64,000 nt of DNA, taken from contig OX597831.1 in the NCBI GenBank assembly GCA_951406725.2, forward strand, positions 22,320,001 through 22,384,000, in the 5' to 3' direction. Positions 1 through 64,000 of this stretch are shown one piece after another. Positions within the stretch are counted from its first letter, which is position 1. The number at the start of each line of letters is the position of its first letter. Origin of the DNA: Octopus vulgaris (Eukaryota). Below the pieces are notes generated by a model, which saw only the letters and a program-made list of their open reading frames with translations, was not told where the DNA came from and did not search any database. A program made the translations under genes and the position numbers.

Positions 1-129
1 ATTTATGTATGTATGTATATATCTATCTATATATATATATGTGTGTGTGTGTATATATCTATATATATATATGTGTGTGCATGTATATATCTATATATAT
101 ACGTATGTATATATATGTATATACATGTC

Positions 130-163
<34 letters not shown>

Positions 164-294
164 TATACATATATACATATATACGTATATATATACATAC
201 AAATATATATATATACACATATATATACATATATATATACATACGTATATATATAGATATATACATGCACACACACACATATATATATATACAT

Positions 295-335
<41 letters not shown>

Positions 336-366
336 GATAGATATATACATACATACATAAATATAC

Positions 367-417
<51 letters not shown>

Positions 418-660
418 TATTTTCTTTTGTCAAAAATTGTGAAGCATGACTGTCACCACTACTACATGCACCTGAAGATTGCAGAATTTAATGCAGGAAA
501 GTACTAGTTCAATCAGAATGAACATTTAACATTCTATTATTTTATTTTATTTTGTTTTATTATATTATATTATATTATCTTATATCATTATAAGATTATA
601 AATAAAACGTGAAAATCAGACAAGGTTGGAATTCCTTTTATCAATATATATATATATATA

Positions 661-861
661 TATAAACATCTTATAATTAAGGGCTAAAGAAGGTTATTCT
701 ATAGCCAATACACTGATTTATCCACTTATAATTTAAATTTTCTAAAGGTTAGTTGCCCGCTTTCAGTTCAATTTTCCTGTAACAAGTGGATTATAAGTGG
801 ATAAATCAGTGTATTGGCTATAGAATAACCTTCTTTAGCCCTTAATTATAAGATGTTTATA
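661..861. repeat. Perfect 72-bp inverted repeat (661-732 / 790-861) with 57-bp spacer, inside a (TA)n-bounded island
   Basis: TATAAACATC...CCACTTATAAT is the reverse complement of ATTATAAGTGG...GATGTTTATA. Confidence 0.92.
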
Positions 862-951
862 CTTCAACTGTAAAGGTTTTTTTAATATACTGCCACGCTT
901 TTTGATGGAATCCTTTTCTGTAGAGAAAGGGACTTCCTCCTATATTGTTAG

Positions 952-985
<34 letters not shown>

Positions 986-1603
986 GCACGTATGTATATA
1001 TATATATGTATGTATATATATATTTCTATGTATGTATATGTATCGCCCTCACCGATTGATTGGTACTTTATATTGGTACTTATATTCGATCGACAAAATG
1101 CAGGACGAAATGCAGAAACGCCATGGGGCAATTTAAACTCAGGAATTTACAAAATCCAAAAGAATTACCACCGCAAGACACTTTGTCCTTCGTTCTAACG
1201 TGTTTGTCAATATTAATTACCATTTCATTTGCATCCACCAGAAGAAGATCGATAGATTAGCGAAGGTCGATATAATCACATTTTAACCTTGAAGAAGGAG
1301 TCCCGAACCAAGCCTAACAGTTCAATGACAGAAACCCGACCTGTTTTGAAGTTCTATTTAGTTGAGAAAGGAAACTGGGAGAAAAAAACCCCAAAAAAAC
1401 GAAGGCGCTGAAACTGAAAAAATTCGTGAATCACGATATGTGTGTGTATCTTGAACTAAGTCACCTTTCTTTTGCTTTCCTTCGTTTCGTTAGTGTGCAT
1501 TATTCACGTGAATTAGGTTACCTCGCATGTTTCAGCGAAGTCATTGAATGTATGTCATCGTAATTATATTATAACACTCTGCGCATCTATGCATTTTATA
1601 TAA

Positions 1604-1641
<38 letters not shown>

Positions 1642-1689
1642 CCATACACATACACTCACGCACACATACACACATACATAGATACATAG

Positions 1690-1762
<73 letters not shown>

Positions 1763-1894
1763 CATACATATATATATGGATATGAAATAAGAAATTTCAT
1801 GCCCATATGAAATGGGTATCAAATACAAAATATGTATATATGTATACATGCAAAGCGTAATAAAGCAAAAAGTGGAGACCTTCAGACTATAAAT

Positions 1895-1951
<57 letters not shown>

Positions 1952-2054
1952 CACACACATACACGCAGAAACCTTATCATCAAATGCGGAATTTAGTGAA
2001 GTTTAAATTTTTCTTTTATGGTATTATATTGCGCATAGCAGTTTTTATCTATCC

Positions 2055-2122
<68 letters not shown>

Positions 2123-2123
2123 C

Positions 2124-2212
<89 letters not shown>

Positions 2213-2735
2213 TTATCTATACATTGTATATTCGGTGTCTGTTGCGTTCGATTCCTTGATAAATAAGAAAATGTATAAACAAACGATGTAAGATATATTG
2301 AATGTAAAAACGAACGGAAGACAGAGAGAAGGTCCGTAATTCTTCATTAGTTATTGACCAATCGGTAAAATTCAGTTTCGTACCTTGTCTATACATTTTT
2401 CATTCATATTTATATATGTGTGTGCGTGCGTGTGTATGTGTCGGTGTGTAATTCGGGTAAAAACCTCACAACATGCATTTAAGAGCTCTCATGTCATTAT
2501 TTGGCTACTACATGTTATCCAGCAGTAAGATTATTTCTAGGGCTGGACACATATGTGGAACTCTACATTTAAACACATCGCTACCAGAAAAAGAAAAATA
2601 ATCCAGGTAATTTTTATTGTTTCGGAAATGACACAGGTGCCATGGACATCAAGGTGGCATTATTGTCTTAAGGAAGTGCCACACTCACTGCACCTCCCCA
2701 GAGAAAGTAAATGAGATTCGCATACTCAGTGAAGG

Positions 2736-3078
2736 AATCAAAAGTAGAATGACCAAGTAGTCGCTGAGGAGAATAACTATGTAAAGATTTTCAGAGTTTT
2801 AACCCTACAGCTGTTACACGCAGACGTTGCAGCCAACAGTTACAGAGGGAGAGAGAAAGAGAAAAGGAAAGAGAGAGTTACAGAGAAAGAGAAGGAGAAA
2901 GACAAACAATCAAAAGTAGAATGACTAAGTAATCGCTGAGGAGAATAACTAAGTAAAGACTTTCAGGGTTTTAACCCTACAGCTGTTACACGCAGACGTT
3001 GCAGCCAACAGCTACAGAGGAAAAGAGAAAGATAAAAGGAAAGAGAGAGTTACAGAGAAAGAGAGGGAGACAGACAAA
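2736..3078. repeat. Tandem duplication, ~172-bp period, 2 copies
   Basis: AATCAAAAGTAGAATGAC...GCAGCCAACAG...ACAAACA starts at both 2736 and 2908. Confidence 0.85.
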
Positions 3079-3904
3079 CAGAGACCAAGAGGTACAAAGA
3101 GACTAAGGGAAATATGGAGAGAAAAGAAGAAAAGAAATAAAAGAGAGAAGTAGAGAATTAGAAAAAAGAAGGGGAGAGAAAGTGAGGGTTAGAGCAGAAG
3201 TGAAGGAAAAGAGGCAGGCAGAAAGAGACACAAAGAAGAAGGTGTGAGATAGAATAAGAGGGAGAGACGACAGCGACAGAGAGACTAAGAGAGAGATGGA
3301 AGAAAGATAGGAGTGAAGAGAAATAAGAGAAAGAAGCTGAGAGTTAGAGAAAGAAAGGGGAAGAGTGGAAGTGAAGGGAAAGAGGGAGGGGAGAATGAGT
3401 AAGAGAGAAGGGGAAGACACAAAGGCCCGGGAACACGTGTTGAAGGTGGTGCGCTTACACTCCTTAAAATTTTTTAGCGGGTGCAAAATCGAAATTTGTA
3501 CTCCCTGCATACTTTGCTAGGTTTCGAAAATAGTGTCTAAAAGTTGATCAGCAAAACGTTACTTGAAGTTTGAATTCTTCTCAAAACATGAACAAAGGAC
3601 AGAACCAAATGAAATAATGTCGAAAATGTTTACTGATGAAGCTGGTCCTAAAATTACTAAAGGAATTCTCTAGAAAGATATACGACTAAACTAACGCATC
3701 GTCAACATCAAAATTAAAAGTACATACAGACAACATGGCAGCAGCAACGACAACAATATGACCAGCAGTATGGCCATTCCTCAAAACTAACGCAATTGAT
3801 GACTTATTAAACTTCACAATGAAAAACTCTTCACTGTCCAGCAATTCTTCATTTTCTCTAAATACTACAACTGACCTATCATCATCATCATCATTGCCAT
3901 ATTT

Positions 3905-4068
3905 TTTATTTCTTTATTGCCCACAAGGGGCTAAACATAGAGGGGACAAACAAGGACAGACAAAGGGATTAAGTCAATTACATCGGCCCCAGTGCGCAAC
4001 TAGTACTTGTTCAATCGATCCCGAAAGGATGAAAGGCAAAGTCGACCTCGGCGGAATTTGAACTCAGA
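3905..4068 (-). mobile_element. SINE family C, 5'-truncated copy
   Basis: Shares CTGAGTTCAAATTCCGCCGAGGTCGACTTTGCC core and tail with 16190-16421. Confidence 0.75.
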
Positions 4069-5019
4069 GGGAAAGACAACAAAAATCACTACTACTGCCA
4101 CGCCTTTCTTCCCATTACTGTCCACCTCAATTTGATCATATACCTCACAGCTCCATGATAATTCTGCCAACTGTAAATATTACTATTTTCATTAAGTGGA
4201 TTTGTATTTAACAACTTATTATTATGTGAAGAGATGATTTGTGAAAAGCTTTTGGTGTTTGAAAACCATATCCTGATTCAGTGTAAATTAATAATTGAAT
4301 GAATTTCTTGGGAAATTGTTTTCTATAGCTCCACGAAACTGATAAGCGAACTTGGATTTGATCTGCTTACCATATGGAATTATCAAACTGTGTTTCTCTA
4401 GGACATACCTTGTTATTAGGGTAATTATCTTTTAAAGTCCTCTATGTACATTTATAACGAAAAAATGGGTCTTAAAGAACGGTTGTCTCCCTTACGATGC
4501 CGAATTACATTACTCGATTTAGTGTTGTTATTCGAACTAAAATTTATATTGTTAATATCGTTATGACTTAGAGGTATAATTAATGTCAGTAGGGTTGATA
4601 TAGGTAATTTATTTTCTTTATAGCCTGCTTTAAGTAAGGCAGCGTGATAAAATTCGGCTTTATCGTTGAAGATATCAACATTAGCAGATAATCTAAAAAG
4701 TTTAAGTGAAATATTCCGAACAAAACCCCTTGAATGATTACTGAAAAAGCTAATATATTTTAAATTAGTTGAGGATTTATGGCATGCGAAATATGAATCA
4801 TTATGTAAGTTAAGGGTAATATCCAAAAAGTTGGCTTTATTTATACCATCGTCAAAAACAATGCTTAAGCCCATGTTTCGGAAAAATTTAACCAACCTGT
4901 TTTTAACCCTTTGAAATTTTTGGTTAGAAGCATTTTGGATGTAAAGTAGACAATGATCACGATATAGACCTCCATTGATGTTTGTGAATTGGTCAGTCTT
5001 CTCACAAAGGATATATATA

Positions 5020-5285
5020 ATAAAAAAAGAAATAAATGCGCCCTTTTTAAAGCCTAGCCAGGCTCATGGGCCCGGTTTCCCGGTTTCTATGGCGTATGTG
5101 TCCCTCAGCTGGATGGGGCGCCAGTCCATTGCAGTGTTACTCATTTTTGCTAGCTGAGTGGACTAGAGCAACGTGAAATGAAGTGGTTTGCTCAAGAACA
5201 CAACGCGTCGCCCAGTCCAGGAATCGAAACCACGATCTTACGATCATGATGCTGACACCCTAACCACTAAGCCATGCGCCTCCAC
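5020..5285 (-). mobile_element. tRNA-derived SINE inserted in the PLE
   Basis: Head GTGGAGGCGCATGGCTTAGTGGTTAGG...GGTTTCGATTCC (A/B-box-like); flanking duplication of about ACAAAGGATATATATA. Confidence 0.8.
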
Positions 5286-5527
5286 AAAGGATATATATAC
5301 CGATCAAAACTGTCGGACGTATCTTTATGGACACACAGCTTGTTATCAAATTTAATAGATTTTCTGGCGGCTAACACGACATTAATTTCATCCCTGGTGA
5401 GACCTGCTCTGTTGTGTACGAGCCAGAGTGCCTTGTTGAGTACAAATTGGGTTGATAGAGGAACAAAAACTAGAAATGTCAAACTGGATAAACTTAGTGC
5501 ACTTCTTGTTATTAATAGAATTAAACC

Positions 5528-5917
5528 GTGGAGGCGCAATGGCCCAGTGGTTAGGGCAGCGGACTCGCGGTCAGAGGATCGCGGTTTCGATTCCCAGACC
5601 GGGCATTGTGAGTGTTTAATGAGCGAAGATACCTAAAGCTCCACGAAGCTCCGGCAGGGGGGGGGGGGTGAACCCTGCTGTACTCTTTCACCACAACTTT
5701 CTCTCGCTCTTTCTTCCTGTTTCTCTTGTACCTGTATTTCAAAGGGCCAGCCTTGTCACATTCTGTGTGTCACGCTGAATCTCCTCGAGAACTACGTTAA
5801 GGGTACACGTGTCTGTGGAGTGCTCAGCCACTTGCACGTTAATATCACGAGCAAGCTGTTCCGTTGATCGTATCAGCTGGGGCCCTCATCGTCGCAACCG
5901 TCGGAGTGCTCCTATAT
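5528..5917 (+). mobile_element. tRNA-derived SINE family B, full length
   Basis: A box TGGCCCAGTGG, B-box-like GGTTTCGATTCC; 13-bp TSD ATAGAATTAAACC at 5515-5527 and 5918-5930; near-identical copies at 39386 and 51178. Confidence 0.9.
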
Positions 5918-6497
5918 ATAGAATTAAACCAGTCGACCACTTGGAACGAATTAGACCATAAATTAAGCTTTAATTTATTAACTAAGGTAGGAATATATTT
6001 ATCTAGAATATTTTTGCTCAGAGCTAGAAGGACAAATGACTAAATTTAGTTCCTATTAGTGATTTATACCAGTCTATAAAATTCGACCTTTAACTGTCTT
6101 CTTACATTTCACTTCTACTAAATATATCTGCTTCCAAGCCTTTAATCTTAATTCCTATACACCTATCGCACTATATTTCTCCACTTTTAATTTCCTGCTG
6201 ATTTCTTTCTTTCCCCCTCCTTCTCTTTCTATAAATTGTCTTTACGTTATATCTATTAACTGCTTCTTTTTTTTTTAAATAACGCACTAGCGTCCCCTTC
6301 ATCAGACATACAGTAATCACATTCGGTTTTGTTTCTCTTTTTTTTTTCCTGATTAGAAGATTGCATTATTTTTCATCATTTTATTCCTTCAGGAATAATA
6401 CCAATATTTTCTTCCAAACATGTATCGGAAGTAAAAAGATTTGAATAACAGCTGCGTTTAACTCCATTTATATATACATACCTACATACACACACAC

Positions 6498-6549
<52 letters not shown>

Positions 6550-6659
6550 ATCATGTGACCGACCAGACCATTAGATGTTGTTTCATATCGCTGGTCACAA
6601 TGCGTTCGCATTGCTTTAGCCTTCGATTGACGCCACCCCGCTGGCTAAGCGAGCAGGCC

Positions 6660-6700
<41 letters not shown>

Positions 6701-6707
<7 letters not shown>

Positions 6708-6816
6708 TCAATATAGGGTGGCAAAAAAAAAAAAAAATTTTTGTAGAATTCTTTTGCCACCAGCGGCCTAGTAGGAAAAAATTAAATAGTCATAGACCAT
6801 TTTTAAGTTTAACATC
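6701..6816 (-). repeat. Fragment (first ~115 nt) of the 495-nt retrozyme unit
   Basis: Matches 8596-8706; abuts (TA)n on the left and the LINE fragment on the right. Confidence 0.9.
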
Positions 6817-8080
6817 TTTGCAAAGGCCTTTGATAAAGTCGATCATGGAATGATATGTCACAAACTGCGTGATCTCAACATAGTTGGAAAACTGGGAGAA
6901 TGGCTTCATGACTTTCTGAAAGATAGAAGTCAGGTGGTAGTGGCCAATGGGGCCACTTCCATTAACACGCAAATAGTGAGCGGTGTTCCGCAGGGCACTG
7001 TTCTGGGACCACTACTGTTCATAATGGCCCTCTCAGACATGCCCTCAGCCACGCAGAGAGCCACGATCACAAGTTATGCAGATGATACAAAAGTTTCACA
7101 GGCAATACAGAACCCTAAGGACACTAAACACCTGCAATGTGAGCTAGACAAAATATACAAGTGGGCCGAAAAGAATAGCATGCAGTTCAATGCTGAAAAG
7201 TTTCAAGCTCTATACTATCAGCATGCAAAACTAAATGCAATACCCAATGAATACACTGGACCCGGAGGAATAGCAATCCCAGAGGCACAATCAGTGCGTG
7301 ACCTAGGTATTTACATGAGTGATGACGCGACCTTTCGTGTACATGTTGCTAAATTGGCAATGAAATGTAGACGACTGGCCGGATGGATCCTCAGAACCTT
7401 TAGAACAAGAGAACAAGAAACCATGATGGTCCTCTGGAGGACACTTGTCCTAAGCCACTTTGACTACTGCTCTCAGTTATGGTCACCATCCAGTGTCAAG
7501 TTGATCACAGAGCTCGAGGCGATCCAACGTAGCTACACGAAGAAGATAGCCTCTATGCAGAATGTAAGCTACTGGGAAAGACTCAGGAAATTAAAATTAT
7601 ATTCCCTGGAGCGTAGGCGGGAAAGATATGCCATAATATACATCTGGAAGATCCTGGAGGGAAGTGTCCTGAACTTTGGCATCGAGAGTTACGCAAATGC
7701 CAGAACTGGGCGCCACTGCGTGGTGCCTAGGACTCCAAACTTGCCATCAAGATGTAGGACAAGATTCTGTGATAGCCTGGGCTTCCGAGGCCCACAGCTC
7801 TTCAATATCCTCCCGAAGAACCTGAGAGACCTGCATGGGGTGGATACAGATGTCTTTAAAATGAAGCTGGATCTCTTCCTGTCAGGTGTCCCAGATGAAC
7901 CAACTTCACGGCAGGAGGGGCAGATGAGGGCAGCTGCATCGAACTCTCTCATGCACCAAATAGCAGCTGCTAGAAAGCCTTCATGAAGTGAAACCAAGTA
8001 GCAACACCAAATGGCGGTGCCCCAGCATGGCCACAGCTCATAAGCTGAAACTGGAAAAATCAAAATCAAAATCAAAATCA
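6816..8080 (+). mobile_element. CR1/L2-group LINE 3' fragment (RT C-terminal part, ORF 6850-7986); inverted copy of ~10733-11996
   Basis: FAKAFDKVDH, SGVPQGTVLGPLLF, YADDTK and YSLERRRERY motifs; (AAAATC)n tail; begins abruptly mid-RT. Confidence 0.92.
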
Positions 8081-8159
8081 TATATGTATATGTATTTATG
8101 TGTGCATATGTGTGTGTGTGTTTATGTATACGTATGTATATACATATATAAATAAATAA

Positions 8160-8211
<52 letters not shown>

Positions 8212-8331
8212 ACAATCAAGGAACGGCCATAATAGGCCATTCACCCACTAGAAATAACAGCCAAAGCTTCAACCGCAAATAAAAGTTAATTCTGTAAACC
8301 AGGAGAAAATTTAAAAAACATTTACCCTGTA

Positions 8332-8438
8332 ATTTCTTATACGATATACCGTTTCATCTGCTGATTAATGGTAAACTAACCTGATTAAATTAAATCAAGC
8401 CAATCTTCCACAGGCCCTCAGATTCATCAGTAAGAAAT
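8332..8438 (-). ncRNA. Type I hammerhead ribozyme
   Basis: Reverse complement of the motif at 9399-9505. Confidence 0.9.
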
Positions 8439-8827
8439 AGCCCAAGTCGGAACAGATATTTTCACGAGGCATTTCCGACCTTGCCAAGTTTATATCTGAC
8501 CTAAAATTTTCAAATCGTCGCACTCGCGCCAAATTTATCGGCAGCAAATAAATATAAGCCGTCGATTCCATTACGGAATTAACCAGAAAATTCATAATTA
8601 ATCAATATAGGGTGGCAAAAAAAAAAAATTTTGTAGAATTCTTTTGCCACCAGCGGCCTAGTAGGAAAAAATTAAATAGTCATAGACCATTTTTAAGTTT
8701 AACATCAACAATCAAGGAACGGCCATAATAGGCCATTCACCCACTAGAAATAACAGCCAAAGCTTCAACCGCAAATAAAAGTTAATTCTGTAAACCAGGA
8801 GAAAATTTAAAAAACATTTACCCTGTA

Positions 8828-8934
8828 ATTTCTTATACGATATACCGTTTCATCTGCTGATTAATGGTAAACTAACCTGATTAAATTAAATCAAGCCAAT
8901 CTTCCACAGGCCCTCAGATTCATCAGTAAGAAAT
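8828..8934 (-). ncRNA. Type I hammerhead ribozyme
   Basis: Reverse complement of the motif at 9399-9505. Confidence 0.9.
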
Positions 8935-9398
8935 AGCCCAAGTCGGAACAGATATTTTCACGAGGCATTTCCGACCTTGCCAAGTTTATATCTGACCTAA
9001 AATTTTCAAATCGTCGCACTCGCGCCAAATTTATCGGCAGCAAATAAATATAAGCGGTTATTTGCGGTTGAAGCTTTGGCTGTTATTTCTAGTGGGTGAA
9101 TGGCCTATTATGGCCGTTCCTTGATTGTTGATGTTAAACTTAAAAATGGTCTATGACTATTTAATTTTTTCCTACTAGGCCGCTGGTGGCAAAAGAATTC
9201 TACAAAATTTTTTTTTTTTTGCCACCCTATATTGATTAATTATGAATTTTCTGGTTAATTCCGTAATGGAATCGACGGCTTATATTTATTTGCTGCCGAT
9301 AAATTTGGCGCGAGTGCGACGATTTGAAAATTTTAGGTCAGATATAAACTTGGCAAGGTCGGAAATGCCTCGTGAAAATATCTGTTCCGACTTGGGCT

Positions 9399-9505
9399 AT
9401 TTCTTACTGATGAATCTGAGGGCCTGTGGAAGATTGGCTTGATTTAATTTAATCAGGTTAGTTTACCATTAATCAGCAGATGAAACGGTATATCGTATAA
9501 GAAAT
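9399..9505 (+). ncRNA. Type I hammerhead ribozyme, predicted cleavage after GUA (9497)
   Basis: Stem I AUUUCUUA/UAAGAAAU; core CUGAUGA (9407-9413); stem II AUCUG/CAGAU with a long internal hairpin; GAAA (9482-9485); self-complementary stem III ACGGUAUAUCGU. Confidence 0.92.
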
Positions 9506-9893
9506 TACAGGGTAAATGTTTTTTAAATTTTCTCCTGGTTTACAGAATTAACTTTTATTTGCGGTTGAAGCTTTGGCTGTTATTTCTAGTGGGTGAATGG
9601 CCTATTATGGCCGTTCCTTGATTGTTGATGTTAAACTTAAAAATGGTCTATGACTATTTAATTTTTTCCTACTAGGCCGCTGGTGGCAAAAGAATTCTAC
9701 AAAATTTTTTTTTTTGCCACCCTATATTGATTAATTATGAATTTTCTGGTTAATTCCGTAATGGAATCGACGGCTTATATTTATTTGCTGCCGATAAATT
9801 TGGCGCGAGTGCGACGATTTGAAAATTTTAGGTCAGATATAAACTTGGCAAGGTCGGAAATGCCTCGTGAAAATATCTGTTCCGACTTGGGCT

Positions 9894-10000
9894 ATTTCTT
9901 ACTGATGAATCTGAGGGCCTGTGGAAGATTGGCTTGATTTAATTTAATCAGGTTAGTTTACCATTAATCAGCAGATGAAACGGTATATCGTATAAGAAAT
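9894..10000 (+). ncRNA. Type I hammerhead ribozyme, predicted cleavage after 9992
   Basis: Same motif as 9399-9505. Confidence 0.92.
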
Positions 10001-10385
10001 TACAGGGTAAATGTTTTTTAAATTTTCTCCTGGTTTACAGAATTAACTTTTATTTGCGGTTGAAGCTTTGGCTGTTATTTCTAGTGGGTGAATGGCCTAT
10101 TATGGCCGTTCCTTGATTGTTGATGTTAAACTTAAAAATGGTCTATGACTATTTAATTTTTTCCTACTAGGCCGCTGGTGGCAAAAGAATTCTACAAAAT
10201 TTTTTTTGCCACCCTATATTGATTAATTATGAATTTTCTGGTTAATTCCGTAATGGAATCGACGGCTTATATTTATTTGCTGCCGATAAATTTGGCGCGA
10301 GTGCGACGATTTGAAAATTTTAGGTCAGATATAAACTTGGCAAGGTCGGAAATGCCTCGTGAAAATATCTGTTCCGACTTGGGAT

Positions 10386-10492
10386 ATTTCTTACTGATGA
10401 ATCTGAGGGCCTGTGGAAGATTGGCTTGATTTAATTTAATCAGGTTAGTTTACCATTAATCAGCAGATGAAACGGTATATCGTATAAGAAAT
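10386..10492 (+). ncRNA. Type I hammerhead ribozyme, predicted cleavage after 10484
   Basis: Same motif as 9399-9505. Confidence 0.92.
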
Positions 10493-10612
10493 TACAGGGT
10501 AAATGTTTTTTAAATTTTCTCCTGGTTTACAGAATTAACTTTTATTTGCGGTTGAAGCTTTGGCTGTTATTTCTAGTGGGTGAATGGCCTATTATGGCCG
10601 TTCCTTGATTGT

Positions 10613-10652
<40 letters not shown>

Positions 10653-10732
10653 TTATTTATTTATATATGTATATACATACGTATACATAAACACACACAC
10701 ACATATGCACACATAAATTCATATACATATAT

Positions 10733-12947
10733 GATTTTGATTTTGATTTTGATTTTTCCAGTTTCAGCTTATGAGCTGTGGACATGCTGGGGCACCGCCA
10801 TTTGGTGTTGCTACTTGGTTTCACTTCATGAAGGCTTTCTAGCAGCTGCTATTTGGTGCATGAGAGAGTTCGATGCAGCTGCCCTCATCTGCCCCTCCTG
10901 CCGTGAAGTTGGTTCATCTGGGACACCTGACAGGAAGAGATCCAGCTTCATTTTAAAGACATCTGTATCCACCCCATGCAGGTCTCTCAGGTTCTTCGGG
11001 AGGATATTGAAGAGCTGTGGGCCTCGGAAGCCCAGGCTATCACAGAATCTTGTCCTACATCTTGATGGCAAGTTTGGAGTCCTAGGCACCACGCAGTGGC
11101 GCCCAGTTCTGGCATTTGCGTAACTCTCGATGCCAAAGTTCAGGACACTTCCCTCCAGGATCTTCCAGATGTATATTATGGCATATCTTTCCCGCCTACG
11201 CTCCAGGGAATATAATTTTAATTTCCTGAGTCTTTCCCAGTAGCTTACATTCTGCATAGAGGCTATCTTCTTCGTGTAGCTACGTTGGATCGCCTCGAGC
11301 TCTGTGATCAACTTGACACTGGATGGTGACCATAACTGAGAGCAGTAGTCAAAGTGGCTTAGGACAAGTGTCCTCCAGAGGACCATCATGGTTTCTTGTT
11401 CTCTTGTTCTAAAGGTTCTGAGGATCCATCCGGCCAGTCGTCTACATTTCATTGCCAATTTAGCAACATGTACACGAAAGGTCGCGTCATCACTCATGTA
11501 AATACCTAGGTCACGCACTGATTGTGCCTCTGGGATTGCTATTCCTCCGGGTCCAGTGTATTCATTGGGTATTGCATTTAGTTTTGCATGCTGATAGTAT
11601 AGAGCTTGAAACTTTTCAGCATTGAACTGCATGCTATTCTTTTCGGCCCACTTGTATATTTTGTCTAGCTCACATTGCAGGTGTTTAGTGTCCTTAGGGT
11701 TCTGTATTGCCTGTGAAACTTTTGTATCATCTGCATAACTTGTGATCGTGGCTCTCTGCGTGGCTGAGGGCATGTCTGAGAGGGCCATTATGAACAGTAG
11801 TGGTCCCAGAACAGTGCCCTGCGGAACACCGCTCACTATTTGCGTGTTAATGGAAGTGGCCCCATTGGCCACTACCACCTGACTTCTATCTTTCAGAAAG
11901 TCATGAAGCCATTCTCCCAGTTTTCCAACTATGTTGAGATTACGCAGTTTGTGACATATCATTCCATGATCGACTTTATCAAAGGCCTTTGCAAAGTCGA
12001 GATATATCACTTCCACATTTGAGTGGTTGAGCAGCCGTTTCAGCACCCAGTCATAGTGTTGTAGCAGCTGAGTTAAACAGCTTCTCCCTGGTCGGAAACC
12101 ATGTTGGGTGTCGGGCAGCAAGTCATTTTCTTCAAGGAAGGTGATCAGCTTCCTTCTGACTATTCGTTCCATGACCTTGCTGATGTGTGAGGTCAGAGAG
12201 ATAGGTCTATAGTTCTTGGCTTCCGCTCTGCTACCTCCTTTATGAATGGGGCATATTTTACCTTCCTTCAGTTTTCTTGGAAGTTTGCCAGCTGCAAGGA
12301 AGCTCTGAAAGAGGAACTGCAGTGGTCTTGCTAGGGCTCTCTTACATGCTTTTAGGAGGATTGCCGGGAATCCATCGGGGCCAGTAGCTGAGTCTGTTTT
12401 CATTTCATCTATAGCCTTGATTACATCGTCTTCCTTTATATCGATGTAATCTATCGTCGCCGCCTCTGATTTTATATCTGCAGTGGTAAAAAAGTCAGTT
12501 GGATTGGTGATTTGGAGATGCCCAAGGGGTGGAGTGAAACACTCTTGAATTGCTCATTCAGTATTTCACTTACCCTCATTGGTTTTCCTGTAAGTGTGCC
12601 ATCCTTTTCGAGGAGTGGCCCTATTCTACAGTGCACCGTAGCTGTTTCTTTGGCATACCTGTAGAAAGCTCTGGGGTTAGATTTTATGTTGTCTATAGCC
12701 CAGGCTTCTTTGTCTGCTCTTTCCTTTTCATGGGAGAGTTTCAGACATTTTTCGATTTCCAACAGTTTTATTTTTAGGCGGGACTTTTCACTGCTTTCAA
12801 TCTGTTTGTTTAGGCGATTTGAAAATTTTGTACGCCGTCTCATTAGAATTTTCCTCTCTCTGGGGATTTTGTTCTTGTGTACAGTGGCCTTTCTCTCTGG
12901 GACATATTTGTAGCATATGGCTTGCATTACAGACATGAATTGTTGAA
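10733..12947 (-). mobile_element. CR1/L2-group LINE, 5'-truncated (ORF2 pieces 12472-12936 and 10826-12403 separated by a frameshift)
   Basis: GPDGFP, NYRPISLTS, QHGFRPGRSC, YLDFAKAFD, GVPQG and YADD RT motifs; IKSNPRAFYRY upstream; (AAAATC)n tail. Confidence 0.93.
10826..12403 (-). CDS. LINE reverse transcriptase domain ORF (525 aa, part of a broken ORF2)
   Basis: Full set of non-LTR RT motifs in one frame; no endonuclease domain in the window. Confidence 0.75.
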   Translation of the reverse strand: MKTDSATGPDGFPAILLKACKRALARPLQFLFQSFLAAGKLPRKLKEGKICPIHKGGSRAEAKNYRPISLTSHISKVMERIVRRKLITFLEENDLLPDTQHGFRPGRSCLTQLLQHYDWVLKRLLNHSNVEVIYLDFAKAFDKVDHGMICHKLRNLNIVGKLGEWLHDFLKDRSQVVVANGATSINTQIVSGVPQGTVLGPLLFIMALSDMPSATQRATITSYADDTKVSQAIQNPKDTKHLQCELDKIYKWAEKNSMQFNAEKFQALYYQHAKLNAIPNEYTGPGGIAIPEAQSVRDLGIYMSDDATFRVHVAKLAMKCRRLAGWILRTFRTREQETMMVLWRTLVLSHFDYCSQLWSPSSVKLITELEAIQRSYTKKIASMQNVSYWERLRKLKLYSLERRRERYAIIYIWKILEGSVLNFGIESYANARTGRHCVVPRTPNLPSRCRTRFCDSLGFRGPQLFNILPKNLRDLHGVDTDVFKMKLDLFLSGVPDEPTSRQEGQMRAAASNSLMHQIAAARKPS

Positions 12948-12949
12948 GT

Positions 12950-13155
12950 TTCTTTTATTCTTTTATCTGTTTCAGTCATTTGACTGCGACCATGCTGGAG
13001 CACCGCCTTTAGTCGAACAAATCAACCCGAGAACTTATTCTTTGTAAGCCTAGCACTTCTTCTATTGTTTACTTTTGCTGAATCGCTAAATCACGGGGAT
13101 GTAAACACACCACCATCGGTTGTCAAGCGATGGTGGAGAGAAAAACACAGACACA

Positions 13156-13213
<58 letters not shown>

Positions 13214-13285
13214 CGACGGGCTTCTTTCAGTTTCCGTCTACCAAATCCACTCACAAGGTTTCGGTCGGCCCGAGGCTTTAGTGGA
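12950..13285 (-). mobile_element. SINE family A, partial
   Basis: GGCGGTGCTCCAGCATGG tail and AAAGAAGCCCGTCG core shared with 37143-37563. Confidence 0.85.
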
Positions 13286-14996
13286 TGACAATTCTAACTG
13301 TTCGTCAGTTTTTCCCAAAGTTCTTATCTCGACTTCAAATGAGCGAAGCGAATATCATTTATCTCGCCCTTCATCTCTGACGTCATCTACCAATCGCCAA
13401 CCAAAATGGCATGAATTTGCAAAGCATTAACTGCGTGAAGCGGCAACCCAAATGTTTTCGAATCAGATCCCAATACTGGATGTTCAAGAACAAAATGAAG
13501 GTTACATTTTCAATTCCGGGATCGTTCTTATTTCAAAAAGGTATTATACGTCTATGTAGAGTAAATGTTGACTAAGGTACAGTAGTCGTAGACAGAATTT
13601 CGCCTCTATTATAATAGAAATATCAAGAAAATATTATCAAATATTTTAATAGCAGAAAACTTTTTAAGCACTTACCGAGTTTATAACCCTTCTCTCTGCA
13701 TATACATGTGCACTATATGTTGAGTAACCATTAATTCATGTTCATGGTGCGGTGTTTGGCAGTGTGGTTAGCACGCCGGCGACATTTTATCCACCTCTGA
13801 AATCTGAGTTCAAATTCCACCGTATTCCATAGTTTCCTTGATCATTTTTTTTGTTTGTTGATTAGTGCTAGTCAAGCTTTAAGGTCAATATCATCGATTA
13901 CTTACTCTACTAAATTTCGAGCCTTGTTCCTAGAGTAGAAAGGAATATTTCATGAATGATTTTTAATCACCCATCTTTACATTGTTTACAGTGAAATCTT
14001 CTATGTGAATATACTGAGAATGAAGTATCGTTTCTGATTGGAACCTCCAGGTTTCCTGTCCTGAAATTGCCTGGCTAAGAGTTCATACGGTTGGAGGAAC
14101 AATACCGGACACCTTGTAACTATGTTATGGTACCAACCAGCACGTTACAGAGGGTGTTTAAAAACTCAAAGGTGCATAAAACAGCAGACACACACAACTG
14201 TATCCCCTACTTTGTTTCCTAGGAAACCTCCAGAAAATGGGGTATATTTTTATGAAATTTACTACAAATACCTCTCAGATGTTGTACATTACGATTATAT
14301 CGGAATATAATATGGAAAAGAAACATTCCCGGAAGTACACACATATATATTGATACACATGGAACTTGAAATTTTGGAAAAGAATCCGAAAGTGTGTGAG
14401 AATATATGTGTGCACGACCTCTTTTTTTCACATTAAATTCCGATATAGCCGTAATGTACGCTATTTGAGAGATATTTGTGGAATATTTCCTCGAAACATA
14501 TTTTTTTCCTGAAAGTTATGACGAAACAATTGTGTGGAGGGCACACCTGTGAGGGTTTGCTCAAAGTATCCCCACAAACACCAAAAAACAAGGTGAAGAT
14601 GACTCAGACTTCACTCTAGTCTTCAGGTGTCCGGGTACATACCCTGACGCACACATTCCCTAGCCTCTAATCACCACGAATGGTTGCAAGAGACTGAATA
14701 TTGTTTGAAATGAAGGCCTTGGAGGAAACGTTTCCGATATTGTGACGTCATAATGACAATATGAAGAAATATAGAAATCTCTGGATTTGAGAAATTCTTG
14801 AATAAATTTTATACAAAGACGCTACACGCGCACGCACACAATCACACACACAGATGTACACAAAGAAATATTTACATATATAATGTATGCATTTACATTA
14901 ATGTGTATGCATGTATGTGTGTGTGTGTGTGTGTGTGTATGTGTGTGTGTATGCATACCTATCTGTCTATCAGCATATACATATACAACGTAATAC

Positions 14997-15388
14997 TTAA
15001 CGGCATTTCGTCCGTCTTCATGTTCTGAGTTCAAATTCCGCCGAGGTCGACTTTGCCTTCCGTCCTTTCTGACTCGATAAAATATAATACCAGTTGAACC
15101 CTGGGATCTATGTAATGGACGTACCCCTCTTCCAATATTACTGGCCTTGTGCCAGAATTTGAAACCGATATATAGAGACCTGGCGGCAATGAGCTGGCCG
15201 GATGGTTAACATGCCGGGCATTTCTTTCGTCTTTACTTTCTGAGTTCAAAAGCCGCCGGGGTGGGCTTTGTCTCTCATCCTTTCAGGGTCAATAAACTAA
15301 GTACCAGTTGAAAACTGGAGTCGATGTAATCGTGTTTCCCCTCCCCCCACCGAAATTGCTGGCCTTGTGCCAACATTTAAAACCAATA
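14997..15388 (+). mobile_element. Two adjacent SINE family C copies
   Basis: CTGAGTTCAAA..GCCG..G..GACTTTG...ACCAGTTGAA...CTGGCCTTGTGCCA occurs twice. Confidence 0.75.
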
Positions 15389-15459
15389 TATACAGGTATA
15401 CGTGCTTATGTGTGAGGATTATATGCGTATGTAAATCTCCACTCGTCTTCTAAACTCGC

Positions 15460-15842
15460 TTAATTCCTGGAAGGCTTATGGAGGAAGAGTCCTCGATTCC
15501 GTCTTCCATCGGGTCCCGTCACAATCAACCGTCTCCAATTGATTCAGCTAGAACCCGAAAAGAGACCAACCGTTCTCATTGATGTTATCCTAACAACTTG
15601 CTTACGGTCTACCCCTGGGTTTCCTGTCATTTATTTTTGCCCGTAAAATCTGTCTATCGTTTCATTCCTGAGGCATCCTTACCACATTTCCGTAGTATCG
15701 GAGCTGTGATCTCCTAATTCGGAGAACAGGCCCTACCAGGAACATCTCTCTGATGTCCAGGCTACGTCCTCAATAGAGTAACGTGCCCCAAAGATTCTTC
15801 CTAAGAACCCCATTTCGGCCGTTTGTATTCTCGATCGTATTC
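15460..15842 (-). pseudogene. RTE-clade LINE 3' relic
   Basis: Minus-strand IRSRIQTAEMGFLGRI ... RSQLRYYGNVVRMPQE ... KPRGRP, typical RTE C-terminal motifs. Confidence 0.75.
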
Positions 15843-16189
15843 ATTTGATTATTACACAAGAGGACCAGAACTGTCCCCGCTTATTCTACTTCTTCCATAT
15901 ACTTGAAGCTACGAAAATGGAGATCTTTCATTGCCATTCATGTGTATTACACTGAGCACCTCAAAGGTTCATCGTTTTTGATTGTAAGGGGTTTTCACTT
16001 ACTTGTTATCAAGAAAGATAATGACTATAATTCCTTATGCAGCACTCCAACCAAGGACGGGGTCACATGTTGGTGTGCAGAGAACTGCGGCTGCTGAGGA
16101 GGGAAAGGTGTGAGACAGAGAAAATATAGAGACAGAGATAGGGAGGAGGATGAGAATATAACTAACAGTTAAAATACAAAACGAATACC

Positions 16190-16421
16190 TTTTTTTTTTT
16201 ACTACCCACAAGGGGATAAGCACAGAGAGGACAAACAAGGACAGACAAACGGATTAAGTCGATTATATCGACCCCAGTGCGTAACTGGTACTTAATTTAT
16301 CGGCCCCGAAAGGATGAAAGGCAAAGTCGACCTCGGCGGAATTTGAACTCAGAACGTAACGGCAGGCGAAATACGGCTACGCATTTCGCCCGGCGTGCTA
16401 ACGTTTCTGCGCTCGCCGCCA
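16190..16421 (-). mobile_element. SINE family C, full length
   Basis: tRNA-like head GGCGGCGAGC..GAGTTCAAATTCC; 16-bp TSD ATACAAAACGAATACC at 16174-16189 and 16423-16438. Confidence 0.88.
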
Positions 16422-16923
16422 TATACAAAACGAATACCGGTTTCAAATTCTGACACAGGGGCGGGGGGGGCAGAAAATCGAGAGAGAAGGTGATTAGACG
16501 ACGTCGACTCAGGTACTCAACTGGTACTTATTTAATCGACTGAAAGAAAAAAATACAAAAAAAAAAAACCAAAACAAAACAAAACAAAACAATGTATGAC
16601 AAAGTCAGTCACTGCGAAATTTGAACTCACTAAGCACGATCTGCCGGTAAAACAAAACGCCTCGGTTGCTTGACGATTCTGCCAGCTCGCTGCTTCAGAA
16701 TACAGATCGAATATCAACAACTCAGCAGCAGGTCCTGTCTGATTTCCAGTAATTCTGTTAAAACAACACGAGAAAAGACCTTATTAGTTTCACCCCACAA
16801 GGAGTCTCTATTCCGTTTTGTCTGAGGAGAAACGCTGTTTATTAGGTTGGCGTATTAAACTTCTTTTGGTTATTCGAGGCATAACACAAACACAGATACA
16901 CACATCCACGTTTAGTCTCGTTT

Positions 16924-16978
<55 letters not shown>

Positions 16979-17287
16979 TTCTCTCCCTCTCCTTCGCCTC
17001 TTTCTATCACTAACGTGTGAGGATACCAGTACGTATGTGTGTGTGTGTATACTTATAACATTAGTGTTTTGTGTTCATGCTTATACACATATGTATATAT
17101 GTATGCGTGTGTGTGTGTGTATACACACACGTTCACACCTATATATACGCTCACGCACATATATATATATATATACGTATTCATAGATATTATATATATA
17201 TATGTATATATATATATATTTGTGTATATATATGTGTGTATACATGTAGTATGAGTGCATGCTTGTATACTGATTTATATGTATATG

Positions 17288-17359
<72 letters not shown>

Positions 17360-17411
17360 TACATGCATAGATGTGCCTTTGTGTGTGTATAGACAAACAC
17401 ACATATGTAGA

Positions 17412-17461
<50 letters not shown>

Positions 17462-17585
17462 ATGTATGTGTGTGTGTGTGTGTATGAATATCCATAAACT
17501 TGCATGCATTCACATCTTCCAGGCCACAGTATCATTACATAGAAATACTGATATATACATACACATATACACACATGTACACGCT

Positions 17586-17627
<42 letters not shown>

Positions 17628-17878
17628 TATGCATATGCATTCTCGTACACGTACATAAAAAAAACATCTCCATAAAATGGTGTCACGTGATGCAACCGCA
17701 CACAATACTAACAGGTCGTTGATGCATTTCCTGTTGGAGAAAACACCTGCATATAATTGTATCGAAACATGCAACGATGCGAATGCAGTTCGTCGGGTAC
17801 ATTTACAGCTGCACTTAAGGGTATCATTGTTCTACCAAGTTTTACACTTCCTCAGCTGTACGTTAATCGTTCATTTTC

Positions 17879-17913
<35 letters not shown>

Positions 17914-17959
17914 CTCTTTCTTTCTTTCTATCTCCTTCTTTTTCCCTCTTTCGACGATT

Positions 17960-19273
<1,314 letters not shown>

Positions 19274-19749
19274 AACAACAACGTATTCCTATTCTTCTCT
19301 ATCTTCTCTTAACTTTTACTGTTGTTTATATTATTGTTCTTGTTATAATGCCAGTCATCCTCCTGTTATAGTTTTAAGTGCTGTCATTTACCTTGTAATC
19401 GCTTATTCTTTCATTCTAATAGTTATTATTACTGTTGATGTTGCTGTTGTCATTCTTGCTATTATACTTGTGTTTATCGACATTCATTTTATGGTTGCTG
19501 AATACTCTACTCATTCGCACTCTCTCTTTCTCTCTCTCTTCCCGCCACCACCTCTCCTCCCCTTCTAGCATCTTCCTATATCTCCCTCTTCCCTTCTCCG
19601 CCTCCTCCTCCTCTGACGACGACGATGACGACGACGACCACGGCCACGCAACTGGAAGTTCAATGGCCCAGAATTCAATCACCTAACCATAAGCGCATGA
19701 AAGCAGATGGAACGCAAATGAAAACGGTAAATGCAATGCAGTGATGTAA

Positions 19750-19840
<91 letters not shown>

Positions 19841-19862
19841 CCTACTTGTATAAATGTATGTA

Positions 19863-19898
<36 letters not shown>

Positions 19899-19984
19899 CA
19901 TGCATATATGTATGCACACACGCACACACACACACACACATATACATACACACATGTGCGAACGCCACGCATCCAATTCCAAGT

Positions 19985-20570
19985 AAGTTATTCTTAACCT
20001 TTTTGATGCGACTCTACACTATACTCTTTTCTCTCTCCTCCTTTCTCTAAATCTCTGTTTTCGTCCCCTTCACGTTTCCTATCTCTCTCTCTCTCTCCCT
20101 CCCTCTTTCTCCGTTTCTATTTCTCGTTGCTCACAAGCGACCATTGTCCATCTTTCTCTTCCTCACAACTGTCGTAATGACAGCACGTATCCTATCTCTC
20201 ATATCTTTTCTCTTCTGAAAAAAAAATTCTCCAGCGTTCGCTATTTTCCCCCCTCGTTCAGATCTAACGACCCTCCATGTTCGTTTTCATTCGGTTTCCT
20301 TGTTTGTCTCCACTGTCCTGTTTTTGTTCCCAACTTTGACCTTCCAGAAGTCCCAAGTTTTATTTTGGTACGTATGGGAGCAACCGTCTTCGAAGACTTA
20401 TATTGTCGTTCAATGTTCGAAATGAGGAGTAGATAGACAGCCGAATACTGACGAGGGGTCGTTGTTTATGTTACTTGTCCTGTTTTCCATTTGTTTTTCT
20501 CGTTGTTTGCATATTGAACTTATTTGCTTTCGTATTTCATATTTACTATTTGGTGAGTCCTGTACCCATA
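19985..20570 (+). mobile_element. Non-autonomous pyrimidine-rich interspersed repeat (similar layout to 22655-23400 and 25136-26283)
   Basis: CT-rich body followed by TTCGAAA...GAGTA...CTGACGAGGGG and a GTCCTGTAC motif. Confidence 0.5.
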
Positions 20571-20644
20571 TATGTATGTATGTGTGTTTGTGTGTGTATT
20601 TATACATATATGTGTGTGTGTGTGTGTGTGTATTTATACATATA

Positions 20645-20825
20645 CTCCTTTACTCTTTTTCAGTCATTTGATTGCGGCCATGCTGGAGCACCGCCTTTAG
20701 TCGAGCAGATCGACCCCAGGACTTATCCTTTGTAAGCCTTGTACTTATTCTATCGATCTCTTTTGCCGAACCGCGAATTCACACACTTCCCCCCCACACA
20801 CACACCCACACACCCACACACACAT

Positions 20826-20860
<35 letters not shown>

Positions 20861-21020
20861 CGATGGGCGTCTTTCAGTTTCCGTCTACCAATTCCACTTA
20901 CAAGGCTTGGGTCGGCCCGAGGCTATAGTAGAAGACACTTGCCCAAGGTGCCACGCAGTGGGACAGAACCCGGAACCATCTGGCTGATAAGCAAGCTACT
21001 TACCACACAGCCACTCCAGT
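20645..21020 (-). mobile_element. SINE family A
   Basis: Head GGAGTGGCTGTGTGGTAAG..GGTTCCGGGTTC plus the family tail. Confidence 0.85.
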
Positions 21021-21044
21021 GTATATGTATATATATATATATAC

Positions 21045-21131
<87 letters not shown>

Positions 21132-21509
21132 TATATATATACATATTATCGACTGCACACACTCAATGTATTTGTTTTGTTTCTTCACCGGTTTGCTACG
21201 TTTCTTTCTCTCTCTCTTTCACGTTTTTTCTCTATGTAACTGTTATTTGTAACGTCTGCATGTAACGGCTGTAATGTTAAAACTCTGAAACTCTTCATCT
21301 GCTTAGTTATTTCTCTCAGCAAGTTAGTCATTCTGCTCTGAATTCCTGAAATTATTTTGCGACAGACCTGAGCAACATAATATGAGGAAGACTAAGAAAC
21401 AGTCTTTACGCCTGCGACCGATGTTTACCCTAAGAAAAATTGGTTCCAGTGCCGTTACAGGCATTGCTGCTAGAACCCAAGGAGTCGGAAAAAATATCGG
21501 AAGGCATCT

Positions 21510-21710
21510 TATTTCGTTTCAAGGTTTGGTACAGGGCCAGCGATTTCGGGAGGAAGGAATAAGACAATTATATCGACCCCACTGATCAACTGGTACTTAA
21601 AAATGAAAGGTAAAGTAGACCTTGATGAAATTTGAACTTACAACGTAAAAACGGAAAAAACGCCGCTTAGCATTCTGTCCAGCTCGCTAACAGTTTTGCT
21701 AGCTCGCTGC
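21510..21710 (-). mobile_element. SINE family C, diverged
   Basis: GCGAGCTAGCAAAACTGTTAGC...AAGTTCAAATTTC..AGGTCTACTTTACC. Confidence 0.65.
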
Positions 21711-22100
21711 TCTACAAGGCATCTTAACTGACCATCAGATTCCTCCACTAACTCACAGCCTTAGATTGGTGCTTCCCAAAACACCAAAGTTTTCTACATT
21801 CTTTCTGTAATACTACTATATACGAATAAAGTGTGTTTTGAACTTATTGAGGAATTTGTCATTATTCGAGTTCTGATATCGTTAAAAATTCCTTTTGCTT
21901 CATTTTTAATTGTTTTTCAGTTTCTGTCGAACACTTTCCTTTTGAAGCTGATTTAATAATTTAATTTTCATTTCTAGAGAAATCGACATCCCGACTTCCT
22001 TGTCCATTTTTTTTCTTTGTGGTTTGACATTTGAAACTGTTATTCCATCTTGAAATTATGATGAATGCAGACATAGATAGATAGAAAGATAGATAAATAA

Positions 22101-22150
<50 letters not shown>

Positions 22151-22151
22151 T

Positions 22152-22183
<32 letters not shown>

Positions 22184-22265
22184 CATACATACATACGTAC
22201 GTATATTTGTATGTATTTGTTTGTGTATATACATATATATTCATATGTTGTCATTTATTTATGAG

Positions 22266-22301
<36 letters not shown>

Positions 22302-22617
22302 AGTGTGTGTGTATGAATGTAGATGTATACATATGTGTGTGTGTATGTATGTATGTATGTATGCATGTATGTATATTAAAAAATGGATCTGATATCTAAT
22401 GTGATACATCAAAGTGTAGTCTACTTTATTATCGAAGAAATAAAACGAAACTAAGATGAGATTAAAATGGTAGAGGAATGAAAACAAATAAAGAAACTCG
22501 AACAGCATCGGTGAAATAAACGACTTTTGTAAAGGATATAAAATAGATAAAAAAATTGATATCTTGACGAAAACCTGTGCAAATCGGGTACCGTGCAAAC
22601 CGAGGGACAACTGCATA

Positions 22618-22654
<37 letters not shown>

Positions 22655-22660
<6 letters not shown>

Positions 22661-23400
22661 AATAAATAAAACATATGTATATATATAAACATATATGTAC
22701 GTACCTACCTCTACATGTACATATACACGCATATATGAGTACAGGACACCAAAAAAAACGTCGAACACAATGAGAAACAAAAACATAGACACAAACCCAA
22801 GGAACTGGACATTTAAAAAAAAAAAATAGAGTACAGGACAATTAACACAAAGAAAAAAACCCCTTCTTCAGTCGCTATGGTTTCATCTACTCTACGTTTC
22901 GAAGGTGAAAGCGAGACGTATCTTCGACAAGAAACTTTCCTTCCTGCGAAAATCAAATCAATTAAAATTTTGAGGTCTTTTCGCAGAGGGGTAAAAAAAA
23001 GTAACAAAAACAGGACAGTAACGACAGTACAAATTATAAACAGTAAAAGACAGGACAAGGAAAAACAAGATAATAAGGGCTGTTAACGCCGAACGAAAAA
23101 AGTATTACGAACGCGGATTTTTTTGTGAACGACGAACGGAGCAAAAAGAATTGCCGTCCACACCTCGAGAGGGTTAGGCTAGAAAGACAGTAGCGGAAGT
23201 CTCGTCGCGGGTCAACGACGGGAGGGGGAGGAGGAGCAGGAGAAAGGGAGAGAAGAAGGGGAATGGTTGTGAGGAAACCATGAAGAATGAGAGAGGGGGA
23301 GAGAGAGTGAGAGTGAAGAATGAGAGAAAGGGAGAGACAAGTTAAGTAGAGGAAAAGGAAATCAAAGAATGAAGGCTGAGAAAGGGATGGTACAGAAAGA
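22655..23400 (-). mobile_element. Non-autonomous repeat, same family as 25136-26283
   Basis: Shared TGTCCTGTACTC, TGTAGA-GTAGGTACGTACATA and TTTACCCCTCTGCGA motifs; ends next to (TA)n. Confidence 0.7.
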
Positions 23401-24204
23401 TGGTACGCAAGACCTGGCACCAGTCCTGCTTCCCCTTAGTCCAAAGATTTGAGCAAAGTCGACATCAACATCGGGACCAGCTTCATGAAAGCATGAAAGC
23501 ACACTGGCAAACCGCCGCTCGTCTAAATGAATACCTTTCTTGTCATTGTAGTTTTGTGGTACGGAGCAAAGAAAACACGTAATAAATGATCCACAAGTAC
23601 TCGAGCAAACTGAGTCTTCAGCTCGTTCCACTTGCCAAAAGATTTGAAAGGCACCAGTAAACCTTTTTGTAGTTAACAAGATCCGAGAAAATATCAAAAA
23701 GCAGACTTCAGCTTTTCCTTGGATATAGACTGTTTTAAAGGGGGACGAACTTCGAAGAATACAGCCGTCGCATCGTATTTATCATGGAATCTGTTTGTGT
23801 TTCAAAATCTAATGCTTGAAAATACTTTATTTTTAAGGAATAGGAATCACTAGAAATAACAAGCTGTGTAAAACTGATTTGTCGTAGTTATTGTTACGTT
23901 GAATATTCCTAACGAATCAAAGATTCAAACTGTTGCAAATAAACACTGACTTTGTATCGAAATCTAAATTTACAGCATAAAATGGAATTTTAATATACGC
24001 ACATGAAATACCGGTATGTATACATATTTTTAACGTAGAACGCTAGTGGCGATAATATTTTGTCACGGGAATTTTTCAAATGGATCGGTATGTTGAAAAC
24101 AGGGATTTATTCAGAATGCCAGTGGATAGCCAGTCAAACTGTTTCGAATTAATTTGGTCTCTTCGATGACGAATACTCCAGGCTTTCTTCGCCAAACGTT
24201 TCTT

Positions 24205-24622
24205 TTCTTTTTTTTTCTTTTACTTGTTTCAGTCCTTTGACTGCGGCCATGCTGGAGCACCGCGGCCATGCTGGAGCACCGCGGCCATGCTGGAGCACCG
24301 CGGCCATGCTGGAGCACCGCCTTGAATCGAGCAACTCGTCCCCGGGACTTATTCTTTGTAAGCCCAGTACTTATTCTATCGGTCTCTTTTGCCGAACCGC
24401 TAAGTGACGGGGACATAAACACACCAGCATCGGTTGTCAAGCAATGCTAGGGGGACAAACACAGACACACAAACACACACACATACATACATATATGTAC
24501 ATATATACGACGGGCTTCTTTCAGATTCCGTCTACCAAATCCACTCACAAGATGCCACGCAGTGGGACTGAACCCGGAACCATGTGGTTGGTAAACAAAC
24601 TACTTACCACACAGCCACTCCT
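24205..24622 (-). mobile_element. SINE family A whose tail contains a 4x tandem 19-bp unit
   Basis: GCGGCCATGCTGGAGCACC repeated four times at ~24243-24319. Confidence 0.88.
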
Positions 24623-25135
24623 TGTTTTTGTTTGTTTTGTTTTTTACCCTGATAAAGAAATGGTTAAACAAAACCTTTACTGGTTTGTGTGAAATCTATC
24701 CCGGAAAGAATTAAATTAATAGAATTAAACTAGTATTCGTTCTTAAAATAGCTTAGCAATAAATTTAAATACCGGCGTATTAAAGCATATATGTGCATAC
24801 AAGCGTGGAACGGCCCTAGCTGTCAATTGTTAATAAATTTCTAGTTCTTACGTTGACTGAAGCAATTTTAAATGTAAACGTTTATTGAAAATACCGCGTT
24901 GAATGAAAATACTGCTTCGCACTCTAATAAATGCCTCTTCGAGAAATGACTTTCAGCGATGATTCAAATAAAGACCAAATCGATGAACCGTCTTTATGAG
25001 ACGGACTTACCGATGAGAGGTGTACCATCACACCTCTGGTCACAGTCAGACAATTTGATAAAATCCATTGCAAAAGCGGTCAAATCTATAAGTCTTCTGA
25101 TACATCTCAATTGATTTAATATGAGATTGCGTATT

Positions 25136-26277
25136 TGATTGGGGATTTTTCCTTGTGTAGCATGTCCTGTACTCTGTTTTTCTGTTGTAAAAAAATGTTT
25201 TTCCCGTTTTCGTTTCTCGTCCAGTTCCACGTCTCTGTTTTTCTGTTGTAAAAAAATAGCTTTTCCGTTTTCGTTTCTCGTTGAGTTCTACGTCTAGTTG
25301 TGGTGTCCTATACTCACGTATTTATATTTATATATGTATGTATATATACATGTTGATGTAGGTACGTACATATATGTTTGTATGTATGCATATATTTTAT
25401 TTATTACACTATTGTCTGACAGCGCTTCGCGTCGGGATCATTTCGATTCGTCGCTTCGTTCCGTTTCTTATCCTCCCAGTATTGTTTTATATATAATTAT
25501 GACGCGAAATTCTCTCCCTTTGCTTTACCTTCCCCACTCTCTCTCCCTCTTCCTCATCTCTCTCTCAGCCGCATGTCTTCCTCTATCTCTCTTTCTCTCT
25601 CACTCCTCCTCACTTTTGTCACTGCTAGCCAAAACTATTTCCTTTTGCACATTGCTTTCACACTGTAAAGTCATGTTTCCATGCGCTGCTAGAACATCTT
25701 CCGTCTAAGCCAGAAAAAGGCCTTTTCGTTTGTTTTTCTCGTTTGTTTTCATGTTTATTTTGATTTCTCGTATTGTATTTTCTTTTTATTTCTCGCTTTG
25801 TATTTTCTTGTACATGTATTTTTATCTTGTATTTTATTGTGCAGTTTTATTGTTACGTCCTGTTTGTGTTACATTTTTTTTTTCGTGCTTGTTTTACCCC
25901 TCTGCGAGGTAATTTTATTTTAATTTTCTCGCAGGAAGGCCTAGTTTTGACGAGTCGTGTCCTGTCTTGCCTTCGAAACACGCTTGAGTCTACTAGTGAC
26001 AGCTGATGATTGGGGATTTTTCCTTGTGTAGCATGTCCTGTACTCTGTTTTTCTGTTATAAAAAAATGTTTTCCCGTTTTCGTTTCTCGTCCAGTTCCAC
26101 GTCTCTGTTTTTCTGTTGTAAAAAAATGGCTTTTCCGTTTTCGTTTCTCGTTGAGTTCTACGTCTAGTTGTGGTGTCCTGTACTCACGTATTTATATTTA
26201 TATATGCATGCATATATACATGTAGATGTAGGTACGTACATAAATGTTTGTATGTATGCATATATTTTTATTTATTA

Positions 26278-26283
<6 letters not shown>
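25136..26283 (+). mobile_element. Non-autonomous element, 871-bp unit with 277-bp terminal direct redundancy (pLTR-like)
   Basis: 25136-25412 closely matches 26007-26283; 3' end runs into (TA)n. Confidence 0.8.
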
Positions 26284-26326
<43 letters not shown>

Positions 26327-26900
26327 AAAATATAATACAAGACATTATGAGATAAATATGGTTAAAAATATACACTGCTATCGTCCATAAATCGATCAAG
26401 GTTTGTAGATATTCTCTGTTGCATGTTCTGGAACAAAAAGTAAAAAAAAAACGGATAATGCTGAGCCACTGTTGTCTCATTTTATAATAAGCAACACGGG
26501 ATGATGGGAATGGTGCTGTAACTGATAAGGTCATCATCACCGTGTGTATACAAGTGTAATGAAAAGAGTCCAAATGACAATAGTCAATTCAAAAGCAGGG
26601 AAATATACATGATTAGAAGCTGAGACTTCACAAAGTGTATTCAGACTTTCTTGCCGCCGACCTTCCAACTGTATATAAATACATACGTACGTACATACAT
26701 AAGTACATACATACATGCATGCATACATACATACATACATACATACATAAATACATACATGCATAAATACATACATACATACATACATACATACATACAT
26801 ACATACATACATGTATGCATGCATACATGCATAGGTATATACATGCATGCATGCATACATACATACGTTTACACATACATATATAGACACACACATATAA

Positions 26901-26949
<49 letters not shown>

Positions 26950-27208
26950 GTGTGTGTATGTATGTCTCCCTCTTTTTATCGATATATATACTTATATCTA
27001 TCTATATATAGAGAGATATATATGTATATGAGCATATATATATATATATATGTATGTATATGTATATAGATATATATGTATATGTGTATGTAAATGTATA
27101 TATATATAGATAGATAGATATATGTATCTATCTATCTATATATATATATAAATATAGGTATAGGCATAAATATATATGCATACATCATATGTCTATACAT
27201 ATATATAT

Positions 27209-27243
<35 letters not shown>

Positions 27244-28063
27244 CCCGTTCAGAAAGAAGGAGAAACATAAAGACAGAAAGGTAACAACAATGGTAATACC
27301 TTCTATCAGATGATCTTCGGTTTTCTTTGTGTGCATGTGTGCGTGTGTGTGAATGTGTGCGCACGTATACGCGTACGTGTGCGCGTTCTCGTGTATGTAC
27401 GTACGCATGCGTACGCACGCTGGCGCGTAATTACTGATCCGTACACCCATTCACACATACACCTACCTTACATTGTACGTATTTATCTATTCATGCATCC
27501 AGCAATCTCTCACTCCTTCTTCTCCCCACCCCGCTCACTCCCCATTCTCTAAATCTCAACCTCTCCCCTCTCCCCACCCCTTCTCTCCATTTTCTTCCTC
27601 TCTCTTTCTCTCTCTTTCTTCTCTGATGATAACCATAAAAGTCATTAACCGAATTCCGTCAGTCGGGTACCGATCGATACATCGAAGGAATGGATTGGGT
27701 AGATTGTAAGAGGAATGTGAAATGTTGGATAAGGCAAAGTGTTGTTGTCTTTTGGTGCGTTGGAGTCGGGTACACAGCTAAAAAGATAGGGGTGGATGTG
27801 GTACGGGAAGGATATGGACCTGTAGTGTGTGAGTGTGTGTGTATGCGTGTAAGTATGTATGTGTGTGTGTATTTGCATGTATATGAATGTGCATGCGTAA
27901 GATGTATAAGATGTATGTAATGTGTGTGATTCGGCGTAAGGCATGTAATGTGTGCGTATGATATGTTATGTGCAAGATGTGAGATGTATGCGTGAAGGTT
28001 GTTTCAGATTTGGGTTGTGTCAGTTGTGTTGGCCTGTTTGTGTTTATGTGTGTGTGTGTGTGC

Positions 28064-28138
<75 letters not shown>

Positions 28139-29028
28139 GTGTGTGCAAGATGAGGGATGTGAGATGTATATGCAAGACGTGTGTGGTATGTGGCAGAAAG
28201 ATGTTGCATTTGAACATAAGATGTGTGTGTATATATGTGTGCATGAGTGTGTTTGCTGTGCACGTGCAACATGCCTGAAGTGTATATTTGGCGTATATAT
28301 CAGTGTGTGTGTATGTGCAAGTTTGCGTGTATATATGTGTGTGTGATGCTTGTATATGTGTATGCATGTCTGTATGCGAAAGACCTGTAGATGCGTATGT
28401 ATGCGTGCATGTATGTATACATGTAGGTACGTATGTATGCATGCATGTATGAATGTATGCATGTATCGATGAATGTATGTATGTATGCTTTTATGTGTGT
28501 ATACTTGTGTGTATCTATGTATGTATGTATATAGGTACGTACGCGTGTGTGCATGTATGTATGCATGTATGTATGTACAGGTGTGCGTGTGTGTGCATGA
28601 ATGTATGTAGGTACGTATGTATGTATGTATGTTTATATGTATGTATTTATGCATGTAGGTATGTAATTGCATGTACGTCAGTGCGTTCAGCATGTTGCAT
28701 GAGCTGCATGTATACATATGAGTATCTGTAGAATAATGTTCTGGAATACCCCGCACCCACAGGCACAGACACACACGCACAAAATCACACAGACACACAC
28801 ACACGTACACACGCAGGCAAGCGTAAGAATCGCTCCTGGAGATTTCACATTTCCTCGCTTAATACGTTTCCTAGTAAAGCCCTCCGGAGGTATTTTCTCT
28901 CACTTTGCTATGCATTCCACCTTTATATAATTGCTCTCGCTTCATTTCTCTCGTCAGTTCCGGTCGCCTCATTATCAATCCCTAGAATATGACTGGTATG
29001 TGTGTATGTGTATATATATATATATGTA

Positions 29029-29075
<47 letters not shown>

Positions 29076-29078
29076 GTG

Positions 29079-29123
<45 letters not shown>

Positions 29124-29350
29124 CTATATATATATACACATACATATATATATATATATATAAATTTTGTAATTATGAGTATAATTATAATTAGGGTTCA
29201 GCAAAAATTTGCTTCACCACATACCGAAATTTAGAAATATCAGTTAAAGTTTTAAATTTTATATATAAGTTTATCGATAATGGTTCTTTTAACATACCGA
29301 ACTACTTGGTAAAATTATTAATCATTAATTAATGAATTAATTTTACCCTT

Positions 29351-29427
<77 letters not shown>

Positions 29428-29530
29428 GGCAGGTGGCTTGGTGATCAGTGTATTCGGCGTATTAGCTCTCGTATGTTCGCTCTCGTATATATATATATAT
29501 ATATACACATACATATATACATATATATAT

Positions 29531-29825
29531 ATGAAGGCAGATGGCTTGGTGATTAGTGTATTCGGCGTATTCGCTCTCGTATTTTCGCGAGTTCGATTCA
29601 CAGTGGCGCGTTGTATCCTTGAGCCAGATACTTTATTGCACGGTGCCCCAGACCACTCAGCTGGCAAACTTGAGTAGTATATGCATTTCAAGGGTTCAGC
29701 CTTGTCAAACACAGCGTCACGCTGAATCTCATTGAGAAGTAATTGAAGGGGTACGCGTGTCGGTGGTGGCTGTTCTGATGATTGGATCAATTAGAACCCA
29801 CGTCTACGTAAGCGACGGAGTGCCA
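29531..29825 (+). mobile_element. Diverged tRNA-derived SINE with a family B-like tail; head duplicated at 29423-29490
   Basis: TGGCTTGGTG...GAGTTCGATTC head; ATTTCAAGGG..AGCCTTGTCA..GTCACGCTGAATCTC tail. Confidence 0.7.
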
Positions 29826-29881
29826 ATTACACACACACACACAGACACACGCACATACACACACACATACACACATATCTC

Positions 29882-30272
29882 TTTAACTCTCTTTTACTTG
29901 TTTCAGTCATTTGACTGCGGCCATGCTGGAGCACCGCCTTTAATCGAGCAACTCGACCCCGGGACTTATTCTTTTTTGTAAGCCCAGTACTTATTCTATC
30001 GGTCTCTTTTGCCGAACCGCTAAGTGACGGGGACGTAAACACACCAGCATCGGTTGTCAAGCAATGCTAGGGGGACAAACACACACACGCATATATATAC
30101 ATATATACGACGGGCTTCTTTTCAGTTTCCGTCTACCAAATCCACTCACAAGGCTTTGGTCGGCCCGAGGCTATAGTAGAAGACACTTGCCCAAGGTGCC
30201 ACGCAGTGGGACTGAACCCGGAACCATGTGGTTGGTTAGCAAGCTACTTACCACACAGTCACTCCTGCGCCT
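29882..30272 (-). mobile_element. SINE family A, full length
   Basis: Complete head-to-tail match to 37143-37563. Confidence 0.9.
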
Positions 30273-30286
30273 GTGTATATATATAT

Positions 30287-30767
30287 GATTTTGATTTTGA
30301 TTTTGATTTTTGATTTTTCCAGTTTCAGCTAATGAGCTGTGGCCATGCTGGGGCACCGCCATTTGGTTTGCTACACGATTTTACCTCATGGATGCTTTTT
30401 AGCAAACGCCATCTGATGCATGAGAGAGTTCGATACAGCTGCCCTCATCTGCACCTCCTGCCGTGAAGTTGGTTCATCCGGGACACCTGACAGGAAGAGA
30501 TCCAGTCCTACTTTAAAGACATCCGCATCTACACCATGCAGGTCCCTCAGGTTCTTCGGGAGGATATTGAAGAGCCGTACGCCTCTGAAGCCCAGGCTAT
30601 CACAATATCTTGTCCTACATCTTGATGGCAAATTTGGAGTCCTTGGTACTACGCAGTGGCGTCCGGTTCTGGCATTTGTGTGACTCTCGATGCCAAAGTC
30701 TGGGACAAGACCTTCCAGGATCTTCCAGATATATATTATGGCATATCTTTCTCGCCTACGCTCCAGG

Positions 30768-30770
<3 letters not shown>
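30287..30770 (-). mobile_element. CR1/L2-group LINE 3' fragment, same family as 10733-12947
   Basis: YSLERRRERYAIIYIWKILEG...GVPDEP motifs; (AAAATC)n tail. Confidence 0.92.
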
Positions 30771-30827
<57 letters not shown>

Positions 30828-31296
30828 TTTGTAAATGCGCTTGTCTGTTAACTACATAAGTTTGTCACTACAGCATTTACTAGTGCTCATTGTTTTTTTC
30901 CCGTTACGAGGGCTTATATGCTCGAATATTAGACTAATAGCTGATCACGTGCGTATGCAATGGCGGCTAATTGTTATATATTATATATAAAGTACAAAAT
31001 AATGAGCATAATCACATATACAAACATGCACATAGTTCCCTTGCATACATACACACACACACACACACACGTACCCTTGAAATGCTGACCGTTTTATTTT
31101 CACCCCTTCCTTCCCTATTCATCTATCACCCCTTCCTTTCTCTTATTGCTCTTACTTTCTATCACTTCTCTAAGTCAGGGCTATTACTCTCACTACTTTT
31201 CCTTCACTGAATTACTATTTGCTCTCCTCCTCCGCGTCCGGCGTGATTCTGTTTCCAAAATTTCACTTGCTGCACAATTCACACACACACGCGCAC

Positions 31297-31360
<64 letters not shown>

Positions 31361-31794
31361 CATATATGTATATATATATCCATACATACATACGTGTATC
31401 CGTTTATATGCACGCGCGCGTGCACACAAACAGTCACACATGTATATACTTGCATACATAAAGATATATCCATATTATCACATATCTTAAAGACATTTTT
31501 AATGGAGGGTCTTAGACATGTGCTAACAATCTGTACTGAGCCAGAAAGCCATCGTCTACTCAGCACATTTCTGACATTTAAAATCCACTGAGCGGTTAAT
31601 TCGATAACTCATAATTGACTAGGAATTCAGAAAATTGCTCAAGTTGCGTATCCTATAATGAGGACAATTATTAAAGAAAAAGATAGCGAACCTCAAAGCC
31701 ATGCAGTTTATGACACAAACCTTGATGAGCTGAGTTTTATGCAAGATTTGAGGAACTTGGAGCGAAATATATATGCATAAATATATATATGTAT

Positions 31795-31997
31795 TGTTTT
31801 ATTCTTTTACTTAAGTCATTTGACAGCAGCCATGCTGGAGCACCACCTTTAGTCGAACACACCGACTCATGGACTTAGTCTTTGTAAGCCTAGTACTTAT
31901 TATATCGGACTCTTTTGCTGAACCGCTAATTAACTGGGACGTAAACATACCAGCTTCGGTTGTCAAGCGATGGGGGGGGGGATAACATACACACACA

Positions 31998-32053
<56 letters not shown>

Positions 32054-32392
32054 ATCCAAACAAGAAAGCACAAAAAAAAACACAACAACGCGAGGACGTA
32101 GAACAAATATAGTATTATTGGACGCTCAGGAAAGAAGGAAAGAAGGAGGGTTTAACGTTTCGAGCGGAGCTCTTCGTCGGAAACATAGGAGAAGGAAAGA
32201 TCCAGAGAAGGGAAGACAGAGGAAATATTCGACGAGTTTGTCTCAGTTTCCATCTACCAAATCCACTAACAAGGTCTTAGTCGGCACGAGGCTGTAGTAA
32301 AAGACACTTTCCCAAGGTGCCACTCAGCGGGAGTGAACCCAAAACCAGTTGGTTGGGAAGCAAGCTTCTTGCCACACAGCCACGTCTACGCC
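31795..32392 (-). mobile_element. SINE family A interrupted by a hammerhead-bearing fragment (~32050-32225)
   Basis: Family A head at ~32235-32392 and tail at ~31795-32000. Confidence 0.75.
32150..32184 (-). ncRNA. Minimal PLE-type type I hammerhead (variant core)
   Basis: GUUU-CCGACGA-A-GAGC(UCC)GCUC-GAAA-CGUU-AAAC; stem I GUUU/AAAC; palindromic ACGU stem III. Confidence 0.6.
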
Positions 32393-32474
32393 TATACACA
32401 CACACACACCACAGGCATATATATATGTATATATACATACATATATGTGTGTGTGTATGTGGTGTATATATATA

Positions 32475-32711
32475 CAGAGTTGGCCAAAAGCCACTCGACA
32501 GCAAATCAAAACTATATAAATACTTAATATTCAATTTTATTTATTTATTCTAATTTTGAATATTTAATAATTGAATACTGTGAGTTAAAACCACCGTTTT
32601 TTTTGCAACATTTCTCTATTTATTAGCGAAGTCTTATGAAATAATTTTTTGCTTTAATATTGGAGTTAAATGGTTTTCGATTTGCTGTCGGGTGACTTTT
32701 GGCCAATCCTG
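32475..32711. mobile_element. MITE of Tc1/mariner type
   Basis: ~38-bp imperfect TIRs CAGAGTTGGCCAAAAGCCACTCGACAGCAAATC / GATTTGCTGTCGGGTGACTTTTGGCCAATCCTG with TA on both sides. Confidence 0.8.
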
Positions 32712-33057
32712 TATATATACGTATGTGTGTACGTATGTGTGTATGTATGTATGTATGTATGTATGTATGTATGTATGTATGTATGTATGTATGTATGTAT
32801 GTATGTATGTATGTATGTATGTATGTATGTATGTATGTATGTATGTATGTATGTTGGTATGTATGTAAGTGTGTATGTTGGTATGTATGTATGTTAGTAT
32901 ATTTGTAGCTGCTTGCAATTAAAATTATATATTTCTATATTTCTATACACTCACCTACATATACATGCATACACACAGACAAGCAGATATATTTATGCAT
33001 TTTTCTGTGTACGTGTTTGTGTATTACATACGTACACACACACACACACACTCATAC

Positions 33058-33088
<31 letters not shown>

Positions 33089-33290
33089 CATACATACATA
33101 CATACATACATACGTACGTACATACATACATATATACATATATATATATATTTATACATACGTACACATATGAAAATATGTATATATGTATATAAATATA
33201 TGTATACACACGTGATTTTATATTTGTATAGACGTCACTATTTCTCTCTCTCTCACTCTCTCTCTCTCTATATATATATCTTTATATATG

Positions 33291-33369
<79 letters not shown>

Positions 33370-33383
33370 TTATATACATACAT

Positions 33384-33464
<81 letters not shown>

Positions 33465-34590
33465 CTTATATATATATATATAAATATAGTTGTGCCTGTT
33501 CAAAGGGTGTAATTTAATGTGAGATTAATATAGCAATGAAAGCTGATTGCTGAACGAAGGAACGGGTAGGAGAGTAAGTAAAGGTAGGGGAGAAGTTATT
33601 GATCTCAGATAGAGATGAAAAAAAAGAAAAAGAAAAAGAAAAAGAAAAAGAATAACTAGAAATATTAATCAATAACTTATGCTGGATTTGATCCTACTTC
33701 ATGCGTGTGTTGAGTGTGAGGCTGGAAATAGGCGTCTTTAATAAGAACAAAGATCTATCACTCTGACTCTCCCCCGCTCCCATTCCCCCTCGCTCTGTTT
33801 CTCTATTAGAGTAATCTATTTATATTTCATGAACCTCCCTATATCTCACCTTCCCCTATGTACTATGCGTTACTTTTGTTGTTGTTGCTGCTATTGTAGT
33901 TGTGGTTGTGGTTGTGGTTGTGGTTGTTTTTCTCACGTCCTTATGATCAAACACATTCTTTGATACGACCATCCCATCGATTGCTTTTCAGGAATTTTTA
34001 ATAACAGTTTATATTATTCACAATGTCTTCACACTTTTCATATGATTTGTGTGACATTTGGTTAGTATTTCTAGCGGGTCATACGACCACGTCTTTTTCC
34101 CGCACTGTTTTGTTCCTCGTGTATTCTTTTGTTCTTTTATATGTTTCAGCCGTGACGCTGCGGCAATGCTGGGGTACAACGGTACCTTAACACGGATCCC
34201 TAAATCCAGATTTCGCCGCGATCTTGGGTCCCAGCTGTCGGTCAACTCCACCACTTACCTAGCGCACCTATTCGTTAAGATCACAAGTGAACTGAAACCT
34301 TCATATTCTTTATATATATATATGTATATGTAGGAGACCAAAGTGTACGCCGCTATATTTTTATTCATAAAAAATACAAAAAACGCAATACAAGAACGCA
34401 AAACATCTAGACAGACGATACAAAGAAATCAAGGACGGGTCATTGAGAGTTTTCTTGTATCGTCTGTCTGGATGTTTTGTCTTTTTTCTATCACCTAACT
34501 GTCTGGATGTTTTGCGTACTTGTCCTATTTTTGTATATTTTATATATATGTATATATATGTATATATGTATATGTGCGTAATTATGTATT

Positions 34591-34621
<31 letters not shown>

Positions 34622-34629
34622 TGTTTGTT

Positions 34630-34920
34630 CTTTCTTGAGCCACACCTGGCTCATAAGGGTCGGTTTCCTGGTTTCATTGGTGTATTGGTTCCCCACCTGA
34701 ACGGGACGCCGGTCCATCTTGAGCTGCAAGATACAGGAGGAAAGAGCCAGAGAAAGTTGTGGCGAAAGAGTCTGCAAAAGTTTGCCGTTACCTTCTGCCG
34801 GAGCCGCGCGGAACTTAGGTGTTTCGCTCATAAACACACACACCGCCCGGTCTGAGATTCGAAACCGCGATCCCTCGACCGCAAGTCCGCTGCTCTAACC
34901 ACTAGGCCATGTGCCTCCAC
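34630..34920 (-). mobile_element. tRNA-derived SINE (family B-like head with a different tail)
   Basis: Head GTGGAGGCACATGGCCTAGTGGTTAGAGCAGCGG...GGTTTCGAATC; tail resembles 5040-5130. Confidence 0.8.
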
Positions 34921-34931
34921 GTATGTATATG

Positions 34932-35631
<700 letters not shown>

Positions 35632-35750
35632 TTTGAATTAGTTTTCTCCTTTCTAGTTTTGAGAAGCCTAATTTCTCAAGATTGGTATTTAGGCAGTGTG
35701 TTACATATCCCAGGGTCCCAATAATTATAGGTATACACCTGAACTTGTAA
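35632..35750 (-). pseudogene. R4/Dong-like LINE C-terminal relic
   Basis: IPIIIGTLGYVTHCLNTNLEKLGFSKLERRKLI; same family as 58096-58303. Confidence 0.7.
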
Positions 35751-36139
35751 TGTATGTATGTATGTATGTATGTATTTACAGCAAGATGGATGTAGATATA
35801 TGTATAGTCAAGTCATCCTCGTCGTCGTCGTCGTTGGCGGTGGTAGTGGCGGCGGCGGCGGCTATATCTCGTATCCAAGTATTTATTTTCTTCGTTGCCA
35901 AGCGCTTCCTTTATGGTGATACTATTGGTGACTCTCTTTCCCAATTCTCGCATAGAAAAGTCGATGGCATTGACTGCATGGCAATGTTGGCGGAGGATGA
36001 GGTTGATTTTGTCGAGCCTTTCTTTAATTTTCTTTTCTTCTCTCTTATGGTGGCTTCGAAGTCTTTGGTTCCGATGGTGATGGTATTCCACGAATTGGTA
36101 CGCTCCCAGGCTTCTGTTTCAAACGATTTAGGATCAGTT

Positions 36140-36420
36140 CCAGTAGCAACTTTATCCAGAACCTCAATATACACAGCAGCACTCACCCTACGGTCTTGTG
36201 GAAAAAAGTGAGGTGGCATCACATGTTCTTCATTACTAACAGCACCCAAAACGATGACAGTTGCAGGAGAGTTTGTGTGCGTTATTCTTGGAACCTTAGA
36301 AGGGTCTGCACATAGCCATCTCTCATTTCTTCTGTTCGTTCTCCGGTCCTAGTTAAAGCTTTTCGCGTCTGACAAAAACCAAATCACACCATGATTGTGA
36401 TGGATTTTTAAGTTTCTGTA
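36140..36420 (-). pseudogene. Tc1/mariner superfamily (maT/DD37D-like) transposase relic
   Basis: WFLSDAKSFN ... VIVLGAVSNEEHVMPPHFFPQ..VSAAVYIEVLDKV. Confidence 0.7.
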
Positions 36421-36447
36421 TGTATGTACGTATGTATGTGTGCATGT

Positions 36448-36830
36448 ATGACTAGTCTCGAACATCGCTGTCTCAGGGGGGATATGATCAACATGTATAT
36501 GTATACGCACGGCCTGAACCTGACCAACCGCCCCCAATTCAACTACTTCCAAAGCAGAAATATGAGAGGACACAGTCTGAAATTGGAAAGATTACACTGC
36601 AGGCTCAACATTAGAAGCTGCTTTTTCGTACAGCGTGTGACCTCCACCTGGAACAGTCTGCCAAACACTGTGGTTGCAGCTCCATCAGTCAATGCCTTCA
36701 AGAACAGGCTTGACGTACACTGAGGGAGCTTCCTGCAAAATTTGACCCTGTCTGTTACTATTAGCTACAACAGTCGAAGAGTTGTACCGCACATGACAAA
36801 TTAATTGTCCTAGTGGAAAAGGACCTGTGA
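36448..36830 (+). pseudogene. CR1-like LINE 3' relic (second family)
   Basis: SLEHRCLRGDMI...RGHSLKL...FFVQRVTSTWNSLP..VVAAPSVNAFKNRLD. Confidence 0.85.
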
Positions 36831-37142
36831 ATAAGCTTCTAGGAGCTTCAACACGGAAACCATCCAGTATTCAGTATATATGTATATGCGTGTGCTTATG
36901 TGTGCTTGTGAATGCTGTGTGTGTGTGTGTGTGTGTGTCTGTGTGTGTGCGTGCGTGCGTGTTATTTGTCTCTTTTCATCTGAGGATCCCTGTTAATTTC
37001 TTTTCAGAAAGGATGTTTTGATCGAAAATTCAAGAACAAAATCCGATAAAACTATTTTTCTTCTTGATCTTATTTTATTTTTCCTTTCAAATTCGCTCAA
37101 ATCCGTTAAAAATATCTAAATAAATAAAATAAGTAAAAACAT

Positions 37143-37308
37143 AGGCGCAGGAGTGGCTGTGTGGTAAATAGCTTGCTTAGCAACCACATGGTTCCGGGTT
37201 CAGTCTTACTGCGTGACACCTTGGGCAAGTGTCTTCTATTATAGCTTCGGGCCGACCAAAGCCTTGTGAGCGGATTTGGTAGACGGAAACTGAAAGAAGC
37301 CCGTCGTA

Positions 37309-37346
<38 letters not shown>

Positions 37347-37563
37347 TGTGTGCGTGTGTGCGTGTGTGTTTGTCCCCTAACATCGCTTGACAACCGATGG
37401 TGATGTGTTTACGTCCCGTCACTTAGCGATTCGGCAAAAGAGACCGATAGAATAAGTACTAGGCTTACAAAGAATAAGTCTTTGGGTCGATTTGCTCGAC
37501 GAAAGGCGGTGCTCCAGCATGGCCGCAGTCAAACGACTGAAACAAGTAAAAGAGCAAAAAGAG
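37143..37563 (+). mobile_element. SINE family A, full length (tRNA-derived head, internal microsatellite, LINE-like tail)
   Basis: AGGCGCAGGAGTGGCTGTGTGGT...GGTTCCGGGTTCAGTC head; GGCGGTGCTCCAGCATGGCCGCAGTC...CTGAAACAAGTAAAAGAG tail. Confidence 0.9.
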
Positions 37564-38109
37564 TACGTAAAATGAAACTGAAAATAAAACCGAACAGTAA
37601 CAACCTCAGAATGATTTTGGGGATGGAAACTAAATCAAAATTCATAACATTAACCTGTCAGCATTTAAACAAACCTGATCCGGCATCTCACACCTACCAC
37701 ACAATATATCGTTCTAAACATAGTTTCCATCGCATCACCGAAATCTCAAAGCTCGGAAATGATTCATGGAAACCTCAAAACAGTGTGAATAAATAATCTT
37801 TACATTTGTGTGAAATTTTAATGCGAAATGGTTTAAGTTAAAAGATAGGCATTGAAGTGAGAGAATTAGAACTGTAATACCCGTAAAAGCTGTTAAGAAT
37901 AGATGAAACCAATAAATTTAGATACTGAGATGAAAGTGTTGGAACTAGAATAGCTGTATAAATTGTTAAGAAGAGATGAAACTGATAATATATTTGTGTA
38001 CGACAATGAAGAATTCAATAAGAAAAGGTAATTGAGAAAAGCTAAATTGGTATTAGAAGAATAATCGTATACCAGAAATAAGGTACAAATATAAGACGTA
38101 TTATGATAT

Positions 38110-38334
38110 CTTTTATCTTTTGTCATGTCTTGTTTCAGTCATTTGACTGCGGCCATGCTGGGGCATCACCTTGAAGAATTTTCAGTTGAATGTATCGTCC
38201 CCGCCCCCAATACTTATTTTTATAAGCATGGCACTTATTCTATAAGTTATATTTGCCGAACTGCTATGTTACGGGGACTTAAGCATACCAACACCGGTTG
38301 TCAAGCGGTGGTGAGGAAGAATCACAGAAACAAA

Positions 38335-38392
<58 letters not shown>

Positions 38393-38565
38393 TGCATATA
38401 TACATATATACGACGGGCTTCTTTCAGTTTCCGTCTACCAAATCCACTCAGAAGGCTTTGGTCAGCCCGAAGCTATAGTAGAAGACACTTGCCTAAGGTG
38501 CCACGCAGTGGGACTGAACCCGGAAGCATGTGGTTGGTAAACAAGCTACTTACCACACAGCCACA
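38110..38565 (-). mobile_element. SINE family A
   Basis: Head and tail motifs as in 37143-37563. Confidence 0.85.
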
Positions 38566-38618
38566 CCATATCTCTGTCTGTCTGTCTCTGTCTCTGTTTG
38601 TCTGTCTCTGTCTCTGTC

Positions 38619-38663
<45 letters not shown>

Positions 38664-38684
38664 GTCTGTCTGTCTGTGTCTGTT

Positions 38685-38729
<45 letters not shown>

Positions 38730-38898
38730 GCATATATATACATACATATGGACACACATATACATACATATATATATATACACATACGTACACACACACA
38801 CAAATATACATATAAAATATAATGATATTATTTACAACAATAGCAGTGGCTTAGGATGCGTAAAAAACCGTAAAGGTAAATATAATTATTCATTAATT

Positions 38899-39214
38899 AT
38901 GAAGGGTACTAAAGGTAGTACCAGCATGCTAAAATAGCAGTCAAAACCGATTTTTAGGCATCAAATTTTCACTTCAACACAAACTGAACAAAATAACTTT
39001 AAAACCCTATACAAATGACGAAAAAAATTGTACATTGGAAATTAAAAAATTGAAACAGTTGTATTTACGAGTTTTTTCGTTATTTGTATAGGGTCTTGGT
39101 ATTATTTTGCTCATTGCCCCGAATTCCCCTTTTGTGCGTAAGTGAAAATTTGTGGCCTTAAGTCGTTTTTGACTGCTATTTTAGCATGGTGGTGCTATCT
39201 CTAGTACCCGTCAT
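38899..39214 (+). repeat. ~316-nt imperfect fold-back (long hairpin)
   Basis: GGGTACTA..CATGCTAAAATAGCAGTCAAAA..AAATTTTCACTT..ACCCTATACAAATGACGAAAAAA is mirrored in the right half. Confidence 0.88.
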
Positions 39215-39385
39215 TATCAATACACACACACATATACACACAATTAAATATGTGATATGGGAATAAGAATTTGTTGAGCTTCATGATGACAATTTTTTAT
39301 TCCCTTGTCATTTATTTAATTTCTCATTACTTCTCTGTACTCAATTGACCTTTTGTTCTGAAGCACATATATATATATAGATAGA

Positions 39386-39766
39386 AGCACTCCGTCGGTT
39401 ACGACGACGAGGGTTCCGGTTGATCCGAATCAACGGAACAGCCTGCTCGTGAAATTAACGTGTAAGTGGCTGAGCACTCCATAGACACGTGTACCCTTAA
39501 CGTAGTTCTCGGGGATATTCAGCGTGACACAGAGAGTGACAAGGCCGGCCCTTTGAAATACAGGTACAACAGAAACAGGAAGTAAGAGTGAGAGAAAGTT
39601 GTGGTGAAAGAGTACAGCAGGGATCACCACCATCCCCTGCCGGAGCCTCGTGGAGCTTTAGGTGTTTTCGCTCAATAAACACTCACAACGCCCGGTCTGG
39701 GAATCGAAACCGCGATCCTATGACCGCGAGTCCGCTGCCCTAACCACTGGGCCATTGCGCCTCCAC
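39386..39766 (-). mobile_element. SINE family B, full length
   Basis: Reverse-complement match to 5528-5917. Confidence 0.9.
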
Positions 39767-39837
39767 GTACATATATATATATATTACCAGCACAATGACA
39801 CAGTCATCTCCGACTGTTCAGTCCTTGCCAAATCTGA

Positions 39838-40275
39838 ATATATTTATACAGACATGAACGAGTAAGTAGTTATATCCATTGGACCACATGCTAAAGCTAC
39901 AACATAAAGACTGGCAAGAAATGGTATTAACATGTTCCAAACAGACATGTGCCAAACAAGGTACATGACAACGGCCAAGTCAAAATTATCTGGGATTTGT
40001 CTTTCCAAGCTGACAAAGAAATAAAAGATGATCGACCAGATGTAAAAACCAAGGGTTGGGGGGAAAAAGCACCTGCTTGCTAATAGACATTACAGTTCCT
40101 TCTGGCGAAAATATTGTTCAAAAAGAAGTGGAGAAATTGTTAAAGTACAAAGACCTCGACATTGATGTTTTCAAGACGTAGGACATACAGGTGAAAACAA
40201 TATCAGTAATAACTGTAGCATTATGCGTGATAAAAAATAAGGCCTATGAACAAATACGCAGGAGCTATAATTGGA
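39838..40275 (+). pseudogene. R4/Dong-like LINE restriction-like endonuclease relic
   Basis: WDLSFQADKEIKDDRPDV...CLLIDITVP..NIVQKEVEKLLKYKDL (PD...D/E..K..KY). Confidence 0.8.
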
Positions 40276-41126
40276 AAATATTCGTCAAACGACAATCGAA
40301 CTGGCAGAGTAAACAGAATGCTCCTACACTGCCACAGAGAAGCATCTTCACTCGATGGGAAAGGTTCAGAAGTATGGAGCATGGGTTCCGCATGCTTTAA
40401 ACAAAAATCAACGAGCCACAATCTCCGCTTGTTTGTTTGCTCGACACCACTCAACTCATTGACACAAGCAACGATTTCTCTTTCTCTACCGAATCGTTAC
40501 TGGCGACGAAAAATGGTGCTTGTACATCAATATGAAGCAGCGTAAGAATGGCTTAGCCACGGTTAACAAGCAACACCGCGCGTGAAACAAGATCTTCATC
40601 CGCGTAAAACGATGTTGTGCGTATGGTGGGAATTGCTTGAACGGAACCAAACGGTCAACGCGGAACTCAATGTTCAATAGATGGAACGACTCAACACGGC
40701 TATTCAAGAGAAAAGACCTAATCGGCAGTATGGAGTTTTTCTGCTGCACGACAACGCCCACCCTCATATCGCCAATATGACCAAAGAAGCCATTCAAAGG
40801 TATGGCTGGGAAGTGCTGCCACACCCACCGTACTCTCCTGATTTGGCACCAATGGATTTCCGCCTCTTTTGATCTCTTTCAAATGCTATGCTTGGAGTTT
40901 CGTTCAATACTGATGCAGAATTGAGAGCTTGGTTGGATCAATTTTTCGAGTCGAAATCGGCTGATTTCTACCAACGAGGTATTGAAAATCTTGTTAAACG
41001 TTGGGAAGAAGTTGTAAACAACAAGGGTGAATACATTATTGATTAATAAGTTGTTATTTTTTGTATTAAACCTTTAAAAAATTTAAATTAAAAAAAAAAC
41101 GGTGGGTATTAGTTGCCAACCTAATA
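40276..41126 (+). mobile_element. Degenerate mariner (DD34D) transposon, 3' part with right TIR
   Basis: RIVTGDEKW, LHPRKTMLCVWW, LHDNAHPH and HPPYSPDLAPMDF motifs; ends ...TTAGTTGCCAACCTAA-TA. Confidence 0.88.
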
Positions 41127-41354
41127 TTAATCACCACAATTGTTCCGACCCATCTAGCATCGATCCCTCGCTAGTGGAATATTTAACATATCGGTTAACA
41201 TTAAAGCTTACAGGAGCATCGGACGGTGCAGATATGTCTATTTATCGCTCGAAGAGACACATCTGCACCGTCGGATGCTCCTAAACCATGTGTTAAATAT
41301 TCCATTCGTGAGGGATCGATGCTAGATGGATCGAAATAATTGTAGTGGTTAATA
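41125..41354. repeat. 230-bp fold-back element (MITE-like)
   Basis: CCATCTAGCATCGATCCCTC / GAGGGATCGATGCTAGATGG and AGGAGCATC.GACGGTGCAGAT / ATCTGCACCGTC.GATGCTCCT; near full-length palindrome. Confidence 0.88.
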
Positions 41355-41899
41355 AAAGTTCTCGTATCTTCCATCTGCCGTCTCCCATTAACCAAATGCA
41401 CACAAACGTGCGCGCACGCGCGTGGACGAATGTCACAATGTTTTCGTCTACCAAGCTCACAAATCATTGGTTGGTTAGAGGTTCTATGAGAAAACATTTG
41501 CCGAAGGTTCCACACACTGCAACTGAACCCGAAAGCATGAGATTTCAAAGCGAGCGTCTTAACCGCACAGCTATGTCTATGATTATAAATATATACGATT
41601 ATAGTTTAAAATAATCCCAGCCATTCCTATTATAGATTTTATCTTCGATGAATTAAACTGGCTGTTAAATGAATTGTGTAGGGTTGAATAAGGATAATGG
41701 AAAAAGGAAAATTTACACTCTTCATAAAGAACTCGTTGTCCTAAATCCGATATAGTTAGATTTAACACAGTGTCGCGTGTCGGATATGATATAAACAGCG
41801 ACCTATTACAACGGGTAGAGAAAAATATTAGAAGTCAAAGAAACACGGACTGATTAGTTTCGTAAAGCGAGTTGGGAAAGAAATCTTTATGTATGAGGT

Positions 41900-42620
41900 A
41901 ACGTCGGTAAAATATCAACTAGAATCTACGTAAAATAAAAATGGTTTTGTGATAAGAACAAAACAATGGAAACGGTAAAAATATCAAGAGAACAGAAGTT
42001 TAAAATCAAAGCAGAAGTGAAAAAAACGAAAATAATTATAAAAAGATATAAATACAAAAGCGAAAGTGGAAGAGAAGCCATCAAGGTTTGGATCAAAGGT
42101 GAAAATACAAGGTTTGATATTATCAACCGAACATCAATGGCTAAATACAAACTCCCAGCCAAGAAAAAAAATGGAAAGCGAAAGAGAATATATTAAAACA
42201 AGAGATTAACGCCAATTACAGATTATAGATAAAAAAAAATGATAATCAATCACACGATTTTCTAGCTACCTATCCTTCCTTCAAAGAAACAGAATATATT
42301 CATAGACATGAGTGGGTCGGCAGATATATCTATAGGGAAATATACTGATATATCTGAATGACAAGCGAAGATAAGTAGTAGAATCACGCACCAATCTCGC
42401 TGTGTGATAATAACATGGTTGTTTTAATCTGGGATATGCCTGTCTAAACTGACAAGAAAATCAAAACGAAGCGTCTAAATATCATATTCAAAGATGGAAA
42501 TGAAGAGCTAAGCCACACTGATATACATCTATGTATCTCTTCACAACTAAGCCATCTCTTCAGAAGAATGTTGAAAAGCTATCAAAGTAGGACATCGAAG
42601 TGGGAATAAGTAAGTAGGAG
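41900..42620 (+). pseudogene. Heavily decayed R4/Dong-like LINE C-terminus
   Basis: YIHRHEWVGRYIYREI and LIWDMPV*TDKKIKTKRLNIIFKD resemble the CCHC-to-endonuclease region. Confidence 0.55.
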
Positions 42621-43209
42621 AATCTGAATGACATCAATGGTAACTGGTGCATAATGAATGGTAACTAAAAGCAAAACAAAGCAAAACAAAACAAAAAAAA
42701 AAACACGAATAGGAACGGTAAAAGAAGCAAAATATTTCATGGCTTAAAAGAAATGTAATATAGAAATATAATAAACAAGAATATCGCCGTAACAGGGAGT
42801 GGCACATTTTTTTTTTGAAGCACAGCGCTTTTAATTTAGTAACGCACACATACACAAAGGCAACACATATTCTGAAAATTATATAATTTAGAAACACAAC
42901 GCATATATATACATACACACGCAACGCATATTCTATACACTCGTTATTATTCAGCATGCACACGTGCACAAACACACCCACACATACACACACACATAAA
43001 CATATACACATACGGGCGCATGCAACGTATATAGTCTAAGCAACCGTATGGTTTAATAACGGAACTCACACGAAACACATACAATGTAACCCATCTCATT
43101 AGTACACCCGAGAATTGAATATAATGAGCTCATTACCGTTTTCAAATGTTTTTAGCCCTTCTGGCCAATAACAGAAATCATCATCATCATCGCGCCAATA
43201 GTGCAAAAG

Positions 43210-43210
<1 letters not shown>

Positions 43211-43259
<49 letters not shown>

Positions 43260-43314
43260 AACAGTAACAACAACAACTACTACTACTACTACTACTACTA
43301 CAACAACAACAACA

Positions 43315-43349
<35 letters not shown>

Positions 43350-43371
43350 AACAACAACAACAACAACAACA

Positions 43372-43425
<54 letters not shown>

Positions 43426-43450
43426 GCTACTACTACTACTGCTGCTGCTA
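43211..43450. repeat. (CTA)n/(CAA)n microsatellite
   Basis: Direct inspection. Confidence 0.95.
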
Positions 43451-43455
43451 TAAAG

Positions 43456-43632
43456 TCGGCAAGCTGGAAGAATTGTCAGCGCGCCAGGTAAAATGTTTAG
43501 CGGTGTTTCGTTTGTCCCTATGTTCTGAGCTCAAATTCCGTCGAAGTCGACTTTGCCTTTCATCCTTTCAGGGTCGAAAAATTAAGCATCAGCGAAGCAA
43601 CGGGATCGATGTACTCGACTATCGCCCTCCCC
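43456..43632 (+). mobile_element. SINE family C, diverged
   Basis: TTCTGAGCTCAAATTCCGTCGAAGTCGACTTTGCCTTTCATCCTTTC. Confidence 0.7.
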
Positions 43633-43688
43633 ACCAAATATATAATACCTTTTATATATTTATACATTTATATACATTTATATATTTT

Positions 43689-44149
43689 CTCTGCCAGTTC
43701 TATTGTCGTTTGACGAGAATTTTCCAATTATAGCTCCTGCGTTTTTGTTCATAGGCCTTATTTTTTATCACGCATAATGCTACAGTTATTATTGATATTG
43801 TTTTCACCTGTATGTCCTACGTCTTGAAAACATCAATGTCGAGGTCTTTGTATTTTAACAATTTCTCCACTTCTTTTTGAACAATATTTTCGCCAGAAGG
43901 AACTGTAATGTCTTTTAGCAAGCAGGTGTTTTTTTTTCCAACCCTTGGTTATTACATCTGGTCGATCATCTTTTATTTCTTTGTCACCTTGGAAAAACAA
44001 ATCCCAGATAATTTTGGCTTGGTCGTTGTCATGTTTGGCACATGTCTGTTTGGAACATGTTAATACCATTTCTTGCCAGTTATGTTGCAGCTTTAGCATG
44101 TGATCCAGTGGATATAACTACTAACTCGTTCATGTCTGTATAAATATAT
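43689..44149 (-). repeat. Inverted duplicate of ~39838-40309 (R4-like relic plus mariner junction)
   Basis: Colinear reverse-complement match with scattered substitutions and small indels. Confidence 0.85.
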
Positions 44150-44176
44150 AAAATAATATCATATTAATCCACTAAT

Positions 44177-44294
<118 letters not shown>

Positions 44295-44764
44295 TTCAAC
44301 AAAAATTTAGATTCAAATGAATATAGTACTTAATTTAGATGCACCAGAATTCTGTATGGTGTTATCCATATAAATCCGTGGGGTGATTATAATCAAAATA
44401 AGCAACAAGAATGACTCCGGTAATTTGGTACGATCGTTTCGTACTACATCATTTTATTAAATGCTATAACTATTACAACGGTTTTAAAATTATAGAGGTT
44501 TTCCATTAATACAAAATTTTCATATCAAGTGGCAACATTATAGAGAAGGTAGATATATAGACAAAGATGTGGATTTAAATTTTAAGAACATTTGAGGTAG
44601 TGGAGCCCATCAACTGACTGATATATATATATATATATATATTACGATGAGGAAAAAATCGTGCACCACATTAAAGTAATGCATGTAAAAAATATATTGT
44701 TGTGGTGTGTATGTTCATTCAGTTCATGTCATGTTCAGTGGTGACTCACTTTTTCCCCAACCTA

Positions 44765-44915
<151 letters not shown>

Positions 44916-45071
44916 TATACATCTATATATGTATTTATAAACATATAGACCTACATATATATATATACCGGAGTAAACACATAAATGTGAAACAAGGTGG
45001 AAAAACGAGTACTCAAATACCAGTGGTAGAGTCATATGCTTTATTTAAAGCAGCAGAAAATTCTACAAAAC

Positions 45072-45109
45072 CTGTTACTCTGAGTTTCACGTTGCCGTTC
45101 ATCGGACAG
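45072..45109 (-). ncRNA. Minimal type I hammerhead (variant core CCGAUGA)
   Basis: CUGU-CCGAUGA-ACG(GCAA)CGU-GAAA-CUCAGAG-UA-ACAG; all three stems pair; stem III is quasi-palindromic. Confidence 0.7.
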
Positions 45110-45241
45110 TTTTTGCTAGAATAGAACCGATATGTCAATTCTATCCAGACTAGTATAAACGCTACACCTTTAAACATGGACTTGTTTGATTGGTCCTTTA
45201 CAAATAACGGTCAATTTTCGAGCGATAAACAAAAATGAGCT

Positions 45242-45296
<55 letters not shown>

Positions 45297-45344
45297 TATA
45301 AAATTCGAGGAAAAAACCTTACATCTAATCTTTGGTTAAAATAC

Positions 45345-45395
<51 letters not shown>

Positions 45396-45787
45396 CACAC
45401 ACATTCACACACACACAGGAACACACACACACACACATATATATGACGGGCTTATATGTTCACGTCGGTCTCTTTTCAATTACCTTTTACCAGATGCATT
45501 TACAAGGCTTTATTCGCCCCCCCTCCACCCACCCAAGGTAAATAATACAGTGGTAGAGGACACTTACCTAGTTTGCAATGAGGTGGGACTGAACCCAGAA
45601 CCGTTAGGTTGGGCAGCAAACGCCTTGTCTAACAACAACACGAACGCCTATTCTTACCACACAGCAACGCCTCTACCTATATCGCCGTCTCCTACCATAA
45701 ATAACACTTAATACACAACCATTTTCCCTATTCAGTAACACAACTTACACAACACATATGTTACACCAAGACCAAATATTATGTTTC

Positions 45788-45819
<32 letters not shown>

Positions 45820-46197
45820 ATTTGAAGGCCACATTAAATATATTGTAGCTTGAAAAGTCACATTAAAGGAAATTCTATTAAATATAAGGAAAATGTAATT
45901 ATATTTTATTGTGAAAATGTAATTATCGATATAGCATTAATAAATACAAATGAAATCTGACCTTTTATTGTCCTACATATACTTGTGTATTTATGTATAT
46001 GAGTGTTTGAGTGTGTGTGTGTTCCACTGTGTCTTTGTGTGTGTGTGTGTGTGTGTGTGTGTGAGTGATTAAAAGGTCAGTTTACTTACATTTATATTAA
46101 TGTAATGTTATATAATATTTATGACTATTGTATTTCGTATATATAATACATATATAAATAATAATATATACATATACATATATGTATATATATATAC

Positions 46198-46238
<41 letters not shown>

Positions 46239-46497
46239 ATAATATATATATTACTATATATACATGTGTGTATATATGTATCATATATATATAAATAGTA
46301 TATTTTATAATATATACATATACATATGTATGTGTGTTTACACACACACATATATGTATCTATATATATATTTATATATGCATTATACGTACATACACCA
46401 GTGCAGACGCACACATAATATATATTCAATGAATACCTATTGAATTATTGTGTAAAAAATAACATTTAAAACTGGGCAGTTAATGCTTTGATATATA

Positions 46498-46561
<64 letters not shown>

Positions 46562-46599
46562 CACGTACATATACACACGCACGCGTCAAGGTCACCAGC

Positions 46600-46915
46600 C
46601 CTATTGCACACACATACGTACTCTCTTATACACACGCACGCGAGCCTTCGTTTTGGGATCACCACTATTTTATTATCTCCCCTTATTCCTAGCTCACACA
46701 TGTAACCCCTCTGTCTGTCATTCGCCATGATAGATCGCTAACCACTACACATTCTTTATTTTGTCTCCTTATTTCTTTCTATATTCCTGTCTGGAAGAGC
46801 GTAGGCTCGAAACGTTAAAGTATTCTTCTCTTCCCGAGAGTTTAACTAATACATCTGTTTGTTGTCTACACCACCTGTCTTCGTCTTTTCTTTTTTGTGA
46901 ATTCTCCCCCCTGTA
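46600..46915 (+). mobile_element. PLE pLTR-like fragment with a decayed minimal hammerhead (~46787-46820)
   Basis: CTGGAA-GAGC(GTAG)GCTC-GAAA-CGTT-AAAG resembles 32150-32184, but the core is broken. Confidence 0.5.
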
Positions 46916-46919
46916 TATA

Positions 46920-47327
46920 CTCTTTACTCTTTTACTCTTTTACTTGTTTCAGTCATTTGACTGCGGCCATGCTGGAGCACCGCCTTTAGTCGAGCAACTC
47001 GACCTCGGGACTTATTCTTTGTAAGCCCAGTACTTATTCTATCGGGGTCTTTTGCCGAACCGCTAAGTGACGGGAACGTAAACACACCAGCATCGGTTGT
47101 CAAGCAATGCTAGGGAGACAAACACAGACACACAAACACATACAAACACATATATATATACATATATACGACAGGCTTCTTTCAGTTTCCGTCTACCAAA
47201 TCCACTCACAAGGCATTGGTCGGCCCGGGGCTATAGCAGAAGACACTTGTCCAAGATGCCACGCAGTGGGACTGAACCCGGAACCATGTGGTTGGTTAGC
47301 AAGCTACTTACCGCACTGCCACTCCTC
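46920..47327 (-). mobile_element. SINE family A, near full length
   Basis: Match to 37143-37563. Confidence 0.88.
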
Positions 47328-47983
47328 CCAATTGACTGGCCCCCTCCCCCATAATTTTGGGCCTTGTGCCTAGAGTTGACAAGAATACAACAACCAACGT
47401 ACTTATTAAACCCAGTCATCTCTTAGTACTTTAAAGCTTTACAGCACAAGGTTATGAAGGGAAACTTTTTAGTCGCTCGATCTACTAAAAATAGCGGACA
47501 AATTTTCCTTAGATCACATCGTGCTGTCATATAAAATATGCATTTGATAATGCTGTCCTAGATCAGTCGACAATTGCTATCCCTCTGCTTTGGACGGTAA
47601 ATGCCGAAGAGGTTTGGTGCGTTTTGGGTGTTCAGAAAAGAACATGAGATTTTCTCTTACAAATAATATATGAAAACCGCTTCAAGCGGTGAGCTGATAG
47701 AATTGTTAGGGTATCGGGTTGAAATGCTGCCGACGTTGGCGTCAATTGGCTTTCATCCTTTCGGGGTCGATAAAATAAATTACCTGTTGAACACAGGTGT
47801 CGATTTAATCGATTCAGCACCTGCCCTGAAATTTTTTGCCTTGTGATAAAAATTTGATACCAATACGTCGAAACCAGGTACAATACATATTAAATTAAAC
47901 ACATTTTCCAAAAATCTTTGCTAGCAAGAACACAGTGTTTTAAGGAGCAAAAACATTATTCATGATGTATCAAAGACCCCACC

Positions 47984-48391
47984 AATAGGATTTCGTTAGT
48001 CCTTGCCTTCTTTAATATAAGACAATATGGATAATGAAGCAGTGTGCAAAATTGTTTGATTAAAATATCTTTTATCCTGAGTTTTCTTTTCTTTGCCAAC
48101 GTGCGGTGGGGTTGCTTGCAAAATGTCAATCGGTGAAAAATAAAGCGAAAATATACGCTGAGCTACTGAAAAATGAGTAAGCTTATATCCTAGATACGCA
48201 ATCTGAAAAGTAAAAGATGGAATAGTCACGAGTGGAACGCCCTAAATTAAAAAGCGGAAAAAATCTCTTCTAGATACAGTCTGAAAAAATAAAAGATAAC
48301 ATGGTCACGACTGGAACGCCTTTAATCAAAATATGGAGAAATACTGTCCAAGATATATAATTTGAAATATAGGTGGATTAGTTACGGTTGG
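47984..48391. repeat. ~410-bp direct repeat, copy 1 (copy 2 at ~51844-52252)
   Basis: AATAGGATTTCGTTAGTCCTTGC...GGATTAGTTACGGTTGGA nearly identical in both. Confidence 0.9.
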
Positions 48392-48866
48392 ATCCCCCTT
48401 CGATCGACGTCTGATCTGGGGCTAGCTAAATAAAGACAGCAGCAACAACAACAAGCATAATGACATGACGTCATACGAATGAATGCACCGCTTCTAGGGG
48501 AAATGTTGACGAAGATACACAATTAATTGGAGCTTGATATAACATTACAATGATAATATTGTTGTTGCTTAATAAATTATTTGCTTTCAACGCGGCTACG
48601 ATTCTCACTTACTATTTAGATCTGATCATGTTACACGAAACACAATAAACTTATCATATTGTCTTTCTGTCTGTCTGTCTCTCTCCCTCTCTTCTGCTTC
48701 GAACAGTTATTTGGTTTGAGGCTAAAAGAAAATGGCTGCAGCGTATTTCTTTTGTACGCCATTGTGAAGAGTTACACATTTTAACAATCGACTAAATATT
48801 ATATACATTTTTAAATATAATTAATTAGTAGATATTGTTATTGTTGTTGCCGAAGAATAGCAGCGG

Positions 48867-48867
<1 letters not shown>

Positions 48868-48954
<87 letters not shown>

Positions 48955-49124
48955 GTTGTTGTTGTTGTTGTTGTTGTTATTATTGTTGTTATTATTATTA
49001 TTGTTGTTATTATCATTATTATTATTATTATTATTTTATCAACATCATCATCATCGTCGTCGTCGTCATCATCATCATCATCATCATCATTATTAAAAAG
49101 AATAAATTATTATTATTATTATTG

Positions 49125-49171
<47 letters not shown>

Positions 49172-49287
49172 TTTATCATCATCATCATCATCGTCGTCGT
49201 CATCATCATCATTATCATCATCATCATTATCATTATTATTATTATCAACATCATCATCATCATCGTCGTTGTCGTCGTCGTCATCAG

Positions 49288-49374
<87 letters not shown>

Positions 49375-49592
49375 TTATTATTATTATTATTGTTGTTGTT
49401 ATTATTATTATTATTATTATTTTATCAACATCATCATCATCATCGCCGTTGTCATCATCATTATTATCATTATTATTATCATCCTCCTCCTCCTCATCAT
49501 CATCATCCTCATCATCATCATCATCATCATCATCTTCATCATCATCTTCATCATCATCATCATCATCATTATTATCATTGTCACTACTATTA
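48868..49592. repeat. (ATT)n/(GTT)n/(CAT)n compound microsatellite
   Basis: Direct inspection. Confidence 0.95.
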
Positions 49593-49955
49593 TCTCTTTC
49601 CAGTAGTCTTCTGCGACTTTTTTTTCACTGTACATTAAGCGAGTATTTCAGTGCTCTAGAGATGTACACGGCATTGTCTGTTGATAATGTATCCGCGTTA
49701 CGTAATATTTAGAATTTTTTTCTCTGCTTTGTTCTGAAAAAAGAAAACGTTTTCATTATTAGGAAGTGACAGTATGGCATATATTTTGTGTGAGTGGTGA
49801 TTGCGTAGAATACGTGTTGTGTAGAATCTGTACTTTTGTACAGGGTGGTGACTGAGTATATATGATCATAAATATCGTAACATATGTCATAGAGCATTTA
49901 TCCTATACTATAACCTCCTAATAATATGATTCAAGGGCTTAATTCTATTCTATCC

Positions 49956-50053
<98 letters not shown>

Positions 50054-50073
50054 ATATATATATATATCAATCC

Positions 50074-50129
<56 letters not shown>

Positions 50130-50171
50130 GTCTGTCTGTCTACCTGTCTATGTATTTATTTGTCTGTCTAT

Positions 50172-50259
<88 letters not shown>

Positions 50260-50599
50260 GTATGTATGTATGTATGTATGTATGTATGTATGTATGTATG
50301 AATAACTTAGAATAACTTAGAAAGGTTTTGACCAGTATTGGCCCAGGCCATGTCTAACTTAATAGCACCACCTGGCAATGTATGTATGTATGTATCTATC
50401 TATCTATCTATCTATTTATTTATCTATCTATCTATCTGTCTATCTAATTAGCTAGCTGTTTGTCAATCTATCTATATCTGAATGTATGTATGTATGTATG
50501 TATGTATGTATGTGTGTGCGTGCGTGCGTGTGTTTTTGTGTGTGTATGTGACTTGCTTTGTGAGATAAATTCGTTCAATTTCCATTTGTTTCAAGCCTT

Positions 50600-51760
50600 A
50601 TTTTTCATCAACAGCTTCAACAAATAAATTTATCACATATTTTCCTTCATTGTTCACGGCTTCTTGCCAACGTACCACTGTCTTGTCACTGCCCAAATCG
50701 TAGAAATCACTTGGTCTTGACTCGAAAAATTGATCGATCCACCTTTTCAGCTGCCCATTGTTGTTAAATGAAATGCCTCGCAGACTGTTGGAAAGAGACC
50801 AAAAAGTGATAATCTGAGGGCGCTGTACCAAGAGAATACGGTGAGGGCGGTTAAACTGTCCAACTGAACTCTTAAATAATATTTTGATCAATTAACAACG
50901 TGTAGTAGGACGAGTGTTGTCGCGTTGAACAAGCACTCAGCGTCGCTGGTCGGTTCGTTTCCGTTAGATTGCATCGTTGAGCCGGAACATTTAATCAATG
51001 TAATGCGCTACATTGAACGCGTGGTTGTATCCAAACATTTTGTAGTAGATTAGCCCTTCTCAGTCCCATCAAATGCAGATCATTGTCTTGTGTGAATGCA
51101 GATCTAGCTTGGCTCGAGATGTTGTTTTGCTGGTCAGTATTCCGCCGTTCTTTCCTCTGCTTGATATTGACGTAAAGTGGAGGCGCAATGGCCCAGTGGT
51201 TAGGGCAGCGGACTCGCGGTCGTAGGATCGCGGTTTCGATTCCCAGACCGGGCGTTGTGAGTGTTTATTGAGTGAAAACACCTAAAGCTCCACGAGGCTC
51301 CAGCAGGGGATGGTGGTGATCCCTGCTGTACTCTTTCACCACAACTTTCTCTCACTCTTACTTCCTGTTTCTGTTGTACCTGTATTTCAAAGGGCCGGCC
51401 TTGTCACACTCTGTGTCACGCTGAATATCCCCGAGAACTACGTTTAAGGGTACACGTGTCTGTGGAGTGCTCAGCCACTTGCATGTTAATTTCACGAGCA
51501 GGCTGTTCTGTTGAACGTATCAGCTGGGACCCTCGTCGTCGTAACCGACGTATTGCTCCTATTGACGTAAAGACACCAGATTTTTTTTATCGCCGGTGAT
51601 CATACGGTAAAGAAATATTTGTGTCAACGAATAACCGAGCAAAAAACTGGTAGAAGGACAAAGAAATTGGTAGCAAAGGAACTCGTAGAAGGGCGCTGGG
51701 GTTTGTATCTTTCGTTTCGAGTACATGTCTCACATGCATCAGGTTTTTAGAGCTCACTCA
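50600..51760 (-). pseudogene. Decayed mariner transposase interrupted by a SINE
   Basis: ITGDKK(I)WCLYVN, LHSHKTMICI*WD and WSLSNSLRGISFNN...WIDQFFESRPSDFY; homologous to 40276-41126. Confidence 0.75.
51178..51559 (+). mobile_element. SINE family B, full length
   Basis: 13-bp TSD TATTGACGTAAAG at 51165-51177 and 51560-51572. Confidence 0.92.
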
Positions 51761-51843
51761 TCGAGTGAAGGTGACGGGCAACAGCATCATAATGCATCTC
51801 ATCTGTTTGGTAAATTCCTAAGGACTGTATCAAGGACTCCACT

Positions 51844-52252
51844 AATAGGATTTCGTTAGTCCTTGCTTTCTTTAATATAAGACAATATGGATAATGAAGC
51901 AGTGTGCAAAATTGTTTGATTAGAATATCTTTAATCCTGAGTTTTCTTTTCTTTGCCAACGTGCGGTGGGGGTTGCTTGCAAAATGTCAATCGGTGAAAA
52001 ATAAAGCGAAAATATACGCCGAGCTACTGAAAAATGAGTAAGCTTATATCCTAGATACGCAATCTGAAAAGTAAAAGATGGAATAGTCACGAGTGGAACG
52101 CCCTAAATTAAAGAGTGGGGAAAGTCTCTTCTAGATACAGTCTGAAAAAATAAAAGATAACATGGTTACGACTGGAACGCCTTTAATCAAAATATGGAGA
52201 AATACTGTCCAAGATATATAATTTGAAATATAGGTGGATTAGTTACGGTTGG
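51844..52252. repeat. ~410-bp direct repeat, copy 2
   Basis: Match to 47984-48391. Confidence 0.9.
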
Positions 52253-52846
52253 AGCAGATGCTCGTGGATGAACTAGTTTGATCACTTCTTATTGAACTGA
52301 AAAAAAATTCGCCAGAACGTCGATTGTCTGTGAGGTTGAATTTCCTCTCCTTGGAGTACGAAAGTGTCTCGATCGATTTTGGCAGCTTTGGAATTTTGAA
52401 TGAAGACGAAGGAAAGCAGGTGTCAAAAAAATGTTAATTCTGTTTGTTTGTGTTCTACTTGGCACTCGATCGTCACATGTCTGGTAAAAAAAAAAAAGAA
52501 GGTAAAATTAATTCAAACTTCAAAAACGATAAACAAAAGTTGTGGAGAATAGTTACAAGAAGAGCTGTAATGCATTGCGATAAAAATAATTCTTGAGTTA
52601 TTTCAGATAACATAGGAAAGAAACAAGTTCACGTGACAATGCCATATGTATATATATATATATATATATATATCGGCCGACGCAGGCGATAGCTTTTTAA
52701 AGGCGGTGCTCCAGCATGGCCGCAGTCAAAATGACTGAAACAAGTAAAAGAATAGAATAAAAGAATAAAGAATATATATGTGTGTGTGTGTGTGCCTGTG
52801 TATGTGTGTGCCTGTGTGTGTGCGTGTGTGTGCGTGTGTATATGTG

Positions 52847-52894
<48 letters not shown>

Positions 52895-52912
52895 CGCGTG
52901 TGTTTGTGTGTG

Positions 52913-52953
<41 letters not shown>

Positions 52954-53939
52954 GTTTATATATATATGTGTGTATGTATGTATGTATATGTGCATACATA
53001 TGTATGGTCATACTCGAATTGCTCCAGTCTGGAACAACCCCAAGAAAAACACTAAGCTAAGGCCACTACATTCCTTGGAAGAAAGAATATACGAAAACAA
53101 GGACGGAAAAAACGGAGAAATGGTACACAAATACAAATAACAGGACAATAACAACGGGTATCTTTCGACTAAGGACGAATTAAATTAAGCTGGCGTGTGT
53201 GCGTGTGTGTAAGTAGAGCATAGCGGCAGGAGTATAAGATTTGACAGGCATAGAGAGGAATATAGAAGTTGCACTGATGGTAGTCTAACCAAGAAAGAAA
53301 GATCAGGTTTGGCCGAACATCAGTCACGTGGGGAGAGAAGAGAGATAGATAGAGGCAGAAGGACAGAAGAATTAAGGAGGGGCGAGAAAAAAATGAAAGT
53401 GAAGTGAAAGAGGGGAAAATGTGAATATGAAGAGATGGCCAGGAAATGTGAGAGAGGGGAAACGAAAGAACGAAGAGTGGAATGAATGAAGTAAGTGTGA
53501 AGGGGCTGATAGAAAGAAGGAAAGAATGAAAGAATGACATACATGATGGGCTTCTTTCAGTTTCCCCTGTACCAAATCCATTTACAACGGCTGGACAGCT
53601 CGAAGCTATATTCGAAAACACTTATCCAAGGAACAACAGTGGGATAGAACCCAGGACCATGGGACTGGGGAATACATTTCTTACAACACAGACACGCATG
53701 TGACATAAAATGAATGAAAATAACAAAAAAAGCAATTTGTAATGGAATTGTCTCGAACTTGTCTCGCAGTTTGAGTGTGTGTGTGCGTGTGTCTGTGTGT
53801 ATATGTGTGCGTGCATGTCTGTCTGTATATATGTGCGTGAGACTGCGTGATACACAGAATTGCCTCGCACTGGTCTCCATCAGTCAGTCTGTCTGTCTGT
53901 CTGTTTTTATCATTATGTCTCCGCACACACAATCACGCT

Positions 53940-55440
53940 TAAACGCACAAATGTAACCAGCCACACGCACACACACACACACACACATATGCACACACAC
54001 ACACTTACACGGAAGTGCGAACCTAACCTTACCGGACACACATACATGCAAATGCACACAAACACAGAAATACATACGAACGCACCCACACAAACAGTCA
54101 CACACATATACACATAAATGCACGTATACAATCACACATACACACAGACAAATGCACAAAACACACAGACACACGCAAACATACATACACACAGCTAAGC
54201 ATTAGCAACCGAAAACATACACAGCTAAACATACACACGCACACTTACATATACACATGAACATACGCACGCATACGAAGATACACGCACATGCACACAC
54301 GCGCATATACACACACACACACATGCACACATGCACACACATACACACAAACGCACACACGCTCACATACACGCATACACACGCGCACATGCACGCATAC
54401 ACACACGCACACATATACGCGCACACACGCACACATACCCACACATGTACATACGCATACATACAAAGACACGCACACACGCACACATACACACTCACGC
54501 GCACATGCACAGATGCACACACACGCACACACACGCACATACGCACACATACACACACACACAAGCACACATGCACGCACATGCACACACACACATACGC
54601 ACAGATACACACGCACGCATGCACACAACCACGCACACACGCACATACGCACACATACACACATATACACACACGCACATATGCACATATACACACATAC
54701 ACATGCACGCGAATGCAAAGTGTAACCGAAAACATACACAACTAACCACACACACACACACATACATATAATAACTAAAATACACATACTGTCATTATTA
54801 CACACACACACAAATACACACACAGCTAAAGATACGCACGTACAACTAAATACAAACACGCGCGCATATGCATTACTAAACACCTACTGAAGCACACGCA
54901 CGCACACACATATACTTACACACACTCATATATTACACACATGCACATATATACACAAATACACACACATACACACACATATGTACAGACACACGCACGT
55001 AAAAAAAACATACACACGCACACATACACGCATACGGGCACATACGCACACATACACACATGCGCACACGCACACATGCACACAAGCACACACGCACACA
55101 CAAAAACACTCAGTGCAACTGAAAGCATACACAACTAAACATACACACGCGCACACACACACACACACACAGACACACATGCACATACGCACATATACAC
55201 ACATTCACAACCAATCACAAACACACATAGACACATGCACATGCACACACAACTAAAAACACACACAGCTATAGCTAAACATAGGCACAGGGGGTGGTTG
55301 TGTGGTAAGAAGCTTGTTTCTCAACCATATGTTTCCGGGTTCAGTCACACTCTGTGGCACCTTGGGCAAGTGTCTTCTATCGGGGCCGACCAAAGCCTTG
55401 AGAGTGGATTTGGTAGACGGAAACTGAAAGAAGCTTATCG

Positions 55441-55485
<45 letters not shown>

Positions 55486-56170
55486 ATGTGTGTGTGTTTG
55501 CGTCTGTGTTTGTCTCCCCACCACCACTTGAGAACTGGTGTTGGTGTGTTACGTCCCCGTAACTTAGCGGTTCGGCAAAAGACACCGATTGAATAAGTAC
55601 TAGGCTTAGAAAATAAGTACTAAGGTCGATTCATTCGACTAAAAGTTCAAGGCGGTGCCCCAGCATGGCCTCAGTCTAATGATGGAAACAAGTAAAAGGC
55701 AAAAGAGACATATAATTAAAAACAAACATGCACACATACAACTAAAACACACACACACACATATATACACGCACTTAAAACGAAACGCAACCATACACAC
55801 GCACAACCAAAAACACACACGCAGTTAAGCATACACACTCATACAAATAAACATAAACACACATTTACACAACACACACACACACACAGAGCTAGATATA
55901 CTCTTACATATAACAAAACAAACTTTCACACATATATACACAACTAGAAACATGCACAGCTAAATACACACATACACACACAACTAAACCCAAATACACA
56001 CTCACACATCACGCACACACAGAGCTAAATACACAAACACACGCACACATACAACCAAGCACAAGACATACACAGTTCAATATACTTACACATAGACATA
56101 CAGAATCAAAAACACGTACACAATTACGCACAAACGTACACACACAAACATACTCATTAACACACACAAA
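53940..56170. repeat. Degenerate (CA/CG/TA) alternating low-complexity tract
   Basis: Direct inspection. Confidence 0.9.
55283..55708 (+). mobile_element. SINE family A variant
   Basis: Family head, core and GGCGGTGCCCCAGCATGGCC tail. Confidence 0.85.
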
Positions 56171-56272
56171 CCAGAAATATCAAACTAATATGTATTTTGT
56201 ATAAAAGGTTACAACGACACGTTGATTACACAACTATCAACACATCGTTTCCACAATATCTCTTAGAAGTTG

Positions 56273-56311
56273 CCGGAAGTTGCCGGAACTGGTGAATGTC
56301 ATATGACGTCA
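56273..56311. promoter_or_regulatory. Possible ETS (tandem CCGGAA) plus CRE (TGACGTCA) cluster
   Basis: GCCGGAAGTTGCCGGAAC followed by TGACGTCA at 56304-56311 in non-repeat-looking DNA; motif match only. Confidence 0.25.
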
Positions 56312-56712
56312 CACTTTATTGTTGAAACCTTCATTAAAAATAAAATAGAAAAAAACACTCGCAAAACAAAAACAAATAGCAACAAAATAAAAATAACAAG
56401 ATTATATCAAATTTAAATATGTGATATGAACCGATCATAGAAGAGCGATCATTAAATTTGCTTCGTTTCTGCGTTTCTAAACGACATGCTACCACTTTCT
56501 AATTTATATCGACATATTTTTTCTTCTTTTACTTTATCGTCTGCTTCTTCCATTTTTTTTCTTCTTTAATTTTTGTAATTTCCCTCTACAAGCTTTTTTA
56601 AAAATATTTTTGTTAATTTATCGTCTGCGTTTACTCAAGTTATGTTGCATTTCTTGTTTTTGTTTTCTTTGCTTCCTTCCTTCTTATATATCAATTTCTA
56701 ACTTCTGTTTCT

Positions 56713-56765
<53 letters not shown>

Positions 56766-57068
56766 TTCTTTTTTCTTCGTTCTTCTCAATGTTAACCTTT
56801 CCATTTTACCTTCTTCCTTCTTCCATTGCACCATTTTCTTTCCCTTCTGTTTCCTTCTTGCTTGTTTGTTTTCCTTTATCATTTACTTCGACATAAGATA
56901 TTTCATTAAATCGTTGTCATCGTCGTAGTCGCAGTCTACTCGTTTTTATTTTTGTCGTTTTACTTTTAGTTTTTATAGACGCCTTCTCATATTTCTCTTT
57001 CATATTGTATTTCGACACCTCCTTTTTATCTTTCTATCCTTTCTTTTATATTGTCTATTTTCTCTCTT

Positions 57069-57142
<74 letters not shown>

Positions 57143-58057
57143 ATATATATATATATATCCATCGATCGTTATATACTTCTTCACCCGTTTACATCAACTG
57201 TGAATGTAGATATGAAAAATAAAAGAAGTTTTCACTTTTTCTTAAATATTTTCAGCATCATAATTAATTTCTGCAGTATCTTCATACCAACAACAACAAC
57301 AGCAACAGCAGCACCAACAATGCTTTGACCTAGTTTTCAGCACCAGAAAGTGTTTAAAATCTCATAGTGTTTGGTCAAAGCCGTATAGTAGAGACAGTAA
57401 AAAAAAAAAAATTACAAAATGCTTTTAATGAATGGATGCAGCGGAAATTATAACTGCTATGAACTGGTGCAGTGGCGTGGTAAAACAAAATTCGCCTTGA
57501 ATAAATACTTCACCGTTTCTGTCAATTGTTTTTTTCTCCCCAAATTATCAATTACTGCCTCATAGCATTGATCCGTCGTTGTTGCAACTGCACCGAGGTG
57601 TTCTATATGAAAGGAACTTTTAGGAAGGTAATAAAACACGCCCTAATCTGGATGCAAGTAAAAACTTCATTTAGTATCGGTTTCATAGGAGATGGCGCTC
57701 CTTTAATGTGTTATTTCATTGACTGCTGTGTGTTGGATCATAGCTATAAACCTGTCTCTCGTCATCGGTAACGATTCTTATGTGAAACTCTTTTTTGAGG
57801 ATCAAAATCGACAGTGTTAGGGAAGTTATTGCAAAACTCAGCTTCTTTCTGCTATTAAATTCTTGTCCAAGAACGAAGAACTGCTTTAAAAATAAAATAA
57901 AACCTAATCTTATTTATATCACTACTAGAATATTACCCAACATACAACGAGTGGCTTAGGAGGTGTACAACTGCCACCAAAGGTAATACCAGAAAATATG
58001 GGATATACATACACACACGCATACATACATACATACATACATACATACATACATACA

Positions 58058-58091
<34 letters not shown>

Positions 58092-58095
58092 CATA

Positions 58096-58303
58096 TTTGC
58101 AGCTACTATATCAAGATTAGAAGCTCGGGTCAATACCTGTAATTATTGGGGTCCTAGGATATGTAATACACTGACTAAATACCAATCTTGAGAAATTAGG
58201 CTTCTCAAAACTAGAAACGAGGAGGCTAATTCGAAGACAACAGATCCTATCCATCACTGGAACTGTAAAAATCTGTAAAATTTTACACAAGTTTAGCATT
58301 TAA
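58096..58303 (+). pseudogene. R4/Dong-like LINE C-terminal relic
   Basis: LQLLYQD*KLGSIPVIIGVLGYVIH*LNTNLEKLGFSK...ITGTVKICK. Confidence 0.75.
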
Positions 58304-58632
58304 ATATATATGAGCATGTCTAGATGTGCAAGTATATGCATGAGAAGACATACATAAAATAAAACATACATACATACATACATACATACATACATACATA
58401 CATACATACATACATACATACATACATACATACATACAAACAAAAAAACCCTGTTGTTGATGTTGAAATTCTAATGAAGAAGCCTTGGATCTAGGTTAGA
58501 AACCAGCTCTTTCTCTGTTGGCAATAAATCTTGAAATAAAACTGAGCAATGACATATATACATACATATATATATATACAGACACATACATACAGACATA
58601 TACATACATACATACATACATACATACATACA

Positions 58633-58666
<34 letters not shown>

Positions 58667-58893
58667 CACACGTACATACTTACAAACACGCACATACAAA
58701 CACAGGCACATACATACATACGTACATACATAAACACATACATACATAATATACATATGTACATACATACATACATAGACACATACATACATGTATACAT
58801 ATATAGACGCACATACATACATGTGAATGATGTGAAGCTGATGATTATTTCTTTTTATCTTGGGTGCAATTTTAATTAGAATATATTGTTTTT

Positions 58894-59018
58894 AGGCGCA
58901 GGCGTGTCTATGTGTTAGGAAATTTGCTTTCAAACCACATGGTTTCGGGTTCAGTCCCACTGCGGAACAGCTTGTCTTTAACTATAGACTCGGCCCGACC
59001 AAAGCTTTGTGATAGATT

Positions 59019-59084
<66 letters not shown>

Positions 59085-59290
59085 TCTGTATGTGTATATA
59101 TCTGACAACCACTTGACAACTATTGTTGGTGTGTTGGCATCCTCGTAACTTAGCGGTTCGGCAAACGATTTCAATAGAGTAATTACCAGGCTTAAAAAAT
59201 GTGTTGGGGTTGATTCATTCGACTAAAATTCTTCAAGGTCGTGCCCCAGCATGGCCGTAGTCTAATGACAGAAACAAGTAAAAGGTAGAA
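58894..59290 (+). mobile_element. SINE family A variant, diverged
   Basis: AGGCGCAGG...GGGTTCAGTCCCACTGCG head; GTGCCCCAGCATGGCCG tail. Confidence 0.8.
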
Positions 59291-59542
59291 AAAAAAAAGA
59301 ATCAATATGTAATGGACTCTTCCGTGTCGAAGATGACGAATGAGCGTTCAGCTTTTTGCCGAACGACATGCAAAAATTATTCGCTTATAGTGATCAAATG
59401 TTCGTGCCGCACTTTGGCTCGCTCCTTCCATCAAATTGACGTTGTCTGAACAGGTGTACGGCGTGGCAGGTGTACTTGCTCTACTAAAGGCGGTGCTCCA
59501 GCATGACCACAGTCACATGACTGAAACAAATAAAAGAGTAAA

Positions 59543-59671
<129 letters not shown>

Positions 59672-60850
59672 AAAGGCGGTATCAAGTGACTGAAACAAGA
59701 AAAGTAAATATATAAATAAACAATAATTATAATAAAATGTTATCACATCTCATTTCTTTGTGCTAATGTACAATGGTGATACGAATTTCAGTTCTGAAGA
59801 AAAAAGGGAAATATTTATTACTTTAAAATTTAATGAACCAAATTTCTCATTTGCATATTTGCAACGAATATGTTATTACTTTTCTAAAGTTTGAAGTCAT
59901 TATATTCTGAACTACATTAATTTTCTTTTTTTTTTATCTTTCTGGATTCGATAAAATAAAGTAACAGTTAAATACCATCCTTGTGCCAAAATTAGAAAGA
60001 ATTATATTTTCGAAATTTTATCAATATAATCGCAATCTACTACATCGAAAAACCAATCTCGGCAAAATTTCATTCCAAAACTGTTTATTTTTCGGTAAAT
60101 TATAATACACTGTTCCTGCACCCCTATTCTTAACTCTCTCTGGGTTTCTCGTTTATCGTCTCTCCGCTCCCTCCAAATCGTGGCTGGACCAACCAATCAA
60201 TCATTCAACCAAGACACCAACCAACATTTATATCAGCTATCATAAAATTAAATAGATATGTTTACGTCCTGTTTGACTTACTTAACAGAGCGTTTCCTCG
60301 TGTACAATGTTTCCTGTTGTCATTTTCCGATCTGATGAGAATAGACTTGTACCAACCAAGATTTGTCCGTCCGTCCGCTTGCTTGAAGTTGAAGGAAGAC
60401 CGTAAAGAACTTGGTCACACTCTGATTCCCGACTCTCTCTAAACCATTCCTTCCATTTCCCGATAGATTGTGGAGCCATTGCTTTGCAGCATTAAACTAT
60501 CGGCAATTCATAAAAGGTTTGCATAGTTCATTTCTCTTGTTATATCATAAAAGTCCATTATATCTCTTTGTTGTAGCATATTTTCATGGCAATCATTACT
60601 GTGATATCGGTAGAAATGTATAACCTTTAACTAATAAATATTTTATCTCTCTACTTTCAGTTCCACTTCATTTGTCTTATTTTATTTTTTTGTATTTTAT
60701 GGCATGGAAACTTTTATGACACAAAACTTTTTGATCGCATAAAACTTTTGGAGCGCCACGCATGTTTATTTACGTGTGTGTGTGTTTGTTGGCGTGTGTT
60801 TTAGCATGCGCATGTGTACTTATCTATCTACCTGTCTGTCTGTCTCTTTG

Positions 60851-60936
<86 letters not shown>

Positions 60937-61154
60937 AATCGGTTAGTCAGTTTGTCTGTGTGTCTCTGTGTATGTGTCTGTGTGTGTGTGTCTGTGTGTG
61001 TCTCTGTGTGTGTGTCTGTTTGTCTATCTTCCTGTCTATCAGTCTGTCAGTTAGTTTGCGAGACTGTGTTCGCCTGTGTGTCTGTCTGTGTGGGGCTGTC
61101 TGCATGTCTGTGAGTCTGACTGTGTGTGTGTCTTTCTGTCTGTCCGTCTGTCTT

Positions 61155-61229
<75 letters not shown>

Positions 61230-62803
61230 CCACACAAACACATACATACACACATGCATAAATGTGTGAGTGTTTATTAAAACAGAGACTGGAATATGTG
61301 GTACCGTTTTAATGTCTTTATGAATATACATATTGATATCAATAATAACATAAATTCATAATAAATATATACATATATGTGGAACATCTCCCATGTATAA
61401 ATCCAGATTCAAAATCATATATATGTGTGTGTGTGTGTATGTTTATGTATGTACATGTGTACTTGATGTGTATGTGCGTGTATGTGCGTGCGTGTGTGTT
61501 GCACAGACGTTCAAAGGGACATGACATGTACGGATGTTACCACATACCCCAACCAATAAGCCACGAACCTTCATGGAACATGTCCAATATAAGTTGCCAC
61601 AGTGTAGGTATTACGCGGCCACAGCAATAGCAACAATATAAAAACAAAACTTATCATAAAACCTTAGCTGACTTTCCCCATGACAGACAAATTCTCAAAA
61701 AAAAAAAAAATCCTCGATCGCACCAAAGAAGAAAGAAACACCATTATACCATGCTGACGTTTCTGCTAGCGTCACATTAACATTTAAATAGGGCTAACAT
61801 AGAACATTTTCAAAAGATCTTGGTTCTAACATATTGGAGCATCTCTTCTGAGTATCCGTATAAAATCTACAGCACTTTCCATGCACATTTGGAAATTAAA
61901 GAATGCTGGAATAAAGAAGAATCTTACGCGGATAATTATAGATAAAACTCCAGCATGCATGAACGGATCCAAGTCCTGCGAACACGGCATGACAGAGAAA
62001 CTCTACATCAACCACGCCTACTATCTGCTTGAGCAAAATTTAACTAATCTCAACTAGTCACAGTTTGCCTATATTCCAGTCAACAAACTCGAAAGAGGAT
62101 ATACTTTCAAATTACAAGCTCCACTAGCCACACGGTTAATCAAATGACCAACCGTAACTGCAAATATGCTACAAAATAAGCCACGTAATTAATCATGAAA
62201 CGGAAACGCTTGTAGGCGATGATACGTGTCAACAACACCTGATTTAGCCAAACGATTAGCTCTACAATATTTCTTGCTTTTATTCATTAATATGGACTGA
62301 TGTCCTCTAGAATAGGTGACTTATCACGTGACCAACCTCTTCACGAAGAACACAACTAATTAAAAGCCTCCCAGCAGCTTTAGCTATCGCAAACACCAGT
62401 GTTTTTATTTCAAACTCATCGTTGAGAAGTCTTTCCCAACAGCCACCGACCGAAACCTTTGTATATAAAGACAATTCCGTTTGTCAAAAGGCAACTGTAT
62501 GTCTGCGTGTATATGCTTGTATGTATCTGTATACATATTTATATCGATATATGTGGCCATATACACACGCGCACACACACACACAATATGCGTATACGCA
62601 AGTAAATATATTTTCACACACACAGAAACACACACTCACACATTTACGTATATGTATGCATATATATTATATAGATACCTGAACTTGTGTATAGAGGCCT
62701 ATATCTAAGGTATAAAGGTGGGCGGCTTTTGAAAGGATAGTGTACATAATTATCTATACATATACCTATGAATATATATATATGCTTACACACACACATA
62801 TAG

Positions 62804-62836
<33 letters not shown>

Positions 62837-62962
62837 TGTATGTATGTATGTATGTGCCTCTATATCTATCTACTTACAGATCTTTTTTCTGTCCTCCGTT
62901 CTGTGTAATATATATGATGTAATATTATATCAACTATGCATGCTTTTATGAGCACATACATA

Positions 62963-63019
<57 letters not shown>

Positions 63020-63062
63020 CATATGTATATATGCATATGAATATATACATATGTATATATAC

Positions 63063-63115
<53 letters not shown>

Positions 63116-64000
63116 GACACACACACATATATACATATATACATACATATATATTTATATATACATACACGCATAAAATATACATATGCGTATGTGTGTA
63201 TATATGTTTAGATTATATAATATTACATATATCTTATACAGAAGTACGGACTGGATAACGATTGGTGGGTAGATAGGTAGATAAACGCATACATGCATCC
63301 AGTACACACATCCGCACATATACGTATACTTCCTCACACACACACACAGATACTCAGAGACGCATACATGTATCTGTGCACGCATAGAAAACACACACAC
63401 ATACATATACACCGAAACGCACTCATACGCATAAACTTTGATCTCATCAAAGCTTTCATGTCATAATCTATCGTCTAAAACGACAAACTGTTTGACATTA
63501 AGCTGTTCTATGTATCACTGATTTGTGGCAAAGTAGTAAAGTATGAAAGGATGAAGAAGGAAGAGAGGAAGAAAAGCGTGAATGTATTAAATAAACCATT
63601 AAAAGGGAAAGATTTTATTACATTTTATCAACTGTGGTGTGCTGCAAGGTCTTGCTGTCTCCAGCACTCTTCCCTCGTCACTTCAATTTCTTAGTTGCTG
63701 TTTACTGTTATATCTAACCCTGCACGCATTTCTGTGTAGATGGCACAACTGTTAACGTCTATTTGGCGCGTCTCCAGTCTAAAAAAGGAGCCTCATCTCG
63801 TTAGTCAGACTGTTAGAAATATCAGCTAGATCTTCCTTAAGTTACTCCCTTTGTCGTATGAAAGGAGAAGGACAGATTCGATAATCTCAATCTAGATGCA
63901 ATGTGTCGACTTAAATAAACGGAATGGTGATAGCCGTAATGCTTTTGATCATGTGTCTGTTTGTTAAGGACTGAACAGCAACAACAACAGCAACAACAAC

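Follow-up and report, generated by a model that had tools for sequence, protein, structure and literature searches.

How did a 1.38-kb inverted copy of its own right flank come to sit between the two left pieces of a tandem-repeat insertion in Octopus vulgaris, and does the outer piece return to the repeat unit in a way that calls for a special mechanism? The locus lies on contig OX597831.1, in a stretch of 64 kb that was analysed as a whole and is referred to below as the window.

Anatomy of the palindrome

Self-comparison of the whole window confirms that the palindrome is present in the assembled sequence, which contains no N. The mirror between 6816-9055 and ~9773-11996 that a sequence-only reading had described, with its junction at 9055-9058, is there: it resolves into two pairs, 6816-8197 with 10615-11996 and 8208-9055 with 9773-10616, and 1379 nt are mirrored at 99.8% identity, far beyond chance (Table 1). 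The right arm consists of 75 nt plus three units, and its 1559 nt correspond to the 3.15 units of cDNA already proposed (tandem period 495, 3.2 copies). The sequence GCGGTT recurs 10 nt downstream of the inversion junction and looks like a short templated insertion.

Table 1. Features of the palindromic locus (window coordinates).
Feature	Position	Strand	Remarks
Left (TA)n target tract	6660..6700	.	
Outer arm, unit 109->1 plus ATC (3 nt)	6701..6816	-	109 start, the principal fixed end in the family
Inverted copy, 3' 1.26 kb of the right-hand LINE (presumably CR1-like) with (AAAATC)n tail	6817..8080	+	1-nt microhomology join to outer arm
Inverted copy of locus-specific microsatellite spacer and (TA)n	8081..8207	+	source is 10617-10731
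Left unit arm, 495->1 then 495->144	8208..9055	-	starts at 495 terminus, as right arm
Inversion junction, GG between 9055 and 9058	9056..9057	.	
Right arm, 421->495 plus three units of 492-497 nt	9058..10616	+	ends at fixed terminus GTTGAT
Type I hammerhead motif, middle unit	9896..9998	+	CUGAUGA at 9902, long stem II, GAAA
Right (TA)n target and spacer	10617..10731	+	source of 8081-8207
Host LINE (presumably CR1-like), original copy	10732..12954	-	extends past the mirrored part, which ends at 11996

The arms differ by four substitutions and two repeat lengths. The differences listed earlier are real, namely a D/N codon in the LINE (6871/11941), C/A at 10384 and the length of a poly-T run (12 versus 8), but two substitutions (8030/10782 and 8093/10719) and a 12-nt difference in (TA)n length had been missed. 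The outer arm does meet the mirrored sequence at 6816, and outside the T-run it has no substitution relative to the units of the locus. However, the 3-nt GAT overlap that had been read into the join is ambiguous and may be anything from 0 to 3 nt: the LINE also has the G, which is the 1-nt microhomology, and (AT)n also supplies the AT.

On sequence evidence, the inverted copy is tied to this particular flank. A private LINE variant, 7117A, is common to the inverted and the right copies, all 18 other copies carrying G, and among the loci fetched the spacer is seen solely in those overlapping the window. The idea that the left LINE inserted independently, as a member of a very young family, was rejected. 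The LINE, provisionally called CR1-like from its motifs, has a reverse transcriptase frame at 10826-12553 (RVT_1 match, E 1.9e-31), overlapped by an upstream frame at 12472-12954.

The repeat unit and its two 3' ends

The units at this locus contain no frame of at least 120 aa. Each carries one hammerhead motif, with cleavage in the middle unit predicted after GUA at 9992. By pattern match, 208 of 218 full units fit CUGANGA...GAAA...NUH, where NUH is GTA, GTC or GTT and the free N of CUGANGA is A in 72, T in 95, G in 24 and C in 17; at the cut-off used there are seven distinct ribozyme sequences. Stems I and II form in the predicted fold (z -3.5) and stem III is absent; a scan against Rfam gave zero hammerhead hits. 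Non-coding tandem units with a type I hammerhead motif each, low GC and dispersed high copy number are also features of metazoan non-LTR retrozymes in the cited sections of their descriptions. The 495-nt unit is longer than the 150-450 bp given there (PMC7229834) and falls within the 51-972 bp given in a preprint (bioRxiv 10.64898/2026.07.22.740005). In contrast to the known metazoan retrozymes as these sections present them, stem II is ~70 nt, and neither description (PMC7229834; 10.64898/2026.07.22.740005), in the sections cited, contains inverted arms or fixed ends.

The family is young and has two fixed 3' ends adjoining (TA)n, one at unit position 109 (820 exact matches) and one at 495 (GTTGAT, 243 exact matches). 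The termini adjoin (AT)n, an AT-rich microsatellite target; this holds by selection in the later samples, which were chosen on (AT)n-adjoining termini, the first 39 loci having been taken without that selection. Inverted loci normally combine one 109 end with one 495 end: the first survey has 77 plain pairs among its 120 loci and the second has 56 among 80, most of the others having only one end called, and a single locus (L047) pairs 109 with 109. Because of this pairing, the outer fragment 6701-6816 is an ordinary partner arm. The rule supports the proposal that both DNA ends were primed, and a tail on one side with an inverted truncated copy, as two start sites of reverse transcription would give, is found here as in Penelope-type insertions. 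Units on opposite arms differ by a median of 2 substitutions, versus 15 to other loci, which supports the idea that both arms derive from one RNA haplotype. The priming of both ends is shared with classical twin priming, but the arms overlap over whole units and the classical adjacent, non-overlapping geometry is absent.

These features support the view that the family is a Penelope-type retrozyme. A PLE protein cleaves and extends both strands, with two start sites of reverse transcription (PMC11167929, section cited), and in the cited parts of the literature on EN+ Penelope-like elements (PMC8557442; PMC3846280; PMC11167929) complex insertions likewise contain an inverted 5'-truncated copy, carry a one-sided tail determined by the two start sites, and lie in AT-rich or (TA)n targets. 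The present family differs in its tail (109 nt versus 30-40), in its multi-unit arms and in its mirrored flank, which has no counterpart in those parts. It also differs in that no autonomous partner sharing sequence with it was found: the genome has 148 GIY-YIG matches, and 30 of these 148 loci yielded no autonomous RT plus GIY-YIG partner with shared pLTR sequence and no pLTR homology to the unit, except for one separate 57-nt insertion. One locus, L157, carries an open RT-type plus GIY-YIG frame.

The circular RNA template of the sequence-only reading is conjectural. Many short arms starting at 495 end at unit positions 360-392 (23 of 35 in the first survey, 12 of 21 in the second sample), a zone adjoining the predicted ribozyme cut after position 363, as a linear RNA would give. 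The 495-arms that cross the predicted cut site (70 of 105, first survey) fit circles or uncleaved multimers. Imprecise joining at the end of a linear RNA was also considered as the origin of the 495/1 boundary and dropped, the apparent gaps being locus-wide variants. A search for a non-T base before GATGTTAAAC matched this locus alone, with a pattern restricted to a single subfamily variant; a broader one brought back mainly subfamily arrays and contributed no loci.

The return to the unit and the sister loci

The return of the outer fragment to the unit at exactly the base where both arms stop had been taken as a special signature, with the proviso that GTTGAT might simply be a fixed terminus of the element, which it is. 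Arm stops were counted with this locus and the three mirrored loci below omitted, as were arms of <100 nt (109) or <60 nt (495). Of arms primed at 109, 5/151 (~3%) end no more than 5 nt from register (p=0.25). The exact return can therefore be explained without a special mechanism, and at this locus it mostly reflects the two fixed ends. The more general claim, that the second cDNA stops where the first began, stands in part: 14/151 of the 109-arms stop within 476-495 (p=0.003 against uniform; 13/150, p=0.008, if the doubtful call L231 is dropped), compared with 3/153 of the 495-arms (pooled Fisher p=0.006), but the contrast did not replicate in the second sample (6/63 versus 3/50, p=0.73), where ~7 diverged 109-arms were truncated at the T-run.

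The suggested survey for the same geometry found similar mirrored ends at 3/199 other loci, none of them back in register, giving 4/200 loci examined. L144 is reciprocal: its outer arm is a 495 arm of 105 nt, followed through a 1-nt microhomology by a 508-nt inverted flank copy and a mirrored 109 arm, with a return 281 nt out of register and a change, 385T>A, confined to its mirrored units. L117 has a 1.26-kb mirror, which must have been copied as DNA because a 12-nt deletion and a flank-containing junction are shared, and its outer arm stops 8 nt from register; it also holds a cDNA switch onto the flank (28-nt range, 5-nt microhomology) and then back to site 495. L047 combines its two 109 ends with a 158-nt flank mirror and a left arm ~400 nt longer. 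In a further locus, L128, flanking sequence that lies 1.2-1.6 kb away is present as direct copies, consistent with kb-scale resection.

How the flank may have been copied

The explanation we prefer, tentatively and at slightly less than an even chance, is a single insertion (109 left, 495 right) with a fold-back copy of the right end and its 1.38-kb flank, end-joined to the left cDNA. Specifically, a Penelope-type enzyme would cut both strands in (TA)n, and both 3' ends would be extended on the same RNA haplotype from sites 495 and 109, the 109 cDNA ending after ~112 nt, near the start of the 495 cDNA. The end of the long 495 cDNA would then anneal back on its own strand and prime outward synthesis through the arm and the resected flank, until the hairpin was opened or broken 1.38 kb out and the end joined to the 109 cDNA with 1-nt homology. 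In addition, the left arm would have lost two whole units, or the right arm gained them. The last step is needed because fold-back predicts that the unpaired centre lies on the left arm, as does the 202-nt centre in L144; L047 also has its loop on the folded-back strand, but here (~710 nt) and in L117 (~1.67 kb) the centre is on the right arm, and in these 2/4 loci the model has to assume a further loss of whole units (2 and 4). The left unit matches U1/U2 (T12, 263C) and not its mirror partner U3 (T8, 263A), which fits unit loss and equally fresh priming on RNA. All three polarisable substitutions here are on the right arm (p=0.25); as a test of copy direction, this strand bias is not echoed in L144 and L117, which have changes on both arms.

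A less probable but viable alternative is that the 109 cDNA stalled at the 495 site, jumped 1.38 kb out to the right flank, where it took the top strand as template, copied inward to the cut and re-primed at 495 on the RNA, with an ordinary inversion junction to the right arm. Such a template switch allows either arm to be longer, with no unit loss here or in L117, explains a left unit lacking the T8 and 263A of U3, and has a short-range precedent in the cDNA-to-flank-to-495 switch of L117; the pooled excess of 109-arm stops at 476-495 also favours it, although the contrast did not recur in the second sample. The switch to flank DNA proposed earlier is thus one of two live mechanisms, but the cDNA would have to invade duplex DNA at a distance of 0.5-1.4 kb with a single nucleotide of homology, both here and in L144, and such a join fits end-joining better. 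Resection, moreover, would remove the very strand that a flank-copying switch uses, and the shared 385T>A of L144 would require heterogeneous multimer RNA or DNA copying. We consider it unlikely that, in full, the mirrored loci record a two-headed Penelope complex priming both cut ends at two fixed sites on one circular ribozyme RNA, the second reverse transcriptase halting at the first primer and sometimes jumping to host DNA, copying >1 kb and re-priming on the circle.

Longer arms on either side, with shared lesions, would also follow if the extended right end was replicated and the sisters fused head-to-head, one then breaking 1.38 kb out and joining the left end, a model described for L1 foldbacks (cited sections of 10.1101/2024.12.14.628481 and PMC11702581); it is improbable, since each of these loci would have had to break again within 0.03-1.4 kb and the product would have had to be viable in the germline. 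Still less probable is later rearrangement of a plain 109/495 palindrome by replication slipping from left arm to right arm to flank and back. Long palindromes with tandem units are unstable, and the first switch would use homology, but the returns should then be arbitrary, yet the outer arms stop at 391 (L144), ~487 (L117) and 493 (this locus), all favoured cDNA stop zones, and the arm divergence (3/1380) is similar to that between units within loci (119/39309). The same stops fit an event at the time of insertion and support the earlier view that the flank was captured then. Palindromes are also a known class of assembly or read fold-back artefact; we regard this as the least probable reading, since the arms differ at the sites given above, the left end coincides with the family's partner terminus, L144 has the reciprocal geometry and the window is free of gaps.

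The fold-back reading finds its closest parallel in human L1. Inverted duplications there are attributed to priming by self-annealing, and their 0-bp joins are interpreted as end-joining (Mendez-Dorantes et al., 10.1101/2024.12.14.628481, sections cited), and L1 local inverted duplications and foldbacks share with our loci an inverted genomic copy at the insertion end (10.1101/2024.12.14.628481; PMC11702581, sections cited), a join to the other cDNA with little or no homology (1 nt here and in L144) and the kilobase scale. The L1 duplications in these sections are somatic or experimental and lie on the reciprocal end, without cDNA, whereas here priming took place at both ends, the duplicated end bears multi-unit cDNA and an assembled genome contains the product, at 4/200 loci.

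The mechanism of tandem and inverted Penelope-type insertion is termed unresolved in the cited section of PMC8557442. Taken alone, this locus is a by-product of repair, and nothing about it points to a function. Within a family of ~1000 young insertions with two fixed start sites, the mirrored loci would be the few cases where resolution failed and the partner cDNA became attached to a DNA copy made from the opposite end; they suggest that extension of both ends precedes sealing and that flank duplication on the kb scale can follow, as has been described in cell lines and in cancers for human L1. Were the two-headed reading true, 1-2% of retrozyme insertions would give rise to local inverted duplications in the germline.

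Structure of the palindromic locus and its family

The mirror, the junctions and the named differences between the arms that the sequence-only reading reported are all present in the window, within a locus built on ~495-nt hammerhead retrozyme units. Unit coordinates 1-495 correspond to window 9630-10124, and arms are called 109 or 495 after the unit position at which they start. Between the two flank arms there are 3 substitutions over about 1380 nt, and their (TA)n tracts differ in length by 12 nt; the unit arms are distinguished by position 10384 and by the T-run.

Features of the palindromic locus (window coordinates; content in unit coordinates)
Feature	Position	Content
Left target	5' of 6701	(TA)n
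Outer fragment	6701-6816	unit 109->1, then ATC
Flank copy	between outer fragment and left units	10617-11996 copied in inverse orientation (3' end of the LINE, spacer, (TA)n)
Left unit arm	8208-9055	units 495->1, then 495->144
Inversion junction	between 9055 and 9058	GG
Right arm	9058-10616	421->495, then three units
Right flank		(TA)n, spacer, then LINE running on to at least 12954

Every unit of this locus carries CUGAUGA, a long stem II, GAAA and GUA, with the hammerhead cut predicted after unit position 363. The element is a non-LTR retrozyme, new as a member. There are 1084 candidates for the unit in the 2.8-Gb genome (G000), 40 of which were scored. We mapped 199 other loci, a non-random sample with 2-6.5 kb of flank covered: the 39 best DNA matches, 80 loci via the 495 end (C1-C6) and 80 via the 109 end (C1-C2). 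The hammerhead core is kept in 208 of 218 full units (101 loci), and its free position takes all four bases. One inverted array (G000:C1:195860414-195868201) holds at least 17 units with one junction variant common to all, and a single (TA)n tract at L060:3518-6436 holds two neighbouring insertions from separate subfamilies, one at 98% and the other at 91% to the unit.

Two fixed ends and paired arms

Copies of the family end 3' on (AT)n at either of two fixed positions, 109 with 820 exact matches and 495 with 243. Plain inverted 109/495 pairs make up 77 of the first 120 loci, window locus included, the rest being 37 with a single end called, 1 with none and 5 complex; the last 80 loci contain 56 such pairs. 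Because opposite-arm units within one locus are a median of 2 substitutions apart, compared with 15 to other loci, a single RNA haplotype was probably the source of both arms; a single molecule is not implied, since near-identical units also occur at other loci. The head-to-head inversion is an already-known pattern of Penelope-like elements (PLEs): the pairing matches both their inverted copies with a one-sided tail (PMC8557442) and the two reverse transcriptase start sites with extension of both strands demonstrated in vitro (PMC11167929).

In the first survey, 23 of 35 short 495 arms end within 360-392, close to where the cut is predicted, while 70 of 105 495 arms cross it, so the templates seem to have included linear RNA that had been cut as well as circles or multimers left uncut. 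At L084:5940-6491 the left arm is made of full 495-nt units and the right arm of 2.4 repeats of a 239-nt unit with a deletion (263->495 plus 6 nt), which points to a mini-circle or a further template within one insertion. Six loci (L085, L088, L092, L101, L102 and L258) have inversion junctions near unit 364-386 with iterated TTTAAAAA-type inserts of ~17-56 nt, which resemble products of slippage or of templated addition.

L157:1-2870 holds a Penelope-type frame, with GIY-YIG and RT-like motifs, that ends on (AT)n and shares no sequence with the 495-nt unit; among the GIY-YIG matches listed, many have an open frame of 781 aa and identical scores. A different hammerhead repeat is inserted head-to-head beside a decayed GIY-YIG element at L159:79-568, one side ending TTTTGAT on (AT)n and the other running further.

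The sequence-only reading also treated the exact return of the outer fragment to the unit as a special signature. The outer fragment is, however, a normal 109 arm and GTTGAT a normal 495 start, which leaves only the place where the 109 arm stops free to vary. Stops at 476-495 occur in 8/88 109 arms in the first survey and 6/63 in the second, and in 0/103 and 3/50 495 arms. Pooled, the 109 arms depart from uniformity (p=0.003) and the two arm types differ (p=0.006); in the second sample alone this contrast gives p=0.73. Only 5 of 151 109 arms stop within 5 nt of register (p=0.25). There is thus a mild stall zone, consistent with that reading's proposal, but an exact return is not rare enough to count as a signature, nor is one required.

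Origin of the mirrored flank

The left flank piece is a copy of the locus's own right flank, because both LINE copies share 7117A (G in 18 of 18 other copies) and the spacer is confined to this locus among those fetched. The host CR1-like LINE (window 10732-12954) belongs to a very young family: 38 other scored copies have 99-100% identity across 1259 nt, and many end on (TA)n. A dispersed repeat at window 6545-6660, which usually continues ACAGAAG..., ends on (TA)n where it also stops in L073. Other inverted repeat pairs in the window lie at 39494-51449 and 40045-43953; their repeats are about 270 nt long, with 98% and 93% complementarity.

Mirrored ends were found in 3 of the 199 other loci, none among the last 80. 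L144 is the reciprocal of the window locus: a 105-nt 495 outer arm with its stop at 391, an inverted flank piece of 508 nt and a mirrored 109 arm, with 1-nt homology at the join and one variant confined to the mirrored units. L047 lacks an outer arm; both its ends are 109 ends, and its flank mirror is 158 nt long. In L117 the outer arm is 113-primed, stops at about 487 and is joined to a 1.26-kb DNA-level mirror, which begins 33 nt in from the right end; both sides carry the same 12-nt deletion and the same 22-nt capture of flank. L128 has direct, not inverted, flank copies.

The palindromic locus is real and explicable. Judged from the sequence, an assembly or read artefact is very improbable, given the divergence between the arms, the match of the left end to the partner terminus of the family and the reciprocal geometry of L144. 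An origin at insertion, in which the opposite end was copied in inverse orientation and the partner cDNA was joined to that copy, has good support when three routes are taken together. Fold-back synthesis followed by end-joining, to which we give a little less than an even chance, would produce the mirrored flank; the 1-nt joins are consistent with it, as are the centres of L144 and L047, which are longer on the left, and L1 provides experimental precedent. This route would demand the loss of 2 units at the window locus and 4 in L117. Such loss is unnecessary if the cDNA switched template onto the flank and re-primed at 495, and L117 contains a short-range example of a switch, but duplex DNA would have to be invaded on 1 nt of homology, and we rate this route as a serious but less likely contender. 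The mirrored end itself is already known for L1; for PLEs or retrozymes no report was found in the literature searched, which comprised sources outside subscription journals.

Within the arm of L117 (6037-6232), the right terminus and 27 nt of flank are directly duplicated with 5-nt microhomology, which looks like a cDNA that copied its own priming site again. At L057:1732-4166 and L061:1725-4001, repeats of other families lie beside the insertions: a tandem array with a 505-nt period and a palindrome of 2.3 kb.

Follow-up and report, generated by a model that had tools for sequence, protein, structure and literature searches.

The window, i.e. the whole 64-kb stretch of octopus DNA that was analysed, contains at 6660–10650 an insertion built from a 495-nt unit and lying in a (TA)n microsatellite. 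Unit positions are numbered from 9498, the first base past a predicted ribozyme cut, and the cleavage-to-cleavage monomer at 9498–9992 (plus strand, 495 nt) serves as the reference. The true left end of the insertion is a (TA)n target at 6660–6702, which is followed by a short arm A at 6700–6816 (minus strand; unit 130–241), the outer end of which is site A against (TA)n and the inner end site B. The segment at 6816–8207 (plus strand) is an inverted duplicate of the right-hand host flank, with a LINE 3′ part, the LINE tail and microsatellites, and it is joined to an inverted arm at 8208–9058 (minus strand; unit 273–495, 1–495 and 1–132), which we interpret as copied from the B arm by fold-back. 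Arm B itself spans 9058–10616 (plus strand; 3.2 tandem units, from unit 58 to unit 132), and its outer end is site B against the right-hand (TA)n target at 10617–10650. A native host LINE copy with an RVT_1 domain and a hexamer tail is located at 10732–12954 (minus strand). In the reference unit, site B (9587–9629, plus strand) consists of a hairpin and then CCTTGATTGTTGAT, and forms a family end point at unit ~132. The tail between the two end points measures 109 nt (9630–9738, plus strand), contains a hairpin (9682–9721, plus strand) and then CCTATATTGATTAATTAT, and ends at site A, at unit ~241 (9738).

TRF reported the 495-nt unit 3.2 times at 9058–10616 with copies 99% identical, in agreement with the near-identical ~495-nt unit of the preliminary description of this DNA. 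The single tandem array drawn there over 8208–10616 holds for 9058–10616, whereas 8208–9058 turned out to be inverted, with the unit on the minus strand, and mapping gave three full and four partial units instead of the four full and two partial ones claimed. Both array ends run into (TA)n and both read GTTGAT, as described. The short arm at 6700–6816 and a 1,382-bp inverted flank duplication (6816–8197 versus 10615–11996) were absent from that description.

The CUGAUGA...GAAA...GUA motif of the type I hammerhead was found five times, three on the plus strand (9399–9505, 9894–10000 and 10386–10492, with predicted cuts after GUA at 9497, after 9992 and after 10484) and two on the minus strand (8332–8438 and 8828–8934, with predicted cuts after 8340 and 8836). 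Consecutive units, at least two in succession, carry an intact motif. The number of hammerheads, their parts (8-bp stem I, stem II and a short stem III) and the cuts predicted after 9497 and 9992 were as previously reported. In the hammerhead at 9399–9505 (plus strand), stem I is formed by 9399–9406 and 9498–9505, CUGAUGA lies at 9407–9413, stem II is long, and stem III contains the near-palindromic CGGUAUAUCG. The fold had a z of −2.8 to −3.4, and the centroid structure showed the 8-bp stem I and a stem II lengthened by a ~60-nt hairpin. Folding of stem III, 3 bp as read from the sequence, was weak in the single molecule (−1.2 kcal/mol) and strong in the dimer (−10.2 kcal/mol), a behaviour that according to the accessible text of PMC4209133 is known for animal type I hammerheads. 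When 12 selected variants, drawn from the present family and from a sister family, were aligned, 95.8% of cells paired, against 29–47% in slid controls, and 6 pairs were altered on both sides in a compensatory manner, a count that represents few events because the 12 rows are related. The Rfam check that had been suggested for the hammerhead gave no match at the gathering score over the 64-kb window, and no Rfam hammerhead model matched 8150–10700 at E ≤ 10. The miss is probably due to the long stem II; Rfam overlooks a form of the hammerhead that is present thousands of times in one genome. A possible decayed hammerhead is found at 3625–3685 (plus strand; GTTTA-CTGATGA...GAAA...GAC-TAAAC), the cut triplet being replaced by GAC.

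A DNA search of the genome with the unit gave 1,120 candidates, 40 of which were scored and found to be 98–100% identical. The hammerhead 3′ motif occurred exactly 2,474 times genome-wide and 0 times in the reversed control. Many contigs carry copies, in the form of short arrays with fixed ends, and at 72/84 loci the copies consist of unit-only arms bounded by (TA)4+ at both outer ends. The GC content of the arms is 0.35, and there is no ORF of at least 100 aa inside them. The insertion at 6660–10650 has no ORF for an RT and GIY-YIG between pseudo-LTRs, as an autonomous Penelope-like element (PLE) would; it has the inverted truncated copy, the tail at one end and the microsatellite target of a non-autonomous PLE. 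We class the family as a non-LTR retrozyme, i.e. a probable non-autonomous, non-coding PLE derivative. These results bear out the earlier view of a hammerhead repeat of the animal retrozyme type that is young, non-coding and multi-copy, and its mobilization into (TA)n by PLE machinery is supported by the PLE-type form of the insertion and its (TA)n outer ends. The earlier concern that the unit might be just the pLTR of an autonomous PLE with fixed ends was justified as regards the fixed ends, but no ORF is attached. We found no published description of this family in the accessible literature, Repbase/Dfam and subscription papers aside, and the accessible parts of PMC6962438 and PMC10886601 contain nothing on it.

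Arm ends were scored in two sets of loci. Set 1 comprised the 40 scored loci from the DNA search, taken without regard to ends; set 2 was selected on A ends and comprised 40 of the first 42 of these on contig C1 (two were already in set 1), with 87–100% identity. The insertion at 6660–10650 was scored by its outermost ends. The results showed that the outer ends of the arms lie in (TA)n at unit ~241 (A) or ~132 (B): of 142 arm ends, 76 were at 234–246, 59 at 124–137 and 11 elsewhere (A/B/other: 36/34/5 in set 1 and 40/25/6 in set 2). Genome-wide, there were 808 exact junctions of site A and 231 of site B with (TA)n, and 0 in either reversed control. Both sites are preceded by a hairpin and an AU-rich stretch resembling CCT..ATTG.T. 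Head-to-head insertions accounted for 59/80 loci, the other 21 having a single arm or another form. Their pairing was A+B in 54/59 and A with an odd or out-of-range end in 5/59, and neither A+A nor B+B occurred among them; in set 1 alone the figure was 29/30 A+B (chance 0.5^29). The array ends had been taken as a sign of circular permutation by rolling reverse transcription, an argument that is not supported; random permutation of the ends is rejected, since the outer ends cluster at two fixed sites and are not random. Fixed outer ends are also found in PLE pseudo-LTRs with a tail and are thus uninformative about a circle. The idea that site B blocks arm A as a general rule, for which set 1 gave 6/25 A-arm inner ends piled at that site, was unconfirmed in set 2 (p 0.58) and was dropped. 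At L064:805–3081, a 2.3-kb palindrome (97%) adjoins a family insertion with a LINE-broken B arm.

Inner arm ends were analysed in set 2 after exclusion of four complex loci, i.e. at 36 of its 40 loci. They fell at positions 484–30 in 12/36 A arms (rate ratio 5.2, p 3e-5) and 7/25 B arms (rate ratio 3.1, p 0.017), the p values being somewhat generous since this range was picked after set 1 had been seen. Stops at the cut site tended to coincide in the two arms of a locus (6/2/1/11, Fisher p 0.004). The simplest reading of these positions is that the reverse transcriptase would have run off a ribozyme-made 5′ end, and the enrichment at the cut would then constitute a statistical genomic trace of ribozyme cleavage in vivo.

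The sister family has a 475-nt unit about 70% identical to the present one and yielded 1,830 candidates; in examples such as L106:2438–2896, L183 and L188, stem III is perfectly palindromic (CGATGCATCG). Its 15 distinct two-arm loci (30 fetched) had one A-type and one B-type end each, the B end of L179 lying about 20 nt early, and L168 and L169 may represent one duplicated event. The window also contains a decayed PLE reverse transcriptase fragment with a GLYRD motif at 4200–5063 (minus strand), which is related to thousands of loci, and some of its relatives have open frames of 700–830 codons of the Hydra type. A search with 4455–4976 of this fragment gave 7,372 candidates, of which 150 were scored and 20 long-ORF loci fetched. 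The protein of the latter, P0001, has the RW, DKT, CxxC and CxH motifs and lacks CCHH, a combination given as diagnostic of Hydra in the accessible text of PMC8557442; Pfam provided no name for the fragment at 4200–5063 or for P0001. The hammerheads of the long-ORF PLEs have a long stem II as in the 495-nt family, and their arms end 48–61 or 195–220 nt past the cut. Of the 20 loci fetched, 12 had an inverted arm; 11 of these were A+B, L143 being off-site. No PLE pseudo-LTR resembling the 495-nt unit was detected by BLAST (0 matches in 50 PLE loci, of 7,372 candidates), a sample small enough for one to have been missed. We infer that the family is most likely mobilized in trans by a partner element of the Hydra clade. 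As far as the PMC8557442 supplement is accessible, Hydra-1_Obim and three octopus Naiads all prefer (TA)n, and the shared target of the Naiads counts against a Hydra partner; Hydra is nevertheless the likelier of the two because Naiads lack canonical hammerheads according to the accessible text of the same paper. Seven loci (L147, L148, L149, L150, L151, L155 and L158) belong to a very young Hydra-like family of 778 aa with copies 99% alike, in which the hammerhead core is CCGAAGA instead of CUGANGA.

Judged from these genomic patterns, the family is probably a non-autonomous PLE derivative, mobilized by Hydra, in which each DNA end primes at its own site. The PLE protein would cut both strands within (TA)n, and reverse transcription would then be primed by one DNA end at site A (unit 241) and by its counterpart at site B (unit 132), on the same RNA or on two copies from one source, and the two cDNAs would grow towards each other and be joined head to head. 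The ribozyme would make the 5′ end of many templates, with the consequence that arms often stop at the cut, and multi-unit arms would derive from circles or partly uncut multimers. There is about an even chance of a broader rule, namely that PLEs insert by programmed twin priming and that small ribozyme-made circles, carrying only the ribozyme and two sites, exploit it. If true, a single ribonucleoprotein assigns a separate RNA start site to either end of the cut DNA, which would explain the inverted arm and the one-sided tail together, and the family would provide a minimal substrate of 495 nt whose genomic products number in the thousands. In L1 twin priming, two target ends prime on one RNA, giving an inverted junction, and the second site is a chance internal match, whereas the octopus sites are both fixed and are conserved across families.

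The two arms could also originate from one priming event, the cDNA folding back, being copied outward and being ended at the other site by an endonuclease or a stop signal; self-priming and EN-mediated resolution have been proposed for PLEs (PMC3846280 and PMC8557442, accessible parts). Were the first cDNA the template of the second arm, B should not exceed A − 109 nt, or A should not exceed B − 386 nt. Out of 50 clean A+B loci, 37 fit one order (28 the first and 9 the second), and 12 were near-symmetric, which fits a hairpin as well as two cDNAs running off one RNA end. The remaining 13 fit neither order, 8 of them missing the limit by 80 nt or more, although trimming at the junction could rescue fold-back for these loci. 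The two arms of a locus are usually of one haplotype, private variants included; L196 is an exception, its arms differing at three sites. Since 13/50 loci fit neither order and the arms share a haplotype, we favour a separate priming event at each DNA end, fold-back being confined to a minority of loci. As the general route, fold-back appears unlikely: it must explain why the copy ends at B if primed at A and at A if primed at B, and the evident fold-back at 6660–10650, the one locus (1/84) where it is needed to account for a flank duplication, ran through site B into the flank without stopping.

At that locus, the right flank copy is the native one, because the LINE runs on past 11996, and the duplicate at 6816–8207 has 3 substitutions relative to it (flank identity 99.8%). 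The inverted copy of the outer B arm and of 1.4 kb of flank is best explained by fold-back of the B cDNA, which would have been copied outward through the flank and then joined to the A arm at 6700–6816, itself stopped at site B after about 110 nt; the junction between the fold-back copy and the A arm has about 1 nt of homology. The 99.8% identity of the flanks, and the fact that such a palindrome was seen in 1/84 loci, would also be compatible with the 5.2-kb palindrome of this locus being an assembly artefact. We regard this as very unlikely, since the 4 substitutions between its two sides are what a genuine duplication of recent date would show, since repeat lengths differ between them as well, and since the left end bears exactly the A arm predicted by the family rule; if it were an artefact, the family-wide findings would be unaffected. 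Inverted flank duplication was rejected as a family trait, as 9/84 loci had some inverted flank match and the match abuts both arms only here.

Rolling reverse transcription of a ~495-nt circle, as suggested in the preliminary description, agrees with the uniformity of the arrays for private variants, but the argument made from the array ends fails and ordered mosaics partly contradict it. In 26 multi-unit loci with 97 full units, 11 locus-private variants were fixed in all units at 8 loci (up to 9/9 units), 8 private variants occurred in some units and 29 in single units. Fixation across all units favours repeated copying of one monomer, and the ordered mosaics suggest multimeric templates, local duplication or assembly effects. 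A circular RNA step thus appears plausible, with somewhat better than even prospects. Its rival, in which older arrays are transcribed into linear, partly uncut multimers that give rise to the multi-unit arms without circular RNA, is possible and less probable. It would fit the stops at the cut on later passes (2/10 A arms; L050, L057, L058 and L067), the identical unit order of L038 and L039 at position 131, the period-3 variants in L035, L065, L193 and L195, and the contigs and one spliced product that read through an uncut ribozyme, contigs being unable to tell a circle from tandem read-through. Linear copying alone is, however, unable to lengthen arrays or to spread a new variant to all units, and the nearest unit was found within the same locus for 66/97 units (23 ties); the 11 fixed variants likewise speak against it, unless they were carried by unsampled parents. 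The period-3 patterns could also be local duplications, and local amplification at the DNA level has been proposed for retrozymes in the accessible text of bioRxiv 10.64898/2026.07.22.740005, which reports cleavage in only 1/9 tested dimers. That the family as a whole is a satellite or left-over pseudo-LTR amplified locally by unequal crossover, with an irrelevant hammerhead, is hardly credible when short arrays with fixed ends are scattered over many contigs, the hammerhead fold is kept across families with compensatory changes, and arm stops are enriched at the cut site. L038 and L039 share a variant that recurs every 5 units, for which, as for the period-3 variants, multimeric circles, local duplication or assembly are possible origins.

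The unit was found in 20 runs from 9 studies, none of them recorded as RNA; the runs examined further consist of contigs, and some of them are RNA by predicted run type. In three presumed-RNA runs, A>G accounted for 29/54, 21/45 and 11/15 change places on the sense strand, and the contigs had loose ends where nearly every A reads G; in the large run X15 the figure was 8/29. Editing of A to G in the RNA of the unit is likely from these read differences. One X3 contig joins the unit after 9511, at a 5′ splice donor (CAGG|GTAAAT, 9508–9517, plus strand), to a host exon at L190:1447–1526 (minus strand). Past 9511, the contig continues in sequence occurring once in the genome, and the exon has a pyrimidine tract and AG ahead of it and GTAAGT behind it, which points to a spliced sense transcript of the family. 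The donor is kept in the sister family; no family copy that could have donated it was found in about 18 kb upstream of the exon. A second contig of this kind leaves the unit at 9512.

Like the animal non-LTR retrozymes described in the accessible text of PMC7229834 and bioRxiv 10.64898/2026.07.22.740005, the octopus family is AT-rich and non-coding, with a single type I hammerhead in every tandem unit, and has a palindromic stem III, thousands of copies and a proposed dependence on PLEs. It differs in the ~60-nt extension of stem II and in the form of most of its insertions, which comprise two arms of opposite orientation, their ends fixed, paired and located in (TA)n; neither the arms nor such ends are described in that text. 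Circular RNA has been demonstrated for coral, mussel and axolotl retrozymes, and would be a plausible step in the octopus family. The monomer, which the preliminary description considered unusually long, does exceed the circles of 170–400 nt given in the former source, but lies within the 51–972 bp given for retrozymes as PLE derivatives in the latter. Opposite-strand hammerhead pairs 100–700 bp apart have been noted (PMC4209133, accessible part).

Inverted arms and a one-sided tail are already known as marks of PLEs, inverted copies with a tail often at one end only being described in the accessible sections of PMC8557442 and PMC3846280. With the EN+ PLEs of the Hydra clade treated there, the family shares the inverted 5′-truncated copy, the tail at one end, the canonical hammerhead and (TA)n, and with the Hydra-like elements of the octopus genome also the long stem II and A+B ends; it differs by lacking an ORF and in that its DNA resembled none of the 50 PLE loci compared. 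The tail measures 109 nt here and about 150 nt in the ORF-bearing elements, as compared with the 30–40 bp described in the same sections. For PAc (Poseidon of Anolis), the accessible text of PMC11167929 reports a protein that cuts and extends both strands and starts at two RNA-internal sites bounding the tail, and predicts a dimer, features that match our model. It states that the start site was alike on both strands, which counts against site-per-end priming, and that cleavage was not needed in vitro. No assignment of sites to ends and no reads ending at the ribozyme cut are reported in that text, whereas the octopus family has paired sites and arm ends enriched at the cut. We found no statement of strict A+B pairing in the accessible papers. 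What is new is that two fixed start sites are strictly paired, across three element groups within one genome, together with the putative trace of cleavage. In their accessible parts, PMC8557442 states the origin of inverted PLE insertions with a one-sided tail to be open, and PMC7761336 the priming route of animal retrozymes to be unknown. The octopus family links both questions, showing the PLE insertion signature without an ORF and with two exact start sites, and offers a short, testable substrate for PLE insertion and retrozyme priming.

Other repeats were observed in the window. A second 3′ fragment of the LINE at 10732–12954 (88% identical) lies at 30276–30774, and a 428-bp direct repeat (97%) with a 79-bp tandem pair inside is found at 47966–48392 and 51826–52253. 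Young, SINE-like interspersed repeats, 91–95% alike, are located at 5527–5920, 39376–39767 and 51177–51562, and at 39838–40313 and 43685–44149.

Follow-up and report, generated by a model that had tools for sequence, protein, structure and literature searches.

A type I hammerhead with a long stem II and a palindromic stem III in a tandem octopus retrozyme: a probable double hammerhead

Introduction

Metazoan non-LTR retrozymes are non-coding, low-GC tandem units that carry one type I hammerhead ribozyme each (PMC7229834; bioRxiv 10.64898/2026.07.22.740005). They occur as thousands of dispersed copies with a strongly folded monomer, in genomes that also hold autonomous Penelope-like elements (PLEs). 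The first of these sources gives units of 150–450 bp and the second a range of 51–972 bp. Retrozyme monomers can cut by themselves, at ~0.8/min in a coral and ~0.1/min in a mussel, with a stem III shorter than the one considered here (PMC7229834), while eight of nine Xenopus dimers gave no product (bioRxiv 10.64898/2026.07.22.740005).

Newt satellite 2, ASBVd, axolotl retrozymes and the pLTRs of PLEs contain type I hammerheads with a weak, self-complementary stem III, in which tandem neighbors can swap strands to form a double hammerhead (PMC4209133, PMC6155905, PMC6765202). In these systems stem III has 0–2 bp (1–2 in newt and axolotl) closed by a loop of 2–4 nt, and helix II has 4–8 bp (PMC4209133).

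The insertions of endonuclease-bearing (EN+) PLEs (Penelope/Poseidon, Neptune and Naiad) typically consist of partial tandems with an inverted head-to-head copy and a tail at one end (PMC8557442, PMC3846280). They occupy (TA)n targets, start reverse transcription at two places and may capture flanking DNA (PMC8557442, PMC3846280, PMC11167929). An Anolis element studied in vitro used two reverse-transcription starts and had both strands cut and extended; its insertion did without the hammerhead, which cut only with protein (PMC11167929).

Here we describe a hammerhead family found in a window of 64,000 nucleotides, which is the whole stretch of Octopus vulgaris DNA that was analyzed, and followed through the genome. 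The octopus family resembles the non-LTR retrozymes in its non-coding, low-GC tandem units with one hammerhead each, its many dispersed copies, its strongly folded monomer and the presence of autonomous PLEs in the genome. Its unit of 483–499 nt lies above the narrower of the two length ranges and inside the wider one. Unlike those retrozymes as described in these sources, it combines a 58-nt insert in stem II with a 12-nt palindromic stem III. With the double hammerheads it shares the type I fold and the self-complementary stem III, which in the octopus can form 3–4 bp within one copy and 12 bp between two copies; its helix II amounts to 68 nt in all. Its insertions have the layout of EN+ PLE insertions but differ from them, as reported, in having no open reading frame, in a tail of ~109 nt compared with 30–40 nt, and in a strict pairing of one short with one long end.

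Results

Anatomy of the hammerhead

The motif lies on the plus strand and comprises the following features:

9400–9504, plus strand: type I hammerhead (core and three helices; predicted cut after A9497)
9419–9476, plus strand: stem II insert of 58 nt (4-bp helix 9426–9429/9466–9469 and 14-bp hairpin 9431–9444/9451–9464)
9485–9496, plus strand: stem III, 12 nt, self-complementary (central pair 9490/9491 possible only between two copies)

Stem I pairs 9400–9406 with 9498–9504 (7 bp), the core strand CUGAUGA occupies 9407–9413, and the basal part of stem II pairs 9414–9418 with 9477–9481 (5 bp). GAA at 9482–9484 is followed by the palindrome at 9485–9496 and then by A17, which is A9497. This arrangement matches the type I consensus CUGANGA ... 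GAAA ... UH with a free N7, and the three helices, whose ends meet in stem I, show compensating changes. The exception is the A10.1/C11.1 subfamily, in which the C11.1 copies that were aligned keep A10.1, leaving the basal position of stem II mismatched. The position of loop 2 is taken by an internal loop and the long arm; the mussel retrozyme motifs also lack the usual loop-contact nucleotides (PMC7229834). No hammerhead match was returned by Rfam at the gathering score over the whole window, nor at E ≤ 10 over 9000–10050, a miss that was probably caused by the stem II insert.

The original prediction, made from the letters of the window, described this structure closely. Stem III is fully self-complementary with two G-U pairs, as it had stated, and forms a 12-bp self-duplex of −13.6 kcal/mol. 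Its description of stem III as weak within one copy holds for the hairpin energy (−0.1 to −0.2 kcal/mol), although 3–4 bp can still form there. The predicted stem II extension of ~58 nt with a 14-bp hairpin is present and measures exactly 58 nt. The hairpin also folds well only on the ribozyme-sense strand, as had been proposed: the 35 nt at 9432–9466 reach −11.6 kcal/mol (z −5.4) in the sense orientation versus −2.1 kcal/mol (z −2.0) on the other strand, and the region 9417–9481 gives z −3.3 in the sense orientation versus z +0.07.

Layout of the insertion in the window

The window holds five identical hammerheads of this type, three on the plus strand and two on the minus strand, within one inverted array:

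9895–9999, plus strand: second identical hammerhead, 495 nt (one unit) downstream; predicted dimer partner of 9400–9504
10387–10491, plus strand: third identical hammerhead
8829–8933, minus strand: hammerhead copy in the inverted arm
8333–8437, minus strand: hammerhead copy in the inverted arm
9498–9992, plus strand: single monomer between consecutive cut sites (length 495 nt, GC content 35%, no stop-free frame above 68 codons)
9058–10616, plus strand: right arm, made up of 3.2 tandem units, with its short end 132 nt past the last cut site, on (AT)n
8208–9055, minus strand: units of the inverted arm, which faces the right arm head to head
6816–8207, no strand assigned: inverted copy of the right flank (10617–11996), with a microsatellite and part of a LINE RT gene
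6700–6816, minus strand: 117-nt piece of the unit; long end, ~241 nt past the cut site, on (AT)n at 6660–6702

The piece at 6700–6816 probably represents the left outer boundary of this insertion, which would then run from a long end at ~6700 to a short end at 10616. Between these ends, the left arm contains 1.4 kb of the right host flank as an inverted duplicate, a structure that may reflect a template jump during a single insertion event. Compared over 2.2 kb, one arm departs from the other at 4 substitutions and in 2 indels of repeat length. Inverted flank matches were also seen elsewhere, at 3 of 58 insertion blocks surveyed on contig C1 (L169, L174 and L193) and at L017.

Copy number and conservation of the carrier element

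The hammerhead occurs once per non-coding tandem unit of 492–495 nt. We searched the genome (2.8 Gb in 227 contigs, the window lying on contig C18) with exact 18-letter patterns, so that all counts are minimum values; the same patterns reversed, as controls, matched 0 or 1 times. The search yielded at least 1,860 copies of the ribozyme, dispersed over many contigs and arranged as anything from single units to multimers. They include 1,686 copies with U11.1 (834 + 849 + 2 + 1, by stem III centre) and 174 with C11.1. Representatives of the subfamilies are 91–99% identical, and the units of the window are at least 99% alike. Folded as a circle, the monomer has a z-score of −4.7, with none of 40 shuffles as low; the other strand gives −4.3. 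Short tandem hammerhead units, a GC content below 50%, no open reading frame, many copies and a stable monomer fold are the traits that define non-LTR retrozymes, and the sequence of the carrier fits a young, non-coding member of that class.

Conservation was assessed at the level of whole insertions, in 73 independent regions. All 11 core columns are invariant and N7 takes all four letters. Variable columns number 0 of 11 in the core compared with 75 of 376 in the rest of the unit, a difference that is not significant taken alone (p 0.13). The original prediction had proposed covariation across genomic copies as a check on the structure. In 18 haplotypes, chosen from 56 to span the variation, 5 of 36 pairs have undergone a two-sided change. 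Stem I accounts for three of them, basal stem II for one, and the fifth is the central pair of the palindrome. Covariation was found for these helices and the palindrome centre, and no two-sided change was seen in the stem II arm. None of 500 shuffles reached 5 of 36, a control that related sequences can beat, and we take the result as support without attaching a probability to it.

The centre of stem III

Only the centre of the palindrome is informative about pairing between copies, because any hairpin stem is also self-complementary between copies. Positions 9490 and 9491 are adjacent and have no possibility of pairing within one copy. At the base composition of the unit, two central Watson-Crick pairs have a chance of ~7%, and a single copy proves little.

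Across the genome, 834 of the U11.1 copies have AT at the centre. A further 849 have A, C or G at both positions, and at most 821 of these have GC, the figure being an upper limit because the GC pattern also let two other letters vary. Non-complementary centres account for at least 28 of the 849 (those listed are AC), together with 2 GT and 1 TC. The centre is thus self-complementary in ~1,650 of the 1,686 U11.1 copies counted, and forms with a single change make up ~2%. In the C11.1 subfamily, the centre is GC in all 100 copies listed of 174. Counted once per insertion, 73 regions comprise 49 GC, 23 AT and 1 AC. Stem III is therefore self-complementary, loop included, across variants, as it is in double hammerheads.

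The number of independent changes behind this pattern is small. In a tree of 39 monomers built with the centre masked, at least two centre changes fall on starred branches and three in all, and the paired switch between G-C and A-U rests on 2–3 events. Recombination or chimeras between subfamilies may be the source of the paired switch. The non-palindromic AC form shares 99.2% identity with one GC subfamily and 98% with AT. It is present in at least 28 copies, including a two-armed insertion of 7 copies, and was therefore a viable intermediate, although one that stayed rare.

In one public sequencing run (X15), nearly all contig depth has the GC centre, compared with about half AT in this genome. 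The AT subfamily may be a very recent burst, summed contig depth not being equivalent to copy number.

Folding of single and paired ribozymes

Energy models were used to compare the monomer with the double form. On its own, a copy folds preferentially into a rod that pairs the core strand with the palindrome's 5′ half. Its active fold lies 2.4–2.8 kcal/mol above the ensemble, and 5.2 kcal/mol above it with flanks of ~100 nt. Compared by distance above the ensemble, the active fold of the lone ribozyme lies at 1.7–3.3 kcal/mol versus 0.7–2.4 kcal/mol for the double form. In two-unit transcripts with flanks of 3 or 25 nt, the double hammerhead beats two monomers by 5.5–16.5 kcal/mol in five palindromic subfamilies, in a model that ignores tertiary contacts, Mg2+ and folding during transcription. 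The lead of the double form in the AC subfamily is 5.1 kcal/mol with 3-nt flanks and reverses to −1.7 kcal/mol with 25-nt flanks. When the centre was made non-complementary in silico, the lead fell to 2–3 kcal/mol or reversed. Once the flanks reach ~100 nt, two monomers are favored over the full double form by 0.8 kcal/mol, and monomer or inner-core folds are preferred.

The original prediction had inferred cleavage as a dimer. In its favor, the centre that can pair only in a dimer covaries, and folding favors the double form in most settings; against it, the active monomer fold is near the ensemble and the AC form has transposed. Taken together, natural variation and folding models suggest that pairing between units is likely favored, though perhaps not required.

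The long stem II arm

The length of stem II, which the original prediction had called unusual, is real and is found in all subfamilies sampled. It is accompanied by no extra conservation, and it is not unique in this genome. Within the 14-bp hairpin, 4 of 28 columns are variable versus 75 of 376 elsewhere (p 0.62), and we therefore rejected extra conservation of the hairpin. The changes shared among copies in this hairpin (G-U to A-U, U-G to C-G and U-A to U-G) keep the pairing on the sense strand. No two-sided changes were seen in the arm among the 18 haplotypes. Six variant types in the helices of the arm keep pairing and two break it, which is not a significant departure given that 23 of 36 possible transitions would keep it. 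The allele A9460G is genomic, in 62 copies, and does not count as evidence of editing.

Replacing the whole insert with a tetraloop in silico shifted the monomer by 1.0–1.3 kcal/mol and the double form by 0.5–0.7 kcal/mol. Removing the hairpin alone left the monomer unchanged and raised both dimer folds by ~4–5 kcal/mol, with the gap between them unchanged. The most likely reading of the long stem II is a structural arm that is tolerated and kept paired, with little effect on the balance between monomer and dimer.

Two unrelated families in the genome also have a long stem II, of 44 nt (35290–35333 in the window, z −3.2) and 59 nt (L039, z −3.8). No such stem II arm was described in the literature covered by our search, which was not sharp on this point; PMC8557442 does report relaxed descriptors for longer loops, with half cores 35–50 nt apart. 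A distant sister form suggested by public contigs was discarded, as its one match in the genome has no likeness to the unit, and a deep comparison of the arm was for this reason impossible.

Insertion footprint

A census was made of all 57 clusters listed on contig C1 for the AT and GC/AC-type patterns, with loci that have only C11.1 copies outside the set. After one block cut by a region edge and one shorter than 150 nt had been dropped, 58 blocks in 57 regions were left. Forty of these are head to head and none is tail to tail. Their outer ends sit on (AT)n at one of two distances past the cut site, ~132 or ~241 nt, which places a tail of ~109 nt between the two kinds of end. Of the 58 blocks, 33 could be typed at both ends, 21 at a single end and 4 at neither, and each of the 33 fully typed blocks has one short and one long 3′ end. 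If the ends were chosen independently, such a result would arise at most once in 2^33 by simple arithmetic. The family thereby shows the features by which Penelope-type insertions are recognized, namely inverted copies placed head to head, a one-sided tail and a (TA)n target.

The arms range from 18 nt to ~7 kb and run through up to ~14 cut sites, with inner junctions that are spread over the unit; the template must therefore have been an uncut multimer or a circle. There is no clustering of 5′ junctions around the cut: among 235 sites examined, 2 junctions fall on it or within 2 nt. An apparent excess of junctions there (6 of 100, p 0.049) proved to be largely an alignment-edge effect, and no enrichment was found in the 14-bp hairpin (10 of 100, p 0.15).

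Variants within single insertions bear on the template as well. One 17-unit insertion (L165) has about nine variants that are absent from the other C1 regions and present in nearly all of its units, on both arms. The private variants do not establish a single-circle template as a general rule: at places with at least 3 copies, 57 of 80 private variants are in one copy, 18 in some and 5 in all, and 20 of 79 are found on both arms. Unsampled source loci could explain the sharing of variants across units.

RNA edits fixed in genomic copies were not seen, A>G making up 9 of 126 private variants. Public runs, whose types were guessed, were compared over window positions 9058–10640 and 9350–9560. 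Among runs guessed to be RNA, A>G accounts for 63 of 120 places in X1 and 20 of 49 in X9, and T>C for 27 of 51 in X3. In two large DNA-like runs these changes stay few: A>G takes 3 and T>C takes 6 of 19 places in X15, and the two take 4 and 6 of 22 in X18. X4 is mixed. These counts are no more than a hint of A-to-I editing of the inverted arms. A>G at 9414 occurs in 3 contigs of X4 and in neither DNA-like run; editing at this position in C11.1 copies would give an I-C pair with 9481, and linkage of the two changes was not seen.

Candidate enzyme and other hammerhead families

The genome contains at least 148 GIY-YIG matches. One family has an intact frame of 781 codons with RT, a C-terminal GIY-YIG domain and a CxxxxCxxC linker, a motif that marks Neptune or Nematis elements (PMC8557442). 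This element ends on (AT)n with or without a tail of ~37 nt, and the sole inverted copy with both ends seen (L066) has one end of each kind. It shares no DNA with the unit and was rejected as a homologous autonomous partner; its protein is a candidate for the mobilizing enzyme. In 50 loci around the 148 matches, a small part of the genome, no pLTR homologous to the unit was found, and no unit DNA except a 57-nt piece in L033.

PLE frames beside unit copies were considered as partners in 150 loci. The two that were read (L173 and L177) are nested neighbors with (AT)n in between, and they were rejected. These frames (L173:583–2760 and L177:3740–6099) belong to other PLE families, whose proteins are 58% and 44% identical to that of the 781-codon family, and the (AT)n ends of both elements have received retrozyme insertions.

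Several further hammerheads were encountered. About 0.6–1.1 kb past the 781-codon frame, L061–L073 have a hammerhead-like motif in which C3 is replaced by U3 and G8 by A8, and whose stem III is a palindrome of 6 nt. A G-U pair at 10.1–11.1 or a weak stem I occurs in several copies among those with the longest frames. Two more families stand beside PLE ends, at L039:100–570 and L042:2820–3264, with a stem II of 59 and 26 nt, and the L039 pair is head to head. The window itself contains another family:

35062–35520, plus strand: unrelated 401-nt retrozyme family in (AT)n (core at 35283, 44-nt stem II, 8-nt palindromic stem III)

A first look at the genome gave 556 candidates for this family. Its 25 insertions have a single 3′ end at ~+182 and no inversion, so the two-end rule does not hold for every family. 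Among the other hammerheads encountered in the genome, stem III is a palindromic 8-mer at 35283 and in L039, a 6-mer in PLE 3′ ends, and in L042 a 12-mer with two central mismatches.

Discussion

The sequence evidence and folding models make it probable, in our judgment, that each unit of a young, non-coding tandem retrozyme carries a type I hammerhead that likely cuts best as a double hammerhead of neighboring units, and that the element is likely copied into (AT)n by a Penelope-type enzyme. In a lone copy, the models would have the core strand mispaired with the 5′ half of the palindrome and the active fold in the minority. In a two-unit transcript, the palindromes would pair over 12 bp and free the cores. 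Cleavage would release monomers of ~492 nt, which would be closed into circles and mostly stay uncut. A GIY-YIG/RT protein would then cut an (AT)n tract, and two cDNAs, one starting at +132 and one at +241, would be made on opposite strands and joined head to head.

It is conceivable, though we think it unlikely, that the monomer cuts well, as the coral and mussel monomers do at the rates given above (PMC7229834), with pairing between units optional and the palindrome kept by descent or for a small gain. The 3–4 bp of stem III in one copy, an active monomer fold 1.7–3.3 kcal/mol above the ensemble and the transposition of the non-palindromic AC form are consistent with this possibility. It fits poorly with a central pair that is impossible within a copy and nevertheless switches in step, forms with a single change being ~2%, and with a stem III hairpin of only about −0.2 kcal/mol by itself. 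Even less probable, to our mind, is that cleavage is weak or protein-dependent and needless for spreading, so that uncut tandem transcripts are copied and the motif serves mainly as a folded handle. The Anolis hammerhead is protein-dependent and was dispensable for insertion in vitro (PMC11167929), most of the Xenopus dimers were inactive in the assays reported (8 of 9; bioRxiv 10.64898/2026.07.22.740005), the octopus arms cross up to ~14 cut sites with junctions that are not enriched at the cut, and the A10.1/C11.1 subfamily has spread. A mere handle is harder to reconcile with a core that is fixed with a free N7 in 73 regions and with two-sided changes in stems I and II, and the roughly nine private variants across the 17 units of L165 fit a single-monomer template.

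We give very little credence to the possibility that recombination built up the array in place as a satellite, or that its inverted layout is an artifact of assembly. The window units are indeed at least 99% alike, and long palindromes are reported to trouble assemblers (PMC8557442), but copies of the family are scattered across many contigs and have two fixed ends that sit on (AT)n, and the arms in the window differ at 4 substitutions.

For the stem II arm, a more elaborate role can be imagined, which we regard as doubtful. The 58 nt could be a working module, either a docking site for the partner or a handle for the Penelope protein, that evolved separately in several retrozyme families. Combined with the rule of one short and one long end, this would suggest a dimeric Penelope enzyme that primes two cDNAs asymmetrically from two fixed sites. 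The sites would be separated by 109 nt on a single RNA circle, which the double-hammerhead switch would shield from recutting.

Double hammerheads and retrozymes are already known, and the octopus family is not a new kind of system. Three traits appear distinctive from sequence and models: stem II measures 68 nt, the predicted dimer helix has 12 bp and covaries in natural copies, and the tail is long. Because Rfam misses such hammerheads, those with a long stem II are possibly under-counted. Dimer cleavage by animal hammerheads is known from few assays, and the natural variation of this family provides a sequence-level test in ~1,650 copies. The family also offers a protein-free substrate that is small and very young and whose Penelope footprint is clear, and as such it bears on whether retrozymes use Penelope enzymes and on how inverted, one-tailed insertions arise, two questions that the literature consulted calls open.
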